64,000 nucleotides of DNA, from positions 78,417 to 142,416 of the forward strand of contig CBDFNA010000002.1 in NCBI GenBank assembly GCA_965249845.1, read 5' to 3'. A model generated the notes under the pieces. The model made no database searches, was not told where the DNA came from, and worked only from the letters and a program-made list of their open reading frames with translations. This stretch comes from Alphaproteobacteria bacterium (GTDB taxonomy: Bacteria > Pseudomonadota > Alphaproteobacteria > Bin65). Shown here piece after piece: positions 1 to 64,000 of the stretch; the first letter of the stretch is position 1; each line of letters begins with the position of its first letter. Position numbers and translations under genes: made by a program.

Positions 1-1560
1 GAAGACGAACGAACGCTGTCGCTGTTCGGCACCGGACAAATGCGGCTGCGGGGCAGCGGAGACAGCGAAGAAGCCCATTTGGACTGGACCTGCCCCCATG
101 GAGGATTTGACCTCGTTATTATGAACCCGCCCTTCACTCGGCCGACAAATCACCAGATTGCGGAAGTTCCAGTTCCTTCGTTTGCCGGTTTCGCCACGAC
201 AGACGACGAACAGCGACACATGTCGGCCCGCCTCAAGAATATCCGTAGTCCAGGCATGGCCGGTCACGGCAATGCCGGCCTCGCTTCCAACTTTATCGAT
301 CTCGCCCATGTTAAGGTCACGAGTCCCGGCGGCGTGCTGGCACTCGTTCTGCCTGCCGCTTTCCTGCAGGGCAAGGCATGGTCGGGGGCCCGTACCCTCC
401 TCGCCGCACATTACAAGGATATCACCATTGTCAGCATTGCCGCTGTCGGGACGACCGACTGTGCGTTTTCGGCTGATACCGGAATGGCGGAAGTTCTGCT
501 CATCGCGACCAGGAAGAGCAATGCAGAAAAGACGGCCGATACTGCGCTTTTTGTGAATCTCGTCCGCCGCCCACCATCCATTCTCGAAGCGGTAACGGTT
601 GCGAGGGCCGTTCAGCGGATTCCGGCCGACACATCTGCCGACAGGATCATTATCGGCAGCGAAGAAAGGGCCGGCTGTTATATTCGGGGGGCATTATCCG
701 ACACGGGCTGCGCTGGGCTGCGCCAAGCCGGGCTAGCGGTGGCCGCAACTGGATTGGCGCAGGGCGAATTGCGGCTGCCGCGACGGACTGACGCCGTACC
801 GCTTCCACTCGCCAAACTCTGCGCTCTGGGCAATCGGGGGCTTCTGCACAGAGATATCAACGGAACAGATGTCAACAGGGCGGGCCTCCCGCGCGGTCCG
901 TTCGACATAGCCGAAGTCCAACCGGGAGAAATTCCGACTTGGCCGGCGCTATGGTCTCACGATTCCCGACGGGAAACGCGAATGACCGTCCTCCCGGACA
1001 GCGCGGGGCAAGTCCGGCCAGGATGCGAAGCCCACGCCTCCGACGCATGGCAGAAAACGGCTTCGCACCTGCATTTCAGCTTGGACTTCCGCATCAACTC
1101 GCAGTCGTTGGCTGCATGTTTGAGTCCCGAACCGTCGATAGGAGGAAGGGCATGGCCGAATTTCATCTGCCGTGACCTCCGCTGGGAGATACCCCTCGTA
1201 CTTTGGGCCAATTCGACCTTGGGATTAATCTGCTTCTGGTGGATCGGCAGCCGCCAGCACCAGGGCCGGGCAATACTTACGATCTCGAAACTGCCTGCCC
1301 TCACTGCCCTGGACCCGCGGCAGTTCAATGCGGAACAGTTGGATCGAGCAAACGCAATCTTCGAGGCATTCCACGACCGCGAACTGCTGCCGGCCAACGA
1401 AGCTTGGCGTGATGAAGTGCGCCAAGCGCTGGACCAAGCCGTTCTGGTTGAACTCCTGGGGCTGCCGGAGGACATACTTGAGCCGCTGGCCTTGCTGCGC
1501 CGGCAATGGTGTGCGGAGCCGTCGGTCCATGGGGGAAAGCGAACCCGGCCGGACGGTTAG
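1..1560 (+). CDS. N6-adenine DNA methyltransferase, type II/IIG restriction-modification-like, 5'-truncated by window edge
   Basis: Frame is open from base 1. Catalytic motif DLVIMNPPF, followed by GGVLALVLP and FSADTGMAEVLL; long C-terminal TRD-like region. Confidence 0.75.
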   Translation, partial: EDERTLSLFGTGQMRLRGSGDSEEAHLDWTCPHGGFDLVIMNPPFTRPTNHQIAEVPVPSFAGFATTDDEQRHMSARLKNIRSPGMAGHGNAGLASNFIDLAHVKVTSPGGVLALVLPAAFLQGKAWSGARTLLAAHYKDITIVSIAAVGTTDCAFSADTGMAEVLLIATRKSNAEKTADTALFVNLVRRPPSILEAVTVARAVQRIPADTSADRIIIGSEERAGCYIRGALSDTGCAGLRQAGLAVAATGLAQGELRLPRRTDAVPLPLAKLCALGNRGLLHRDINGTDVNRAGLPRGPFDIAEVQPGEIPTWPALWSHDSRRETRMTVLPDSAGQVRPGCEAHASDAWQKTASHLHFSLDFRINSQSLAACLSPEPSIGGRAWPNFICRDLRWEIPLVLWANSTLGLICFWWIGSRQHQGRAILTISKLPALTALDPRQFNAEQLDRANAIFEAFHDRELLPANEAWRDEVRQALDQAVLVELLGLPEDILEPLALLRRQWCAEPSVHGGKRTRPDG

Positions 1561-1623
1561 CCATCCAGGTCGAGGAGAAGGCGCCGCGGTTTCAGGATAA
1601 CCGGTAACCGGCGGCGTCTCCGC

Positions 1624-3432
1624 CTACGCTCCGACATTCGCCCCATCGTCGATCAGGAACTGGACATCCTCCCGGCCCTTCCAATCGTCGGCGCGCAGCT
1701 TGCCGGCGAGATGGAGGCCGCCGCCGCTTGCGTTGAGCAGCGCATCGCCGAGCGGTTCGCCCAGGCTGCGGAAGGCGATGGCCTTCAGGCGCCCGCCCTG
1801 GGCGTCCGCCAGGAAACAGCGGACATGGTTTTCGCCGACGACATCGGCCTTGGCGATTCGCGCGCCGGTGAGCGCGAAACGCGGCTCCGGATTACCCGCG
1901 CCGAACGGCCCGACCCGCTCGATCTGTTCCTGTAGCGCGCGCGTTGCCGCCGCCGGCGTCAGCACGCCGTCGACGCTCAGGGTGCGGACCGCGCCGGCAG
2001 TCACCACCGCCGCCTCGACCCGCCCGGCCAGGAAGGTGTGCAGCGCCGTAACCGACTCGGCCTCGACGGTGAAGCCGGCCGCCATTTTATGGCCGCCGCC
2101 GTTGACCAGCAGGCCGGCCTGGCGCGCCGCGATGACGGCCGCACCCAGATCGACCCCGGCGATCGAGCGGCAGGAGCCCCTGCCGATCCCGTCCGCGATC
2201 CCGACCACGCAGGCCGGCCGGTTGGTCCGTTCGACGATGCGGGACGCGACGATGCCGATGACGCCGGCGTGCCAACCCGCCCCGGCGACGAGGATGAGCG
2301 GCAGGCCCTCTGCCGCCTGCGCCTCCGCTGTGTCCAATGCCGCGTCGAGCACGCCCTGTTCGATGGTCTTGCGCTCCTTGTTGAAGCGGTCGAGTTCTTC
2401 GGCCAGCCGCCGGGCCTCTGCCGGATTGTCCGTAGTCAGCAATCGCGCGCCGAGATCGGCCCGGCCAACCCGCCCGCCGGCATTGACCCGCGGCCCGAGC
2501 AGGAAGCCGGCATGATAGGCGCCCGGCGCGCTGGCCATCCGCGCCACATCGGCCAGCGCCGCCAGTCCGGTGTTGCGCCGCCGCGCCATGATCCTGAGAC
2601 CCTGGGCGACCAGCACGCGGTTGAGGCCCTGAAGCGGCACGACATCGCACACCGTCCCGAGCGCGACCAGATCGAGCAGCGCGATCAGGTCTGGCTCGGG
2701 CCGGTCTGCGAAACGGCCGCGCTCCCGCAGCGCGCGGTTCAGGGCGATGAGCAGCAGAAAGGTGACGCCGACCGCGGCCAATGTCTTGTGCGGGCTGTCC
2801 TCGTCCAGCCGGTTCGGGTTGACCACGGCCACTGCCGGCGGCAGCGCCGGCTCGGCGACATGATGGTCGAGGACGACCACGTCGAGCCCGGCCGCCTGCG
2901 CCGCCGCCAGGGGCTCGTGCGCGGAAATCCCGCAATCGACGGTGAGGACCAGGCGGATGCCTTCGCCGTGCAGGCGCAGCAGAGCATCGGTGTTGGGACC
3001 GTAGCCCTCGGCGATCCGGTCCGGCACATAAAGGCGCAGTGGCACGCCGAGGGCGGCGAAATAGCGGTGCAGGATGGCGGCCGAGGTCGCGCCGTCGACA
3101 TCGTAGTCGCCGAAAACCGCAATCGGCTCGTCGCCTTCCAGCGCCGCAACGATCCGGGCGACGGCGGCATCCATATCCTTCAGATGGGAAGGATCCGGCA
3201 ATGCCGTCTTGAGGCTGGGTTCGAGGAAATCCCCGGCGGTTTCCGGCGTCACCCCGCGGTTGGCCAGCAGCCGCCCGACGATTTCCGGAAGTCCGAGGCG
3301 CTGCGCCAGCGCCATGCCCATGCGTTCGTCCGCTTCCAGGCCGCCGGTCGTGCGCGCCTGCCAGCGCCGGCCGCCGAACGACCGCTCGACTCCCAGGATT
3401 GCGGGCAGGGTCGCGCCGTCAGGCATCCGCAT
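1624..3432 (-). CDS. recJ: Single-stranded-DNA exonuclease RecJ
   Basis: DYDVDG, DHH, GPRVNAGGR and GGH motifs; follows glpX in conserved order. Confidence 0.96.
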   Translation of the reverse strand: MRMPDGATLPAILGVERSFGGRRWQARTTGGLEADERMGMALAQRLGLPEIVGRLLANRGVTPETAGDFLEPSLKTALPDPSHLKDMDAAVARIVAALEGDEPIAVFGDYDVDGATSAAILHRYFAALGVPLRLYVPDRIAEGYGPNTDALLRLHGEGIRLVLTVDCGISAHEPLAAAQAAGLDVVVLDHHVAEPALPPAVAVVNPNRLDEDSPHKTLAAVGVTFLLLIALNRALRERGRFADRPEPDLIALLDLVALGTVCDVVPLQGLNRVLVAQGLRIMARRRNTGLAALADVARMASAPGAYHAGFLLGPRVNAGGRVGRADLGARLLTTDNPAEARRLAEELDRFNKERKTIEQGVLDAALDTAEAQAAEGLPLILVAGAGWHAGVIGIVASRIVERTNRPACVVGIADGIGRGSCRSIAGVDLGAAVIAARQAGLLVNGGGHKMAAGFTVEAESVTALHTFLAGRVEAAVVTAGAVRTLSVDGVLTPAAATRALQEQIERVGPFGAGNPEPRFALTGARIAKADVVGENHVRCFLADAQGGRLKAIAFRSLGEPLGDALLNASGGGLHLAGKLRADDWKGREDVQFLIDDGANVGA

Positions 3433-3449
3433 CGAATTTGGACATGGGG

Positions 3450-4427
3450 CTATAGATCCGGAGCCGCCTTGCGCTGGAAGTTGTGAGTCGCCTCGATAGT
3501 CCGGACAGTGCCGGATTTCGAGCGCATGACGATGGAATGGGTCGCGGCGCCCGCGCCCCAGCGGCGCACCCCGCGCACCATCGAGCCGTCGGTGACGCCG
3601 GTGGCGGCAAACATGACGTCGCCATGGGCCATGTCTTCCAGGCCATAGACCCGGTTCCGATCCTCGATCCCGGCAATGCGCGCCCGGCGCCGCTCGTCAT
3701 CGTTGCGGAACAGCAGCCGCCCCTGCATCTGGCCGCCGATGCAGCGCAGCGCCGCCGCCGCCAGAACCCCTTCCGGTGCGCCGCCGATGCCGAGGTAGAT
3801 ATCGGTGCCGCTGTCCGGCTTCGAGGTGGCGATGACGCCGCTGACATCGCCGTCGGAGATCAGCTTGATGCGCGCGCCGGATTCGCGGACCTTCGCGATC
3901 AGTTCGGCGTGGCGCGGCCGGTCCAGGACGCAGGCGACCAGATCCTGGACCTCGACGCCCTTGGCGCCCGCTAGCGCCTTCAGGTTGACCGCCGGTTCGG
4001 CGTCGATATCGATCAGATCGGCCGGCAGGCCGCCGCCGACCGCAATCTTGTCCATATAGACATCCGGCGCATGCAGGAACCCGCCCGCTTCCGCCATGGC
4101 GATGACGGCCAGCGCATTCTCGGTCCCCTTGGCGGTGATCGTCGTGCCTTCGAGCGGATCGAGTGCGATATCGACCTTGGGGCCGCCGGCGCCGACCTTC
4201 TCGCCGATGAACAGCATCGGCGCCTCGTCGCGCTCGCCCTCGCCGATCACGACGACACCGTCGATCGCCAACACGTTGAGCGCCTTGCGCATGGCGTCGA
4301 CCGCGGCCTGGTCGGCGGCTTTCTCGTCGCCGCGCCCCATCAGCCGGGATGCCGCCAGCGCCGCCGCCTCCGTCACGCGAACCGCCTCCAGCGCCAGGTT
4401 GCGTTCCAGCACGTTCCCTTCTGCCAT
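3450..4427 (-). CDS. glpX: Class II fructose-1,6-bisphosphatase
   Basis: VVIGEGERDEAPML, DPLEGT, DGDV, GAPEGVL motifs. Confidence 0.96.
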   Translation of the reverse strand: MAEGNVLERNLALEAVRVTEAAALAASRLMGRGDEKAADQAAVDAMRKALNVLAIDGVVVIGEGERDEAPMLFIGEKVGAGGPKVDIALDPLEGTTITAKGTENALAVIAMAEAGGFLHAPDVYMDKIAVGGGLPADLIDIDAEPAVNLKALAGAKGVEVQDLVACVLDRPRHAELIAKVRESGARIKLISDGDVSGVIATSKPDSGTDIYLGIGGAPEGVLAAAALRCIGGQMQGRLLFRNDDERRRARIAGIEDRNRVYGLEDMAHGDVMFAATGVTDGSMVRGVRRWGAGAATHSIVMRSKSGTVRTIEATHNFQRKAAPDL

Positions 4428-4453
4428 GTTCGCCACTTTTCCTTTGCCGATGT

Positions 4454-5746
4454 TCAGGAGTCTTCGATGCGGATCAGACAGGGTTCTTCCAGCACCGTCC
4501 CCAGCCCGCCGATCCGGACCAGCGCCCGATTCAGCGCCGCCTCACCGGTTTCGTGGGTCGTCAGGACGACCGGCACCGGATCGTTCGGCGCCCGGCCGCG
4601 CTGAAACACGTTCTCCAGCGATACCTGCTCATCGCGCAGCGCGGCGGCAATGTCGGCCATCACACCGGGCTGGTCGCGCACGTTCAGCCGGACATAGAAC
4701 GCGCCGCGCCGGGCTTCGGCGTCCGCCCGCTGCTGCGGCTTCAACGCCCCGGCCGGAATGCCGAAAGCCGGCAGCGCGCGGCCGCGCGCGATATCGACGA
4801 TATCGGCGACGACGGCAGAAGCGGTCGGCCCGGCCCCGGCGCCCCTTCCCTCATAGGTCGTATCGTCCGCCGCATCCGACTGCACCATGACGGCGTTGTA
4901 GACCCCATCGACCGCGCCAAGCGGCGAGCCGCGCCTGACCATGCAAGGCTCGACATGCTGTTCAATCCCGGTCTCCGTCAAGGCGCCGATGCCGAGCAGC
5001 TTGATGCGATAGTCGAGATCCCCGGCAAACTGGATGTCGACCGGCGTGACCTTGCGGATCCCGGTCGTGGAAACCCCGGCGAAATCGACCGTCACGCCGA
5101 AGGCGAGGCTGGTCAGAATGGCGAGCTTGTGGGCGGCGTCGATCCCGTCGACGTCGAAGCGGGGATCGGCTTCGGCATAGCCCAGTTCCTGCGCCTCTTC
5201 GAGGACTTCCTCGAACGGCCGGCCGCTGCGGCGCATGTCGGTCAGAATATAGTTGCAGGTGCCGTTCAGGATGCCGACGACCCGGCCGATCCGGTTGCCC
5301 GCCAGGCCCTCGCGCATCGCCTTGACGATGGGGATGCCGCCGGCCACCCCGGCTTCGAAGGAAAGGGCGACGCCGGCGGTATCGGCGATGGCCGCGAGCG
5401 CGGCGCCATGTTCGGCGATCAGCGCCTTGTTGGCGGTCACGACCGGTTTGCCGGCGGCAAGCGCGGCTTCGACGGCCAGCCGGGCCGGACCGTCGGACCC
5501 GCCGATCAATTCGACGAAAACGTCATATCCTTCGGCGCGGGCCATTGCGACCGGATCGTCGTACCAGGCCGCGCCCGACAGATCGGCTCCCCGGTTCCTG
5601 GCGCGGTCGCGCGCGCATACCGAAGCTACCGTCAAACGGCGGCCGGCCCGGGCGGCGATCAGGTCGCCGTTGCGGTGCAGCAGGTCCACAACGCCCGCGC
5701 CGACGGTACCGAGGCCGGCAACGGCAAGTTTGATCTCGTCGCTCAC
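4454..5746 (-). CDS. hom: Homoserine dehydrogenase with C-terminal ACT domain
   Basis: GLGTVG NAD-binding motif, VVTANK, EAGVAGGIP, GILNGTCNYIL, LGYAEADP; GTG start inferred at 5746. Confidence 0.95.
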   Translation of the reverse strand: MSDEIKLAVAGLGTVGAGVVDLLHRNGDLIAARAGRRLTVASVCARDRARNRGADLSGAAWYDDPVAMARAEGYDVFVELIGGSDGPARLAVEAALAAGKPVVTANKALIAEHGAALAAIADTAGVALSFEAGVAGGIPIVKAMREGLAGNRIGRVVGILNGTCNYILTDMRRSGRPFEEVLEEAQELGYAEADPRFDVDGIDAAHKLAILTSLAFGVTVDFAGVSTTGIRKVTPVDIQFAGDLDYRIKLLGIGALTETGIEQHVEPCMVRRGSPLGAVDGVYNAVMVQSDAADDTTYEGRGAGAGPTASAVVADIVDIARGRALPAFGIPAGALKPQQRADAEARRGAFYVRLNVRDQPGVMADIAAALRDEQVSLENVFQRGRAPNDPVPVVLTTHETGEAALNRALVRIGGLGTVLEEPCLIRIEDS

Positions 5747-5789
5747 TTCAATCCGTTCTCGCGGGACATCGTCTGGAAAACGCGGCCGG

Positions 5790-6986
5790 TCAGGTGGCGG
5801 CCGCATTGCCGGAAAGGAAAGCCTTGATGTTGCGGGTCGCCTGCCGGATGCGCTGGCGATTTTCGACCAGCGCCACCCGCAGATGACCCTCGCCATATTC
5901 GCCGAAACCGATGCCCGGCGATACCGCCACTTTTGCCTCGCTCAGCAGCAGTTTGGCAAATTCCATCGAGCCCTTGTTCGCAAAGCGCGGCGGCAGCGGA
6001 ACCCAGGCGAACATGGTGGCGGGCGGGCTCGGGACGTCCCAGCCGGCCGCCGCCAGCCCCTCGACCAGAACGTCGCGCCGCCTGCGATAAAGTTCCCGAA
6101 ACTCTGCGACACAGTCCTGCGGGCCGTTCAGCGCCGCCGTGGCCGCGACCTGGATCGGCGTGAAGGCGCCGTAGTCGACATAGGATTTCACATGGGCCAG
6201 CGCCTGGACCAGCCGCTCGTTGCCGACGGCAAAGCCGAGGCGCCAGCCCGGCATCGAATAGGTCTTGCTGAGGGACTGGAACTCGATGGCGATGTCCCGG
6301 GCGCCGGGCACCTCCAGAATCGACGGCGGCGGGTTGCCGTCGAAATAGATTTCCGCATAGGCGAGATCGGAGACGATGTAGAGATCGTTTCGCCGGCAGA
6401 AATCGACCACTTCCCGATAGAAATCGAGATCGACCACCTGTGCGGTCGGGTTGGACGGGAAGTTCAGGATGAGGGCGGTCGGCGGCGGCACCGAATGGCG
6501 CACCGCGCGCTCCAGTTCATGGAGATAATCGTGCGCCGGAGTCAGCGGCAAATGCCGGATCGAGGCGCCGGCAATCATGAAGGCGTAGCTGTGGATCGGA
6601 TATGTCGGGTTCGGCGCGATGATCACATCGCCCGGCGCCACGATGGCCTGGGCCAGATTGACGAAACCCTCCTTGGAGCCGAGGTTGACGACAACTTCCC
6701 GGTCCGGATCGACCGTCACATTGTGCCGTCGCTCGTAATAGGCCGAGATCGCCCGGCGCAGGCCGGGAATGCCGCGCGAGGTCGAATAGCGGTGCGTCCG
6801 CGGGTTGCGGACGGTTTCGATCAGCTTGTCGACGATATGGGCCGGCGTCGGGCTGTCCGGATTGCCCATGCCGAAGTCGATGATGTCCTCGCCCGCCGTG
6901 CGCGCCCGGTGCTTCATCGCATTCACCTCGGCGAACAGGTAGGGCGGCAGGCGCTTCAGGCGATAGAACGGCTCGGCGGATTGCAC
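5790..6986 (-). CDS. alaC: PLP-dependent class I/II aminotransferase (AlaC / LL-DAP aminotransferase-like)
   Basis: RLPPYLF...DFGMGNPD, NFPSNPT, DLAY, SLSKTYSMPGWRLG (PLP lysine). Substrate not determinable from sequence. Confidence 0.8.
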   Translation of the reverse strand: MQSAEPFYRLKRLPPYLFAEVNAMKHRARTAGEDIIDFGMGNPDSPTPAHIVDKLIETVRNPRTHRYSTSRGIPGLRRAISAYYERRHNVTVDPDREVVVNLGSKEGFVNLAQAIVAPGDVIIAPNPTYPIHSYAFMIAGASIRHLPLTPAHDYLHELERAVRHSVPPPTALILNFPSNPTAQVVDLDFYREVVDFCRRNDLYIVSDLAYAEIYFDGNPPPSILEVPGARDIAIEFQSLSKTYSMPGWRLGFAVGNERLVQALAHVKSYVDYGAFTPIQVAATAALNGPQDCVAEFRELYRRRRDVLVEGLAAAGWDVPSPPATMFAWVPLPPRFANKGSMEFAKLLLSEAKVAVSPGIGFGEYGEGHLRVALVENRQRIRQATRNIKAFLSGNAAAT

Positions 6987-7005
6987 CGTCTGGATTTCCC
7001 GTAGT

Positions 7006-7069
7006 GAAACCGGCCTGTACGGAAACCGGCCTGAATTGAAACTGACCTGAATTGAAACTGACCTGTGGC
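7006..7069. repeat. Four 16-bp tandem units (GAAAC[CG/TG][G/A]CCTGnnnn)
   Basis: gaaaccggcctgtacg / gaaaccggcctgaatt / gaaactgacctgaatt / gaaactgacctgtggc. Confidence 0.85.
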
Positions 7070-7085
7070 GGAACCGGCTGGCAGA

Positions 7086-7778
7086 CTATTGTTTCGGCGC
7101 GCGACCGCCGGACGTGTAGATGTCGACCCGCGATGCCGAACCGTCGCCCTTGCGGACGCGGATCTTGCCGTCGGGGACGCCCAGCGTCGCCAGGCCATTG
7201 GCCACGGCGCGCGCGCGGGCCAGCGCCGAGGCCGCAGATTCGCCCTTCGCGGCCCGGCCGATCAGCGTGAGGGTGCTCCCGAGCACGTTCTGAAGCTGCG
7301 CGACGCGCACGATCTTGCGGCCGCTGCCCGGCGGCAGGGAGGTGGCGTCATTTGCGAATGTCACGTTAGCGACGAAACCCGAGCGGACGATGCGCACGCC
7401 GTCGACTGTCCTGACCTTGGCGACGGTCTTCGCGCTGCCCGGCCGGAATATCTCGGCGCGGACGTCGCTCTCCGTGACCTTGTCGGGCGCCTTGCCGTAG
7501 CCGGCTCTGGGACCGCCGCCTTCGAGATAGCGGGCGTTGCGCCGGTCGGCGAACAGGCCCTCCTGGATCTGCATGCGCTGACGCTGCGTCGCCACGTCGG
7601 GTTTGCCGGGCACCGTCGCCAGCTTCGGGAACGGCTTGTCGGCGCCCGGAACGTCCTTCGCCTGTTCCGCGCTCGAACAGGCGGCCAGGGCAACCACCAC
7701 GGCGAGCAGGACCGGAGCCTTCAGCGCCACAGTCTTTATCCGGCGGCAAACGGACAAGTTCGGTTCGACGACGAACAT
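7086..7778 (-). CDS. Lipoprotein with C-terminal OmpA-like domain
   Basis: Hydrophobic stretch ending in lipobox LAAC; C-terminal VTF...L...IGRA...LARARAVA..L...GV pattern. Start uncertain. Confidence 0.65.
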   Translation of the reverse strand: MFVVEPNLSVCRRIKTVALKAPVLLAVVVALAACSSAEQAKDVPGADKPFPKLATVPGKPDVATQRQRMQIQEGLFADRRNARYLEGGGPRAGYGKAPDKVTESDVRAEIFRPGSAKTVAKVRTVDGVRIVRSGFVANVTFANDATSLPPGSGRKIVRVAQLQNVLGSTLTLIGRAAKGESAASALARARAVANGLATLGVPDGKIRVRKGDGSASRVDIYTSGGRAPKQ

Positions 7779-8085
7779 GATCGAAACTCCCAATGGAGGC
7801 CGTTCAGGCAACCGCCTGCGGGCCCGGCGGCAGGAACTGGTAGCACATCCTGCGGGCGGCGCGCCAATGACCAGAAACGCCGCCCGGCAGCCCAGGTTGT
7901 GCGGCAACCCGTCGCCGCGGGCCGGACAACCGGTCAACCTGCCAAAACCGACAGGAAGTATATCTTTCGGATATCGCCCGTTTTCCGGATGTCCCGGCAT
8001 CGGATCGACCCTTTTGTCTACGGGGCCGGATCGCTTGTTTGTGCGGCCGGACTTTATTTGCCAAGGGCCTGAAAGGACCCGCGCC

Positions 8086-9882
8086 ATGACCGAACCGCAT
8101 ACCGAAGCGACTCCCGATATGGCCGCCGCTGCCGAACAGTTCGCGTCCATCGCCGAACGCAGCCGGAAAATCGTGCAGGATTTCATGGCCTCGCAGCAGG
8201 AGGCCGGCCGGCCGGACCCGGATCCGCTGAATATCGGCAGCGCATTCATGGAGTTGACCGGCAAGATGATGGCCGACCCCGCCCGCATGTGGGAGATGCA
8301 GACCCGGTTCTGGTCCGACTACACCGAACTCTGGAGCGAAGCGGCGCAACGCATGGTCGGCGGCGGAACGCCGGCGCCGAAGATTGCGCCCGAGGCGGGC
8401 GACCGGCGTTTCAAGGACGCGGCCTGGACCGAAAACGCCGCCTTCGAATTCATCAAGCAGTCCTATCTGCTGGCCTCGCAGCATATCCAGAAATCGGTCG
8501 CGGAAACCGAAGGTCTCGACGATCACACCGCCCACAAGGTGGAATTCTTCACCAGACAATGGGTCGACGCGATGGCGCCGACCAATTTCGCGGCGACCAA
8601 TCCGGAAGTGCTGCGCGCGACGCTCGAATCCAAGGGCGAGAATCTGGTCAACGGGCTGAACAACCTGCTGACCGATCTGGAGCGCGGCAAAGGCAAGCTC
8701 GCCATCCGCATGACCGACGATTCGAAGTTCGCCGTCGGTGAGAATGTCGCCGCCTCGAAGGGCGCGGTCGTGTTCGAAAACGACCTGATGCAACTCATCC
8801 AGTATGCCCCGCTGACCGAGCAGGCCTACAAGACGCCGCTGCTGATCGTCCCGCCGTGGATCAACAAATTCTATATTCTCGACCTGCGCGAATCGAACTC
8901 CTTTATCCGCTGGGCGGTGTCGAAGGGCCATACGGTCTTCGTCGTGTCCTGGGTCAATCCCGATTCGGCGCTCGCGAGCAAGACCTTCGAGGATTATCTG
9001 ACCGAGGGCCCGCTGGCCGCGATGGACGCTATCGAACAGGCGACGGGGGAACGACAGGTCAACATGATCGGCTACTGCCTGGGCGGCACGCTGACGGCGT
9101 GCACGATGGCCCATCTGGCCAACGGCGGCCGGGCCGACCGGGTGAAGAGCGTCACCTATTTCACCACCCTGGTCGACTTCGAGAATGCCGGCGACCTGTG
9201 CGTCTTCATCGACGACGAGCAGCTGAAGGGCCTCGAGCAGCGGATGGCCCGGCACGGCTATCTCGAAGGCAAGGAGATGGCGAACACCTTCAACATGCTG
9301 CGCGCCAACGACCTGATCTGGTCCTTCGTCATCAACAACTATCTGCTCGGCAAGGACCCCTTCCCGTTCGATCTGCTCTACTGGAACTCGGACGCCACGC
9401 GCATGCCGGCGGCCATGCACATGTTCTATCTGCGCAACATGTATCAGCGGAACCTGCTGGTCGAACCGGGCGCCATCGACCTGCTCGGCACGCCGATCGA
9501 CCTCGGCGCGGTCGAGACGCCGACCTTCATCCTGTCGACCAAGGATGACCATATCGCGCCCTGGAAGGCGACCTATCCGGGGACGCAGCTCTATGGCGGG
9601 CCGGTGAAATTCTGCCTGTCCGGCTCCGGCCACATTGCCGGCGTGGTCAATCCGGAGGGCTCGGAGAAATACAGCTACTGGACCAACGCGCGAAACCCGG
9701 CGAGCCCGGACAAATGGTTCGACGGCGCCAGGCAACACGACGGCTCGTGGTGGCCGGAATGGCAACGCTGGGTCGCCCGGCGCGCCGGTGCGAAAGTGCC
9801 GGCGCGCGAACCGGGCGACGGTGCACTGCCGGTTTTCGAGCCGGCGCCCGGCCGCTACGTCAAGGTCCGGGCGACGGATTGA
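8086..9882 (+). CDS. phaC: Class I polyhydroxyalkanoate synthase
   Basis: DRRFKD, APTNF, PPWINKFYILDL, lipase box GYCLGG, LYWNSD, SGHIAG; RBS gaaagga upstream. Confidence 0.97.
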   Translation: MTEPHTEATPDMAAAAEQFASIAERSRKIVQDFMASQQEAGRPDPDPLNIGSAFMELTGKMMADPARMWEMQTRFWSDYTELWSEAAQRMVGGGTPAPKIAPEAGDRRFKDAAWTENAAFEFIKQSYLLASQHIQKSVAETEGLDDHTAHKVEFFTRQWVDAMAPTNFAATNPEVLRATLESKGENLVNGLNNLLTDLERGKGKLAIRMTDDSKFAVGENVAASKGAVVFENDLMQLIQYAPLTEQAYKTPLLIVPPWINKFYILDLRESNSFIRWAVSKGHTVFVVSWVNPDSALASKTFEDYLTEGPLAAMDAIEQATGERQVNMIGYCLGGTLTACTMAHLANGGRADRVKSVTYFTTLVDFENAGDLCVFIDDEQLKGLEQRMARHGYLEGKEMANTFNMLRANDLIWSFVINNYLLGKDPFPFDLLYWNSDATRMPAAMHMFYLRNMYQRNLLVEPGAIDLLGTPIDLGAVETPTFILSTKDDHIAPWKATYPGTQLYGGPVKFCLSGSGHIAGVVNPEGSEKYSYWTNARNPASPDKWFDGARQHDGSWWPEWQRWVARRAGAKVPAREPGDGALPVFEPAPGRYVKVRATD

Positions 9883-9932
9883 GGCAGATCGCCCGCGTCG
9901 AACGGCAGGCCTGTTCCCGATCGGAGGAAACC

Positions 9933-10236
9933 ATGAGCGAAATCAAGGCGGTACCGACCGTGATGATCGAAGACGACCGGGTGCGGGTGACCGAGTGGCG
10001 CTTCGCCCCCGGCGCGGCGACCGGCTATCATCGCCAACTCCATGAGTACGACTATGTCGTCGTGCCGATTACCACCGGAAAGCTGCGCCTGGTCGAGCCC
10101 GATGGCACGCGCGACGCCGAACTTACCGTTGGCAAGCCGTATAACCGGGGGCGCGGCGTCGCGCACGACGTGATCAACGCCAACGACTACGAGTTCGCGT
10201 TCATCGAGTCTCATCGAGTTGCTCGAAAACCCCTGA
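9933..10236 (+). pseudogene. Small cupin-domain protein with a frameshift near the 3' end
   Basis: RVTEWRF..G..TGYHR..HEYDYVVVP...G...HDV.N cupin pattern; RBS ggagg. A 10-bp duplication (tcatcgagtc/tcatcgagtt, 10201-10220) takes the natural TGA at 10234 out of frame. Confidence 0.7.
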
Positions 10237-10283
10237 CCGCCCCGGCCGACCGCTTGCCGTTCGGAATCGGCCGTCCGGCCCCG

Positions 10284-11108
10284 TTACACCATCAGCCGGC
10301 CGCCGTTGATGTAGAGCGTCTGGCCGGTCATGAAGCGGGCCTTTTCGGACAGCAGGAACAGGATCGGCCCGACGATGTCGTCGGTCACGGCGATGCGGCC
10401 GAGCGGGATCGTCGCCAGCATGGCGCTGTTGTCCATGCCGGCGGGAAAATCCTCGTCGTTCGTCGGCGCGACATCCCCGCCGCGCCCGGTGCCGCCGCGC
10501 AGAAAGGCGGTATCGACCGCGCCCGGCCCGATGCAGTTGGCGCGAATATCGGGCGCATTCTCCTTCGCCAGCCCCTTGGCGAGCGCGATCAGGCCGGCCT
10601 TGGCCGCCGAATAGGTGCCGGTGCTCTTTTCCACCAGGGTCGCAAGGCCCGACGCCGCGAACACCATGCCCGACGCGTTGCCCGTCTCCCCGGCGCCCCG
10701 GCGCAGCATCGGCAACGCCGCCTTGACCGCCAGAAAGGCCGAGCGGAGATTGACCGACAGCGCCTCGTCGATCTCGCCGGCCGTCAGCTCTTCGATCGGC
10801 CGGGGCGGCGACATGTAGCCCGGCAGATGGACCAGCCCGTCGAGCGCGCCGTCCCAGGCGCCGGCCAGGGTCTCGAAAGCCTGCGCGGCGCTGTCGTCTT
10901 CCCGGGCGTCGTAGGGAATCTTCAGCACGCCCTCCGGCGCCGCATGGCGCTCCAGCGAGTCCGGCAGGTCGATGACGGCGACCTTCATCCCCTCGGCAAC
11001 TGCCACCTCGGTCAGGCGTCTGCCGATGCCGCCGCAGCCGCCGGTGACGGCCAGGCGATAGCCGGCCGGCGGCGCCAGACGGGAAAAATCGGGAGTCGGC
11101 AGCGTCAT
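10284..11108 (-). CDS. SDR family oxidoreductase
   Basis: TGGCGGIG, YSAAK, GPGAVDT, GQTLYINGG. Confidence 0.92.
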   Translation of the reverse strand: MTLPTPDFSRLAPPAGYRLAVTGGCGGIGRRLTEVAVAEGMKVAVIDLPDSLERHAAPEGVLKIPYDAREDDSAAQAFETLAGAWDGALDGLVHLPGYMSPPRPIEELTAGEIDEALSVNLRSAFLAVKAALPMLRRGAGETGNASGMVFAASGLATLVEKSTGTYSAAKAGLIALAKGLAKENAPDIRANCIGPGAVDTAFLRGGTGRGGDVAPTNDEDFPAGMDNSAMLATIPLGRIAVTDDIVGPILFLLSEKARFMTGQTLYINGGRLMV

Positions 11109-11662
11109 CGTCGTGTCTTTCCGTCAGCCAGGAACGCTTTGTGCTGTTGTTTGTGCTCCTGGGCCAGCCGCGCGTAGTGGCGCACGCCTTCGAGCAGGGC
11201 TTCAACAGCCCGTTCGTCCAGCTCGCGCATGAATTTCGCCGGCCGGCCGGCCCAGAGCTGACTGCTCGGAATCACCTTGCCCGGAGTCACCAGCGAACCG
11301 GCCGCCACCATCGCGCCCGGTTCGATCGTGGCGCCGTTCATGACACAGCTCTGCATTCCGACGGTCGCACGGTCGCCGATCGTGCAGCCGTGGATCATGC
11401 ATTGATGGCCGATCAGCACCTCGTCGCCGACGATCGTCGGGTATTTCCGGCTGTCGACATGGATCGTGCTGTTGTCCTGCAGGTTGCTGTCCCGGCCGAT
11501 CCGGATCTTGTCGAGGTCGCCGCGCACGGTGCAGCCGTACCAGATGCTGCTGCCCGGCCCGATCCGCACATCGCCGATTATCGCAGCGTTGGCCGCGATG
11601 AAGGCGGTTTCAGCGATGTCCGGTGCGATGCCGCGGAACGGCAGGATGAGGGGCTGGTTCAT
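11105..11662 (-). CDS. Gamma carbonic anhydrase family protein (YrdA/CaiE-like)
   Basis: Hexapeptide repeats; IGDVRIG, SIWYG..VRGD, SNLQDNSTIH, IGH..IHGCTIG, WAGRPAK. Confidence 0.9.
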   Translation of the reverse strand: MNQPLILPFRGIAPDIAETAFIAANAAIIGDVRIGPGSSIWYGCTVRGDLDKIRIGRDSNLQDNSTIHVDSRKYPTIVGDEVLIGHQCMIHGCTIGDRATVGMQSCVMNGATIEPGAMVAAGSLVTPGKVIPSSQLWAGRPAKFMRELDERAVEALLEGVRHYARLAQEHKQQHKAFLADGKTRR

Positions 11663-11844
11663 ATCCGGTTCGGGATCGGGTCGGAGCCGGGCGGTCTTGT
11701 AGCGCCGGTGTGTTACGCCGGCAGGCCGGTTGCGGCAAGCCCCGCGGCGGGAAATGCATTTTGTCGGAATGGCATGGCCGGCGAGCCCCTGTCGCAGGGC
11801 GCAGGGACGGTTTCGGGTAGACTTCCACATTTTATTCCAGTAAT

Positions 11845-11859
11845 GTTCTCTAAATGTAC
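11845..11859 (+). promoter_or_regulatory. Putative alphaproteobacterial LexA (SOS) box
   Basis: GTTC-tctaaat-GTAC, one mismatch to GTTC-N7-GTTC, in an AT-rich patch 80 bp upstream of imuA. Confidence 0.75.
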
Positions 11860-11938
11860 TTTTCTGCGTGCCTGAAGCTATCGGCCCAGCCTTGCTGCGC
11901 CATCGGCGGCACGCAGCACAGGGGGAAAGCGCCCATCG

Positions 11939-12808
11939 ATGCCGACCGCCGCCACGCTGCACCGGCTCCGCGACCGGATCCGCCGGCTGGAACAGGGGCG
12001 TCCGCCGGACAATGGAGCGGCGGGCGGCGACGCCCTGCCCGAGGGCGTTCCGCCCGCAATTGTTCCACTGGGCCTGCCGGCAATCGACCGGACGCTACCC
12101 TGGGGCGGGCTGCCGCGCGGCGCGGTGCATGAAATCCTGTGCGGCGACCCGGGCGACGGCGCGCCGACGGCCTTCCTGCTGGCGCTGATCGGGCGGCAGA
12201 AGGCCGCCGGCCATGCCGGCCCGGTCCTGTGGGTCAGCTGCCGCCGCGACCTGTTCGCGCCGGCCCTGCCCGTCTACGGGTGCGATCCGGCGGATTTTCT
12301 GTTCGTGCGCTGCGCCCGCGGCGCGGATGTGCTGTGGGCGATGGAGGACGGTCTGCGCTGTCCGGCATTGGCCGCGGTCGCCGGCGATGTCGGCAGGCCG
12401 GACTTTTCCGCCACCCGCCGCCTGCAGCTCGCCGCCAACCGGAGCGGCGTGCCCCTGTTCCTGCACCGGGCGGAACGGGAGGTGGAACGGGGAACGGAAC
12501 GGGGAGGGCAAAAAGGCGGCGTCCTGGCCTCCTCCGCCGCCGTCACACGCTGGGCCACGACCGGCCGGCTGGCGGACCCGGCAAGTCCCGAAGCGAAAGC
12601 CGGCGACCCGGCCTGGACGGTGCATCTGCATCGCTGCCGGGGCGGCCGGCCCGGCCGCTGGCCCGTCATCTGGAACCGGGCGCAGCAGGCGTTTCAGCCG
12701 GCGGAAACGGTCGACGGGAATAAGACATCGGCGCCGATGGCGCGCGCGCCCGACCCGGCGCCAATGACCCGGGACACGGCCCGACCGGTAACGCGAGACG
12801 CGGCATGA
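11939..12808 (+). CDS. imuA: ImuA (RecA-like mutasome component)
   Basis: LRDRIRRLE...LGLPAIDRTLPWGGLPRGAVHEI; VLWAMEDGLRC; ATRRLQLAA; precedes imuB and dnaE2. Confidence 0.9.
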   Translation: MPTAATLHRLRDRIRRLEQGRPPDNGAAGGDALPEGVPPAIVPLGLPAIDRTLPWGGLPRGAVHEILCGDPGDGAPTAFLLALIGRQKAAGHAGPVLWVSCRRDLFAPALPVYGCDPADFLFVRCARGADVLWAMEDGLRCPALAAVAGDVGRPDFSATRRLQLAANRSGVPLFLHRAEREVERGTERGGQKGGVLASSAAVTRWATTGRLADPASPEAKAGDPAWTVHLHRCRGGRPGRWPVIWNRAQQAFQPAETVDGNKTSAPMARAPDPAPMTRDTARPVTRDAA

Positions 12809-13111
12809 CCGGCGACAGCGGCCGCTTCGCGCCAGACCGGCAGCAGACCATCGGCGAAAACCCGGTCCCGGGATTTGGCATGGCCGCCGGCATCCGGTGC
12901 AAGTTCGAAGTCTACAAGGACTCCGATCGAAACCGGTCTGGCCGTTGGGGGCGAATCGGGACTTTTGTATGCAGGATTCAAAATTGCCTGGGCGGCTTTT
13001 GCCCGCTGACGATTCAAGCGGCACGGCGGATTGGGCCGGGGCGACCGCGCCGCCGTCCCTTCGTTGCGCCAGCCTGTATACATGATGCCGCGCCGCGGGG
13101 GAGTATCCGCC

Positions 13112-14944
13112 ATGCCGCGTGACCTCTTCGGCGCCCGGCCCGGCCCGATGCCCGACCGCAGGCCTGACCGCAAGCCTGACCGCAAGCCTGACCGCAAACC
13201 GGCCCGCCGACGCATCCTGTATTGTTGGCTGCCCTGCTTCGCGACCGACCGGGTTGCGCGGCGGCGGCCGGCGCTGGCGTTGCAACCCGTCGCCATCGTC
13301 CGGCGCGAGCGCGGCCGGCGCTTTGCCGTGGCGGCCAACGGTCCGGCCCGGCGGAACGGGGTGCGGACCGGCCAGAGTCTGGCGGATGCGCGCAGCCTGT
13401 ACCCCGCCCTGACGGCGGTCGACGCCGACCCGACGGCCGACAGCCGCCTGCTGCTCGATCTGGCGCGCTGGTGCACACGATATACGCCCTGGGTCGCGCC
13501 GGAGGCGTCGGCGGAAGACGATTCGTCCGCCCCTCTTTCTGCCCCTCGGTCCGTCGAGGCCGAAGCCGCCCTGCTGCTCGATATCAGCGGCTGCGCCCAT
13601 CTGGCGGGCGGCGAGGCGGCGCTCGTAGAAGATCTCGTCAGCCGGCTGCAGGCTTTCGGTTTTACCGCCCGCTGCGCCGTCGCCGACACCCCGGGCGCCG
13701 CCCGGGCCTGGGCGCGCTACGGCGATCCGCTGTGTCCCGTCATTCCCGAAGGCGCGCAGGCCGGCTGGCTGAAGCCCCTGCCCGCCGCCGCCCTGCGCCT
13801 GCGCGAAGCGGACACCGAGACCCTGCAGCGCCTCGGCATCGCCACGGCCGGCGACCTGATGGCCCTGCCCCGCGCCGCCGTCGCGAACCGCTTCCAGGGC
13901 GGTTCTATCGCGAGCGTCCTCTACCGTTTGGACCGGGCTTTGGGCGCCGTACCGGAAAGCATCGCCCCGCTGCCGGCGCCGGCAGACTACAGCGTGCGCC
14001 AGCATTATGCCGAGCCGATCGGCACGCCGGAGGGCATGACCGCCGCCTTCGAGCGGCTGCTGCTCGCGCTGACCCGCAAGCTGGAAGCCGCCGGCATGGG
14101 CGCCCGGCAGCTCGAGTTCGGGATTATCCGCGCCGACGATACGCTGGACAGCGTGCGCATCGGGGTCAGCCGTCCGGCCCGCGACCCGGCCCATCTGGCG
14201 CGCCTGTTCGCGCCCCGGCTCGAAGGCCTGGACCCGGATCCGGGCATCGAAACCGTCATGCTGAGCGCCGTTTCGGTCGAACCCTTTACCATAGAACAAC
14301 AGGTATTTCAGAAAGTTAGAGGACAAAGCGCAATAGAACAATTACCTGAGAACAGGCAAAACCGGCCAGCGCTGCCGGGCCGGACAGACAGCAGCGCCGT
14401 CGATGCGCTGATCGACCGGCTGGCCAACCGGCTGGGCCGCACGGCGGTTCTGCGCGCCCTGCCCTGCGAAACCGCCCTGCCCGAAACCCAGACCGGTTAC
14501 GCGCCCGCCCTCGACATCCGCCCCGACGACCCGGCGCTCGACTGGGCCGCCTGGCAGGCCCCGGAGCGCCTGACCGGCCCGGCCCGGCCGGTGCGCCTGC
14601 TCGAAACGCCCGAACGGGTCGAGGCGCCGGTTGAGGCGCCGGGAGAGACCGCGTCCAACGACCCGGCAGTCACCCCGCTTCCGGCGCCGCCCGGTGCCGC
14701 GCCGGGCCGTTTCGCCTGGCGCCGCCGGACCTTTCGGACCGTCGCCGCCGAAGGCCCGGCCCGCCGCCTCGGCCGCTGGTGGCACGGCGAAACCGCCGTC
14801 CGCGACTACTGGCAGGTGGCGGCGGTTCCCGCCGACGCTGCGGACGACATTTCGGACGGGGCCGCGCCGGTCCGCCTCTGGCTCTGCCGCGACCCGGCGG
14901 CAGGCCCGGCGCACCGATGGTCGGTCCACGGGCTGATGGGATGA
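13112..14944 (+). CDS. imuB: ImuB (inactive Y-family polymerase homologue)
   Basis: ILYCWLP, GVRTGQSLADARSL, LARWCTRYTPWVA, LDISGCAHL.GGE, LIDRLANRLG, RDYW...LWL. Start chosen from RBS gggggag. Confidence 0.9.
   Translation: MPRDLFGARPGPMPDRRPDRKPDRKPDRKPARRRILYCWLPCFATDRVARRRPALALQPVAIVRRERGRRFAVAANGPARRNGVRTGQSLADARSLYPALTAVDADPTADSRLLLDLARWCTRYTPWVAPEASAEDDSSAPLSAPRSVEAEAALLLDISGCAHLAGGEAALVEDLVSRLQAFGFTARCAVADTPGAARAWARYGDPLCPVIPEGAQAGWLKPLPAAALRLREADTETLQRLGIATAGDLMALPRAAVANRFQGGSIASVLYRLDRALGAVPESIAPLPAPADYSVRQHYAEPIGTPEGMTAAFERLLLALTRKLEAAGMGARQLEFGIIRADDTLDSVRIGVSRPARDPAHLARLFAPRLEGLDPDPGIETVMLSAVSVEPFTIEQQVFQKVRGQSAIEQLPENRQNRPALPGRTDSSAVDALIDRLANRLGRTAVLRALPCETALPETQTGYAPALDIRPDDPALDWAAWQAPERLTGPARPVRLLETPERVEAPVEAPGETASNDPAVTPLPAPPGAAPGRFAWRRRTFRTVAAEGPARRLGRWWHGETAVRDYWQVAAVPADAADDISDGAAPVRLWLCRDPAAGPAHRWSVHGLMG
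13151..13198 (+). repeat. 12-bp tandem repeat x4 in imuB 5' end (PDRR/PDRK)
   Basis: cccgaccgcagg cctgaccgcaag cctgaccgcaag cctgaccgcaaa. Confidence 0.9.
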
Positions 14945-15006
14945 AACAGGTTGAAATGAAACCGTTTTGCTTTCATATTGCATACAAATTCTATGGGATG
15001 TTAACG

Positions 15007-15243
15007 ATGGCCACGCTCACGATCCGCAACTTGGACGAAAAAACCGTCGAACGGTTGAAGCAGCACGCCCGCCAGAATGAGCGCTCACTCGAAGCCGAAG
15101 TGCGCCATGTTCTGAACAACGCCGCCCAAACCCTTACCCATCGGGAATTTTGGGCGCGGGCCGACGCGATCGCCGCGATGACGCCGCGCGATATCGCGCA
15201 GACCGATAGCGTAACCCTCCTGCGAGAGGACCGGGACCGTTGA
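15007..15243 (+). CDS. FitA/Arc-like ribbon-helix-helix antitoxin
   Basis: MATLTIRNLDE.TVERLKQHARQNERSLEAEVRHVL...LLREDRDR; stop overlaps toxin start. Confidence 0.85.
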   Translation: MATLTIRNLDEKTVERLKQHARQNERSLEAEVRHVLNNAAQTLTHREFWARADAIAAMTPRDIAQTDSVTLLREDRDR

Positions 15244-15734
15244 CGCCGCTCGCATCGACTCCTGCCGTATCGAATTCCCCGCCGTCGAATGTCGTTCCGT
15301 TCGCGCCGCGCCACTTTGTGATCGACGCCAGCGTGGCCATCAAATGGTATGTTGCCGAAGATCGCTATCGGGCAGCGCGCGCACTGGAACATTTCGGCAA
15401 CCTCTTGGCGGCGCCCGACTTTCTTGCTGTCGAATTGGCCAATATCGCCTGGAAGAAGGCACGCCTGAAACAGATCGAGCCGCAGCACGCTGCCCTGATC
15501 GCAGCGCCCGAGGCCCTGTCGCGGGTCGCTCTCCTGCCCAACGGGCCGCTGACCGCGGCGGCTTTCGTGTGCGCCATGGAACTCGACCATCCCGTCTACG
15601 ACTGCCTGTATCTGGCCTGCGCCGTGCATCTCGGCGGTGTGCTGATTACGGCCGACGACCGGTTCGTTCGCACTGTTGCCGACAGCGCCTATGCCCGTTT
15701 CGTGCGCCCGCTCGGCGACCTGCCGCCGGTCTAG
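15240..15734 (+). CDS. vapC: PIN-domain toxin (VapC/FitB family)
   Basis: VIDASVAIKW, ELANIAWKK, DHPVYDCLYLA, LITADDRF; acidic PIN residues present. Confidence 0.88.
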   Translation: MTPLASTPAVSNSPPSNVVPFAPRHFVIDASVAIKWYVAEDRYRAARALEHFGNLLAAPDFLAVELANIAWKKARLKQIEPQHAALIAAPEALSRVALLPNGPLTAAAFVCAMELDHPVYDCLYLACAVHLGGVLITADDRFVRTVADSAYARFVRPLGDLPPV

Positions 15735-15863
15735 GAGGCGGAAAGATGCGACGCTTCCGGACAGCTTCTTTACATTTCCTGACACTTGCCGACATTCCCC
15801 CGGCAAGCGGAGCGCGCCATGCCCTTTGACGGCCGCCCCGCCGCCCTGCCCGGCCCCCCCGGT

Positions 15864-15908
15864 CCGGTCCCTGGTCCGGTCCCTGGCCCGGTCCCTGGCC
15901 CGGTCCCC
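15864..15908 (+). repeat. 12-bp tandem repeat (~3.75 units) after a C7 run at the dnaE2 5' end
   Basis: ccggtccctggt ccggtccctggc ccggtccctggc ccggtcccc; C7 run at 15854-15860. Confidence 0.9.
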
Positions 15909-16292
15909 GTCTTTGCCCCCCGCTTATGCCGAGTTGCAGGTGACAACGAATTTCAGCTTCCTGCGCGGCGGCTCGCACCCGGAGGAGCTGGTGATGCGGG
16001 CGGCGGAGCTGGGCTACCGCGCGATCGGCGTGGCCGACCGCAACACGCTCGCCGGGGTCGTCCGGGCCCACAGCGCGGCCAAACGGACCGGGATCGAGCT
16101 GCTGGTCGGCGCCCGGCTGGATCTGCAGGACGGCGTCAGCCTGCTGTGTTTCCCGCAGGACAAGCCGGCCTACGCCCGCCTCTCCAGCCTGCTCACCCTG
16201 GGCAAGCGCCGGGCGGAGAAAGGCGATTGCCATCTCTGGCTGAGCGATCTGCCGGACTATGCCGAAGGCCAGTGCGTCGTCGTGCTGCCGCC

Positions 16293-16483
16293 CCTTCGAG
16301 ACGGGGCTTCGCCCTTCGAGACGAGGTTTCGAGACGCGATCCCTTCGGATCGCTCCTCAACCTCTCCTCAGGATGAAGCTGTAAATGGCGTAACGAACAC
16401 AACCCTTCATCCTGAGGAGGGCGTTGAGGAGGCCCGAAGGGCCGTCTCGAAACGCCCGTCTCGAAGGATGGCCGTCTCGAAGG
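16293..16483. repeat. Family A palindromic repeat (REPIN-like) inserted in frame within dnaE2
   Basis: Termini CCTTCGAGACGG...CCGTCTCGAAGG; inner arms CTCCTCAGGATGAAG / CTTCATCCTGAGGAG; the ORF reads through without a stop. Confidence 0.9.
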
Positions 16484-19352
16484 ACGGCCCGCCGGACTCT
16501 TCTGCGGCCAATGGAGATTTTTCCTTTATTCTCAAACGGATATCCGGGTTTTTTCCCGGCAATACCTGGCTCGCGGCAAGTTGCCTGTATCGCGGCGACG
16601 ACGCCCGGCGGCTGGACCGGCTGGCCGGGCTGGCGTTGGCGGCCGGGGTGCCGCTGGTCGCGACCAACGACGTCCATTACCACATCCCGGCGCGGCGGCC
16701 ATTGCAGGACGTGCTGACCTGCATCCGCGAACACTGCACCCTGGACGAGGCCGGCTTCCGTCTGTTCGACAATGCCGAACGCCATCTAAAAACCCCGCAG
16801 GAGATGGTGAATCTATTCCATACGCTGCCGTATGCTGTTCATCAACAGTCTGAAATCATTAAAAAAATAGATTTCTCACTCGATCAACTAAAATATGTCT
16901 ATCCCGTTGATCCAATACCTGAAGGAAGCACCCCTCAACAAGAGCTCGAACGGCTGACCTGGCGCGGCGCGGCGGAACGCTACGGTCGTCATGTGCCGTC
17001 CCGGGGTCGTAGCGGCCGTGCGGCATGAGCTGGAATTGATCGGGCAGCTCGGCTACGCGCCCTATTTCCTGACGGTGCATGACATCGTGCGCTATGCCCG
17101 CGGGCAGAAAATCCTGTGTCAGGGCCGGGGCTCGGCCGCCAACTCCGCGGTCTGCTACTGCCTCGGCATCACTGCCGTCGATCCCGGCAAGGTCGATCTG
17201 CTGTTCGAGCGCTTCGTCTCGGCCGAGCGCAACGAGCCGCCGGATATCGACGTCGATTTCGAGCATGAGCGGCGCGAGGAGGTGATCCAGTATATCTACG
17301 GCAAATACGGCCGCCACCGCGCCGGGCTGACGGCGACCGTCGTCACCTACCGGCCGCGCAGCGCGATCCGCGAGGTCGGCAAGGCGCTCGGCCTGTCGGA
17401 AGACACGGTCGATATCCTGGCCCGGACGGTCTGGGGCTGGAGCGACGACGGCCTGAAGCCGGACTACGATCCGCCAGACCGGGCTCGACCCGGCCGACGC
17501 CACCCTGCGCCGCGCCCTCCTGCTGGCGCTGGAGCTGGTCGGCTTCCCGCGCCACCTGTCCCAGCATACCGGCGGCTTCGTCATCACCGACGGGCCGTTG
17601 CACGAACTGGCGCCGATCGAGAATGCGGCCATGGAAAACCGCACGGTCGTCGAATGGGACAAGGACGATCTCGACGCGCTGGGCATCCTCAAGATCGACG
17701 TGCTGTCGCTCGGCATGCTCACCTGCATCCGCAAGGGCTTCGACCTGCTGGCGCAGCATTACGGCCGGCGCCACGACCTCGCCACCGTGCCGGCCGACGA
17801 TGCCGCGGTCTACGACATGATCTGCAAGGCCGACACGCTGGGCGTGTTCCAGATCGAGAGCCGGGCCCAGATGTCCATGCTACCGCGCCTGAAGCCGCGG
17901 GATTTCTACGATCTGGTGATCGAGGTCGCGATCGTCCGCCCCGGCCCGATCCAGGGCGACATGGTCCATCCCTATCTGCGCCGGCGCAACGGCGAGGAGG
18001 CCGTCGTCTTTCCGTCAAAGGAACTGGAGGACGTTCTGGGCAAGACCCTGGGCGTGCCCTTGTTCCAGGAGCAGGCGATGAAAATCGCCATCGTCGCCGC
18101 CGGCTTCACCCCGTCCGAGGCCGACCTGCTGCGCCGCGCCATGGCGACCTTCCGCAAGACCGGCAAGATCCACGGCTTCCACGCCAAGATGGTCGAGGGC
18201 ATGGTCGCCCGCGGCTACGAGCGCAGCTTCGCCGAGCGCTGCTTCCAGCAGATCGAGGGCTTCGGCGAATACGGCTTTCCGGAAAGCCACGCCGCCAGCT
18301 TCGCCCTGCTGGTCTATGTCTCGGCCTGGCTCAAATGCCACTATCCGGCGGCCTTCGCCTGCGCCCTGCTGAACAGCCAGCCGATGGGCTTCTATGCGCC
18401 GGCGCAGATCGTGCGCGACGCCCGCGAACACGGGGTCGAGGTGCTGCCGGTCGATGTCAACCGCAGCGTCTGGGACCATACGCTGGAGCCGGGCGCGGAC
18501 GGCGCCATGGCCCTGCGCCTCGGCTTCCGCCAGATCAAGGGTTTGCGCACGGAGGCGATGGACCGCTTGGTCGCGGCGCGCGGCAACGGCTATCCGGACC
18601 CGTGGACCCTGTGGCGGCGCGCCGGCCTGCCGGCGGCGGTGCTCGAGCGGCTGGCCCGCGCCGACGCCTTCGGCTCGCTCGGTCTGAACCGGCGGCAGGC
18701 ATTGTGGGCGGTGCGGCGCTTCCGGCCGGCGGCGCTGCCCCTGTTCGCGGCGATGGACGAGGACGAGCAGCCCGGCGATCCGCCGGCGCTGCTGCCGGCG
18801 ATGACCCTGGGCGAGCAGGTCGTCGACGATTACGCCAGCGTCCGCATGACCCTAAGGGCGCACCCCCTCGCCCTGCTGCGCGCCGAGGCGCCGTTCGACC
18901 GCGCGACGCCGCACCGCGAGCTGCTGAACTGCCGCAACGGCCAGCAGGTCGCGGTGAGCGGCCTGGTGCTGATCCGCCAGCGGCCGGGCACGGCCAAGGG
19001 CGTGGTGTTCATGACCCTGGAGGACGAGACCGGCGCCGCCAACGTGATCGTCTGGCCCCATGTGCTGGAGCGCTACCGGCCGATCGTGATGGGCAGCCGG
19101 CTGGTCCGGGTCGTCGGCGAAGTCCAGAAGGAGGGCATCGTCATCCATGTCGTCGCCCGCAAGCTGGAGGACCTGTCCTCCCGGCTCGACGGCCTGACCC
19201 GGCTCGACGCTCCCTTCGACCCAAAATTCGAAATCGCGCTTGCCCGGGCCGACGAGACCGCCCGCGAGGCCCGCGACCCCCGGGACTCAAAGCGCGACCC
19301 GCGCCGCGACCGGCTGCACAAGCAGATGTACCCGTCGCGGGATTTTCATTGA

Positions 19353-19547
19353 GCCCTTCGAGACGGGCGTCCTTCGAGACGGCCATTTCGAGACGGCGCT
19401 TCGCGCCTCCTCAATGGCCTCCTCAGGATGAAGGGGAGAAGTGGGGATTGCTCACCTCATACAGCTTCATCCTGAGGAGGGGCTGAGGAGCGATCCGTAG
19501 GATCGCGTCTCGAAGCCCCGTCTCGAAGGACGCCCGTCTCGAAGGGC
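19353..19547. repeat. Family A palindromic repeat filling the gap between convergent dnaE2 and acyl-CoA dehydrogenase stops
   Basis: Perfect 20-bp terminal inverted repeats gcccttcgagacgggcgtcc / ggacgcccgtctcgaagggc. Confidence 0.92.
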
Positions 19548-20695
19548 TACAGCGACCTTGCGATCAGTTCCTTCATGATCTCGTTGGTGCCGCCGTAGAT
19601 TTTCTGCACCCGGGCGTCGGCATACATGCGCGAGATCGGGAATTCGTCCATGAAGCCGTAACCGCCGAACAGTTGCAGGCACTCGTCGATCACCTCGTTC
19701 TGCTTCTGGGCGCACCACCATTTCACCATCGCGGCGGTCGTGACGTCGAGGTCGCCGGCGAGATGGCGCTGCAGGCAGTTGTCGACGAAGACCCGGGCGA
19801 TATGCGCCTCGGTCTTGCATTCGGCGAGCTTGAAGCGGGTGTTCTGGAAATCCATGATCGATTTACCGAACGCCTTGCGCTGCTTGACATAGTCGGTCGT
19901 GAGTTCGATCGCGAGGTCCATCGCCGCGCAGGCGCCGACGCCGATGATCAGCCGCTCCTGCGGCAGCTGGTTCATGAGCTGGAAGAAGCCCTGGCCTTCC
20001 TCCGTGCCGAGCAGGTTGGCGGCCGGCACCTTGACATCGTCGAAGAACAGTTCCGACGTGTCTTGCGCCTTCAGGCCGAGCTTCTCCAGGTTGCGGCCGC
20101 GGGAAAACCCCTCGGCCTCGGCAGTTTCGACGACGATCAGCGAGACGCCGCGCGCCTTCTCCTCCGGGTCGGTCTTGGCGACGACGATGACAAGATCGGC
20201 ATGCTGGCCGTTGGTGATGAAGGTCTTCTGGCCGTTGACGGCATACTGGTTGCCGGTCATCCGCGCGGTCGTGCGCACGGCCTGGAGGTCGGAGCCGGTG
20301 CCCGGCTCGGTCATGGCGATGGCGCCGACCAGTTCGCCGGCCGCCATCTTCGGCAGCCAACGGCGTTTCTGCTCTTCCGAGCCGTAGACCAGGATGTATT
20401 GGGCGACGATGCCGCTGTGCACGGCGTTGCCGAGGCTGCGGACATTGGCCCGGCCCTGTTCATACAGGATGACCGATTCGTGGGCGAAAGTGCCGCCGGC
20501 GCCACCGTATTCCTCCGGCACGCTGGCCAGCAGCAGACCGGCCTCGCCCGCCTTTTTCCACATCTCCCGCGGCATGATCCCGGCCTTCGCCCATTCCTCC
20601 TCGTGCGGGACGAATTCCCTGTCGAAGAAGCGGCCCGCCGAATCCTGCAGCATCGACAGTTCTTCGGTCATCCAGGGGGAAACATAGTCGCCCAT
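19547..20695 (-). CDS. Acyl-CoA dehydrogenase
   Basis: IAMTEPGTGSDL, GQKTFITNG, QERL, RKAFG, QLFGGYG...YADARVQKIYGGTNEIMK. Confidence 0.95.
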   Translation of the reverse strand: MGDYVSPWMTEELSMLQDSAGRFFDREFVPHEEEWAKAGIMPREMWKKAGEAGLLLASVPEEYGGAGGTFAHESVILYEQGRANVRSLGNAVHSGIVAQYILVYGSEEQKRRWLPKMAAGELVGAIAMTEPGTGSDLQAVRTTARMTGNQYAVNGQKTFITNGQHADLVIVVAKTDPEEKARGVSLIVVETAEAEGFSRGRNLEKLGLKAQDTSELFFDDVKVPAANLLGTEEGQGFFQLMNQLPQERLIIGVGACAAMDLAIELTTDYVKQRKAFGKSIMDFQNTRFKLAECKTEAHIARVFVDNCLQRHLAGDLDVTTAAMVKWWCAQKQNEVIDECLQLFGGYGFMDEFPISRMYADARVQKIYGGTNEIMKELIARSL

Positions 20696-20755
20696 CGATA
20701 TTTCCTTTGTATCTCAGCCGCTAACAGTCGGTTCCGTACGCCCGCGCCCGCGGGT

Positions 20756-21587
20756 TCAGATCAGCAGGCCGCCGCCGGCGACGATCACCTGGCCGCTGAT
20801 ATAGTCGCTCTCCGGCGTGCAGAAGAGATAGACGGCGTCGGCCGCCTCCTCCGGCGTGCCGCCGCGGCCCATCGGGATGATATTTTCCATCATCTGGATC
20901 ATGTGCGGCTGGACGCCGACGCGGATATCCCGGCCGCCCGATATCGAGCACCGGCGGGTCGTCCTTGTCCATCGGCTGGGTCATGCGGGTCTTGATATAG
21001 CCGAAGGCGACGCAGTTCACGCACACCTTGTAGCGGCCCCACTCCTTCGCCATCGTCCGGGTCATGCCGATCATGGCGGACTTGGCGGCCGAATAGTTGA
21101 TCTGGCCGGCATTGCCGTAGAGCCCGGCGATCGACGAGATATTGACCACCTTGCGGATGACCTCGATGCCCTCCATCGCCTCCTTCTTGGCGGCGATGCG
21201 GATCGGCTCGGCGGCGGCGCGCAGGATGCGGAACGGCGCCTTGACATGGACGTCCATGACCGCGTCCCACTGTTCGTCGGTCATTTTCTGGATGACGCTG
21301 TCCCAGGTGTAGCCGGCGTTGTTGACGATAATGTCGATGCCGCCCCAGGCGTCCATCGCCGCCTTGACGAAACGGTCGGCGAAATCGTCGGCGGTGACAT
21401 CGCCGGCGCAGGCGACCGCAGCGCCGCCCAGCGCCCGGATCTCCTCGGCGGTTTCGTTGGCGGGATCGGCGTCAAGATCGTTGACCGCGACCCGCGCGCC
21501 CTCACGCGCCAGCTTGAGCGCCAGCGCCCTGCCGATGCCGCGCCCCGAGCCCGAGACCAGGGCGACCTTGCCGTCGAGTTTAGCCAT
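20756..21587 (-). pseudogene. SDR / 3-oxoacyl-reductase-like gene with one +1 frameshift
   Basis: SGSGRGIG, NNAG, NYSAAK. After an extra G at ~20938 the alternate frame gives ...IPMGRGGTPEEAADAVYLFCTPESDYISGQVIVAGGGLLI*. Span 832 bp = 3n+1. Confidence 0.8.
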
Positions 21588-21657
21588 GCGTTTTCGTGCT
21601 TTCCGTTGAATTTCAGGCAGTTGAGAGAAAGTGTGGAGAAATTTCCGGCAGTTGGCG

Positions 21658-22068
21658 TCAGCCAACTGCCACCACGGCCTCGCCTTTCAGCTTCACATCG
21701 CCGTTTTCGTCCGTCGCGGTGATGTCGAGGCGCAGGCGTTGCTCGCCGTCCTGTTCAAATTTCTCCGTCACCGTGCCGTTGCAATGGATTTCCGCGCCGA
21801 CCTGGGTGATGGCGGCGAAGCGGACGCCCCAGCTGCGCAGGGCCGATTGCGGCACGATGCCGGTCAGCGCCCGGCCGAGCCAGGCCATCACCAGCATGCC
21901 GTGGGCGAAGACGTCGCCGACGCCGGCCTGCCGGGTGAAATCGATGTCGATATGGATCGGGTTGTGGTCGCCGGAGGCGCCGGCGTAAAGGGCCAGCGTC
22001 TGCCGGGAGACCCGGTCGATCACCAGTTCGGGGATGGCGTCGCCGACGCCGAGGGCTGCTGCGTTCAT
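21658..22068 (-). CDS. MaoC-family dehydratase (R-specific enoyl-CoA hydratase-like)
   Basis: YAGASGDHNPIHID...FAHGML hot-dog hydratase motif. Confidence 0.9.
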   Translation of the reverse strand: MNAAALGVGDAIPELVIDRVSRQTLALYAGASGDHNPIHIDIDFTRQAGVGDVFAHGMLVMAWLGRALTGIVPQSALRSWGVRFAAITQVGAEIHCNGTVTEKFEQDGEQRLRLDITATDENGDVKLKGEAVVAVG

Positions 22069-22080
22069 TCTGCGTCTCCT

Positions 22081-22530
22081 CTATCCGTGGCGCTGGACGA
22101 CGACGGCGGTCATCGTCGCGCACAGCCGGCCATCCTGGTTCACGGCATCTGTCTTCTGCACCATGAACTCCAGCAGGCCGCCCTTTTTCTCGTAGATGTC
22201 CTCGATCCTTGTATTCAGCGTGACGGTGTCGCCTGCGCAGACCGGGCGATGGTATTCGAAATGCTGCTCGCCATGCAGCAGCTTTGCCACGTCGAAGCCG
22301 AGCTTCACCAGCGCGTCGGTCGGCTCCGAATTGCGCTGGGCCAGACAGAACACGAAGGTCGGCGGCGCGACGACATCCGGATAACCCGCGGCGCGCGCCA
22401 CCTCGCCATCGGTATGGATCGGGTCGGTCGCGCCGATGGCTCTGGCGAACTGGCGGATCGCGCCTTTCTCGACCTCGCCGACGATCGGCTCAAGCACCGT
22501 GCCGATCAGTTTCCTGTCCAGGCTGCGCAT
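22081..22530 (-). CDS. MaoC N-terminal / FAS1-like dehydratase partner subunit
   Basis: VEKGAIRQFARAIG.TDPIH...APPTF...LLHGEQHFEYHRPV.AGD. Confidence 0.85.
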   Translation of the reverse strand: MRSLDRKLIGTVLEPIVGEVEKGAIRQFARAIGATDPIHTDGEVARAAGYPDVVAPPTFVFCLAQRNSEPTDALVKLGFDVAKLLHGEQHFEYHRPVCAGDTVTLNTRIEDIYEKKGGLLEFMVQKTDAVNQDGRLCATMTAVVVQRHG

Positions 22531-22630
22531 CTCTGCGTCCTTCGTCTTCGGGAACTGCTTTCCGTTGGGGCTATCGCCCGTGCCCCGGCCTGTCAACGCG
22601 GCAAACGGATAGAGGCGCGGAATTGGGCAT

Positions 22631-22783
22631 CCTTCGAGACGGCCATTTCGAGACGGCGCTGGCGCGCCTCCTCAATAGCCTCCTCAGGATGAAGAGTTTG
22701 TTGGCTCACCGATTTCGCCTTCATCCTGAGGAGAGGCTGAGGAGCGGTCTGAAAGACCGCGTCTCGAAGCCTCGTCTCGAAGG
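22631..22783. repeat. Family A palindromic repeat in the divergent MaoC/P450 intergenic region
   Basis: Same arms as the 16293 and 19353 copies; different central spacer. Confidence 0.9.
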
Positions 22784-22854
22784 ACGGCCGCGGCTTGCAT
22801 TCCCACAGCCAGACGCTAGGGTCGTAACGCGCCATCCGGAACCGCAGATCCCTT

Positions 22855-24108
22855 ATGCCCGACGCCGAAAGCCCCGCCATATTCTTCGATCCGCTGTCGG
22901 CCGACGCGATCCGCGATCCCTATACGGCGATGGCGCCGTTGCAGGCGGAGGCGCCGGTTTACTGGTCGGACATCCTAGGCGCCTGGGTTGTCACCCGCTA
23001 TCGCGATATTCGCGAGGCCTTCCGCGATCCGCGCCTGTCTTCGGACCGGATCCGCCCGTTCATCGAACGCGCGCCGGACGCCTTGCAGGAGACGCTGAAG
23101 CCGCTCGGCGACCATCTGAACCTGTGGGCGGTATTCACCGATCCGCCGGATCACACCCGCCTGCGCGGCCTGATGAACCGCGCCTTCACGACCCGGGCGG
23201 TACAGGCGTTGCGCCCGGAAATTACCCGTATCGTCAATCGGTTACTGGACGATATCGATGACAGGATCGAACGGACCGGCAAGCGCGAATTCGACCTGAT
23301 CCACGAATTCGCCTACCCCCTGCCGGCCATGGTCATCGCGCAGATGCTCGGCGTGCCGATGAAGGATGTCGACCATCTGAAGCGCTGGTCGGACCTGCTG
23401 GCGAAATTCGTGCTGACATCCCGCAGCAATCCGGAAAAATACCGGATGGCGTCGGACGGCGTCGTCGAGATGGAGGCCTATTTCCGCCGCTTCCTCGAAG
23501 AACACCGCGCCAGCGACGCCGAGGATGTGACGACCGGCCTGCTCGACGCCCGCGACGACGATGACCGGCTGACAACCGACGAACTGGTGGCCTGCTGCGT
23601 GCTGTTGCTGTTCGCCGGCCATGAGACGACGACCCAGCTTCTCGCCAACGGCGTCCGCGCGCTGCTCGAAAATCCGGCACAGCTAAAGGATTTGCGCAGC
23701 AATCTCGACGACGTCGATCTGGTGCGCAACGCCATCGAGGAGATGCTGCGCTTCGACGGCCCGTCCATCTCCATGGTCCGCGTCGCCGCGGAGAATTTCG
23801 AGTGGCACGGCCAGCGCATCGCCAAGGGCGACCGGCTGTTCCTGATGATGTGCGTCGGCAACCGGGATCCGCGGGTCTTCGACGATCCGGATCGGTTCGA
23901 CATCCGCCGCGATGACGCGAAGAAGAATTTCACCTTCGGCTACGGCATCCATTTCTGCATCGGCGCGCCGCTCGCCCGGCTCGAAGCCGAAATCGCCTTC
24001 CCGCTCCTGCTCCAGCGCTACCCCGGCCTCGAACTCGCGGAGGATGACCCGCCCTGGTCCGACAGCATTCTCACCCGCGGCATGCTGCACATGACGGTGC
24101 GGGTGTAG
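22855..24108 (+). CDS. Cytochrome P450
   Basis: DPPDHTRLR, LLFAGHETT (I-helix), EEMLR (ExxR), FGYGIHFCIG heme-binding motif. Confidence 0.96.
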   Translation: MPDAESPAIFFDPLSADAIRDPYTAMAPLQAEAPVYWSDILGAWVVTRYRDIREAFRDPRLSSDRIRPFIERAPDALQETLKPLGDHLNLWAVFTDPPDHTRLRGLMNRAFTTRAVQALRPEITRIVNRLLDDIDDRIERTGKREFDLIHEFAYPLPAMVIAQMLGVPMKDVDHLKRWSDLLAKFVLTSRSNPEKYRMASDGVVEMEAYFRRFLEEHRASDAEDVTTGLLDARDDDDRLTTDELVACCVLLLFAGHETTTQLLANGVRALLENPAQLKDLRSNLDDVDLVRNAIEEMLRFDGPSISMVRVAAENFEWHGQRIAKGDRLFLMMCVGNRDPRVFDDPDRFDIRRDDAKKNFTFGYGIHFCIGAPLARLEAEIAFPLLLQRYPGLELAEDDPPWSDSILTRGMLHMTVRV

Positions 24109-24114
24109 GTCCGT

Positions 24115-24220
24115 CCTTCGATACGCCGCCTGCGGCGGCTACTCAGGATGAGGGAGAGATGAGGAGGCGCGACCTTCTTCCTCATCCCGAGCAGGCCCCC
24201 GCAGGGGGCCGTATCGAGGG
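24115..24220. repeat. Family B REP doublet
   Basis: ccttcgatacg...ctactcaggatgagg / cctcatcccgagcagg...cgtatcgaggg; related copies at 37966 and 57078. Confidence 0.8.
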
Positions 24221-24224
24221 GCGT

Positions 24225-24854
24225 TCAATAAGCGTACTTCACCGAACAGCCGTAGGGGCGGGTCGCCGGCTGGCTGACCTCGCGGCCGGCGGCGATCTCG
24301 CCCAGCGCCGCCGTCACATAGTTCTTCGCCCGCGGGATATCGGCGGGATTGGCCGAGCGGATGCTGTCGATCGCGCCCATGTAGAGCACCGTGCCGTCCT
24401 TGCCGACAACAAACATTTGCGGCGTGTTGGTGGCTTCGTAGCGCCGGCCGATGACGCCTTTCGGGTCGAGGATAACGTGGCTCGGCGCGGCGGCGCGGGT
24501 CTCGGTCAGCCGGTTCGCCCCGGCCCCGTCGACATGTCCCTGGGTGCCCCGCGCGGAGGAGACGATCGACAGCCAGACCGCGCCCATGGCGCGCGCCGCC
24601 TTTTGCGTTTTCTGCATGTTGCCGGCGCCGTAATGCTTGCCGACGTACGGGCAGCCGTCGTTGGTCCACTCCAGCACCACCAGCTTGCCGCGCAGCGCGG
24701 ACAGGGTCACCTTTGCGCCATTGCTGTCGATGCCAGTGAAGTCAGGCGCGGTCTTGCCGACTTCGGGCGCGGCTGCCGCCAACGCCGGAACCGGCGCAGC
24801 GAGGTAGGCCGCGGCGAATGCGGCAATGGTGAATGATTTCAAACGCTTCTTCAT
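24225..24854 (-). CDS. Exported redoxin / AhpC-TSA family protein
   Basis: Signal peptide; APDFTGIDSNG, VVLEWTNDGCPYVGKHY, ATNTP, YMGAID, YGCSVKY. Confidence 0.85.
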   Translation of the reverse strand: MKKRLKSFTIAAFAAAYLAAPVPALAAAAPEVGKTAPDFTGIDSNGAKVTLSALRGKLVVLEWTNDGCPYVGKHYGAGNMQKTQKAARAMGAVWLSIVSSARGTQGHVDGAGANRLTETRAAAPSHVILDPKGVIGRRYEATNTPQMFVVGKDGTVLYMGAIDSIRSANPADIPRAKNYVTAALGEIAAGREVSQPATRPYGCSVKYAY

Positions 24855-24906
24855 CGGTCTTTCCTCGCTTCCTGTATCGTTTTCCAGGGCTGCAGCGCCG
24901 CGCATT

Positions 24907-27135
24907 CTAGTTTCCGGACCTCCCGGCCCGTCTCGACTCGCCGGCCATCTTGCCGATCGCGCCGATCACAATGCCCTCCGTCAGGATCTGCGGCAGGATC
25001 ATCGGCTTCTTCGCCGATCCTTGCGGCGGATAAATGACATAGAGCGGCACGCCGGAGCGGCCGAATGCCGCCAGATGCTTCGTAATTACCGGATCGCGCC
25101 GGGTCCAGTCGCCCTTGAGCATGGTCATACGCGCTTTCTCGATCGCCTGCCCGACGCTGTCGAGGCGCAGGACGACCTTTTCGTTCGCGATACAGGTGAT
25201 GCACCAAGCCGCCGTGAAATTGACGAAGACCGGCCGGCCTTCGGCGCGGCGCGCTGTCAGCGCCGCTTCGCTGAACGGCTCCCAAACGAGCCCGCCGCCG
25301 GTTGTTTCGGCGGGTTCGCCGGCGTTCGCCGGAACCGGCGCGCCGCTGTCTGCGTACCGAACCATGGCAAAGGCGGCAATAACCGCCACAGCGGCGAGGC
25401 TGAGGCCGATCGGCCGCCAGAAGCGGGCGGCGCCGGCGCTGGCCTGCCAGAGCCAGACCGCGAAGGCGAGCAGGATCGCCCCGGCCAGCGCGCCGAGCAG
25501 GGCCGCATCGCCGGCCTGCAACGACAGCACCCAGATCAGCCAGGCTGCGGTTGCGAACATCGGGAAGGCCAGGAGTTGCTTGAACCGCACCATCCACGGC
25601 CCCGGTTTCGGCACCAGGCGCAGCAGGCCCGGCGCCAAGCTGAGCAGCAGGAACGGCAGGGCCAGGCCCAGCCCCAGCGCCAGCATCACCGCCATGGCGA
25701 CCGCCGCCGGCTGGCTCAGCCCAAAGCCGACCGCCGCGCCCATGAAGGGCGCCGTACACGGCGTCGCGACGATAACCGCGAGCACGCCGGTGAAGAAGGA
25801 GCCGGAAAGGCCGGATCGCCCGGCCAGGCCGCTGCCGATCCCGACGAGGCGCCCGCCGATTTCGAACAGACCGGCGAAATTCAGCCCGATCAGGACCATC
25901 AGCCAGGCCATGAGCAGGACGAAGACAGGCTCCTGAAGCTGGAAGCCCCAGCCGGCCACCGCGCCTGCGCCGCGCACGGCCAGCAGCACCGCGCCGACGA
26001 TGGCGAAGCTCGCCAGAACGCCGAGGGTATAGGCCGCGCCGTGCCGGCCCATGCCCCGGCCCTCGTTAGCGTGGCTGGCGAAACCCAGCGCCTTGACGGC
26101 GAGCACCGGCAGCACGCAGGGCATCAGGTTAAGGATCAGGCCGCCCAGCACGGCAAGAACCACCGCCTCCCAGAAGCCGATAAGCGCCGCCGGGATCGCT
26201 TCGGTCGCGGCAAGACGAAAGGCCTGGGTCGCCATCTCGCCGTCGACCAGTTGTTCCTTGATGACGAGCAGTCCGCCGACACTCGAGATCGGTTCGGTCG
26301 CCCTGCCGCGCTGCGCCTCCAGCGTCAGGCCGCGGTCCGTTACCGACAGTTTCTGCGCCGCCGCATATTTCACCACGCCGTGGCCCCAAGGATAGAACCA
26401 GGCGTCTTTTATGACTTCGCGTTTCAGTCCCGGCGCCGCAACATCGAGCCGGAACTTCTTGCCATTAAAGGTATATTGTGCGGTCCAAGGCGACGGTTTC
26501 GGCCGCGCCGCCCGGGCTTTTGCGAATATCGGCCCCGCTCGGAAATCGGCGATCGGCGGATCGCCGGCGACCGGAAGGTCGAGCTTCAAGACTCCCTCTT
26601 CCGGGATACAGACCTCTTCGCAGACCAGCCAGGAGGCGTTCGCCGTCAGGTTTGCATTCGTGCCGGGCCGGGCGTTCTCCGGCACCGCGATCGGCACCAG
26701 ATGGATCGCCTCGTCGCTGTAACCGTAGTTGACCAGCGGACCGACCGGGAGGCGCTCCGGCGGCAGCCAGACGATTTCGCCGGCGGCATAGCCCTTGGGC
26801 AGCACCCAGTCGATCCGTGTCGCCTCGCCCGAATCGCCGGCGTTGCGCCAGTAGGTGTGCCACTTGGGAATGATCCGGAAATAAAGCGCAACCCAGGCGG
26901 TCGTGCCGGGCCGGAGCGTTACATGCTCGCTCAGCAGTTCCGCCGTCACATGCTTCGTCTTGAAGACCCGGCCGGCCGGAGCGGATTGCTGAGCCCCGCC
27001 CTGCGGCGCAAGGCCGGGCAGATCGAGGCCGCGCAACGTGCCCGGTTTCGATGTTTGCGCCGCAGCCTGGCCGGTAAGCGCAAGCCCGGCCAGTAGCAGC
27101 AGGCACGCCATCCGGCGAATGAAATTTCTAATCAT
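24907..27135 (-). CDS. DsbD-family thiol:disulfide interchange protein
   Basis: WHTYWRNAGDSG, WLVCEEVCIPE, LNLMPCVLPVL, ATPCTAPFM, C-terminal FTAAWCITC. Confidence 0.9.
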   Translation of the reverse strand: MIRNFIRRMACLLLLAGLALTGQAAAQTSKPGTLRGLDLPGLAPQGGAQQSAPAGRVFKTKHVTAELLSEHVTLRPGTTAWVALYFRIIPKWHTYWRNAGDSGEATRIDWVLPKGYAAGEIVWLPPERLPVGPLVNYGYSDEAIHLVPIAVPENARPGTNANLTANASWLVCEEVCIPEEGVLKLDLPVAGDPPIADFRAGPIFAKARAARPKPSPWTAQYTFNGKKFRLDVAAPGLKREVIKDAWFYPWGHGVVKYAAAQKLSVTDRGLTLEAQRGRATEPISSVGGLLVIKEQLVDGEMATQAFRLAATEAIPAALIGFWEAVVLAVLGGLILNLMPCVLPVLAVKALGFASHANEGRGMGRHGAAYTLGVLASFAIVGAVLLAVRGAGAVAGWGFQLQEPVFVLLMAWLMVLIGLNFAGLFEIGGRLVGIGSGLAGRSGLSGSFFTGVLAVIVATPCTAPFMGAAVGFGLSQPAAVAMAVMLALGLGLALPFLLLSLAPGLLRLVPKPGPWMVRFKQLLAFPMFATAAWLIWVLSLQAGDAALLGALAGAILLAFAVWLWQASAGAARFWRPIGLSLAAVAVIAAFAMVRYADSGAPVPANAGEPAETTGGGLVWEPFSEAALTARRAEGRPVFVNFTAAWCITCIANEKVVLRLDSVGQAIEKARMTMLKGDWTRRDPVITKHLAAFGRSGVPLYVIYPPQGSAKKPMILPQILTEGIVIGAIGKMAGESRRAGRSGN

Positions 27136-27349
27136 TCCAGCGCGTTACCGGGCTCTGTTGGCGGGTGTCGGCGGCGGCTGTCCGAACATGGGCGGGCGGC
27201 CGCCGGGTGGCAAGGCCGCCGAGTTTCGCAGTCCATCACTTTCGCGCCATTGCGCCTCATGCGCCGCGGCGGCTGGCTACTGGCAATCGGGCCGGGCGCT
27301 GGTGTAAACAACCCGCAAGCGATTCCAGACAGTTCGGGAGGAAGATGCC

Positions 27350-28993
27350 ATGGCCGGCTCGGTCGCCACGATCATGGATTATCCGCTGACGCTCAATCAC
27401 CTGCTGACACGGATGAAGGATGTGTATCCGACGCAAGAGGTGGTCTCCCAGCGGCCCGACAAATCCGTCCTGCGCCACACCTATGCCGACATTTGCGACC
27501 GCGCGCAGAAACTGGCCCGGGCACTGGTCAAGGCCGGCGTGAAAAAAGGCGACCGGGTGGCGACACTGGCCTGGAACCATGCCTCGCACCTGGAATGCTA
27601 TTACGGCATCCCGGCGGCCGGCGGCGTCATGCACACGCTGAACCTGCGGCTCGGCCCGGCGGACATCGGCTATATCGCGACCCATGCCGACGACAGGATC
27701 GTTATCGTGGATGACGTTCTGCTGCCGCTCTACGAGCAGTTCAAGGACCGGATGCCGGACCACCGGACCATCGTCATTCCCTTCGGCGGCGATGTGCCGG
27801 AGGGAATGGAGAGCTACGAGGATTTTATCGAGACCGGCGCCGGCGATATTGCGCTGCCGGCAATCGACGAAACCGACGGCTGCGCCATGTGCTACACCTC
27901 CGGCACGACCGGCGACCCCAAGGGCGTGATCTATTCGCACCGCGGGATGGTGCTGCATTCGATGGTCAGCGCCCAGCCCGACATGCTGAGTTTCAGCATG
28001 AACGACTGCATCCTCCCGGTCGTGCCGATGTTCCACGCCAACGCTTGGGGCATCCCCTACGCCGCGACGATGACCGGCGCGAAAATCGTCTTCCCGGGGC
28101 CGCATCTGGACGCCGCGAGCCTGATCGACCAGTTCATTGCGGAGAAGGTCACCTTCTCCGGCGGCGTGCCGACGGTCTGGCTCGGCATCATCCAGACCAT
28201 CGAGAAAGACCCGGCGAAATACGAAGCATTGCGCGGGCTGCGCACGGTGGTCGGCGGCTCGGCCGCGCCGCCGGCCGTGATCCGGCGCTTCCAGGATTTC
28301 GGCATCACCGTGCTGCACGCCTGGGGCATGACGGAAATGTCGCCGCTCGGCACCGTCGCCAACGTCAAACCACATCTCGCGACCCAGGGCGAAGAAATCT
28401 ATTTTAGCTACCGCGCCAAACAGGGCTACGCCGCGCCCTTCGTCGACCTGCGCCACCGCGACGGCGACGGCAACATTCTGCCCTGGGACGGCGACTCGAT
28501 GGGCGAGCTGGAGGTCCGCGGCCCGTGGATCGCGAGCAGCTACTACAACTATCCCGAAGCGGACGACCGCTGGAGCGACGACGGCTGGTTCCGGACCGGC
28601 GATATCGTGACGATGGACAGCGAAGGCTATGTCCAGATCACCGACCGGTCGAAGGACGTCATCAAATCCGGCGGCGAGTGGATCAGTTCGGTCGATCTGG
28701 AAAACGCCATCATGGGCCATCCGGCGGTCAAGGAAGCGGCGGTGATCGCCCTGCCCCACACGAAATGGGACGAGCGGCCGCTTGCCTGCATCGTGCTCAA
28801 GGACGGCCAGTCGCTGACCAAGGCCGAACTGGATCGCCATCTGTTGAGCGACTTTGCCAAGTGGCAGCTCCCGGACGACCTCGTCATGATCGATGAGGTG
28901 CCCAAAACCTCGACCGGAAAGTTTCAGAAACTGACCCTGCGCAACCGTTTCGCCGATTGGCAATGGGGCGCGGACCAGCGGATGGCGGGTTAG
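27350..28993 (+). CDS. Acyl-CoA ligase (AlkK/DmdB-like AMP-binding enzyme)
   Basis: YTSGTTGDPKG, PMFHANAWG, WGMTE, GWFRTGD, DRSKDVIKSGGEWISS, PKTSTGK. Confidence 0.9.
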   Translation: MAGSVATIMDYPLTLNHLLTRMKDVYPTQEVVSQRPDKSVLRHTYADICDRAQKLARALVKAGVKKGDRVATLAWNHASHLECYYGIPAAGGVMHTLNLRLGPADIGYIATHADDRIVIVDDVLLPLYEQFKDRMPDHRTIVIPFGGDVPEGMESYEDFIETGAGDIALPAIDETDGCAMCYTSGTTGDPKGVIYSHRGMVLHSMVSAQPDMLSFSMNDCILPVVPMFHANAWGIPYAATMTGAKIVFPGPHLDAASLIDQFIAEKVTFSGGVPTVWLGIIQTIEKDPAKYEALRGLRTVVGGSAAPPAVIRRFQDFGITVLHAWGMTEMSPLGTVANVKPHLATQGEEIYFSYRAKQGYAAPFVDLRHRDGDGNILPWDGDSMGELEVRGPWIASSYYNYPEADDRWSDDGWFRTGDIVTMDSEGYVQITDRSKDVIKSGGEWISSVDLENAIMGHPAVKEAAVIALPHTKWDERPLACIVLKDGQSLTKAELDRHLLSDFAKWQLPDDLVMIDEVPKTSTGKFQKLTLRNRFADWQWGADQRMAG

Positions 28994-28995
28994 CC

Positions 28996-29550
28996 ATGGC
29001 TGCCGCCGCGAATTGCAGCGGAAGCGAGGCGCCGCCGACGGCGCTGTTCGCCGCCACCGACATCGCCAAACGGGTCGATACGCTGGCCGCCGCCATCTCG
29101 AATGCCATGGGGCCGGATTTTGTCCTGCTCTGCGTCTTGAACGGCGCGTTCATCTTTACCGCGGACCTCGCCCGCGCCCTGGCGTCGCGAGGCTGCCGGC
29201 CGCGCATCGAATTCGCCAGTTTCAAGAGCTACGGAGGCGCGACCGAAAGTTCCGGCCGGGTGCGGCTGGTCGGCGAATTTCCGGGAAACCTCGCCGGCGC
29301 CAAGGTTCTCCTGGTCGACGACATTCTCGATACCGGCCGGACGCTGCTCACCGCGCGCATGATGGTGGAAGACGCCGGCGCGGAAAAGGTCTCGACCTGC
29401 GTGCTGCTCGACAAGCCGGCGCGCCGGGCCGCGCCCGTGGAGGCCGACTATGTCGGCTTCTCCATCGACGATGTCTTCGTCGTCGGCTACGGCATCGATT
29501 ACGCCGAGAAATACCGCTACCTGCCGGACCTGGCGCATATTTCGGAATAG
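28996..29550 (+). CDS. hpt: Hypoxanthine phosphoribosyltransferase
   Basis: VLNGAFIF.ADL, VLLVDDILDTGRTL, FVVGYGIDYAEKYR.LP. Confidence 0.92.
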   Translation: MAAAANCSGSEAPPTALFAATDIAKRVDTLAAAISNAMGPDFVLLCVLNGAFIFTADLARALASRGCRPRIEFASFKSYGGATESSGRVRLVGEFPGNLAGAKVLLVDDILDTGRTLLTARMMVEDAGAEKVSTCVLLDKPARRAAPVEADYVGFSIDDVFVVGYGIDYAEKYRYLPDLAHISE

Positions 29551-29583
29551 CGCAAGGGCGCGCCGCGCCGGGGATGGCGGTCG

Positions 29584-30054
29584 TTATCCCTCCGCTACAG
29601 CTTCGACGATGATGAGGGTCGTGCCATCGACATCGACGACCGTGACGCGGGTTCCAGCGGCAAGGTCATTCCCTTGGGGCCTTACTGTGAACCGCCACAT
29701 GCCGTCGCCGATGCGGACCCTGCCGCGGCCGCCGGACGACGCCGCTTCCAGCGTGTATTGCGAGCCGACAAGATTCCGTCCGCGCTGATTGAGCGTCGGG
29801 TGGTCGGTCGGCGTCTGGCGGGCCGAAACGATCCTGCGGCCGAGGAAAATCGCCAGCACGGAAAGGACGGCGAACAGGACCGCCTGTATCTCCCAACTCA
29901 TGGAGGGGATCGCTGCAAACGCGAGGCCGGTCAGCACCGCTGCAATGCCGAGCCAAAGGAAGATCACGCCCGGCACCAGCACCTCGACCAGCATGACGAG
30001 CCCGCCGAACGCCAGCCAGTGCCAATAGGTAGTGCTCTCCGGCCATTCGATCAT
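29584..30054 (-). CDS. NfeD family membrane protein
   Basis: WHWL..G..L..VE...PG..FLWLG; LNQRG..LVG...G.GRVRIGD..W; downstream of an SPFH gene. Confidence 0.88.
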   Translation of the reverse strand: MIEWPESTTYWHWLAFGGLVMLVEVLVPGVIFLWLGIAAVLTGLAFAAIPSMSWEIQAVLFAVLSVLAIFLGRRIVSARQTPTDHPTLNQRGRNLVGSQYTLEAASSGGRGRVRIGDGMWRFTVRPQGNDLAAGTRVTVVDVDGTTLIIVEAVAEG

Positions 30055-30077
30055 CGCTCGCTCTCCCGGCCCGCGCG

Positions 30078-31040
30078 TCAATCGTCGCCGGATTTCGGCA
30101 CCGATCCGCCCGCCGGTTTCCCGTCCTCGCCGAACGCCTGTTTGGCGATTTCGGTGAGGCCGGCGACGGCGCCGATCACGCCGGAGGCCTCCAGCGGCAT
30201 CAGGACGATTTTCTGGTTGCGGGCGCTGCCGATGGTTTCCAGCGCGCCGATATATTTCTGGGCGACGAAGTAATTGACGGCCTGGATGTTCCCCTCGCCG
30301 ATCGCCTTTGAGACCATTTCGGTCGCCCGCGCTTCGGCCTCGGCCTCGCGTTCGCGGGCCTCGGCGTCGCGGAACGCCGCTTCCCGCCGCCCCTCAGCAT
30401 CGAGGATCTGGGCCTGTTTCTGGCCTTCGGCGCGCAAGATCTCCGATTGACGGACGCCCTCCGCCTCGAGAATCGTCGCTCTCTTTTCGCGTTCGGCCTT
30501 CATCTGGCGCGCCATGGCGTCGACCAGTTGGGTCGGCGGCGTGATGTCCTTGATCTCGATGCGCGTGATCTTCACGCCCCAGGGCGATGTTGCCTCGTCG
30601 ACCACTCTCAACAGTTCGGCGTTGATCTTGTCGCGCTTCGACAGCAACTCGTCGAGGTCCATGGATCCCATGACGGTCCGGATGTTGGTTATCGTGAGAT
30701 TGAGAATGGATAGCTCGAGACGCCGCACCTCGTAGGACGCCTTGACGGCGTCGAGCAACTGGAAGAACACCACCCCGTCCACCGTTACCATGGCATTGTC
30801 CCGGGTGATGATTTCCTGCGAGGGAACGTCTGTAACCTGCTCCATCATGTTCTGCCGCCGCCCGACCCGGTCGACCAGCGGCACGATCAGTGCCAGACCG
30901 GGTGACAGCGTGCGCGTATAGCGGCCGAACCGCTCCACAGTGTATTCGAAACCCTGCGGCACGGTTTTTACGCCCATGAAGACAAGCGCGATCGCAAGGA
31001 CGATGATGACGACGACAAAGATCGAGAATGGATCGAACAT
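30078..31040 (-). CDS. SPFH/band-7 protein (QmcA-like)
   Basis: VERFGRYTRTL.PGL, ITRDNAMVTVDG, QMKAERE.RA.ILEAEG. Confidence 0.92.
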   Translation of the reverse strand: MFDPFSIFVVVIIVLAIALVFMGVKTVPQGFEYTVERFGRYTRTLSPGLALIVPLVDRVGRRQNMMEQVTDVPSQEIITRDNAMVTVDGVVFFQLLDAVKASYEVRRLELSILNLTITNIRTVMGSMDLDELLSKRDKINAELLRVVDEATSPWGVKITRIEIKDITPPTQLVDAMARQMKAEREKRATILEAEGVRQSEILRAEGQKQAQILDAEGRREAAFRDAEAREREAEAEARATEMVSKAIGEGNIQAVNYFVAQKYIGALETIGSARNQKIVLMPLEASGVIGAVAGLTEIAKQAFGEDGKPAGGSVPKSGDD

Positions 31041-31223
31041 CTTCTGGGGCTCCGGACTTCGGTCTGTTTTCTGGGTATGACAGCGCGTCTTCGACTTATC
31101 GGAATATTGGAAGGTTCAACGCGGAAACAATAGGAACCGCCGCGACGCCCGAACGGGTTTCGGGCGCTGGCGGTTCCGGCGGACAGACGCATCCGGCGGA
31201 CCCTGGCGGCAACGGATGAAGCT

Positions 31224-32333
31224 TCAGCTCCGCCAGCGCAGCACCGTTTCGGTTACCGGATTGCGGAAGTCGCGGCCTTCGGCGCGGGCGGCCGCCAGCT
31301 CTTTCTTCAGAGCGATATACCATTTCGCCGGTGTGTCGGCGTCCGGCAGCAGCATGGCGGCGTCCGATTTCTTGCGGCCTTCGCGCTGCAGGTTCATCGC
31401 CGTACGGTCCTGGTTCAGGAAATTGCGGGTGACCGGCACGACCAGCGGCTTCGCGAGCGTCATCAGCGGGTGCGACCAGTACATGACGTGATGCATCGCC
31501 GTCCGGTATACCGTGATCGGCGTCATGGCGGTCAGCCCGACATAGTAATGCCGGTCGCCCAGCGTCATATGTTCGATGCGCACGCCGGGCAGGCGGAAGC
31601 CGATTTCAACCGTTTTCTCGCCGCGCAACATGCGGATGATGCGGCTGTTGTCGCTCGGCGTGTGGCGCACCATGGTGAAACCGAGGTCCGACGGTGCAAA
31701 GCGCTTCGCCTTTTCCTTCAGCGTCTTCGACGACCGCCACAACCAGTTGCGGTGGACATAGGCGCCGTGGGCCGGATCGATCAGGCCGATGACGGCGTCG
31801 TCGAAATGGCATTCCAGATCGAGGGTTTCGGCAATGCCCGGCCGGCCGCGCACCGGCATCTCGGGAATCGGCGGCAGATCGTCGTCGCCGGACCCGGCAT
31901 CGTCGCCCATATAGATCCAGATCAGATGCTGCACCTCGCGGCACGGGTAGTTCTTGACCTTGATCCGGTCGATCCTGACCGTCTTTTCGTAGTCCTCGAC
32001 CAGCGAGGGGATACCGCGGCATACGCCGTCGGCGCCGAAGCGCCAGCCGTGATAGGCGCAGGTCACTTCTTCGCCGTCGAACCGGCCGGCGGAAAGCGGC
32101 ATCGCGCGGTGCGGGCAGATATCGCGCATGGCGAAAACATTGCCACTGCGGTCGCGGCCGATCAGCACCGGCTCGTCGAGCAGGGTGCGATGGACCGTCT
32201 TGCCCCGCTTGAGTTGCGCACCCGGCATCGCGAGATACCACAGCCCGCGCGGGGGCGCCGCAACGCCGCGCCAGACCGTTTCGGCCGCCGCCGTCCCTGT
32301 CTCCGAAGGGAATATCGGCGCGCTGCTGCCCAT
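31224..32333 (-). CDS. Rieske non-heme iron oxygenase alpha subunit (demethylase-like)
   Basis: CPHR...CAYHG Rieske motif; DPAHGAYVH mononuclear iron motif. Start uncertain. Confidence 0.88.
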   Translation of the reverse strand: MGSSAPIFPSETGTAAAETVWRGVAAPPRGLWYLAMPGAQLKRGKTVHRTLLDEPVLIGRDRSGNVFAMRDICPHRAMPLSAGRFDGEEVTCAYHGWRFGADGVCRGIPSLVEDYEKTVRIDRIKVKNYPCREVQHLIWIYMGDDAGSGDDDLPPIPEMPVRGRPGIAETLDLECHFDDAVIGLIDPAHGAYVHRNWLWRSSKTLKEKAKRFAPSDLGFTMVRHTPSDNSRIIRMLRGEKTVEIGFRLPGVRIEHMTLGDRHYYVGLTAMTPITVYRTAMHHVMYWSHPLMTLAKPLVVPVTRNFLNQDRTAMNLQREGRKKSDAAMLLPDADTPAKWYIALKKELAAARAEGRDFRNPVTETVLRWRS

Positions 32334-32430
32334 TCACATCTCCGCCGTCGATCGCGCGGCGCCGGTCGGGGCAACGGCGCGAAGGACGGACATGACCCGG
32401 TCGGGCTTGCAGGACAACCCCGAAGCGGGT

Positions 32431-33645
32431 CTAGGAACCCATCTGCGCCTGCAGGCCCTCATCCAGTTTACCGAGGAACCCGTTGGTGGTCAGCCATTCC
32501 TGATCCGGCCCGATCAGCAGGGCGAGATCCTTGGTCATGTGGCCGTTCTCGACGGTTTCGACGCAAACCTTTTCCAGCGTTTCGGCAAAGTCCCCAACCT
32601 TGGGCGTCCCGTCCAGGCTGCCGCGGAATTTCAGGCCGCGCGTCCAGGCGAAGATCGAGGCGATCGGGTTGGTCGAGGTTTCCTTGCCCTGCTGGTGCTG
32701 GCGGTAATGGCGCGTGACGGTGCCGTGCGCCGCCTCGGCCTCGGCGGTCTTGCCGTCGGCGGTCATCAGCACCGAGGTCATCAGGCCGAGCGATCCGAAG
32801 CCCTGGGCCACGGTGTCGGACTGGACGTCGCCGTCGTAATTCTTGCAGGCCCAGACGAAACCGCCGGACCATTTCAGCGCCGCCGCCACCATGTCGTCGA
32901 TCAGCCGGTGTTCGTAGGTGATGCCGGCTTCCTTGAATTTTCCGGCATACTCGGCGTCGAAGATTTCCTGGAACAGATCCTTGAAGCGGCCGTCATAGGC
33001 TTTCATGATCGTGTTCTTGGTCGACAGGTAGACGTCGCAATTGCGGTTGAGCCCGTAGTTGAACGAGGCGTGGGCGAAATCGCGGATCGAGGCGTCGAGA
33101 TTGTACATCGCCATCGCCACGCCGCCGCCGGGAAAGTCGTAGACCTCGCGCTCGATCGTCGTGCCGTCGTCGCCGTCGAACCGGATCGTCAGTTTGCCGC
33201 TGCCCGGCACCACGAAATCCGTCGCGCGATACTGGTCGCCGAAGGCGTGGCGGCCGATGATGATCGGTTCGGTCCAGCCCGGCACCAGGCGCGGCACGTT
33301 CCGGCAGATGATCGGCTCGCGGAACACCGTGCCGCCCAGGATGTTGCGGATCGTGCCGTTGGGCGACTTCCACATCTGTTTGAGGCAGAACTCCTCGACC
33401 CGGGCCTCGTCCGGCGTGATGGTCGCGCATTTGACGCCGACGCCGTGTTCCTTGATCGCATTCCCGGCATCGACGGTGATCCGGTCGTCGGTCTCGTCGC
33501 GTCTTTCGATCCCCAGGTCGTAATAGTGCAGGTCGATATCGAGATAGGGCAGGATCAGCTTGTCCTTGATGAACTGCCAGATGATCCGGGTCATTTCATC
33601 GCCGTCGATCTCGATAACCGGCTTGGCGACCTTGATTTTGCTCAT
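32431..33645 (-). CDS. icd: NADP-dependent isocitrate dehydrogenase
   Basis: [58 protein letters not shown]. Confidence 0.97.
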
Positions 33646-33786
33646 ATCGAACTGTCCAGGAGTGGCGGATTCGGATTTGTCGCGAGGAGGTGCGGCCGGT
33701 AGCCGGCGACGCCGGCCGGACCATAGCGACGCGCGCCGACCGCGCAAGGATGGCGGTGCCGCACGGCCGGGCCGGCCGCGACCCGG

Positions 33787-34440
33787 TCAGTCCGGCGGCG
33801 TCACCCAGCGCGACCAACCGGCATGGCTGCTGCGCTTGTCCCGCATGCCGCCGGGGATGCGTTCGCCGCCATCGTTCGGGAAAACGAAGACCGCACCGAG
33901 CAGAATATGTTCGGTCGGGATGCCGAGATAGTCGAACGTCGCCGCGTCGCGCAGATAGCCACCGCTCGACCAGTATGTCGTCAACCCCCGCTCGGTCGCC
34001 GCCAGCAGGAAGGACTGGACCGCCGCGCTCGCCGCCGCGATATGTTCCATGTTCGCCATGGTCGGCTCGAACAGGCCGTCATCTCCGCCCTCGTCGCCGT
34101 TTTCTCGTGGATTGGGCAGCCAGGTCGCCAGGATCAACGCCTCGGCGGCGGCCAGCATCTGCGGTACGCGGCCGACCTTTTCCGCATTGGCCTGTACGAA
34201 ACCGATCAGGCGGCGGCAAGTCCGGGCATCGGCCAGATAGAAGCGCCAGGGCTCGATGGTGCGCGTGCCGCGCCAGTGTTGCCGGTGCGCCGGCTTGTGA
34301 AACGGCGCCCAGCCCGCGAGTGCAATCAGCGATTCGATGGTGTCCCGGTCGGTTTCCGGCGCTGCCGGGCTATCGGGATCGAACATCACCTTGGTGGTCT
34401 TGCGGGCAGTCAGAATCTCGGCGACGGGAAATTGCGGCAT
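33787..34440 (-). CDS. Nitroreductase family protein
   Basis: RKTTK...AGWAPFH...EPWRFY...AAVQSFLLAATERG..TYWSSG. Confidence 0.75.
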   Translation of the reverse strand: MPQFPVAEILTARKTTKVMFDPDSPAAPETDRDTIESLIALAGWAPFHKPAHRQHWRGTRTIEPWRFYLADARTCRRLIGFVQANAEKVGRVPQMLAAAEALILATWLPNPRENGDEGGDDGLFEPTMANMEHIAAASAAVQSFLLAATERGLTTYWSSGGYLRDAATFDYLGIPTEHILLGAVFVFPNDGGERIPGGMRDKRSSHAGWSRWVTPPD

Positions 34441-34532
34441 GGCGACGGCACGGCTCTATGGAAAGGTCGAAAGACCGGTGGCGACTATATCGGTCGGCGG
34501 ACCGGACATTTCGAGCGACGGTTCGGCGCGGG

Positions 34533-35126
34533 TCAACTCCCGGCAGCTTCGAGGGCGCCGGCGCTCTCGCCCGTTCCTTCCAGCGCGATGAAGATCTCGT
34601 CCACCGAACGGGCGATCGTCAGCAGCGACATATGCTCCGGGTCGACAAAGCCGCGAGCGACCTGGGCGTCCAGTAGATCGAGGAGCGGCTGCCAGTATCC
34701 GGCAATATCGGCCAGGATGATCGGCTTCTCGTGGAACCGCAACTGGCGCCAGGTCAGGATCTCGAAGGTCTCATCCAGGGTGCCGAGGCCGCCGGGCAGC
34801 GAAACGAAGGCGTCGGACAGCTTCGCCATCAGCAGCTTGCGTTCGTGCATCGAGTCCACGACATGCAATTCGGTCACCGCGCGGTGGCCGTGTTCGCGCA
34901 CTTCCAGATCGTACGGGATGACGCCGATCACCCGCCCGCCGGCAGCCATGGCGGCATCGGCAGTCGCGCGCATAAGGCCGACATTGCCGCCGCCATAGAC
35001 AAGATCGATGCCGCGCCCGGCCAGACCGGCGCCCAGCGCGGTTGCCGCCTCCAGCCACGCGGGATTCACGCCGCTGCGGGAGCCGCAATAGACGCAGACG
35101 GCGCAGGGATACCGGCTCACGGGCAT
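34533..35126 (-). CDS. LOG family nucleosidase (TIGR00730-like)
   Basis: VCVYCGS, LVYGGGNVGLM, MHERK, PGGLGTLDE. Confidence 0.92.
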   Translation of the reverse strand: MPVSRYPCAVCVYCGSRSGVNPAWLEAATALGAGLAGRGIDLVYGGGNVGLMRATADAAMAAGGRVIGVIPYDLEVREHGHRAVTELHVVDSMHERKLLMAKLSDAFVSLPGGLGTLDETFEILTWRQLRFHEKPIILADIAGYWQPLLDLLDAQVARGFVDPEHMSLLTIARSVDEIFIALEGTGESAGALEAAGS

Positions 35127-35240
35127 TTTCCTTTCGAGGCGGAGGGATGAGTGGACAAAGCTGTGGCGGTTGCCCGATTCACACGGCGGTTCCGGCTCTG
35201 TCAATTGTGCGCAATTTCGCCGGATTCCTCGTCGTCGCCA

Positions 35241-35298
35241 AATCCCTGGAGAACCGTTCTTGTATAGATAATCCTTGGAAAACCGTTCTTGTATAGAT
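35241..35298. repeat. 29-bp tandem direct repeat x2 in a divergent promoter region
   Basis: aatccctggagaaccgttcttgtatagat / aatccttggaaaaccgttcttgtatagat (2 mismatches). Confidence 0.9.
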
Positions 35299-35379
35299 AC
35301 GGTGCGGATTGTCGATTTTCACCCTATATTGAATTGTTGTCTGCCGTTCGGCACGGCCGAATCGATCCCGGAGAGGAAC

Positions 35380-35868
35380 ATGGCGAAACTTTCTGACCTG
35401 AAACGTGCGATTGCCGGCCCGGTCCTGGCCGGCGCCGTCCTGATGGGCACGGTCATGTCCGGCATTGCGGCGGTACAGGCCCTAGAGCCGAGCGACTCGA
35501 TCTCCACGCGCAAGGCGATCATGTGGTCGATCGGCGCGCATGTGAACGGCATCAAGGCCGGCCTGGGCGCCAAGGACGGCAAGTTGATCGCCGGCCACGC
35601 CGGCGCCATCGCCGCCCTGGCGGCGACTCTGCCGAAGCTGTTCCCCAAGGGCTCCGGCCCCGAAGCCGGCAAGACCCGGGCCAAGCCGGAAATCTGGCAG
35701 CAATGGGACAAGTTCGTTGCCGCGGCCAAGGCCTTGCAGACGGAAGCCGGGGAACTGGCTCAAATCGCAGGCTCCGGCGATGTCGCCATGGCCGCCCCGC
35801 AATTCGGGGAGATGGCGCGCGCGGGCTGCGGCGGCTGCCACCGCCCGTTCCGCGTCCCGAAGAAGTAG
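35380..35868 (+). CDS. Class II cytochrome c (c'/c556)
   Basis: Signal peptide; TRAKPEIWQQWDKF; C-terminal CGGCH; RBS gagagg. Confidence 0.9.
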   Translation: MAKLSDLKRAIAGPVLAGAVLMGTVMSGIAAVQALEPSDSISTRKAIMWSIGAHVNGIKAGLGAKDGKLIAGHAGAIAALAATLPKLFPKGSGPEAGKTRAKPEIWQQWDKFVAAAKALQTEAGELAQIAGSGDVAMAAPQFGEMARAGCGGCHRPFRVPKK

Positions 35869-35892
35869 TCGGCGATTCGTACAAACGATCCT

Positions 35893-35941
35893 CCGTCATA
35901 TCGACCGGAGCGGCCCCGAGGGGCGCGAAGCGGAGATATCT
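35893..35941. repeat. Family C REP unit
   Basis: ccgtcatatcgaccggagc...gcggagatatct; related to copies at 44675, 52088, 52628 and 61560. Confidence 0.75.
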
Positions 35942-36339
35942 TTGGGGATTATATCGCTGACTATGCGGTGCCGGCTTTCCGCCGACGGTGCGGACAGTCC
36001 GGTGGAAAAGAGCGACCGCCGCACGATCTTCGCTGCCCCGGAATACCAATGGTGTCGCCCCGGATTAAAGCTGGAGCATCTTTTGCTCCCTTCTCTTAAA
36101 TATCTATAAAGATTGACTATTTCGCCCTGTTCTTGATGATGTGCGGGTGCAATCCTTGGATCAGTCATCAAATCGAATGCAGGATTTTTCAATATCGGGA
36201 CGGGCATCGGCAGCGCGTGGCAACGAATTGCCACTTTCGAGGGGCGAGACCACTTCGAAGCGTCCGTGCGAAGAACTCGCCGGGTGACCCATGGCATTGA
36301 CGTATACGGGGCGGGAAGCGGATCGTCTAGCTCGTGGGG

Positions 36340-36625
36340 GACCTCGACACCGGACGGGGTCTTGCCGGGGCGCAGGACATCTGCCACAGGCTTGCCGCAT
36401 CGCCGCGGGCGGAATTGGGAAGGAGCGGCAGAAGAAGTCGACCAGGGCGGTTGTCATGTGCACCACCTCGCTGCGCGAGGGCGCGTTCTCCAGCTGGCTC
36501 GCGGTGGGCTGTGAGCACAGCGCGCGGCCGGTCTCCGGCGCTCAACCTACGGCCAGCTTGAACAGGGGATTGCCACTGAGCGGGTCGCAATCGTCGACGT
36601 GCCGTGACCGCAGGGGGAGGCCCGG
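36340..36625 (-). pseudogene. IS1380-family transposase remnant
   Basis: DDCDPL..NPLFKLAVG*APETGRALCSQPTASQLENAPSRSEV..M..ALVDFFC and VLRPGKTPSGVEV match IS1380 N-terminal motifs; internal stop and deletion. Confidence 0.75.
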
Positions 36626-36802
36626 CAGGGTGGCGGTGCCGACGCCCGGCCCCGCGCGGAACTGGACGCCCGCGCCCGGCGCACACCATCCCGCGTTGGT
36701 GGCGTCTGGGTCGTCGCCTGCTTCCTTCGCCGCGCCGATGCAGTTCCAGGTCTGGGCGAGCAAGAAGGAGGCCCTGAAGCCGCGCGGCTGACGGCGATCC
36801 GG

Positions 36803-37204
36803 TTGCTGATGCTGACGGGCTGCCGACTGTCGGAAATACTGACCCTGCGCTGGGCGCATGTCGACCTGGGCGCAGGCGAATTGAAACTGCCGGATTCGAA
36901 AACCGGCGGCCGCGCCATACCGCTGGCGCCGGCAGCAGTGCGGCTCCTGGCCGCCCTCCCGCGCAAACCGGGCAATCCATGGGTCGTTCCCGGCCGGAAG
37001 CGGGGCGCCCATCTTGTCGGTATTCAGCACCCGTGGCAGCGCATTCGCGAGCGGGCCGGCCTGCCGGGCGTGCGGATCCATGACCTGAGCCACACCTTCG
37101 CCAGCAGGGCCCTGGCGCTTGGTGAGAGCCTGCCGATGATCGGCAAGATCCTGGGACATACGGAAGCGTATGAGCAGGTCCTGGAGCACAAGCGGGCCTG
37201 TTGA
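36803..37204 (+). pseudogene. Tyrosine integrase C-terminal fragment
   Basis: LMLTGCRLSEILTLRW, DSKTG, RIHDLSHTFAS (H-x-x-R changed to HDLS), ILGHT; catalytic Tyr segment and N-terminus absent. Confidence 0.85.
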
Positions 37205-37216
37205 TCGGCGCGCCCA

Positions 37217-37738
37217 TTGGACGCCGATAAGCATGACAACTTGTTGATTTCGCTTAATTTAGAGGGGTCAAACGCCGGTGCCGAACAACACCCGGACAAC
37301 CGGATCGTCGATGTCGACGGGTTCTCGGACTGGGGCAATCCCGGGTCCAGGACGGGCTACGCCGGGGCAGGCGCTGTCGGTGTGTTCGTGTCCGGCGGTC
37401 CGGCGCTGGCCCGGATCGTCAATTCGGTCACCGATACCGACTACAGCGGGAGCACATGCCTGGAAACGGATCTGCGCCCGGACGCCGACGACTCGTTCCG
37501 CCGCGTTTCGACGGAAGTCGGATGGGCGATCGGCGCCGGTTTCGAGATGCCGCTGGCCGCGCGCTGGGCGCTCCGGTTCAACGGTTCGTATCTGGACTTC
37601 GGCAGCGAGACCTATCACGTGAACCTGTCCGGCAACAATTCATGCGGGCCCGGCGGCGCCATGACGGCCTGCCGCTACACCGTCAGGAACAGGCTGGGTG
37701 TCGTCCGCCTGGGGATCGTCTATCTGTTCGGCGAATAG
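37217..37738 (+). pseudogene. Outer-membrane beta-barrel (Omp25/RopB-like) C-terminal fragment
   Basis: GWAIGAGFE....W.LR..GSYLDFG...VVRLGIVYLF; no signal peptide. Confidence 0.6.
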
Positions 37739-37965
37739 GGCATGCCAGTGCCGGCGGATGCGGCGCCGTACACGGCGCGCAAATTTGTTTGGAAGCTCGA
37801 AAATGGTAATCCGTTGCCAAACGCAGTCAGCGACGGTCCCGGTATTGAAAAATTCTGCATTCGGTTTGATGACTGATCCTGTGTTTTCGGTTTAGCGCTC
37901 TTGGAAGAAAGGTTTTTTCGTAAAGAATAACAATGCGTTACCGGAATAATCAGCGATTCACTCCG

Positions 37966-38068
37966 ACTTTGATCCGAGGCTACCCAGGGTGAGGAACGCT
38001 GTCGGGTATGGCTCCTTCCTCCCCTCGTCCCGAGTAGCCCCGGATCAAGTCCGGGGCGTATCGAGGGG
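37966..38068. repeat. Family B REP doublet (degenerate)
   Basis: ...ctacccagggtgagg / cctcgtcccgagtagccccggatcaagtccggggcgtatcgaggg. Confidence 0.7.
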
Positions 38069-38237
38069 CGCGCCGAAGGGAACGCGATTTTCCCCTGAAT
38101 CGGATCAGGTCTTTGTCGAAAAAGCATTTCCTCACGTTTGGAATGGCCAAGAACACGCCATTCGCGAATAGTCCGATCTAACCCGTCGCGGCGTTTTCCG
38201 CCTTGCCGCAACATCGCCGTAACCGTACCTCGCCGCG

Positions 38238-39278
38238 ATGAAATTTCTCGACCAGGCCCGAATTCTCGTGTGCTCAGGCGCCGGCGGCAGCGGCTGCGCC
38301 TCGTTCCGGCGCGAAAAATTCGTGCCGGACGGCGGCCCGGACGGCGGCGACGGCGGCCGCGGCGGCCATGTCTACGCCGAATGCGCCGACGGCCTGAACA
38401 CCCTGATCGATTTCCGCTACCGCCAGCATTTCAAGGCCAAGCGCGGCCATCACGGCATGGGCAAGGCGCGCACCGGCGCGGCGGGGTCCGACCTTGCGAT
38501 TGCGGTGCCGGCCGGCACCCAGATTTTCGAGGAGGACCGGGAAACCCTGGTGGCCGATCTGGTATCGATCGGCGACCGCGCGCTGCTCGCCAAGGGCGGC
38601 GATGGCGGGCGCGGCAACATCCATTTCAAGAGCTCGACCAACCGGGCGCCGCGCCGCTGCGAACCGGGCTGGCCCGGCGAGGAACGCTCGCTGTGGCTGC
38701 GCCTGAAGCTGATTGCCGAAGCCGGGCTGGTCGGCCTGCCGAATGCCGGCAAATCGACCTTCCTTGCCCGGGTTTCGCGCGCGCGGCCCAGGATCGCCGA
38801 CTATCCGTTCACCACCCTGCATCCGCATCTGGGCGTCGTCGACGCGGGCCATCACCACTTCGTTCTGGCCGATATCCCGGGCCTGATCGAAGGCGCCCAC
38901 GAGGGCAAGGGAATCGGCGACCGCTTTCTCGGCCATATCGAACGCTGCGGGGTGCTGCTGCATCTGGTCGACGGGACGGCCGGGGACGCTGCCGCGGCCT
39001 ACCGGACGATCCGGCGCGAACTGACGGCCTACGGCGCCGGTATTGCCGGGAAGACGGAGATCGTGGCCCTGAACAAGGCCGATGCGCTCGGCGCGGGTGA
39101 AATCGATGCTGGTCTGGCCGCGCTGCGCGATGCCGGCGCGGCCGAGCCCTTCGCCCTGTCCGGCGTCTCCGGCATCGGGATCGAGACTGCGCTCAACCGC
39201 ATCGCCGACGCCATCGACACCGGCCGCAAAATGGACAGCGACCTGGCCCCTGTCGCCGCCGCATGGTCGCCGCTGTGA
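38238..39278 (+). CDS. obgE: GTPase ObgE
   Basis: [41 protein letters not shown]. Confidence 0.97.
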
Positions 39279-40429
39279 CCGCCGACCGCACGAGCGCCGA
39301 TATCGCCACCGGAATCGAAAAGGCCGGGCGGATCGTCGTCAAGATCGGCTCCGCCCTGCTGATCGACGACGTGACCGGCGCCTTGCGGCGGGATTGGTTG
39401 CGCTCCTTCGCCGCCGATGTCGCCGCGCTGCGCGAGCGAGAACAGGAAGTCGCCATCGTTTCCTCCGGCGCCATCGCTTTCGGCCGCCGGCAACTGGACC
39501 TGACCGGCCAGGCGCTGGCGCTGGAAGAGAAGCAGGCCGCCGCCGCGGTTGGCCAGATCCATCTCGCCCACGCCTGGCAGGAGGCGCTGGCCGCCCACGG
39601 GCTGACCCTGGCGCAGATTCTGCTGTCCCTGTCGGACACGGAAGAGCGCCGCCGCCACCTGAACGCGCGCGAGACGTTGACCGCGCTGTTCGGCTTCGGC
39701 GCCGTCCCGCTGATCAACGAGAACGATACGGTGGCGACGGAAGAGATCCGCTTCGGCGACAACGACCGGCTGGCGGCGAGGGTCGCGCAGATGGTCAGCG
39801 CCGACCTGCTGGTCCTGCTGTCGGATATCGACGGGCTGTACGACCGCGATCCGCGGCTGCACGACGACGCCCGGCATATCGCCGACGTCCCGGCCCTGAC
39901 CGACGACATCCGCGCAATGGCCGGCAAGCCGCGGCCGGGCTACAGCTCGGGCGGCATGGTGACCAAGCTGGAGGCGGCGCGCATCGCGGTCGGCGCGGGC
40001 TGCGCCATGATCATTTCCGACGGCAGCGCGGAGCACCCGATCCGGCGGCTCGAAGCCGGCGAGCGCCACACAAGGTTCGCGCCGGCCGCCAGCCCCGGCA
40101 CGGCGCGCAAGCGCTGGATCGCCGGGGCGCTGGGCGGCGACGCGCGGATTACCGTCGACGCCGGCGCGGCGCGGGCGCTGCGCCGGGGCAAGAGCCTGCT
40201 GCCGGCCGGCGTGACGGCGGTCGAAGGCCGGTTCCGGCGCGGCGACGCCGTGCGCATCCTGGGACCGGACGGCGCCGAAATCGCCATCGGCCTGATCGCC
40301 TACGACGCCGACGCCGCGCGCAAGATCGCCGGCTGCCAGAGCCGTGAGATCGAAGCCCTGCTGGGCTACAAGGGCCGCGACGTGCTGATCCACCGGGACG
40401 ATATGGCGGAGACCCACGGAACCGATTAA
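39275..40429 (+). CDS. proB: Glutamate 5-kinase
   Basis: [37 protein letters not shown]; C-terminal PUA domain; GTG overlaps the obgE stop. Confidence 0.96.
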
Positions 40430-40513
40430 GAACACTCGAACATAGATGGTCGGACCGAAGAGGTTAGACCGCCCCAGCGACCGGGCCGCCGGACAATGAG
40501 AAAGGAGAATGTT

Positions 40514-41212
40514 GTGGGTCTGGACCTCATACCGATGGGAAGGCCGAAGCCCGGCCATGAAGAGGAATGGCAGCGGCTGATGGAGACGCTCTACGAAGAC
40601 CGGGAGGTATCGGACGAGGACACGTCCCGGCGATTGGAGATTTCGGAGGCTGCCTACGAGACGGCGGGGGCGCCCCGGGTCGGTTACGACGAAGAGGCCA
40701 ACGCCTGGTACCGTGAACATTTCAAAAAACCGGAGGGACTGACCGACGCGGAATTTTTCGAGGAAGCCAAGGGCTATTACGCTCTCGGCACACTGGTTGG
40801 AAAATGCGACGGCGTTCCGCAATATTCCCATGGTTCGATAACCGACGAACTCGACGAGACGAGTTTCCGCGGCAAGTTTCTCGAATTTTACGAAGGGTTA
40901 TTGGACGACGATTTGCTGTACCGGGCCTGGACTTCGGTCATGCCGCCGGAGGAAGCTGTGGAATATGGGCAGGTCCTTCTGGCCAGCGCGGAAAACCCCT
41001 GGGTCGAATCCCCGCCCCCGCCGCCGCCTCCACCGCCACCTGAGCCCGGCTTTTTCGGCCGGCTGCTCGGCAGAAAACCACCGGAGCCCGAGCCGCCGGA
41101 ACCGCTGCCGACGGACGAAGACATCGAAGAGATGCGGAACATATTGCGCGCGGCCGGCCGCTGGTACATTTTCTGGGGCGAACGCGGACACCCGATCAAT
41201 GCCTGGTTCTAG
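40514..41212 (+). CDS. Hypothetical acidic protein with polyproline insert
   Basis: RBS aggag before GTG; open 232 codons between proB and proA; no family recognised. Confidence 0.75.
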
Positions 41213-41249
41213 AACAGGCCGGCGCCGCACAAACCGGGTTGAAGAATAC

Positions 41250-42518
41250 ATGACGACGGCGGACGCTATCGAGAAGCAAATGCTCGCGCTCGGGGAACGC
41301 GCCCGGGCGGCGGCGGCGGTCATGACCGGCGCAAGCGAGGCGGCGAAGAATGCGGCGCTGGCGGCGGCGGCCGAGGCGCTGCGGGCGCGCGCGGACGATC
41401 TGCTCGCCGCCAACGCCCGCGACCTTGCCGACGCGGCCGGGCAGGATTTCAACAGCGCCTTCATCGACCGGCTGACCCTGACGCCGGAGCGGATCGCGGC
41501 CATGGCGGCGGGGCTGGAGGAGATCGCCGCCCTGCCCGACCCGGTCGGCAGCGTGGCCGCCGAATGGGACCGGCCCAACGGCCTGCGGATTTCCCGGGTG
41601 CGCACGCCGCTGGGTGTCATCGGCATCATCTACGAATCGCGCCCCAACGTGACCGCCGACGCCGGCGCGCTGTGCCTGAAATCGGGCAACGCCACCATCC
41701 TGCGCGGCGGCCGGGAGAGTTTCCACACCTCGCGCCTGATCGGCGACTGCCTGCGCCACGGTCTGGCCGCCGCCGGCCTGCCGGAGGATGCGGTGCAGCT
41801 CGTCCCGACGACCGACCGGGCGGCGGTGGGCGCCATGCTGCGCATGAACCGGCATATCGACATCATCGTGCCGCGCGGCGGCAAGGGGCTGATCGCCCGG
41901 GTGCAGGAGGAAAGCCGCATCCCGGTGATCGCCCATCTCGACGGCAACTGCCATGTCTACGTCGATGCCGCGGCCGATCTGGAGATGGCGCGGCGCGTTA
42001 CGGTGAACGCCAAGACCCGCCGGCCCGGCATCTGCGGCGCGGCGGAGACCCTGCTGGTCGACCGCCAGGCCCATAACAGCCATCTGGCGCCGATCGTGAG
42101 CGACCTGCTCGAGGCCGGCGTCGAAATCCGCGGCGATGCGGCGACCAAGGCGATCGACGGCCGGATCGTGGCGGCGACCGAGCAAGACTGGGACACCGAA
42201 TATCTTGACTGGATCATGGCGGTGAAGCTGGTCGACGGCGTCGACGGCGCCATCGACCATATCGAACGGCACGGCAGCAACCATACCGACTCGATCATTA
42301 CAGAGGACGCTACGGTCGCGGAAAAATTCCTCGGCGCCGTGGACAGCGCCATCGTGCTGTGGAACGCCTCGACCCAGTTCGCCGACGGCGGCGAGTTCGG
42401 CATGGGCGCGGAGATCGGCATCTCCACCGGCAAGCTGCACGCCCGCGGGCCGGTCGGCCTGGAGCAGCTCACCAGCTTCAAATATGTCGTGCGCGGCGAC
42501 GGGCAGGTCCGGCCCTGA
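41250..42518 (+). CDS. proA: Gamma-glutamyl phosphate reductase
   Basis: [60 protein letters not shown]. Confidence 0.97.
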
Positions 42519-42640
42519 CGGCGGGAGAAGTGTCGGGGCGAAAAGCGCGATTCGGGGAAATCCTCATCCGCCCGAGGCGGAGTATAGCGGGCGCTTCCTG
42601 CCCGCCGGAGGCCGGAACCGGCGCCTCCTGCGATCCACGA

Positions 42641-42946
42641 TCAGGCGGGCCGGTACCGTTGCACAGGAATCTCGTCGGCGCGCACGCGCATCCGCGACGC
42701 ATCATGCCATGCCTGCATCCGCAGCAGCAGATCCATGCTTACATCGAACGCCTTCTCGACGCGTAGCGCCATTTCCGGCGACAGCGCGACCTTGCCGTTC
42801 AACAGGTCCGAAAGCGTCGCCCGGCGAACACCCAGAATCCGGGCGGCCTCGGTGACGCTCAGGCCCAAATCGTCGAGCACCTCCGTGCGAACGAAAGCAC
42901 CGGGATGCGAAGGGTTCATTTTCACCTTGACGCTGCCGGCCGTCAT
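42641..42946 (-). CDS. higA: HigA family addiction-module antitoxin
   Basis: MNPSHPGAFVRTEVL..LGLSVTEAARILGVRRATLSDLLNGK..LSPEMALR.EKAF. Confidence 0.9.
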   Translation of the reverse strand: MTAGSVKVKMNPSHPGAFVRTEVLDDLGLSVTEAARILGVRRATLSDLLNGKVALSPEMALRVEKAFDVSMDLLLRMQAWHDASRMRVRADEIPVQRYRPA

Positions 42947-42996
42947 CAGTGGTAGTCCTCCAGGTCCAGGCGCTCGATGGTTATACCGTACACCAT
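42946..42996 (-). pseudogene. HigB toxin C-terminal remnant
   Basis: ...ITIERLDLEDYH* with TGA overlapping the higA ATG; upstream DNA belongs to the nadD 5' region. Confidence 0.65.
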
Positions 42997-43033
42997 GCAA
43001 TACCCTCCTGCCGCACGATAGACAGGTGGCACC

Positions 43034-43672
43034 TTGACTTTCTGGCTTCCCCGTCCGCCCGGCGCTTTCGCCCGCCGCAGCGTCGGCCTGTTCGGCGGCT
43101 CGTTCAATCCGGCCCATGACGGGCATCGGCATATTGCGCTCGCTGCGCTGGCCGGCCTCGGCCTCGACGAGATCTGGTGGCTGGTCTCGCCGCAGAATCC
43201 GTTGAAAGCCGATGATGGGATGATGCCGCTGGCAGACCGGCTGGCCGGCGCGGCCCGGCAGGCCCGGCATCCGGCGATGCGGGTGACCGACCTCGAAACC
43301 GAACTGGGCACGAATTTTACTGCCGAAACACTGGATAGAATAAAGGCGATGTATCCGCGCAATAGATTTGTCTGGATCATGGGCGCCGACAACCTGATTC
43401 AAATACCCGAATGGAAAGACTGGCCGAAAATTTTTCACACGGTTCCCGTTGCCGTTTTTGCCCGTCCGTCCTATTCTGTCGGGGCGCTATCCGGCGTGGC
43501 AGCGCAGCGTTTCGCCCGCCGCCGGGTGCCCGAAAACCGGGCCCGGCGCCTGTCGCAGCGCAAGCCGCCGGCCTGGACATTCTTCCACTGCCGGCTCCAT
43601 GCCGCCTCGGCGAGCGCGATCCGCGCCGGAATGGCGGCTTCTTCGGAAGCGGCGATTCCGGCGGAGCGATAA
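43034..43672 (+). CDS. nadD: Nicotinate-nucleotide adenylyltransferase
   Basis: GLFGGSFNPAHDGH, WWLVSPQNPLK, WIMGADN, W..W..I. Start uncertain. Confidence 0.92.
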   Translation: MTFWLPRPPGAFARRSVGLFGGSFNPAHDGHRHIALAALAGLGLDEIWWLVSPQNPLKADDGMMPLADRLAGAARQARHPAMRVTDLETELGTNFTAETLDRIKAMYPRNRFVWIMGADNLIQIPEWKDWPKIFHTVPVAVFARPSYSVGALSGVAAQRFARRRVPENRARRLSQRKPPAWTFFHCRLHAASASAIRAGMAASSEAAIPAER

Positions 43673-43746
43673 ACCGGCATCCGGCGGGCATCCCGCCGGG
43701 CGCCACAGGAACGGGAGGCTAAAAGATCCGCCGTATTCTGCGTGAC

Positions 43747-44115
43747 TTGCCCTCGGCCGCAGACCTGAAGACTGTCGCCGAAACCTCGCTCGACGATGAC
43801 AAAGCCGAAGACGTTGTCGTCCTCGACCTGGCCGGACGGGCCGGGTTTACCGACTATATGGTCATCGCCACAGGCCGCTCGGACCGCCATGTCGGCGCGA
43901 TGGCCGACCACCTGATCCGCAATCTGAAGCAGGCCGGCCTGCCGTCCGTCCCCGCGGAGGGGATGGAGCGCTGCGACTGGGTGCTGATCGACGGCGGCGA
44001 CGTGATCGTCCATCTCTTCAAGCCCGAAGTCCGCAGCTTCTACAATCTGGAGAAGCTGTGGAACGAGAACTCACGCGAATGGGATGAAGCGATGGCGCTG
44101 GAAATGGCCGGCTAG
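43747..44115 (+). CDS. rsfS: Ribosome silencing factor (Iojap)
   Basis: DDKAEDVVVLDL, DYMVIATGRS.RHV, WVLIDGGDVIVHLF..EVR.FYNLEKLW. Confidence 0.94.
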   Translation: MPSAADLKTVAETSLDDDKAEDVVVLDLAGRAGFTDYMVIATGRSDRHVGAMADHLIRNLKQAGLPSVPAEGMERCDWVLIDGGDVIVHLFKPEVRSFYNLEKLWNENSREWDEAMALEMAG

Positions 44116-44190
44116 GGCCGTTCCCGGCAGGCCGGCGCGGCTGTCGGTCACGCCCGGGGCCGGGGCCGCGACCGGTAGACCTGTAGACCG

Positions 44191-44646
44191 ATGCGCCTCT
44201 GCCTGATCGCCGTCGGCAAGCTGCGCGACGGCGCCCCGAAAGAGCTGTTCGCCAGCTATGCCGGGCGTTTGCCTTGGCCGCTGAGCGTGATCGAGGTCGC
44301 CGAGCGCGGCAACGACCCGCCGGCCCTGCGTGTGCAGCGCGAGGGCGCCGACCTGCGCAAGCGCCTGCCGGGCGGGCCGCTGATCGTGCTCGATGAAACC
44401 GGCGCCGACCTCGCCAGCGAAGCCCTGGCCGAAGCCCTGGCCCGCTATCGCGACGTGGGCGCCGGCACGGTCACCTTCGCCATCGGCGGCGCCGACGGCC
44501 ACGCGCCGGAAACCCTTGCCGCCGCCGACCTCGTCCTGTCCTTCGGCCGCGCGACCTGGCCGCACCAGCTCGTCCGCATCATGCTCGCCGAGCAGCTCTA
44601 CCGCGCCTCGACCATCCTCGCCGGCCACCCGTATCACCGGCGGTAG
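44191..44646 (+). CDS. rlmH: 23S rRNA pseudouridine-1915 N3-methyltransferase
   Basis: LIAVGK, LDETG, FAIGGADG, SFG..TWPHQLVR.ML.EQLYRA..IL.GHPYHR. Confidence 0.95.
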   Translation: MRLCLIAVGKLRDGAPKELFASYAGRLPWPLSVIEVAERGNDPPALRVQREGADLRKRLPGGPLIVLDETGADLASEALAEALARYRDVGAGTVTFAIGGADGHAPETLAAADLVLSFGRATWPHQLVRIMLAEQLYRASTILAGHPYHRR

Positions 44647-44783
44647 GGCGCGCTTCTATCTCTCGAAACGCTATCGTCATTTCGACCGGAGCGTTGTGTT
44701 GAGAGCAGGAAAATACTGAACTGTGCGGCCCGCCCGATGCCGTACCCGGAGATATTGCGGGCACGCGCTTCGAACAACGGCAC

Positions 44784-44831
44784 TTGACATCGGATTTTTC
44801 CCAACATAATTGTTGGCAACAAATTTGTTGG
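44784..44831 (+). promoter_or_regulatory. Putative promoter with two tandem palindromic operators upstream of the ATPase pair
   Basis: TTGACA (44784-44789), CATAAT (44805-44810); palindromes CCAACATAATTGTTGG (44801-44816) and CAACAAATTTGTTG (44817-44830). Confidence 0.7.
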
Positions 44832-44835
44832 AAAT

Positions 44836-46119
44836 ATGGTCATGCTGAGAAAAGGCGGAAGCAACTGGGTTGAGGGAGACCGGTTCTTCGATCGGGAAAT
44901 TGAGCTCGAAGCGCTCGAAGAGCGGGTGCGCGACGGAACCCACACCCTGCTGACCGCGCAGCGGCGCATGGGCAAGACGAGCCTCGTTCGTGAACTGCTG
45001 AGACGGTTAGCGGAGGGCGAGGAATTCGAGACGGTCTTCGTCGATCTGGAAGCCGCCGCAGACCCGGCCGACGCGATTGCCGAGATATGCGTACAGGCGC
45101 GACCGCTAAGTGGGGTTTGGGGCCGGATCAAAGGCAGTTTCGCCAACATCCTGAAAGAGGCCGGCGAACATTTCGAGGAATTGGCCGTTGCAGACATGAA
45201 GGTGAAGCTCCGCGCCGGGATCGACGCGGGCAACTGGCCGCAGAGAGGCGATGCGGTCTTTGCCGCGCTGGGTTCGAGCGAGCGGCCGGTGTTGCTCGCA
45301 ATCGACGAACTGCCGATCCTGGTCAATCGGCTGCTCAAGGACGACAGGGATCGCATCACGCCGGAAGGAAAGCAGGCGGCGGATGCTTTCCTGAGCTGGT
45401 TGCGCAGGAACGGCCAAACCTATAACGGCCGAGTGTCGATGATTCTGTCCGGCAGCGTGAGCCTCGAACCGCTTCTGGAGCAGGCCGGGCTCAGTGCCCA
45501 CGCTAACATCTTTTCGGCCTACGACCTGAAACCCTGGAACCAAGAAACCGCCGTTTCCTGCTTGGGCGCGCTCGCCAAATCCTACGAGATCGGTCTTCCG
45601 CCCGCGATCCGTCGGGATATGTGCCGGCGGCTGCGCTGCTGCATCCCGCATCACGTCCAGATGTTCTTCGACAAGATGCATGAATATCTGCGGCCCGCGG
45701 GCCGCGAGGAAGCGTCGCAAGAAGATGTCGAGTGGGTCTATGTGCATGAGATGCTGGGCGTCCGGGGGCAGGCAGACCTGCAGCACTACGAGGGCCGGCT
45801 GGGGACGATTCTCGGAAGGACGGGTTATCCGGTCGCCCTCGAGATATTGACGGCGACGGCCGTCAAAGGCCGTCTCGATGGCGATGCCGTAGAACGCTAT
45901 CGCGCCTATTACTCGGCGTTGGACGGGCAAGAGGGCGAGGGCGTCCCGTCGGTCCCGAACGTCCTGCATGTGCTGCAGCATGACGGCTACCTGGAACGGC
46001 ATGACAACATCTATCGGTTCGTATCCGGCCTGCTCGAAGACTGGTGGCGCAGCCGCTACGGCGAGAACTTCGTGCCCGTTGTCGAATCCGATTCGCGCGG
46101 CGGGGGAGCAGGCCGATGA
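44836..46119 (+). CDS. P-loop ATPase (STAND/archaeal-ATPase-like) with C-terminal winged-helix-like region
   Basis: FFDREIEL, Walker A AQRRMGKTS, Walker B LLAIDE, sensor ILSGS; C-terminal L.HDGYL...YRF..GLLEDWW. Confidence 0.8.
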   Translation: MVMLRKGGSNWVEGDRFFDREIELEALEERVRDGTHTLLTAQRRMGKTSLVRELLRRLAEGEEFETVFVDLEAAADPADAIAEICVQARPLSGVWGRIKGSFANILKEAGEHFEELAVADMKVKLRAGIDAGNWPQRGDAVFAALGSSERPVLLAIDELPILVNRLLKDDRDRITPEGKQAADAFLSWLRRNGQTYNGRVSMILSGSVSLEPLLEQAGLSAHANIFSAYDLKPWNQETAVSCLGALAKSYEIGLPPAIRRDMCRRLRCCIPHHVQMFFDKMHEYLRPAGREEASQEDVEWVYVHEMLGVRGQADLQHYEGRLGTILGRTGYPVALEILTATAVKGRLDGDAVERYRAYYSALDGQEGEGVPSVPNVLHVLQHDGYLERHDNIYRFVSGLLEDWWRSRYGENFVPVVESDSRGGGAGR

Positions 46120-48575
46120 CCGTCACCGCCAGGAAGTACAATCCGGGGTTCCTCTCGGACGACGAGCTTGTCGCTTCCTTCTGCGTGCGGACCGGCGAGT
46201 TCGCCTCGATGGTCGAAGTGCTGCGGGACAGCACAGGCAAGGCGAACACCCATCAGATCGTGATCGGTCCCCGCGGCAGCGGCAAAACGAGCCTTCTGTT
46301 ACGGGTCGCCGCGGAGATACGCCGGGATGCCGACCTGTCGTCGCGCTTCTTCCCGATCGTCTTCGCGGAGGAAAGCTACGAGGTCTCGACCGCCGGCGAG
46401 TTCTGGCTCGAATGTCTCTCCCGTCTGGCGGACCAGGCGCCGCGCGGGGAAGACGGCCCGGACCTGCGCCGCACCTATGACGAGCTGCGGCAAATCCGGG
46501 ACGACAGGACGCTCGGGGACCGCTGCCTCGGCGTTCTCCAGGATTTTGCGGATCGCGAAGGCAGGCGTCTCGTAATGCTGGTCGAGAATCTGAACATGAT
46601 GTTCAGGGATATCGCGGACGACGATGCCGGATGGCGGCTGCGCCAGACGCTCCAGAACGATCCCCGGTTCCTCTTGCTGGCGAGCGCAACCAGCCGGTTC
46701 GACGAAATCGACAAACGGGACCGCGCTTTCTACGACCTGTTCCGGGTGGTGGCGCTCCGCCCGCTCGATACGGACGGCTGCGCGGCTCTGTGGCGGACAG
46801 TCTCTGGCCGCGAACGCGCGAAGAAGACGATTCGGGCGTTGCAAATTCTCACCGGAGGCAGCCCGCGACTGCTCACCATTGTGGCGCGCTTCGGCGGAAA
46901 ACTGTCGTTCCGCGAACTGATGGCCGATCTTCTCGATCTGGTCGACGACCACACCGAGTATTTCAAGAGCCATCTAGAAACGTTAGCCGCGCAGGAACGT
47001 CGCGTTTATCTCGCTCTCGCCGATCTTTGGAAACCGGCGACGACACGGGAAATCGCTGAAAGGGCGAGGCTCGACACCAGCAAGTGCAGCGCGCATCTCG
47101 CCCGGCTGACCGAGCGGGGCGCCGTGGAAGTGGCGGGGGGAAGTAAGCGGCGCAAGCTCTACTACCTCGCCGAGCGGCTTTACAACATCTACTACCTGAT
47201 GCGCCGCGCCCGCGGCCCGGCCCCGATGATAGAAGCCCTGATCCGATTCATGGAGGGGTGGTACTCACCCGACGAATTGAAAGAATTCGGGGCTCGACTG
47301 GCGCGTGAGGCGACGGGCTTCGATGCCATGACGCTGTCGCTCGGTCGGACAGCATTCGCGCGACTCGTCGAACTGCCGTCTTTGGCGGCGCACCGCGATG
47401 AACTGCTTTCGCTTGCGCCATTTACTTTCGCGGGCGCAACCGGTGGTCTTGCCAGCGAATCTGCAGAACTATCGGCGGCGAACGAGATTTTTAGGGAAGC
47501 CCTTGCGCTGACGGAGAATAGTCGAGCGCAGGAAGCACTGGATGCTTGGGACAAAGTCTTGCGGCACTTAAATTCGAGTGATGTTGCGCCTGTGCAGGAC
47601 ATGATTGCAATCGCTCTCTTCAAAAAAGGCGATACACTTGCCCAAATGAATCGAAGCGAGGACGGGTTTGCCTTCTGGGATGAAGTTGTCCAACGCTTTG
47701 GATCGGACAATGGGCCGATAACTCGAGTAGTAGTTGCTCTGTCCCTCATCAGGAAGGGCTTTGAACTCGCTCAGTTAAACCGGCCAGAAGAATCGGTCGA
47801 AGTATTGGATGAGGTTGTCCGGCGTTTCGGTCCGAGCGAATCACCGCAACTGCAGGAAGCGGCAATTATCGCCGTCTATTGCAAGTGCGTTGCCCTCGTT
47901 AAGTTAAACCAGCTGGAACAAGCCGTGTCGATCTGTAACGAAATCCTGAATCTCAACCAGAACAGCGCCACGCCTCATTCGCTCGAAATTGCTGCCTCAG
48001 CATTGATCGGCAAAGGCACGATACTTGTCGGTTTGAACCGACCGGATGAGGCGTCGGGCGTGTGGGATGAGGTCATACAGCGATTCGAAACGAGCGATAT
48101 ACCGCTAGTTCGCGACGCTGCTGAAACCGCAATGTTCAAGAAAGCGGCGTTCGAATTAACGAAGGGCCGGGCCAAATCAGCCGTTGCCGCAGCTAGTCGA
48201 GTGCTTGAGCAGGAGGGTGCCGGATTAGTGGAAACCCGGTGGCGAGGTCATCTGATCCGTGCGCGGGCACATTTAACTGAAGGCAACAACGCGGCGTGCG
48301 CAGAGGACGTCGAGGCTGTGTTGGCGACCCTTCCAAATCTCAATCCGTTCCCTAAGGATGCTCTCGACGGCTTGATCGAGCTGGCCGTCGAACTCGGGCT
48401 GGAGCAAATGCGCGACCTCATCGTGGCATCGGCAGCGGCCGATCTCCTGCTGCCGCTGACGACGGCGCTGGAGCTGGAGCTCGGGCTGGAACCGCGGGTG
48501 GCGAGGGAAGTCGAGGAGGTTGCCGAAGATATCCGGCGGGATTTGGCGGAGCGGCGAAAGGCGAAGAGCGCCTGA
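46116..48575 (+). CDS. ATPase + MarR-like wHTH + TPR-repeat protein
   Basis: ATGA overlap with upstream gene; GPRGSGKTS, atypical Walker B VMLVENL, TGGSPRL; HTH ATTREIAERARLDTSKCSAHLARL; repeated A...WDEVV.RF TPR-like units. Confidence 0.8.
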   Translation: MTVTARKYNPGFLSDDELVASFCVRTGEFASMVEVLRDSTGKANTHQIVIGPRGSGKTSLLLRVAAEIRRDADLSSRFFPIVFAEESYEVSTAGEFWLECLSRLADQAPRGEDGPDLRRTYDELRQIRDDRTLGDRCLGVLQDFADREGRRLVMLVENLNMMFRDIADDDAGWRLRQTLQNDPRFLLLASATSRFDEIDKRDRAFYDLFRVVALRPLDTDGCAALWRTVSGRERAKKTIRALQILTGGSPRLLTIVARFGGKLSFRELMADLLDLVDDHTEYFKSHLETLAAQERRVYLALADLWKPATTREIAERARLDTSKCSAHLARLTERGAVEVAGGSKRRKLYYLAERLYNIYYLMRRARGPAPMIEALIRFMEGWYSPDELKEFGARLAREATGFDAMTLSLGRTAFARLVELPSLAAHRDELLSLAPFTFAGATGGLASESAELSAANEIFREALALTENSRAQEALDAWDKVLRHLNSSDVAPVQDMIAIALFKKGDTLAQMNRSEDGFAFWDEVVQRFGSDNGPITRVVVALSLIRKGFELAQLNRPEESVEVLDEVVRRFGPSESPQLQEAAIIAVYCKCVALVKLNQLEQAVSICNEILNLNQNSATPHSLEIAASALIGKGTILVGLNRPDEASGVWDEVIQRFETSDIPLVRDAAETAMFKKAAFELTKGRAKSAVAAASRVLEQEGAGLVETRWRGHLIRARAHLTEGNNAACAEDVEAVLATLPNLNPFPKDALDGLIELAVELGLEQMRDLIVASAAADLLLPLTTALELELGLEPRVAREVEEVAEDIRRDLAERRKAKSA

Positions 48576-48643
48576 TCCGGCGGATCGAACGCCGGCCGCC
48601 TCTACCCGGCCGTGTGCCCGGATCGAACGCCGGCCCCCGCCCC

Positions 48644-50050
48644 CTACCGCTGCCGTGCCGCGCCGCTCACGTCCAACGCGGCTTCGCGGACGGCTTCGTT
48701 GTAGGTCGGGTGGGCGTGGAAGCAGCGGGCGAGGTCTTCGGCGCAGCCGCCGAATTCCATGACGTTGACCACCTCGTGGATCGTGTTGCCGGCCTCCGGC
48801 CCAACGATATGGGCGCCGAGGATGCGCTCGGTCTGCGCGTCGGCGACGATCTTCACCATACCGTCGGTCTCGCCGGTGCAGATGGCGCGGCTGTTGGCGC
48901 CGAACGGGAACCTGCCGACCTTGTAGGCGGTGCCGGCCTCCTTGAGCTGCTCCTCCGTCCTGCCGACCGAGGCGACCTCGGGCCAGGTGTAGACGATACC
49001 GGGCACCGTCTCGTAGTTCACATGCCCGGCCTGGCCAGCCAGCATCTCGGCCAGCGCCACGCCCTCCTCCTCCGCCTTGTGGGCCAGCATCGGGCCGGGG
49101 ATGACATCGCCGATGGCGTAGACGCCCTCGGCCCCGGTGCGGAAATGACCGTCGACCGCGATGAAGCCGCGCGCGTCGGTCCCGATCCCGGCCGCCTCGA
49201 GGCCGAGATCGTCGGTGAAGGGCCGCCGGCCGATCGCGACCAGCACCCGCTCCGCCGTCAGGGTTTCGGCGTCACCGCCCCCCAAATCGCCCGGGGCAGG
49301 TTCAACGGTCAGCGTAATCCCGGTTCGCGTCGCCCTGGCGCCGGTCACCTTGCGGCCGAGGCGGAAATCCAGGCCCTGTTTCTTGAGGATGCGCTGGACC
49401 TGTTTGGCGATCTCGCCGTCCATGCCCGGCAGGATGCGGTCGAGATATTCGACCACGGTGACCTGCGCGCCGAGCCGGGCCCAGACCGAGCCCATCTCCA
49501 GGCCGATATAGCCGGCGCCGATCACCGCCAGGGTCTTCGGCACCTTGCCGAGCGCCAGGGCGCCGGTCGAGGACAGGATGCGCTTCTCGTCGATCTCGAC
49601 GCCGGGCAACGGCATGACGTCGGAGCCGGTGGCGATCACGATGTGCTTCGCCGAATATGCCGTGCCGCCGACCTCGACCGCGCCGCTGCCGGCGAGCCGG
49701 CCGCGGCCCTTGAGGTGGTCTATCTTGTTCTTCTTGAACAGGTAGGCGACGCCGTTGGTGAGCTTGTCGACCACGCCGTCCTTGCGCGCCATCATCGCCT
49801 TGAGGTTCAGCGTCGCCGAGGCGTCGATGCCGTGTTCCGCCAGGCCGTGCTGCGCCTCGGCGAATTTCTCCGAGCTCTGGAGCAGCGCCTTGGACGGGAT
49901 GCAGCCGACATTCAGGCAGGTGCCGCCCAGGGTCTCCCGCTGCTCCGCCACCGCGACGCGCATGCCGAGCTGGGCGCAGCGGATGGCGCAGACATAGCCG
50001 CCGGGACCGGCGCCGATGACGATCACGTCGTAGCTGTTGGTTTCGGTCAT
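48644..50050 (-). CDS. lpdA: Dihydrolipoamide dehydrogenase
   Basis: IGAGPGGY, GGTCLNVGCIPSK, GAGYIGLE, AIGD..GPMLAHKA, HAHPT. Confidence 0.96.
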   Translation of the reverse strand: MTETNSYDVIVIGAGPGGYVCAIRCAQLGMRVAVAEQRETLGGTCLNVGCIPSKALLQSSEKFAEAQHGLAEHGIDASATLNLKAMMARKDGVVDKLTNGVAYLFKKNKIDHLKGRGRLAGSGAVEVGGTAYSAKHIVIATGSDVMPLPGVEIDEKRILSSTGALALGKVPKTLAVIGAGYIGLEMGSVWARLGAQVTVVEYLDRILPGMDGEIAKQVQRILKKQGLDFRLGRKVTGARATRTGITLTVEPAPGDLGGGDAETLTAERVLVAIGRRPFTDDLGLEAAGIGTDARGFIAVDGHFRTGAEGVYAIGDVIPGPMLAHKAEEEGVALAEMLAGQAGHVNYETVPGIVYTWPEVASVGRTEEQLKEAGTAYKVGRFPFGANSRAICTGETDGMVKIVADAQTERILGAHIVGPEAGNTIHEVVNVMEFGGCAEDLARCFHAHPTYNEAVREAALDVSGAARQR

Positions 50051-50278
50051 GGCAGCCTTCCGGGTCTCATTGCAGGCATTTCGGGATACAGGCGCCGCGG
50101 CGCGGTCTTCGCGCAGATGGCGATAGGGTAAAAAGATACAAGGGCGGCCCCGAAGACAAGCCGGCACAAAGGCCGGCGGTCCGGCACGGCCGGATTTGCG
50201 GGCCGCCCCGCCGCTGGCGCCGGCCGGGGCGCGCGCCTATGTTAGAGCCGCATCGAACAGGCAACCCCCGGAGGATCC

Positions 50279-50692
50279 ATGGAGGCGGTGTTTCAGAGCA
50301 TTCTGAGCGGGGCGCCCTTCCTGCTGCTGCATGCCGGCGTCACCATCGCCATGCTGGTCGGCGGCGTCACGCTCTACATGTGGATGACGCCCTACGAGGA
50401 TATCGGCCAGATCCGCGCCGGCAACAGTGCCGCCGGCATCGCGCTTGGCGGCGCCATCCTCGGCATGGCGATCCCGCTCGCGATCACCCTGCGCGGCAGC
50501 GTCAACCTGTGGGACATCGTGCTGTGGGGCGTCCTGATCGTGATCCTCCAGATGGCGGTGTTCAAGGTGATGGACCTGATCCTCAAGGACCTGCCGAAGC
50601 GGATCGAGAACGGCGAGATCGGCGCGGCGGTCCTGCTCGCCTGCGCCAAGATATCCGTGGGCGCGATCAACGCTGCGGCCATCGCGGTCTAG
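50279..50692 (+). CDS. DUF350 membrane protein
   Basis: LYMWMTPYED..QIRAGNSAAGIA...LG.AIPLA; IENGEIGAA. Confidence 0.85.
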   Translation: MEAVFQSILSGAPFLLLHAGVTIAMLVGGVTLYMWMTPYEDIGQIRAGNSAAGIALGGAILGMAIPLAITLRGSVNLWDIVLWGVLIVILQMAVFKVMDLILKDLPKRIENGEIGAAVLLACAKISVGAINAAAIAV

Positions 50693-50710
50693 CCACGGCG
50701 GCGCCTGCCG

Positions 50711-51610
50711 ATGTCGCGCATTTCACTCGCCGTTATCCTGTTCATCGCCGCCGCCGGCCTCTTCGACCTGACGCTGTTGCCGGACAGCGGCGGCCATGCA
50801 CGCGACGACAGCCGCATGCGCCGGCCGGACCCGGAACGGTCCAACCCGCCTGCGGACCGGGCCGGGCGCGAGGCTTGGAAGCCGCCGCAGGATTCGCCGG
50901 GCGGGGGCAACCTGGACGCGCCTTCGGCCGGCGACCCGGCGTTCAGCATCGCGGTGCCGGCTGAAAAGGGCAACTCGATCGGCACAGCCTTCTCGCTCGA
51001 CCGGCGCGGCGTGTGGATGACGGCGCGCCATGTCGTCGACGGCTGCGCCCGGGTGCTGATCGTGACCGCGCCGCGCCGCGGCGTGCGGGTCAACCGGACC
51101 TACATCCATCCGCGCGCCGATCTCGCCGTACTCCAGACCCGCGGCGGCGCGCCGGCGGTCCGCTTCACGCAGCAGACGCTGCGGCACGGCCAGACCGGCT
51201 ATCATTTCGGCTTCCCCAAGGGCGAGCCGGCGGCGGTGAAATCCGTCCTGATCGGCCGGCGGCGCATGCGCTCGGTCGGGCGCTACAACGTTATCGAGCC
51301 GGTCGTCGCCTGGGCCGACCGGGTGCGGGTGCCCGACAGCTACGGCGGGCTCGGCGGCATCAGCGGCGGCCCGGCAATGGACGGCCGCGGCAACATTATC
51401 GGCGTCACGGTAGCCGGCTCGAAACGGCGCGGCCGCATCTACACCACGGCGCTCACCTCCATCGCTGCGGCGATCGAGCGTTCAGGCGCGCGGGCGGAAC
51501 GGGACGGCGGCCGGCGCGGGACGATCGACGGCCGCAACTTTGCCGATTTCGGCGCGTCCCTGCGCAAGCGCCTGACCGTGGCGCTGGTCTATTGCGCCGC
51601 ATCGGCATGA
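50711..51610 (+). CDS. Exported trypsin-like serine protease
   Basis: GTAFS, TARHVV (His), DLAVL (Asp), GGISGGP (Ser); N-terminal signal or anchor. Confidence 0.88.
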   Translation: MSRISLAVILFIAAAGLFDLTLLPDSGGHARDDSRMRRPDPERSNPPADRAGREAWKPPQDSPGGGNLDAPSAGDPAFSIAVPAEKGNSIGTAFSLDRRGVWMTARHVVDGCARVLIVTAPRRGVRVNRTYIHPRADLAVLQTRGGAPAVRFTQQTLRHGQTGYHFGFPKGEPAAVKSVLIGRRRMRSVGRYNVIEPVVAWADRVRVPDSYGGLGGISGGPAMDGRGNIIGVTVAGSKRRGRIYTTALTSIAAAIERSGARAERDGGRRGTIDGRNFADFGASLRKRLTVALVYCAASA

Positions 51611-51620
51611 GGCCCGGCCC

Positions 51621-52067
51621 GTGACGGACCCGTCGCCCCCTGCCCCCGAGCCGCCCGGCCGCCCGATAATCGGCGTCGGCGTTGTCGTCTGGAAGGGCGA
51701 GCGGCTGTTGCTGATCCGGCGCGGCAAGTCGCCGATGCGCGGGCGCTGGAGCCTGCCCGGCGGCCGGCAGGAGCTCGGCGAGACGGTGCGCGAAACCGCC
51801 GTCCGCGAGGTCAGGGAAGAGACCGGCGTCGAGATCCGCCTCGGTGCGCTGCTCGATGTCGTCGATACGATCCGGCGCGACGAGACCGGCGCGGTCACCC
51901 TGCAATACACCCTGGTCGATTTCGACGCCGACTGGATTGCCGGGGAGCCGGCCGGCGCCAGCGATGCCGAATGCGCCGAATGGGCCGACCCCGACGACCT
52001 CGCACCCTACCGCCTCTGGAGCGAAACCCTGCGCATCGTCGCCCTGTCGCGGGAGCGGCGGGGGTAG
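51621..52067 (+). CDS. NUDIX hydrolase
   Basis: Nudix box GGRQELGETVRETAVREVREETG. Confidence 0.93.
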   Translation: MTDPSPPAPEPPGRPIIGVGVVVWKGERLLLIRRGKSPMRGRWSLPGGRQELGETVRETAVREVREETGVEIRLGALLDVVDTIRRDETGAVTLQYTLVDFDADWIAGEPAGASDAECAEWADPDDLAPYRLWSETLRIVALSRERRG

Positions 52068-52110
52068 CGCCCGGCTGCCCCCCTTCCCGTCATTTCGACT
52101 GGAGGCGCGT

Positions 52111-52264
52111 CCTTCGAGACGGGACTTCGAGACGCGATTCTCCGAACCGCTCCTCAGCCCCTCCTCAGGATGAAGCTGAGAGTGTGGAGCCAATAAACTT
52201 CTTCATCCTGAGGAGGCCATTGAGGAGGCGCGCGAGCGCCGTCTCGAAATGGCCGTCTCGAAGG
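52111..52264. repeat. Family A palindromic repeat (preceded by a partial family C unit at 52088)
   Basis: Same arms as the other family A copies; unique spacer. Confidence 0.9.
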
Positions 52265-52941
52265 CCTCTACGGCCATTGACCACGCATCCGGCGATCCGC
52301 GAGGCCTTGCAGGCGACGCTGGACGGCGGCATAGCTTTTGGCGCGACCAGCCCCTACGAGGCGCGGCTTCATAATATTTCCTAGATTTATGAACAAAATC
52401 ATAATTCGAACATTGGAGTCTCCCCATGGCCTTTTGCATTCCCGTGCCGGCCTGCGTGCCGTGGCCGCGCCATCCAGCACTATCTGCCCGGCAAGAGGCG
52501 TTCTGCCGCCGCCATGCCGCGTCGGGCAATGCCGCCTCACGGCACCGCCGAAATGCCGGCTCATGACAAAGGCGCCACATGACATTCCCGGACATGACCA
52601 CAGTATTTGCGCCGGCTGTTTCCCTTCCCGTCATTTCGACCGGAGCCCCGGATTTTGTCCGGGGCGGAGCGGAGAAATCTGCCCGACGCTCCGTCGACGC
52701 CGAAGCGCAGTACGTACGGCCGGCGCCCGTCGCCAGCCGGATTTCTCCCCTTCGACTTCGCTCAGGGCAGGCTACTGCGCGGCTTCGCATCTGGACCTGA
52801 TCGACAAGGGGTTCGAAATGACCCGGCGCGGCTACATGGCGATCTCGGGGCAACGGCGAGCCCGATTGCGCCGGAATCGAGGCGGTCGACGATTTCCTGA
52901 GCCACCACGGACATCTGCTGGACGCCAAGCCCGCCGAGTGA
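52265..52941 (+). pseudogene. Fragments of a class III (GSA-aminomutase-like) aminotransferase
   Basis: LYGH..HPAIREALQATLDGGIAFGATSPYEARL (52265-52370) and HLDLIDKGFEMTRRGYMAIS...AVDDFLSHHGHLL* (52790-52941); middle missing, repeat inserted. Confidence 0.6.
52628..52788. repeat. Family C REP doublet
   Basis: ccgtcatttcgaccggagc...ggagaaatct; the inverted arm atttctccccttcgacttcgctcagggcaggct matches 61580-61629. Confidence 0.8.
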
Positions 52942-53068
52942 CCGATCTTCGCCGAGCCGGCCCTGCGAAGGGTCCGGCGAAGCGGCAGGCTTTCGAGCGC
53001 ATACCGGGGCCGGGCGTATCGGGCTATGCTCCGGCGCGACCGGCCTGCAACGGAGGACTATCCGACCC

Positions 53069-53956
53069 ATGCCCTATGCAACGACCGATGACAGGGTGCG
53101 CCTGTATTACGAGGAGGCGGGGGCGGGGACGCCGGTCGTCTTCGTGCACGAATTTGCCGGCGATATGGGCTCCTGGGAGCCGCAGTTGCGGCATTTCGCA
53201 CATCGCTACCGCGCGCTGGCCTACAACGCGCGCGGCTACCCGCCCTCGGAGGCGCCGGAAGACCCGGCCCGCTACGGCCAGGCGCGCGCCGCCGACGATA
53301 TCGCCGCCGTCATGGACGCCGCCGGGATCGACCGGGCGCATGTCTGCGGACTCTCCATGGGCGGGTTCGCCACGCTGCATTTCGGCTTCCGCCATGCCGG
53401 GCGCGCGCGCTCGCTGGTCGTGGCCGGATGCGGCTACGGGGCGGAGCCCGACAAGCACGCGCAGTTCAGGGCCGAGGCCGAGGCGACGGCGGCGCTGATC
53501 GAGCGGGACGGCATGGCGGCCTTCGCCGACATCTATTCCCGGGGGCCGACCCGCGTGCAGTTCGAGAACAAGGACCCGCGCGGCTGGCGCGAGTTCCGCG
53601 ACCGGCTCGCCGAACATTCGCCGGCGGGCGCGGCCGCCACCATGCGCGGCGTCCAGGCGCTGCGGCCCTCGCTCTACGACCTCACCGACGAGATGGCGGC
53701 GCTCCGCGTGCCGACCCTGGTGCTGACCGGCGACGAGGACTGGCCCTGCCTGCTGCCGGGCGTGCTGATGAAACGGACCATTCCCTCGGCGGCGCTCTCG
53801 GTCATGGTCAATTGCGGCCACACCATCAATATCGAGGAACCGGACGAGTTCAACCGCATCTGCGGCGCGTTCTTCGCCCAAGTCGATGCCGGCCGCTGGC
53901 CGGAGCACGATCCGCGCGCTGTGACGGCCTCGATCCTCGGCGTCGAGACGAAATAG
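53069..53956 (+). CDS. Alpha/beta hydrolase
   Basis: VFVHEFAG, YNARGY, nucleophile elbow GLSMGG, GDED, CGH.IN.EEP. Confidence 0.92.
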   Translation: MPYATTDDRVRLYYEEAGAGTPVVFVHEFAGDMGSWEPQLRHFAHRYRALAYNARGYPPSEAPEDPARYGQARAADDIAAVMDAAGIDRAHVCGLSMGGFATLHFGFRHAGRARSLVVAGCGYGAEPDKHAQFRAEAEATAALIERDGMAAFADIYSRGPTRVQFENKDPRGWREFRDRLAEHSPAGAAATMRGVQALRPSLYDLTDEMAALRVPTLVLTGDEDWPCLLPGVLMKRTIPSAALSVMVNCGHTINIEEPDEFNRICGAFFAQVDAGRWPEHDPRAVTASILGVETK

Positions 53957-54042
53957 GGAAAAATGCGCAGTCTGCGCGTCGATTTTTTTCTATTTACAGA
54001 CCGGTCGTTCTATTTTCGGTCGGACAGCCGGTATGCCGGCGC

Positions 54043-54200
54043 CCTTCGAGACGGGGCTTCGAGACGCGGCCCTGCGGACCGCTCCTCAGCCCCTCCTCAG
54101 GATGAAGCTGGAAAAAGCAAAACAAACACAACCCTTCATCCTGAGGAGGCCATTGAGGAGCAGTGCGCAGCACTGCGTCTCGAAATGGCCGTCTCGAAGG
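54043..54200. repeat. Family A palindromic repeat
   Basis: Same arms; spacer shares aacacaaccc with the dnaE2-internal copy. Confidence 0.9.
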
Positions 54201-54224
54201 ACGATTGACGTCCGCTACCCGCCC

Positions 54225-54845
54225 CTACCCGCTCGGCACGGTCGCCTGCATGGCCGGGCGTTGGGCGTAGGCCGCGAACCACCCGGCGAGCGCCGGACGC
54301 CCGCCGCGCCAGTCCCGGTCGGCGAAACGGAAATCGAGATAGCCGAGGGCGCAACCGAACGCGATCGCGCCGAGGTTCGTTTCGGCGGCGGCCGGATCGC
54401 CGAGGTCCGCCGCTTCGGCGTTCATCGCGTCGAGCGCCCCGTCGACCTTGCCCATCTGGGCCGCAAGCCAGCCGTCCCACTGCTTGTCCGCCGGCCGCAC
54501 GAAGGTCTCGTAGCGGCACAGCACGGCGGCGTCCTCGAGACCGTCGGCCAGCGCCTCCCGCCGTTTCGCGGTCCAGCGCGCCGCGCCCCCGGCCGGCATG
54601 ACCTTGTGGCCGCCCAGATCGTTCAGATAGTCGGAGATGACGCCGGAATCGTAGAGCACCGCCCCGTCGCCGGTCACCAGGGTCGGGATCTTCTTGACCG
54701 GGTTCGCCGCCGCCACCCCGGGATCCGGCTGATGCGGCGCGGTCGCGATGATTTCCAGATCGATTCTGTCGTCGAGCCCGCTTTCCATCGCGACGATGCG
54801 AACCTTGCGGACGAAGGGGGACGCGAGGGCGGTGAACAGTTTCAT
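54225..54845 (-). CDS. Glutathione S-transferase family protein
   Basis: SPFVRKVR, NPVKKIPTL..G..LYDS.VI, IAFGCALGYLDFRF. Confidence 0.92.
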   Translation of the reverse strand: MKLFTALASPFVRKVRIVAMESGLDDRIDLEIIATAPHQPDPGVAAANPVKKIPTLVTGDGAVLYDSGVISDYLNDLGGHKVMPAGGAARWTAKRREALADGLEDAAVLCRYETFVRPADKQWDGWLAAQMGKVDGALDAMNAEAADLGDPAAAETNLGAIAFGCALGYLDFRFADRDWRGGRPALAGWFAAYAQRPAMQATVPSG

Positions 54846-54889
54846 GGCTTTGTCCTGTAGGGGCCAGTCAGATTTGCGGGAGGGGCCGC

Positions 54890-55666
54890 TCAGCCCCGGA
54901 ACACATCCTTGCGCTGCCGGACTTCGGCAAAGACCTCGACCGGCGATCCGCCGGCCAGCCCGACCGTGGCGGCGACCCCGGCATCGTCGGCGCGCAGGAA
55001 CGGATTGGTGCGCTTCTCGACGCCGAGCTTGCCCGGCACGGTCGCAATGCCGGCGGCGCGCATCCGGTCGATCTCGGCGGCCCGGGCGGTCAGGTCGGCA
55101 TTCTGCGGATCGACCGTGACGGCAAAGCGGGCGTTGGCCTGGGTGTACTCGTGGGCGCAATAGACATTGGCGCTGTCCGGCAGGGCGCGCAGCTTGCCCA
55201 GGCTGGTCCACATCTGCGCCGGCGTGCCCTCGAACAGGCGACCGCAGCCGAGCAGGAACAGGGTATCGCCGCAAAACAGGGCGTCGCTGGCGGCGAACCA
55301 GTAGGCGATATGGCCGCGCGTGTGGCCCGGCACGTCGAAGACCTCGGCGCGGGCGTTGCCGAAATCGTAGCTGTCGCCGTCGCCGACTTCGATATCGATG
55401 CCGGGGATGCGGTCGCGGTCGGCGCGCGGCCCGACGACGGTGCAGCCGGTCTCTCCTTTGATCTCCCGGTTGCCGCCGGTGTGGTCGCCGTGATGATGGG
55501 TGTTGAGGATATGGGTGATCGCCCAGCCGCGTTTCGCGGCCTCGGCCAGCGGCGCGTCGGCGACCGCCGGGTCGACCACCGCGGTCAGCTTCTGTGCCGG
55601 CTCATGCGCCAGCCAGACATAGTTGTCGTTGAGAACGGGTATGCGGACGATTTCGAGCCGGGACAT
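54890..55666 (-). CDS. gloB: Hydroxyacylglutathione hydrolase (glyoxalase II)
   Basis: DNYVW, THHHGDHTGG, PGHTRGH, GDTLFLLGCGR, YCAHEYT, NPFLR. Confidence 0.95.
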   Translation of the reverse strand: MSRLEIVRIPVLNDNYVWLAHEPAQKLTAVVDPAVADAPLAEAAKRGWAITHILNTHHHGDHTGGNREIKGETGCTVVGPRADRDRIPGIDIEVGDGDSYDFGNARAEVFDVPGHTRGHIAYWFAASDALFCGDTLFLLGCGRLFEGTPAQMWTSLGKLRALPDSANVYCAHEYTQANARFAVTVDPQNADLTARAAEIDRMRAAGIATVPGKLGVEKRTNPFLRADDAGVAATVGLAGGSPVEVFAEVRQRKDVFRG

Positions 55667-55877
55667 GGCGGGCGGATCCATCGGCGGAACGGGATGCTGC
55701 CGCTATCTAGCATCGCGCCCGGACGCGGCCAACCGTTACGGGCGCGATGCGCGACGGAGGCGCGCGCCTCGTATTTCGTCGAATCGCCACCGGCGCGATT
55801 GCTTGACTGTACCATTCGTTCAGACCAGCCTGTGGCTAGTCCAGCTGCGACCCGCATCCCATCAGGAGGTTGGCCCC

Positions 55878-56062
55878 GTGTCCGAAAACGGCGCATTCGA
55901 AGCGAATACCCGTCGTGCCGGGCCGCGCGATGCCGAAAGTGTGCGGTCCGCAATTGCCGGCCTGAAGGTGTTTCAGGAGACACACAGTCTGGATGGACTG
56001 TCGGTCCGCCGCATTATCGAAGACGCGCGCCAGTATTGACGACATTCGCTCTCGATTGCCCG
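55878..56062 (+). pseudogene. Internally deleted Phd/YefM-type antitoxin followed by a VapC start fragment
   Basis: RBS aggagg; MSENGAFEANT (cf. IGAFEAKT) joined directly to AIAGLKVFQETHSLDGLSVRRIIEDARQY*; overlapping TTG gives MTTFALDC and then loses similarity. Confidence 0.6.
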
Positions 56063-56288
56063 GTCGCCGCGAATTAGCGCGATTCTGGCGACGTGCAGCA
56101 CGAATCTCCCCGGTGCCGCCCCGGACGCTGCGCAGCAGCGATCCGGGGCCCAGAGCCACGGGCGCGCGCTTATCGGGACGGCACTGGACCCCGGACTTCC
56201 GCTTCGCTCCATCCGGGGTGACAAGTTTACGTTATTGAAAGAAGATTCGCCCTGATGAGGCAGCGGAAGCTTCCCTATATGACCGCCC

Positions 56289-57029
56289 ATGTGGACTGAC
56301 GTCGCCGACCTTCATGCGTTTTACGACTCGCCGACCGGCCGGATGGCGCAGCGGATGATCCGGCGTAAATTGCGCCGGATGTGGCCTAATGTCGGCGGTG
56401 CGACGGTGCTGGGTTTCGGCTATGCGACGCCGTATCTGCACCGGTTCCAGAGCGAGGCGGTGCGAGTCTGCGCCCTGATGCCGCCGCAGCAGGGCATCCT
56501 GCAATGGACGGTGGACGGCAAGGTCGCCGTCGGCCTCGCCGACGAGACCCTGTTCCCGCTGCCCGACCGCTGCATCGACCGGCTATTGCTGATCCACGCC
56601 ATCGAGGCGAGCGAAGCCCTGCGCCCGATGCTGGCGGAATGCTGGCGCGTGCTGGCCGACGGCGGCCGGATGATCGTGGTGGCGCCGAACCGGCGCGGCA
56701 TCTGGGCCCGGCTGGAGCGCACCCCGTTCGGCCAGGGCCGGCCCTTTTCCGAAGGCCAGATCCGCCGCCTGCTGCGCGAGACCCAGTTTACTCCTGTGCG
56801 CAGCGAGGCCGCCCTGTTCGCGCCGCCGGTGCGCCGCCGCATGATCCTGTCGACGGCCAATGCGTGGGAGCGGATCGGCGAGCGCTGGCTCGGCCTGATC
56901 GCCGGCGTGACTCTCACCGAGGCGACCAAACAGGTCTATTCCGCCGTCCCGCTGCCGGCGCGCTCCCCGTTGCGCATGCTCGCCGTCCCGGCCCACCCGG
57001 CGGCGGCAAGGGAGCCGGTGTCCGAATGA
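56289..57029 (+). CDS. Class I SAM-dependent methyltransferase (type 11)
   Basis: DL..FY.SPTG, VLGFGYATPYL, LAECWRVL..GGR, PNRRG.WAR.E.TPFG.GRPFS; typical neighbour of gloB. Confidence 0.88.
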   Translation: MWTDVADLHAFYDSPTGRMAQRMIRRKLRRMWPNVGGATVLGFGYATPYLHRFQSEAVRVCALMPPQQGILQWTVDGKVAVGLADETLFPLPDRCIDRLLLIHAIEASEALRPMLAECWRVLADGGRMIVVAPNRRGIWARLERTPFGQGRPFSEGQIRRLLRETQFTPVRSEAALFAPPVRRRMILSTANAWERIGERWLGLIAGVTLTEATKQVYSAVPLPARSPLRMLAVPAHPAAAREPVSE

Positions 57030-57077
57030 GGGAGGGAGGGAGCGGTTACGCGCCGGACCTGTCAGGGTGAGGGCCCG

Positions 57078-57191
57078 CCCTTTGATACGCCGCCTTCGGC
57101 GGCTACTCAGGGTGAGGGCGGGTGTTGTCGGGCAGGAAATTCCCTATAAAATTCCCTCATCCCGAGTAGGCCCGTAGGGCCGTATCGAGGG
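57078..57191. repeat. Family B REP doublet between convergent genes
   Basis: ccctttgatacgccgcc..ggcggctactcagggtgaggg / ccctcatcccgagtaggcccgtagggccgtatcgaggg. Confidence 0.82.
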
Positions 57192-57197
57192 ACGCCG

Positions 57198-58124
57198 TTA
57201 CTTGCCCCGCCCGACCTCTTCGATGTCGAACGGCGCGGTCTGGTAGAGCTTGTTGATCCAGTTGCCGATCAGCAGGTGGCCGTGCGCCTTCCAAATGTTG
57301 CGCGGGGTCTTGGACGGATCGTCGTGGGGGAAATAGTTTTCCGGAATGCGCACCGTATCCGGCCGGGCCTCCGTATCGCGGACATATTCGTTGTAGAGGG
57401 TGCGCGACTCGTATTCGAGATGGTTGAACATGTAGACGGCGTTCAGCGCCTTGTCGGTCACCATGCACACGCCGGCTTCGTCGGACTCCAGCACGATCTG
57501 CAGCGCCTCGTGCTTCTCGATGTCCCGGGCCCGGCATTCGGTGTAGCGCGAGACCGGCACCGGCAGCACATCGTTGAAGCCGCGGACCATGGGATCGGTC
57601 CGCCGCGCCACCCGGTGGGCGAAGACGCCCGAGATCTTGCGCGGCAGCAGGTATTTCGGCACCCGGTAGTGGTGGTAGAGCTGGGCCTGCGCACCCCAGC
57701 AGATATTGAAGCTGCTGTGGACATGGGTTTTCGACCAATCCATGATCGCTTCCAGTTCGTTCCAGTATTTTACCTCTTCGAAGTCGATCTCCTCGACCGG
57801 CGCGCCGGTGACGATCAGGCCGTCGAACTTCTCGTCGCGGATATCCTGCCACGGCTTGTAGAAGGCGAGCATGTGCTCCTGGGGCGTGTTCGACGGGATA
57901 TAGTGGGACGGCGAGACCAGCGTCATCTCGACCTGCAGCGGGCTCGCCCCGATCAGGCGCGACAGCTGGGTCTCGGTCTCGATCTTCTTCGGCATCAGGT
58001 TGAGCAGCGCCAGGCGCAGGGGCCGGATATCCTGCCGGACGGCATCCTGCTCGCGCATCACATCCACCCCTTCCTTCTGCAGGATGTGGGCAGCGGGCAG
58101 GTCGTCGGGAATCTTGATCGGCAT
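57198..58124 (-). CDS. metA: Homoserine O-acyltransferase (MetA fold; acetyltransferase-type signature)
   Basis: MPIKIPDDLPA, LNLMPKKIETE, TGAPVE, ICWGAQA, PVSRYTE, NHLEY, WKAHGHLL. Confidence 0.95.
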   Translation of the reverse strand: MPIKIPDDLPAAHILQKEGVDVMREQDAVRQDIRPLRLALLNLMPKKIETETQLSRLIGASPLQVEMTLVSPSHYIPSNTPQEHMLAFYKPWQDIRDEKFDGLIVTGAPVEEIDFEEVKYWNELEAIMDWSKTHVHSSFNICWGAQAQLYHHYRVPKYLLPRKISGVFAHRVARRTDPMVRGFNDVLPVPVSRYTECRARDIEKHEALQIVLESDEAGVCMVTDKALNAVYMFNHLEYESRTLYNEYVRDTEARPDTVRIPENYFPHDDPSKTPRNIWKAHGHLLIGNWINKLYQTAPFDIEEVGRGK

Positions 58125-58275
58125 GGGCGCGCTCGGTTGCTGCAACGGTTCCGGAGCGCTGATATGGCATCCGGGGGGCAGTTGTCGAGATGGCGGAAAC
58201 ATGGACGCCATGCCCCCGGCCGGTGTAGGGGAAGGAGAGAGCCCTTTTCCTGCGATCCCGCAATACCGCCAGCGC

Positions 58276-59025
58276 ATGCCTCCCGAATCCGACGACACCC
58301 TCGCCGCCTTGCGGGCGCAGATCGACGCTGTCGATGCGCGGCTGCTCGCCGCCATCGCCGAGCGGATCCGGATCGCCCAGCGGGTGGGCGCGGCCAAAGG
58401 CGCGGCCACGGGAATTGGCGGCGCTGCGTCCGATAGCGTGCCGGTGCACCGGCCGGGGCGCGAGGCGGCGCTGATCCGCGCGCTGATCGACCGCTATGAA
58501 GGGCCGATGGACCGGGCCGCGCTCCACGCCGTCTGGCGCGAACTTATCGGTGCGTCGATCGCGGTCCAGAAGCCGCTCGCGGTCGCCACGGCGGACAGTG
58601 CGGCGGAACAGGCGGCAAAGCTGCATTTCGGCGCCAGCCAGAACTACCGGTGGGCGGCGAGCCCGGTCCTCGAGGTGGCGGGCGACCGGGCGGACATTGC
58701 GCTCTTCCCGGTCGGCGACGGCGAAGGCTGGCTGGCGGCGGCGGACCTGCTGGCCGCGCGCGCCGATTGCGCCCTGCTGTGGCGCCTGCCTTTCACCGTG
58801 CCGGGCGGCGGCTGGATCGCGGCCGGCCGCGGCATTGCCGAGGACAGCGGCGACGACCTGACCGTCGCCATCGCGCCCGCAGCGGCAGTGCCGGAGGATC
58901 CGGCAATCGAAACCCTGTGCCCGCTGCCCGACGGCCGGGCCGTCCTCGCCATCGACGGCGAACTCGACGGGGCGGACGCCGCGGTGCTGCAATTGGGCCG
59001 GTTCCCCGCGCCGCTGGAAATCTGA
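58276..59025 (+). CDS. Chorismate mutase with C-terminal extension
   Basis: LAALRAQIDAVDARLL..IAER...RPGREA.LIR.L...WRELI; upstream of hisC-tyrC. Confidence 0.85.
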   Translation: MPPESDDTLAALRAQIDAVDARLLAAIAERIRIAQRVGAAKGAATGIGGAASDSVPVHRPGREAALIRALIDRYEGPMDRAALHAVWRELIGASIAVQKPLAVATADSAAEQAAKLHFGASQNYRWAASPVLEVAGDRADIALFPVGDGEGWLAAADLLAARADCALLWRLPFTVPGGGWIAAGRGIAEDSGDDLTVAIAPAAAVPEDPAIETLCPLPDGRAVLAIDGELDGADAAVLQLGRFPAPLEI

Positions 59026-59035
59026 TTTATACCGG

Positions 59036-59150
59036 ATGGCTATGACCTTACGAGACATGATGAAAGATCTCCCGGCAGGGCGGCGGGCGCGCATCGAAGC
59101 CGAGGCCGACCGTTTGCATCGGGAATACAAGGCCCTGAGGGAACTTCGAG
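59036..59150 (+). pseudogene. N-terminal remnant of an XRE/HigA-type antitoxin
   Basis: MAMTLRDMMKDLPAGRRARIEAEADRL...KALRELR; the HTH that normally follows is absent. Confidence 0.55.
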
Positions 59151-59239
59151 GCTCGGATTATAACGATCGCGACGCCGCAATCTGTTGGGCAGGCACGGAG
59201 AATTTCCACCCTGGAACCCCGGACCGGAACGATTCTTCA

Positions 59240-59379
59240 CCCTCTTCAGAGGGGGAAGTGGCCGAGCGCAGCGAGGTCGATGGGGGTGCCTTGCCGGGCC
59301 GATGTCGAAGCCTTCCCTGAGACCCGCGTCTGGCGACGCGGCACCCCCACCTGACCTCCCCCTCTGCAGAGGGGGAGGA
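59240..59379. repeat. Family D REP doublet
   Basis: ccctcttcagagggggaagtggccgagcgcagcgaggtcgatggggg / cccccacctgacctccccctctgcagagggggagg. Confidence 0.75.
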
Positions 59380-59472
59380 ATCGCGACATGGATTTGCCGA
59401 GTCCATTTATGCAATTGGTGAGAAATTCAGTCTGGTTCGTTTCCCTCCCGTTTCCTGCATGGAGCATGCGCC

Positions 59473-60576
59473 ATGAGCGCGCCTGAATCGCGCCCGCAGC
59501 CGAGGCCGGGCATTATGAAGATTTCCGTCTATGTCGGCGGCGACGGCAGCCTGCCCGGCATCGACGAGCCGATCCGCCTGGCGAGCAACGAAAGCGCGCA
59601 CGGGCCGAGCCCGAAGGCGATTGCGGCCTACGAAGCGGTCGGGGACGGCCTGCACCGCTATGCCGACCGCGGCGCGGCGCTTCTGCGCCAGGCGCTCGGC
59701 GCGCAGCACGGCCTCGACCCGGACCGGATCGTCCTCGGCAACGGCAGCGACGAGATCATCGGCCTGCTCGCCCGGGCCTATGCCGGGCCGGGCGACGAGG
59801 TGCTGTTCAGCCGGCACGGTTTCGCCATGTATCCGATCGCGACGCTGGCGGCCGGCGCGACGCCGGCGATGGCGCCGGAGATCGACTACCGCACCGATAT
59901 CGACGCCATGCTCGACCTGGTGACCGATCGGACCAGGATCGTGTTCCTCGCCAACCCCAATAACCCGACCGGCAGCTACGTCACCGCCGGGGAGGTCGAG
60001 CGCCTCCACGCCGGCCTGCCATCGGATGTCCTGTTCGTCGTCGACGCCGCCTATGCCGAATATGTCACGCGCAACGACTATACCGCCGGGCTGGAGCTGG
60101 CGCAGAAGCACGACAATGTCGCGATGACGCGCACTTTCTCCAAGATTTTCGGGCTGGCCGCGCTCAGGGTCGGCTGGTGCTACGCCGCGCCGGCGGTGTG
60201 CGACGTGCTGCACCGGACGCGCGGGCCGTTCAACGTCAACGGCGCGGCCCAGGCGGCGGCGCTGGCGGCGCTGGACGATGTCGCCCATATCGACCGGGCG
60301 CGCGCCCACAACGATATCTGGCTGCCCTGGTTTTCCGAACAGGTCCAGCAACTCGGCCTGAACGTCCTGCCCAGCATCGGCAATTTCGTGCTCGTCGGCT
60401 TCCCGGCCGAGGCCGGCAAGGATGCCGTGGCGGCGGAAGCCCATCTGAAGAAGGACGGCATCATCCCGCGGCCGGTCGCCGGCTACGGCCTGCCCGAGTT
60501 CCTGCGCATCACCATCGGCCTGGAAAGCGAAATGCGCGCCGCGGCGGCCTCGCTGCGCAGCTTCGTCGGCCGATGA
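59473..60576 (+). CDS. hisC: Histidinol-phosphate aminotransferase
   Basis: RLASNES, GNGSDE, NPNNPTG, DAAYAEY, RTFSKIFGLAALRVGW. Confidence 0.96.
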   Translation: MSAPESRPQPRPGIMKISVYVGGDGSLPGIDEPIRLASNESAHGPSPKAIAAYEAVGDGLHRYADRGAALLRQALGAQHGLDPDRIVLGNGSDEIIGLLARAYAGPGDEVLFSRHGFAMYPIATLAAGATPAMAPEIDYRTDIDAMLDLVTDRTRIVFLANPNNPTGSYVTAGEVERLHAGLPSDVLFVVDAAYAEYVTRNDYTAGLELAQKHDNVAMTRTFSKIFGLAALRVGWCYAAPAVCDVLHRTRGPFNVNGAAQAAALAALDDVAHIDRARAHNDIWLPWFSEQVQQLGLNVLPSIGNFVLVGFPAEAGKDAVAAEAHLKKDGIIPRPVAGYGLPEFLRITIGLESEMRAAAASLRSFVGR

Positions 60577-61478
60577 GCGACGGCGCCCCGCAATTCGGCC
60601 GGGTCGCGGTTATCGGCACCGGCCTGATCGGCTCGTCCCTGCTGCGCGTGCTGCGGCGCGGGAAGCTGGCCGGCGAGCTGGTCGGCTGCGCCCGCCGCGC
60701 CGAGACCCGTTCCCGCATCCTGGAGCTGGGCATTGTCGACCGGGCGGTCGAAGACCCGGCGGAGGCGGTCGCGGACGCCGATCTGGTCGTCGTCGCCATC
60801 CATCTCGGCGGCTATGCGGATCTGGCCGAAGCCATCGCCCCGCATCTGAAGCCCGGCGCGATCGTTACCGATGTCGGCTCGGCGAAGCAGGCGGCGATCG
60901 CCGACTTGGGCGCGCCGCTGCCGGACGGCGTCCATCTGGTGCCCGGCCATCCGATCGCCGGCACCGAATTCTCCGGCCCGGACGCCGGCTTTGCCGAATT
61001 GTTCGAGGACCGCTGGTGCATCCTGACGCCGCCGGACGGGACCGACCCGGCCGCCGTCGAGACCGTCGCCGGCCTGTGGCGCGCCGCCGGCTCGCAGATC
61101 GAGATCATGGACCCGCGGCACCACGACCTGGTGCTCGCCATGACCTCCCACCTGCCCCATTTGATCGCCTACACCATCGTCGGCACGGCGACGGAGCTTG
61201 AGGCGGACGTGCAGGCCGAGGTCGTCAAATTCTCGGCCGGCGGCTTCCGCGATTTCACCCGCATCGCCGCCACCAAGCCGGACTTCTGGCGCGATGTGTT
61301 CCTGACCAACCGGGAGGCGGTGCTGGAAATGCTCGACCGTTTCACCGAAGACCTCTCGGCCCTGCGCCGCGCCGTCCGGCGCAGCGACGCCGACGCCATC
61401 ATGGCCCACCTCGCCCGCACCCAGCACATCCGCGCCGACGTGATCGCGCTCGGCCAGGATACGGAATGGCGGCGGTGA
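60573..61478 (+). CDS. tyrC: Prephenate/arogenate dehydrogenase
   Basis: GTGLIGSS, TDVGS.K, GHPIAGTE.SG, HD..LAMTSHLPHLIAY, AGGFRDFTRIA; ATGA overlap with hisC. Confidence 0.92.
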   Translation: MSDGAPQFGRVAVIGTGLIGSSLLRVLRRGKLAGELVGCARRAETRSRILELGIVDRAVEDPAEAVADADLVVVAIHLGGYADLAEAIAPHLKPGAIVTDVGSAKQAAIADLGAPLPDGVHLVPGHPIAGTEFSGPDAGFAELFEDRWCILTPPDGTDPAAVETVAGLWRAAGSQIEIMDPRHHDLVLAMTSHLPHLIAYTIVGTATELEADVQAEVVKFSAGGFRDFTRIAATKPDFWRDVFLTNREAVLEMLDRFTEDLSALRRAVRRSDADAIMAHLARTQHIRADVIALGQDTEWRR

Positions 61479-61559
61479 GGGAGCGGCGTTGCCAGGATAG
61501 AGCAGTGCTGAACAGAGCGGTCAGGCTTATTCCAAACCCTTCTTTCGACCGATTCACTA

Positions 61560-61629
61560 CCCGTCATTTCGACCGAAGCGGCGAAGCCGCGTAGCAGCCT
61601 GCCCTGAGCTTGTCGAAGGGGAGAAATCT
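61560..61629. repeat. Family C REP unit
   Basis: cccgtcatttcgaccgaagc...gcctgccctgagcttgtcgaaggggagaaatct. Confidence 0.8.
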
Positions 61630-61880
61630 TTCCGCACGGTGGTTCGACCCCTGCCCTGCGCGGGAAAGATATAATCATGCTCCTCCGGTTGCGCCATTGA
61701 TACCCTGTAGGCGCCAAACGTCGACTAACCTATTGCATTATTGAGTATTCTCCTTTCCTGCCCTGGCCTGTTGCCCTTTAATCGCAGCCACGGATGGCCA
61801 CATAATAGTCCCCGATTTGATGCCGCTCGTATGCGGTTTGATAACGGATTTGGGGACCGGTGCAGAGCGATGGAGGGGCC

Positions 61881-62218
61881 ATGCCGAAGCGCAACACGTT
61901 GCGACTGACCAAGCGCATTGTGGACGGGCTGAGCGTCGACGACAAGGACGCGGTCTTCTGGGACCGCGACCTCGCCGGCTTCGGGGTAAGGGTCCACGCC
62001 ACCGGGCGCAAATTCTATGTCGTCCAGTCAAGGAGACCGGCCGGTCTGAAGCGGGTGAGCCTGGGGCCGGTTGCCGGCCCATCGATCGAGCAACGTAGAA
62101 GGGAAGCGGCCGAGGTCATCGACCGCATCAAGCGGGGCGAGGATCCGCTGCCGCCGGTCCCTGCGCCCGAACCGACCGTCACCGATCTGGCGGCGCAGTA
62201 TCTCGAGGCCCATGTCGC
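61881..62218 (+). pseudogene. Integrase N-terminal arm-DNA-binding (DUF4102-like) fragment, truncated by an IS
   Basis: MPKRNTLRLTKRIVD...FWDRDLAGFGVRV...GRKFYVVQ...IKRGEDP...TVTDLA..YL; RBS ggagg. Confidence 0.85.
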
Positions 62219-62467
62219 CGCCTCGGCGTCCTCGTCGAAGGCGCCCGCATCGTACTTGTCGACCCAGATCCGGATCAGGTTCCGGGACAGGTCGTGGCGG
62301 CGTGCCAGGCCGTGAAGCGTGTCGCCAGCCAGATACTCCTGAACGACCTGGCGCTTGAACGCGATGCTGTGGGTGCGGTGCTGTGCCATGGGCGGCGATC
62401 CTTCGAATGCCCGACGCACCGATCAAATCATTTCAATCCAATTGTCCGACCCCAGGGGCCCACTCCA
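62217..62467 (-). mobile_element. IS3-family left-end remnant with truncated OrfA
   Basis: Terminal TGGAGTGGGCCCCTGGGGTCGGACA (62443-62467, minus strand); MAQHRTHSIAFKRQVVQEYLAG..LHGLARRHDLSRNLIRIWV HTH starting at 62389. Confidence 0.75.
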
Positions 62468-62880
62468 ATAGTCTATCGAAATTTGTTCGGGTCGGCCCCG
62501 GTTGGCGTGAAATTTCCGAACGATATTCAACTCTGGACCGCCATGCCTGGCCAAAGAGGCGATCGGCACGCTTGCTTCGACGAGGCACGGCGTCCCGATG
62601 CATCGGATAGCCGGCGACGAAACTGGGTCTCGTTCATGCGAGTTGTACAGTGTGTCGCCGCCCGAGCCTGTTGGTCGGCGTCGGTGCTTGACCCCTCCAG
62701 GTCAAATGGATTCAGTACTTTGACACGCATATCGGTATCGAATCCGCGCGCCGAACGACACGCGAGCGCCCGGTTCAAGCACGGCCCGATCCGATCATCT
62801 CATCACACGCTCGGATTCCAGCATGGCCGGAAGGCTCTCGTCGACACGATTCCGGGTCGGCTCGATAGCCGCGCCTCGAC

Positions 62881-63711
62881 TCAGAGAATCCCGAGCGACG
62901 AGAAGATTTGACGGATATCGCTTGCGTACCTGCCGAACTCGGGAGTCTCGCGCACCGAGTGATCACGCGGACGGGGCAGGTCGATGTCGAGAATCTCCTC
63001 GACTGTGCAAGGACGCGGCGACATGACGACGACACGGTCTGCGAGGAAGACCGCCTCGGTAATCGAGTGTGTGACGAAAAGGACCGTTTTCTGAGACGTC
63101 AGCCAAATCTGCTGCAGGTCGAGGTTTAGCTTGTCGCGCGTGAGCGCATCCAGCGCGCCGAACGGCTCGTCCATGAGCAGGAGCGGCGGATCGTGCAGGA
63201 GTGCGCGGCAGATGGAGACGCGCTGGCGCATCCCGCCCGAGAGCTCGAACGGGTAACTGTCCTCAAAGCCGGTAAGACCCACGAGGTCGATCAACTGCTG
63301 GGCGCGCGATCGATATGCCTTCTTGTCGAGGCCGCGCATCTCGACCTGGAGCAGCACGTTGCTCATCACCTTGCGCCAGTCGAGGAGCACGGCTTCCTGG
63401 AAGACCATCCCAAGGTTCGTGTACGGCTTCGAGACATTGGTCCCGCCGATGGAGATCGTCCCGCCGGTAAGCGGCACAAGCCCCGCGACCAGCAACAGGA
63501 TCGTGCTCTTGCCGCAGCCTGACGGGCCGAGGATGGCGATGAACTCGCCGGGCTTGCACGTGAGCGAGACTTCATCGATTGCCTGCACAGGCTCGCCGAG
63601 GGTTTCGTAAAGCTTCGAGATGCCGTCGAGCACCACCGGGACACCGACACCGTCCGTTCGCGCAACATCCGGCGCCGCGGGCCTAACCCTTGCCGACCCA
63701 AAGACTTTCAT
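62881..63711 (-). CDS. NitT/TauT-family ABC transporter ATP-binding subunit
   Basis: GPSGCGKST, FQEAVLLDW, LSGGMRQR, LLMDEPFGALD, FVTH. Start uncertain. Confidence 0.9.
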   Translation of the reverse strand: MKVFGSARVRPAAPDVARTDGVGVPVVLDGISKLYETLGEPVQAIDEVSLTCKPGEFIAILGPSGCGKSTILLLVAGLVPLTGGTISIGGTNVSKPYTNLGMVFQEAVLLDWRKVMSNVLLQVEMRGLDKKAYRSRAQQLIDLVGLTGFEDSYPFELSGGMRQRVSICRALLHDPPLLLMDEPFGALDALTRDKLNLDLQQIWLTSQKTVLFVTHSITEAVFLADRVVVMSPRPCTVEEILDIDLPRPRDHSVRETPEFGRYASDIRQIFSSLGIL

Positions 63712-64000
63712 GACTTTCCTCGTGGAGACCGCGAGACGGTGCCTTCCGCCGCGGCGGCGAGTGTACACAATTGCCCGAATTGGCTCAACGCGATGCCGTC
63801 TTTCGTTTCATATCAGACAGCGATGTTTCTATGGCTGCTCGTAAAGCAAGGCACTCGGCGGGGGTTTGTCCGAGGTGGTCCCCGATAACCTGCGTCGCTT
63901 GCCGCTCATCTGCATTCCTCCGTCACACGGTGTAATACACCTTAACGACCTGTCCGATTTTCCGGGTCCACCTCGCTCTTTACAAATCGCTTTTGATTGT

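Follow-up and report, generated by a model that had tools for sequence, protein, structure and literature searches.

The dnaE2 locus and its palindromic insert

The window, the whole stretch of 64,000 nucleotides analysed here, carries a dnaE2 gene for an error-prone Pol III alpha subunit, preceded by an imuB-like gene of the Y family and, between the two, by a FitA-like RHH antitoxin and PIN toxin pair (Table 1). The pieces of dnaE2 match the Pfam PHP, DNA_pol3_alpha, finger, HHH_6 and OB families, the same domain set as is found in intact alleles. A DnaE2, the error-prone C-family polymerase of imuA-imuB-dnaE2 cassettes, is recognised by the order PHP, Pol III alpha, finger, HHH and OB at a length of about 1050-1150 aa, by the imuB-like Y-family neighbour and by a separate replicative DnaE1 elsewhere, and all of these are present, with DnaE1 intact at C3:2332673-2336188 and 32% identical to DnaE2. 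As assembled, dnaE2 falls into four frame segments separated by three single bases that are extra in comparison with each relative inspected, on which the preliminary description was silent.

Table 1 Genes, repeat copies and frame breaks of the dnaE2 region and of the remaining window, with the basis of each assignment.
Feature	Position	Strand	Description and basis
imuB-like Y-family (IMS) gene	13031..14944	+	Upstream of dnaE2, mutagenesis cassette; Pfam, L033/L034 gene calls
FitA-like RHH antitoxin and PIN toxin	15007..15734	+	Between imuB and dnaE2; L033/L034 Pfam gene calls, coordinates by alignment
dnaE2 (error-prone Pol III alpha)	15819..19352	+	ATG at 15819; frames 0, 1, 2, 0 as assembled; Pfam
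First frame break	15917..15922	+	C6 run, one extra base relative to intact L033; beside a 24-nt Pro-rich repeat length difference
In-frame palindromic repeat in dnaE2	16294..16488	+	195 nt, 65 codons, LRDGASPFETRFRDAIPSDRSSTSPQDEAVNGVTNTTLHPEEGVEEARRAVSKRPSRRMAVSKDG; alignments, RNA fold, AlphaFold2
Second frame break	17003..17006	+	GGGG run, one extra G relative to 7 relatives and L033
Third frame break	17468	+	Extra G, TAC[G]ATC, relative to 7 relatives and L033; non-homopolymer
Repeat copy	19352..19548	-	Intergenic, abuts the dnaE2 stop codon; alignment
Repeat copy	22625..22791	-	Intergenic; alignment
Repeat copy	52102..52264	+	Intergenic; alignment
Repeat copy	54035..54200	+	Intergenic; alignment

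A full repeat element lies in the dnaE2 frame without a stop codon, as the preliminary description had proposed and as the alignment with other copies, blastn and the reading frame bear out. The roughly 65 added residues stand as described, while the extent given there, 16293-16483, shifts by one to five bases to 16294-16488. The insert peptide (LRDGASPFET...MAVSKDG) enters the protein as ...GQCVVVLPP[65 aa]PPDSSAANGDFSFILKRISGFFPGNTWLAAS..., with the DnaE2 frame on both flanks and with the junction peptides ...VVVLPPLRDGASPFETR and ...MAVSKDGPPDSSAANGDFSFILK at 16294 and 16488, respectively. The element aligns end to end with four other copies in the window, all of them intergenic, as had also been claimed. 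The orthologue alignment that had been called for delimits the insert from the outside: six dnaE2 genes of the same genus are uninterrupted (1105-1124 aa), lack the insert, and bring its two flanks within only 17-23 residues of each other in all six genomes, as in DGIPECDPPDRAAGGDG. Among empty alleles the nearest, that of L035 (protein P0006, with 97% overall identity), reads CTGCCGCCC-GGTGACGTTCCGGAATGCGAC-CCGCCGGAC at this site, and relative to it the element replaces 21 nt (GDVPECD) with a net gain of 58 aa.

The placement of the element inside the PHP domain, likewise put forward earlier, is supported by the end of the Pfam match and by structure prediction. On the N-terminal piece the Pfam PHP match runs as far as residue 95, the profile having 164 positions. 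In the AlphaFold2 model of the intact homologue P0003 (80-sequence alignment; mean pLDDT 78, pTM 0.78), the prediction that had been suggested as a check, the insert occupies residues 153-221 between a strand (143-148) and a helix (219-236). Model confidence is low throughout the insert (pLDDT 22-32) and high on the flanking strand and helix (about 94), and apart from one short helix the insert has no predicted secondary structure. The low pLDDT within the insert and the well-folded flanks suggest that the insert forms a disordered loop on the surface of a PHP barrel that is otherwise intact. Aligned by sequence, the site falls at approximately residues 133-140 of E. coli Pol III alpha, and the length of this PHP loop ranges from 0 to 75 aa over 80 DnaE2 sequences. 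Folded as RNA, the dnaE2 copy forms one long hairpin of -134 kcal/mol, against an average of -81 for shuffled sequences (z = -11.6).

Reading frame and site history of dnaE2

A protein search with the read-through DnaE2 retrieves two clusters, P0003 (1168 aa, 4 members) and P0004 (1157 aa, 37 members), with 41 member sequences in total. Both are intact and, at 99% identity along their full length, share the 65-aa insert unchanged and match the read-through of the window exactly at both internal frameshift sites. Their DNA, on the ENA metagenome contigs L033 and L037, lacks the extra bases. Over 7.7 kb of 98% identity with L033, the window displays six single-base extras, three in dnaE2, two in a downstream short-chain dehydrogenase gene (20744 and 20937) and one in a spacer (14999), together with one single-base loss inside an intergenic repeat. 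These indels hit coding DNA in proportion to its share, which makes the pattern error-like. The surplus base of the C6 run belongs to a 25-nt block at 15892, composed of 24 nt of Pro-rich repeat plus one base.

Outside the insert, the window differs from L033 and L037, all of them insert carriers, with pS 0.045-0.051 and pN/pS 0.11-0.12, thus revealing purifying selection since the insertion. The frame of the genome at large was assessed with 135 long conserved ORFs from 380 kb of a relative (G004). Fourteen of the 135 match in two or more frames, and in about 7 of these we read the switch as lying inside the protein; the 21 in-alignment stops all lie in upstream extensions or non-coding frames and none was judged an internal nonsense codon. 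By our own count, single-base insertions relate to deletions as about 20 to 7 genome-wide. Since near-identical alleles with the same insert are intact and pN/pS is about 0.11, the three frame breaks are most likely assembly errors, at odds of about 80:20 over true decay in this strain. Whichever the cause, the allele that bears the insert is intact in the species and under constraint there.

The density of the breaks, three in 3.5 kb against a genome-wide estimate of about one per 10 kb, and the position of the extra base at 17468 outside any homopolymer would fit a genuine recent pseudogene with three real +1 frameshifts, in which the open frame of the insert is left over from before the decay; dnaE2 is, moreover, dispensable under non-stress conditions. 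Such decay is nevertheless unlikely. The lesions are all single-base insertions, two of them in homopolymer runs, and the unrelated neighbouring dehydrogenase has two more extra bases; nonsense codons, deletions and an excess of non-synonymous change are missing from the gene (pN/pS 0.11), the 41 near-identical sequences are intact, and the relatives are long-read MAGs. Among these MAGs, the closest that bear a name are labelled 'Alphaproteobacteria/Rhodospirillaceae bacterium', and one was obtained from a sponge. The preliminary description had named a true pseudogene in a genome with no other coding insertion as the outcome that would count against it; the intact alleles, the purifying selection and a second coding copy, in a gene for a GIY-YIG–MarR protein (see below), point the other way.

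Three further features of the region accompany these comparisons. The Pro-rich N-terminal tail of DnaE2 (15850-15925; PGPV repeats with a 12-nt period) varies in repeat number among strains, and beside the extra C the window is 24 nt longer than L033. A low-GC patch inside dnaE2 (16790-16950, 36-38% GC) encodes the expected DnaE2 segment and is common at the DNA level to 6 of 6 same-genus relatives but absent from a genome of another genus (G013), and is therefore an old feature of the genus and not a recent recombination in the strain. The short-chain dehydrogenase gene (20721-21665, minus strand) encodes 314 aa as assembled, with a C-terminus altered relative to the 276 aa of L033, and its extra bases at 20744 and 20937 are probably further assembly errors.

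Close strains differ in the state of the insertion site. The 2.9-Mb contig L034 (P0005, 95% identical) carries an insert with the same two junctions that is 30 nt shorter; its divergence exceeds that of the gene five-fold (pS 0.53 versus 0.10), and among the window copies it is most similar (89%) to the one at 54034-54204 (54035-54200 in Table 1). The site is empty in L035, which is closer to the window (pS 0.086) than L034. A remnant of 18 nt, CTGCGCGACGGGGCCTCG, remains in L036 (P0008, 92% identical), encodes LRDGAS and matches the first 18 nt of the element at 15 positions. The insert is free of substitutions over its 195 nt in three strains whose divergence elsewhere is about 1.5%. Read from these alleles, the history of the site is not that of one clean single insertion. 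The simplest reading is that the element inserted long ago and that the site was later converted from other copies in the genome, partly deleted and exchanged between strains; alternatively, repeated site-specific insertion may have produced the same series.

The repeat family, its coding copies and inserts in other DnaE2 lineages

A blastn search with the window copies recovers 56 loci of the repeat family in the genome (4.28 Mb, 3 contigs, 65% GC), 46 of them at least 140 nt long. The element measures 150-195 nt and in nearly all copies is bounded by the terminal inverted repeats CGTCCTTCGAGACG / CGTCTCGAAGGACG; its arms contain two or three TTCGAGACG sub-repeats each, and the inner arms CTCCTCAGGATGAAG / CTTCATCCTGAGGAG enclose a variable central spacer. 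No direct repeat indicative of a target-site duplication is visible in the flanks of the 46 longer copies. Searched against Rfam, the repeat matches no family above threshold, and an identity as a miRNA hairpin was rejected, the Rfam matches being sub-threshold and due to chance only. The copies are strongly clustered, in particular at C3:1334500-1350400, C3:1651200-1665000 and C3:1772800-1780000, with for example six copies in 16 kb and many neighbours 0.5-6 kb apart. On average 1.35 of the six frames of a copy are open and copy lengths are evenly spread over the three classes modulo 3, so that about 7% of random insertions would stay in frame and free of stops; an in-frame, stop-free landing in dnaE2 is thus no remarkable coincidence.

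A Y1/RAYT transposase was not found in the genome by a PF01797 search or by tblastn with the RAYT-like protein of relatives. Some close relatives possess, between the PIN gene and dnaE2, a RAYT-like gene (NF047646; its 61-64 bits fall short of the 80-bit cut-off), the RHH/PIN and RAYT-like regions being 15007-15734 in the window, L035:699-1511, L036:784-1428 and L037:787-1425. In L037 this gene is flanked by GTAGGGGAGGGTTTGAAACCCTCCCCTAC hairpins; it is absent here, where 9 copies of that REP remain. As a mobiliser of the element, RAYT was rejected, since the RAYT-like gene of the relatives has this different REP and is missing from the genome. The GIY-YIG protein was likewise rejected in this role, as it is present in just two copies, neither of them associated with the element.

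The search for other in-frame copies that had been recommended yields a second one, at C3:1334528-1334702 (minus strand), read in frame between the GIY-YIG and MarR domains of a GIY-YIG–MarR protein. Homologues with the element in the linker form seven clusters of 320-401 aa, with 77-97% identity where they align. GIY-YIG–MarR fusions at a greater distance (282-296 aa, 52-53% identity) are without it, so the fusion is older than the element. This copy, too, occupies a flexible linker. The two coding copies share one reading frame of the element (LRDGAS...PQDEA...LHPEEGVEEAR...), and in it the conserved arms are stop-free. The 65-aa insert peptide matches only five proteins among 1.84 billion representatives, the best being a 328-aa GIY-YIG–MarR homologue; P0126 (37% identity) is a cadherin-repeat protein, and the remaining four share repeat-derived motifs. 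The GIY-YIG–MarR gene itself spans C3:1334038-1335072 (minus strand) with another repeat copy just upstream of its start, and in one homologue (P0130, 401 aa) the left arm of the element is tandemly expanded within the linker. In other alphaproteobacteria, TrmH, FdhD and CysQ-like proteins are fused to small GIY-YIG domains of the same type.

Coding copies thus number 2 of the 46 that are at least 140 nt long. Under a codon-position GC filter applied to all 56 loci, none of the copies has coding signal on its two flanks together, and the dnaE2 copy alone is flagged, with a coding left flank and an open but borderline right flank. Most long ORFs that span copies were discarded as spurious GC-rich frames or as cases in which the element lies upstream of the true start; the latter holds for argH and for a MaoC-like gene at C3:1664743, which are not coding insertions.

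Inserts of a similar kind occur in the DnaE2 loop of other lineages. An intact 1130-aa dnaE2 in G013 has a palindromic repeat in the same loop, which matches itself on the opposite strand and recurs at about a dozen further genomic sites (20 matches in total). Palindromic repeats are likewise present in the DnaE2 loop of three Rhodoplanes MAGs, and the loop inserts of three other metagenome lineages fold at -59, -98 and -84 kcal/mol. In one of these lineages (L040:5784-7286 and L040:10538-10690) the loop repeat is also found in the imuB-like gene and again in the same dnaE2, and the genes concerned were called as intact. The inserts that occupy this loop in other lineages are unrelated in sequence.

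Lineage-specific inserts of at least 25 aa number 48, distributed over 34 of 80 DnaE2 proteins and clustered after P0003 residues about 150-219, 382, 549 and 974. In contrast, none is found among 80 DnaE1 proteins obtained by a parallel search and alignment (55-96% identity, same database, same query region), and the standard deviation of length is 65 aa in DnaE2 versus 9.6 aa in DnaE1. The two samples are not genome-matched, and the figure of 48 versus 0 is therefore a lead, not proof. The contrast fits a non-essential polymerase used only in the SOS response being far more tolerant of insertions than its essential paralogue, and hints that DnaE2 collects palindromic inserts unusually often. 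A broader proposal, that DnaE2 is a preferred sink for in-frame palindromic repeats of unrelated REP/MITE families across Alphaproteobacteria at a few recurrent permissive sites, is doubtful at present. If it were true, the role as a sink might go beyond relaxed constraint: hairpin inserts might tune the expression of the mutagenic polymerase, or the SOS-induced dnaE2 locus might be unusually exposed to the insertion mechanism.

These data also bear on a possible function of the insert, as a stable mRNA hairpin that would throttle translation or stability of the polymerase message or as an acidic/basic loop that would mediate an interaction. The strength of the hairpin (-134 kcal/mol, z = -11.6) and the recurrence of palindromic inserts at the same loop in several lineages would agree with a function, yet the inserts of other lineages are unrelated in sequence, one close relative of the window strain has an empty site and another is down to 18 nt, and the peptide is predicted to be disordered. 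The invariance of the 195 nt among three strains with about 1.5% divergence elsewhere is a weak signal, zero differences standing against about three expected (P about 0.05), and the DnaE2 excess of inserts of at least 25 aa (48 versus none in DnaE1) is equally explained by relaxed constraint on the non-essential paralogue. A functional insert is accordingly very improbable.

Interpretation and comparison with known elements

The reading that we favour, with a probability of about three in four, is that the in-frame insert in the variable DnaE2 loop is a palindromic, MITE/REPIN-like piece of tolerated selfish DNA in a functional polymerase, the frame breaks being assembly errors. A non-autonomous palindromic mobile repeat would have entered the DNA for a variable surface loop of the PHP domain, replacing the 21 nt and adding the net 58 residues. 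One frame of the element is stop-free in the conserved arms and its length would have preserved the reading frame, so that the insert would be translated as a disordered loop that leaves the fold undisturbed and the polymerase functional. The insertion, present in intact and constrained alleles, would persist as tolerated selfish DNA, presumably translated and neutral, with selection keeping those in-frame insertions that land in permissive loops. The three breaks would reflect single-base insertion errors of long-read metagenome assembly and not gene decay. Against this reading stand the density of the breaks in this assembly, the mixed allele history of the site, and the searches that revealed neither a transposase or RAYT able to move the element nor a target-site duplication.

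On this interpretation selfish DNA within protein-coding genes is extended to a GC-rich alphaproteobacterial lineage with a genome of free-living size and to a DNA polymerase. The filled, empty, remnant and re-homogenised alleles of close strains provide a natural series for the gain, conversion and loss of an insert, and the 48 versus 0 inserts of DnaE2 and DnaE1 give a testable lead on gene essentiality as a filter of mobile-repeat insertions. The permissive PHP loop could serve tagging or engineering. The locus further cautions that 'pseudogenes' called from frameshifts in long-read MAGs should be checked against the reads.

Large insertions into the PHP domain have a precedent in PolC and some DnaE1 proteins, in which an exonuclease domain lies inside it (Timinskas et al., PMC3919608); the PHP barrel thus tolerates large loop insertions. 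The PolC insertion is a folded, functional and ancient domain, whereas the DnaE2 insert is predicted to be a disordered repeat-derived peptide, and the PDB sequence alignment that relates the DnaE2 site to PolC covers the first 90 PolC residues only.

Similarly to the MITEs of the ERIC/IRU, Correia, BOX and cyanobacterial types, the element is small, has terminal inverted repeats and many dispersed copies, is without coding capacity for a transposase and enters occasional translational fusions (PMC10969869). It appears to differ from them in two respects: the flanks of the 46 longer copies show no target-site duplication, and a transposase search that covered Y1 enzymes identified no parent IS with the same ends. 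With REP/REPIN sequences it shares a dispersed, mostly intergenic distribution as inverted-repeat doublets, long hairpins, clustering and the lack of a visible target-site duplication. In contrast to REP/REPIN, it has no detectable cognate RAYT in this genome, is longer and has sub-repeated termini.

The closest parallel is provided by the Rickettsia palindromic elements (RPE), reportedly described by Ogata et al. in 2000. RPEs, like the dnaE2 element, are short palindromes (about 100-200 nt) with a stop-free frame that are found in frame in unrelated genes, at fold-compatible positions, and are kept in functional genes; the two coding copies described here behave in the same manner. The parallel drawn in the preliminary description, with a different repeat family, therefore holds as an analogy and not as family membership, since the two have no sequence relationship. 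The hosts also differ, a reduced intracellular genome in the case of RPEs and a 4.3-Mb, 65% GC genome of an uncultured Rhodospirillales-type alphaproteobacterium here, and so does the coding share, which reaches nearly half of the copies in some RPE families against the 2 of 46 found here. In-frame fusions of MITEs have been called 'not unusual', RPEs being the extreme case (PMC10969869). The phenomenon is already known from the RPEs of Rickettsia, and the dnaE2 insert is a new example of it.

Follow-up and report, generated by a model that had tools for sequence, protein, structure and literature searches.

The locus lies in a stretch of 64,000 nucleotides from an alphaproteobacterial genome (GCA_965249845.1, CBDFNA010000002.1:78417-142416; hereafter the window) and comprises two overlapping genes that, with a promoter and operator of their own, form a cassette of ~3.8 kb. 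The cassette is a bare insertion between chromosomal housekeeping genes, and no gene for an integrase, relaxase or other element function accompanies it. Both reading frames, their ATGA overlap at 46116-46119 and their position between rlmH and lpdA are as the original prediction described them. The features are arranged as follows (window coordinates):

44191 to 44646, plus strand: rlmH, flank of the cassette
44784 to 44789, plus strand: -35 hexamer TTGACA of the promoter that the cassette carries, read from the sequence and conserved upstream of gene 1
44802 to 44815, no strand: operator 1, palindrome CAACATAATTGTTG, overlapping the -10
44805 to 44810, plus strand: -10 element CATAAT, inside operator 1
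44817 to 44830, no strand: operator 2, a perfect palindrome (CAACAAATTTGTTG) whose end is 5 nt ahead of the gene 1 ATG
44836 to 46119, plus strand: gene 1, 427 aa, an AAA+ ATPase of the PF01637/Orc1-Cdc6 type
gene 1 aa 267-273, plus strand: conserved CCIPHH motif, from the homologue alignment
gene 1 aa ~349-409, plus strand: C-terminal winged-helix-like domain
46116 (ATG) to 48575, plus strand: gene 2, 819 aa, a STAND protein
46116 to 47315, plus strand: STAND nucleotide-binding module, gene 2 aa 1-400 (NBD, helical domain, wHTH)
47463 to 48215, plus strand: TPR-like array, presumed sensor, gene 2 aa ~450-700 (Pfam TPR matches at aa 458-700, helical hairpins in the model)
48216 to 48575, plus strand: conserved C-terminal helical domain, gene 2 aa 701-819 (core ...SPAADLLLPLTTALELELG.EPRVA.EVEEVAEDIRRDL)
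48644 to ~50050, minus strand: lpdA, flank of the cassette

Gene 1 carries the intact ATPase motifs ascribed to it earlier, Walker A GKTS (aa 46-49) and Walker B DE (aa 157-158), and both are invariant across 32 homologues. A Foldseek search of the PDB with its AF2 model (pLDDT 87.5) returned 2qen (E=2e-11, TMt 0.69), 2fna and Orc1/Cdc6 2qby as the best folds, with 1w5s and 1fnn matching too. The protein shares an AAA+ base, a lid and a C-terminal winged-helix fold with the PF01637 archaeal ATPases (PABY2304, 2qen; SSO1545, 2fna) and Orc1/Cdc6 at TMt 0.65-0.69, but identity is only 16-18% and the Pfam score for PF01637 (26.9 bits) falls under the gathering threshold of 33.2. It further differs from these proteins in being bacterial, mobile and always paired with a STAND-TPR gene and, unlike the Orc1/Cdc6 initiators, it shows no sign of origin function. 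PF01637 is listed for most gene 1 homologues in precomputed hits, and Pfam gives a weak echo of DAP3. On the predicted model, the fold of gene 1 is nearer to PF01637/Orc1-Cdc6 AAA+ proteins than to the classic STAND clades, which refines the earlier label of tandem STAND-like ATPases. The two proteins can be aligned in the P-loop region only and are not close paralogues.

Gene 2 is a STAND/NLR-type switch in which an ATP-binding module, its Walker B degenerate, is followed by a wHTH, a TPR-like array and a C-terminal domain. All the motifs previously claimed for it are present: a Walker A GPRGSGKT (aa 51-58) that is invariant in 26 homologues, an atypical Walker B hhhVEN (aa 152-158) in which V156-E157 replaces D-E and only the Asp is lost, a GxP motif TGGSPRL (aa 246-252) in the helical domain, a canonical TrmB/MarR-like wHTH (aa 292-364, nt 46989-47207, with the TrmB/MarR-type part at aa 292-350) and the TPRs. 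Pfam scores AAA_16 at 33.1 bits and gives a weak echo of RNA12, and the AF2 model has as its best PDB fold 6mfv, the STAND-TPR protein PH0952, followed by Orc1/Cdc6 and Apaf-1. The C-terminal domain has no Pfam match and is kept even in homologues without a TPR array; no invariant R or H is found among its conserved columns. A PDB match of this domain to a TAL effector (E=1e-11) was rejected as an artefact in which 15 TALE repeat matches of 2-6 bits each are summed.

The TPR-like array consists, in the AF2 model, of helical hairpin units of ~42-43 aa, and this segment of gene 2 is mosaic and hypervariable. Its identity to a congener is 36%, versus 87% for the NOD/ATPase module, and no nucleotide similarity to congeners was found over ~47403-48248. 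The array ranges from 0 to >20 units among homologues, and strains with identical gene 1 carry a gene 2 of 833, 919 or 853 aa. The TPRs had been proposed as the sensor, and the divergence and length variation resemble the behavior of a diversifying one. A search of the TPR region for tandem DNA repeats came back empty; the array is therefore no recent duplication at the DNA level. The lower GC reported for this region amounts to 0.52-0.56 over 47250-48250, against ~0.70 in the flanks, and GC3 rises from 0.56 in the TPR part to 0.76 in gene 1, 0.79 in the gene 2 ATPase module and 0.91 in rlmH and lpdA.

The pair matches no defence model in PADLOC-DB 2.0, NCBIfam 20 or Pfam, so that the earlier statement that no named system corresponds to it holds in these collections; the best PADLOC/NCBIfam defence match is mad8 (E=4e-4), through the P-loop only. 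The lack of a visible effector is likewise upheld, with no nuclease, TIR, SIR2, protease or transmembrane effector detected in the pair by Pfam, PADLOC, NCBIfam and fold search. The gene 2 module family has 2,524 representatives at E≤1e-30. Among the best 150 of these, the module begins at residue 1 in nearly all, the longest or offset members carry TPRs only, and no effector domain was found, as in this copy. Apparent effector fusions in long homologues (Card1_endonuc, KH_PARP14, GDH_HM2 and DUF6630) were discarded as sub-threshold fragments inside TPR repeats. We found no support for NTP depletion, which had been offered as a killing mode.

Homologues of the two genes were checked for co-occurrence as the original prediction had proposed: of 66 related loci, which span more than 10 phyla, 63 have gene 2 within 0-50 nt after gene 1. 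The pairing extends to relatives at 24% identity carried by Clostridium and Moraxella plasmids; plasmid copies are rare (3 distant matches), and a search of phage records for the cassette found no copy. As a candidate third conserved gene or effector, the best other neighbor cluster was rejected, being present in only 9 of the related loci. The cassette is present in 5 of 12 congeners and in 4 of 300 other Alphaproteobacteria, and is absent from the 28 genomes searched outside the genus (12 genomes from other genera of the family and 16 from other families of the class). The lpdA-proximal site is empty in one congener (G005) and holds hipA-like fragments in another (G001). The gene 1 tree is at odds with taxonomy, placing for example Paludibacter beside Desulfocapsaceae and Nitrospirales beside Rhodobacteraceae. 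Patchy presence, an incongruent gene 1 tree and a GC3 lower than that of host genes indicate that the cassette is accessory and horizontally mobile, and it is one copy of a widespread, obligately paired two-gene unit. Decayed copies with stops or frameshifts occur in L036, L052, L057, L059, L061 and G012; because several copies elsewhere have decayed, the cassette is dispensable.

A link to defence islands was borne out in one part of the family only. A 14-row clade, with hosts among Alpha- and Gammaproteobacteria, Binatia and Latescibacterota, lies inside Hma systems in the order HmaC ... PtuA-PtuB-pair-HmaB-HmaA, and thus beside Septu. The 18-row clade of the window copy has no Hma/Septu association, and immediate neighbors outside the Hma clade are mostly ordinary metabolic or housekeeping genes. 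We rejected a general enrichment in defence islands, with Hma/Septu accounting for only 4 of 113 immediate neighbors in a qualitative comparison among the top 25 families listed (PADLOC and Pfam). The association, confined to a single sister clade, may reflect one ancestral embedding. Embedding in Hma led Payne et al. to seven new working defence systems (2024 preprint, 10.1101/2024.01.29.577857), and the clade resembles those candidates (PADLOC PDC models) in lying between hmaC and hmaB, beside ptuAB. The cassette differs from them in matching no HEC or PDC model of PADLOC-DB 2.0, and the copy in the window lies outside any defence system.

The strongest functional clue is the operator borne by the module, which the original prediction did not use. 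It consists of two 14-bp CAACA-N4-TGTTG palindromes over the -10 and the transcription start, and most related loci have kept TTGACA and, after it, palindromes (2-4 repeated sites) upstream of gene 1. A generic promoter scanner made no call at TTGACA/CATAAT because the spacer is 15-16 nt. Across 63 loci, palindrome matches with at most one mismatch number 122 within 150 nt upstream of gene 1 versus 32 in the remaining ~1.24 Mb, and a distant Clostridium cassette has a near-identical half-site pair, AACAAATTTGTTG, overlapping its -35. Promoter and operators travel with the cassette across phyla. In the 4.28-Mb genome the tandem operator is the sole match even at 3 mismatches; single palindromes number 4, of which 2 are at the cassette promoter, and the two other, isolated ones are within chance (controls 0-2). 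A regulon of target promoters was accordingly rejected for this genome, the one exception elsewhere being L038, where a second tandem operator lies upstream of an NYN-domain gene. The restriction of the tandem site to the cassette promoter in this genome implies autorepression.

We favor, with a probability of roughly one half, the reading that the cassette is an NLR-like pair of sensor and partner that lacks an effector, represses itself and serves in conflict or surveillance. One alternative is a stand-alone signal transducer that regulates host physiology as a STAND transcription factor of the MalT, AfsR or GutR kind, its TPRs responding to a metabolite or protein and its wHTH controlling target promoters. 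Such STAND-TPR regulators exist, non-immune ones among them (PMC13581612), and resemble the pair in their ATP-switched STAND core, TPR/SUPR sensor and DNA-binding output; AfsR is among the PDB TPR matches, and the canonical DNA-binding-type wHTH of gene 2, the conserved operator and the mostly housekeeping neighbors agree with this role. However, an output domain of LuxR or SARP type is missing and only the internal TrmB/MarR-like wHTH is present, the pair's own operator is the only tandem one in the genome with the isolated palindromes at chance level, and no conserved neighbor or target gene accompanies it. A patchy, HGT-driven, accessory distribution with a hypervariable sensor is also atypical of a physiological regulator, and we regard this role as unlikely.

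A toxin-antitoxin type of module, for selfish addiction or an abortive response, in which one ATPase inhibits growth, the other neutralizes it and the complex autorepresses the operon, is quite improbable. An overlapping bicistronic operon with palindromic operators over its promoter is what type II loci have, the cassette persists and spreads without mobility genes, decayed copies are common and hipA-like fragments occupy the same site in G001. Yet proteins of 427 and 819 aa are far larger than toxin-antitoxin components, neither has a recognized toxin fold, and simple addiction offers no use for a hypervariable repeat sensor. The toxin-antitoxin reading overlaps a role in abortive-infection defence and is compatible with it. 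Archaeal orc1 genes adjoin ORB repeats, and the best folds of gene 1 include Orc1/Cdc6 bound to origin DNA. The pair could accordingly replicate or maintain a cryptic mobile element, with gene 1 as an Orc1/Cdc6-like initiator that binds the 2-4 iteron-like repeats by its own gene, but this is very improbable given that the sites overlap the -10 and start codon and do not flank an AT-rich unwinding element, that the cassette lies bare among chromosomal housekeeping genes, and that plasmid copies are rare and none was found in phage records.

The sensor/partner pair has relatives in design among Avs/AVAST, bNACHT and NLR proteins, which gene 2 resembles in its NBD-helical-WHD arrangement with GxP and C-terminal TPR-like sensor, its fold match to PH0952 (6mfv) and Apaf-1, its hypervariable sensor and the presence of one cassette clade in defence islands. 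Gene 2 differs from them in having no N- or C-terminal effector, the NOD starting from residue 1 family-wide (best 150 of 2,524), in being paired with a second, dissimilar AAA+ gene, in having its own operator, and in reaching only P-loop-level matches (E>1e-4) to the Avs/NLR models of PADLOC and NCBIfam. The two-ATPase layout, which had been thought unmatched, has a precedent in a predicted mobile two-gene counter-invader operon, STAND+wHTH followed by nSTAND2+wHTH+TPRs+HEPN/GT4 (Kaur, Iyer, Burroughs and Aravind, eLife 2021; PMC8195603). Order and layout are the same, ??+STAND+wHTH and then STAND+wHTH+TPRs+C-terminal module, and are identical up to the TPRs. Both units are mobile with one catalytically competent and one degenerate partner, and the weak DAP3 (gene 1) and RNA12 (gene 2) echoes fit the neighborhood named there. 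The nSTAND2 P-loop is eroded, whereas gene 2 keeps its Walker A and has lost only the Walker B Asp; the nSTAND2 C-terminus is HEPN or GT4, whereas that of gene 2 bears no such signature. No homology was detected: hhalign against 12 rows of the published nSTAND2 alignment gave probabilities of 10% (gene 2) and 6% (gene 1).

For the sensor/partner pair, we propose that a cassette protein represses its own promoter at rest, the operator binder being most likely a gene 2 dimer acting through the canonical wHTH, as the domain anatomy suggests. The TPR array would bind either an altered self protein or a foreign one from a phage or mobile element, and ligand binding would lead to nucleotide exchange and cause gene 2 to assemble with its catalytically competent partner, gene 1, much as in sensor/helper NLR pairs or active/inactive ORC subunits. 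The output would need no classical enzyme effector and could consist of DNA binding or remodeling by an Orc-like/wHTH assembly, plus derepression of the cassette. The more specific proposal, that ligand capture by an exchangeable TPR cassette turns the self-repressing STAND protein and its Orc1/Cdc6-like partner into a DNA-bound hetero-oligomer that blocks DNA transactions of the invader (or host) and derepresses the operon, is doubtful; if true, it would make ORC-like DNA engagement the output of an NLR, in place of nuclease, protease or NAD+ depletion.

Defence is a candidate reading of these sequences. If the cassette is a defence or surveillance module, it would represent a very large unrecognized STAND family (more than 2,500 clusters at 50% identity) and break the usual rule of a sensor fused to an effector, dividing the work between two different ATPases without a killing enzyme. 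The conserved 14-bp operator offers a simple read-out, derepression of a reporter, in a search for the TPR ligand, and the natural TPR alleles on a near-identical chassis are a ready series for specificity swaps. Found in more than 10 phyla, the cassette also illustrates how a compact, recombinase-free unit can spread.

Many of the close relatives apparently come from sponge-associated communities.

We read the cassette, with a probability of about 0.5, as a self-repressed, effector-less pair of sensor and partner ATPases serving conflict or surveillance, whose output would run through DNA engagement and/or derepression. The original prediction, a candidate undescribed defence system of two coupled STAND-like ATPases, is supported in part: the observation itself holds, and no support was found for NTP depletion as the output. 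The two overlapping ORFs predicted between rlmH and lpdA are present and share an ATGA.

44191-44646, rlmH, upstream flank of the pair
44784-44789, -35 element TTGACA, upstream of gene 1
44802-44815, operator 1, palindrome CAACATAATTGTTG, containing the -10 element CATAAT
44817-44830, operator 2, palindrome CAACAAATTTGTTG, ending 5 nt before the gene 1 ATG
44836-46119, + strand, gene 1, 427 aa
46116-48575, + strand, gene 2, 819 aa, its ATG lying in the ATGA common to its start and the gene 1 stop
48644 to ~50050, lpdA, convergent with the pair, the other flank

The lower GC noted for the TPR region was borne out, with values of 0.52-0.56 over 47250-48250 against ~0.70 in the flanks. Gene 1 has a GC3 of 0.76; within gene 2 the value is 0.79 over the first 400 codons, 0.56 in the TPR part and 0.71 in the C-terminal domain. 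All lie below the 0.91 of rlmH and lpdA, so the cassette as a whole is foreign in composition, and its TPR block is foreign inside the cassette too. The cassette is single-copy in its genome.

Most related loci carry a -35 element followed by CAACA-N4-TGTTG palindromes, two as a rule and at times three or four, with 122 motif matches within 150 nt upstream of gene 1 compared with 32 in the remaining ~1.24 Mb; in a distant Clostridium cassette, AACAAATTTGTTG overlies the -35. The tandem site is unique in the 4.28-Mb genome of the window, even with three mismatches allowed, and only two isolated palindromes occur elsewhere in it, within the range of scrambled controls. Given this restriction to the cassette promoter, the palindromes are a module-borne operator of a module-encoded DNA binder. 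Their position implies autorepression, and we infer that gene 2 encodes the binder because of its canonical, strongly conserved wHTH. A physiological STAND regulator, a reading that would accommodate an operator and its binder, is unlikely; a regulator of that kind would differ in possessing a regulon. At one Gemmatimonadota locus (L038:14121-14153) a further tandem operator, perfect in sequence (CAACAGACCTGTTG-T-CAACAATCCTGTTG), lies ~460 bp downstream of gene 2. It is preceded by a DUF2283-like small ORF and followed by a gene for a 230-aa protein with a NYN/LabA-like nuclease domain (ORF 14252-14944). In no other case was the operator seen before a gene other than the cassette, and this one may serve an output under shared control or be left over from another cassette.

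Relatives are numerous (>2,600 for gene 1 and >3,400 for gene 2 at 90% clustering), and a profile built on the ATPase module of gene 2 retrieves 2,524 representatives of 50% clusters at E<=1e-30. The check proposed for co-occurrence of homologue pairs came out positive: of 66 loci drawn from species-representative genomes, 63 have the start of gene 2 0-50 nt past gene 1, the other three being contig ends or fragments. These loci cover Alpha- and Gammaproteobacteria, Binatia, Latescibacterota, Gemmatimonadota, Chloroflexota, Acidobacteriota, Planctomycetota, Bacteroidota, Desulfobacterota, Nitrospirota and Chlorobiota, and plasmid relatives in Clostridium and Moraxella (24% identity) retain the pair. 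No third conserved gene was found beside the pair among related loci, and no copy was found in phage records. The cassette is carried by five of the 12 congeners, by none of 28 searched genomes outside the genus and by 4/300 Alphaproteobacteria in an evenly drawn sample. The gene 1 tree conflicts with taxonomy throughout, and gene 1 identity reaches 70-90% across records named Alphaproteobacteria, Bryobacterales and Chloroflexi. Several close relatives bear bin-style MAG names, one of them 'Spongia_Bin9', and their taxa (Binatia, Latescibacterota, Rariloculaceae, Arenicellales, Dehalococcoidia, Gemmatimonadota) resemble sponge-symbiont consortia. Gene 1 identity of 60-85% across these phyla suggests recent exchange inside one habitat, the habitat itself being presumed from the names. 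In-frame stops or many frameshifts occur in gene 1 at L036, L052, L057, L059 and L061 and at G012:C3:53513-54775; the cassette decays repeatedly and is dispensable. We consider a toxin-antitoxin-like addiction module improbable.

Gene 1 gives only sub-threshold matches to ATPase_2 (PF01637), AAA_16 and AAA_22. Its AF2 model (pLDDT 87.5) has an AAA+ base and lid together with a C-terminal winged-helix-like domain in which a variable loop sits where helix 2 would be; by fold it comes nearest to 2qen and 2fna, archaeal ATPases of PF01637, and to Orc1/Cdc6 initiators. Because GKTS and DE are invariant in the homologue alignment, the protein looks catalytically competent. Gene 2 matches AAA_16 (33.1 bits), a TrmB/MarR-type wHTH (aa 292-350) and TPRs; its AF2 model (pLDDT 80) is closest to the STAND-TPR protein PH0952 (6mfv), followed by Orc1/Cdc6 and Apaf-1, and its wHTH has the complete H1-S1-H2-H3-wing order. 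GPRGSGKT and the GxP region are invariant, and V156-E157 occupies the place of the expected Walker B D-E; with the P-loop intact and the Walker B Asp replaced, the protein resembles a nucleotide-binding switch whose hydrolysis is impaired. The motifs first read in the two genes (Walker A and B in gene 1; Walker A, an atypical Walker B, GxP, a MarR-like HTH and TPRs in gene 2) thus stand in alignments and domain matches. Similarity between the two proteins is confined to the P-loop region. An Orc-like replication module is very improbable.

Gene 2 homologues range from 364 to 1589 aa, and those at L023, L029, L041 and L047 have no array at all while keeping the C-terminal domain. Three strains with 100% identical gene 1 and the same chromosomal context encode gene 2 products of 833, 919 and 853 aa, differing by whole 43-aa units and clustered array substitutions. 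Compared with congener G004, gene 2 of the window has 87% identity over aa 1-400 and 73% over the C-terminal domain, with 36% in the array between them; over ~47403-48248 nucleotide similarity to congeners is lost. No DNA-level tandem repeat was found in the array. Such variation is what a recombining, diversifying recognition surface would be expected to show. In some loci a second gene-2-like copy, partial or full, lies a few kb downstream of the cassette, which suggests that the gene was duplicated locally or that alternative sensor alleles are stored.

L017:14561-15040, - strand, second gene-2-like copy
L022:14910-16103, - strand, second gene-2-like copy
L033:14965-17370, + strand, second gene-2-like copy

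No named system had been matched at the outset, and searches of PADLOC-DB 2.0 and NCBIfam 20 agreed, returning only P-loop-level similarity (best mad8, E=4e-4). Among described systems, the closest are antiviral STAND NTPases and the nSTAND2 two-gene operon, a predicted arrangement of ??+STAND+wHTH followed by nSTAND2+wHTH+TPRs+HEPN/GT4 that Kaur et al. 2021 (PMC8195603) term mobile and counter-invader. Layout and the active/degenerate division of labour are common to both, whereas the window family keeps an intact P-loop and lacks HEPN or GT4, and no profile similarity to the published nSTAND2 alignment was detectable. Unlike Avs, the family has no fused effector, since the ATPase module begins at residue 1 in almost all of the 150 best representatives. 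Lacking the Avs effector, the nSTAND2 profile and the regulon of a regulator, the cassette is therefore filed as a STAND/NLR-like conflict-system kind outside any named family.

In 12/66 loci the pair has Hma and/or Septu genes as neighbours, typically in the order HmaC ... (PtuA PtuB) pair HmaB HmaA. Payne et al. predicted defence genes from the same embedded position in Hma, and 7/9 tested were active (10.1101/2024.01.29.577857). However, every Hma-linked copy falls within a single clade of 14 rows in the gene 1 tree, with none in the 18-row clade to which the window's copy belongs; the link is best taken as about one association, carried onward afterwards with the island. Immediate neighbours elsewhere are ordinary genes (lpdA, zur, aldolases, transporters, rluD, rpoH). 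Because of this confinement and these neighbours, genomic context favours a defence role only modestly.

The rlmH-lpdA interval (window 44647-48643) is a variable spot within the genus, as seen at L084 (congener G005), L085 (G001) and L086 (G004). G002 and G004 have the order rlmH-znuA-porin-zur-[pair]-lpdA, the congeners' interval encoding a His-rich ZnuA-like binding protein, a ~550-aa His-rich porin-like protein and Zur; G005 has no pair and ~190 bp from zur to lpdA, and G001 has hipA-like fragments where the pair would sit. The window's interval contains no zinc genes, which are wholly lost from it. No recombinase lies next to the cassette at the window locus, and in another species an IS1595 transposase follows the cassette. 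Between proA and nadD, a HigA-type XRE antitoxin-like ORF (42641-42940, - strand; MNPSHPGAFVRTEVLDDLGLSVTEAARILGVRRATLSDLLNGK...) has no intact HigB-sized partner in view and may thus represent an orphan antitoxin or what is left of a TA module. The proB and proA genes, which are normally adjacent, are separated by an inserted 238-aa ORF (40496-41212, + strand) with a lower GC of 0.58-0.60 and an 11-proline run.
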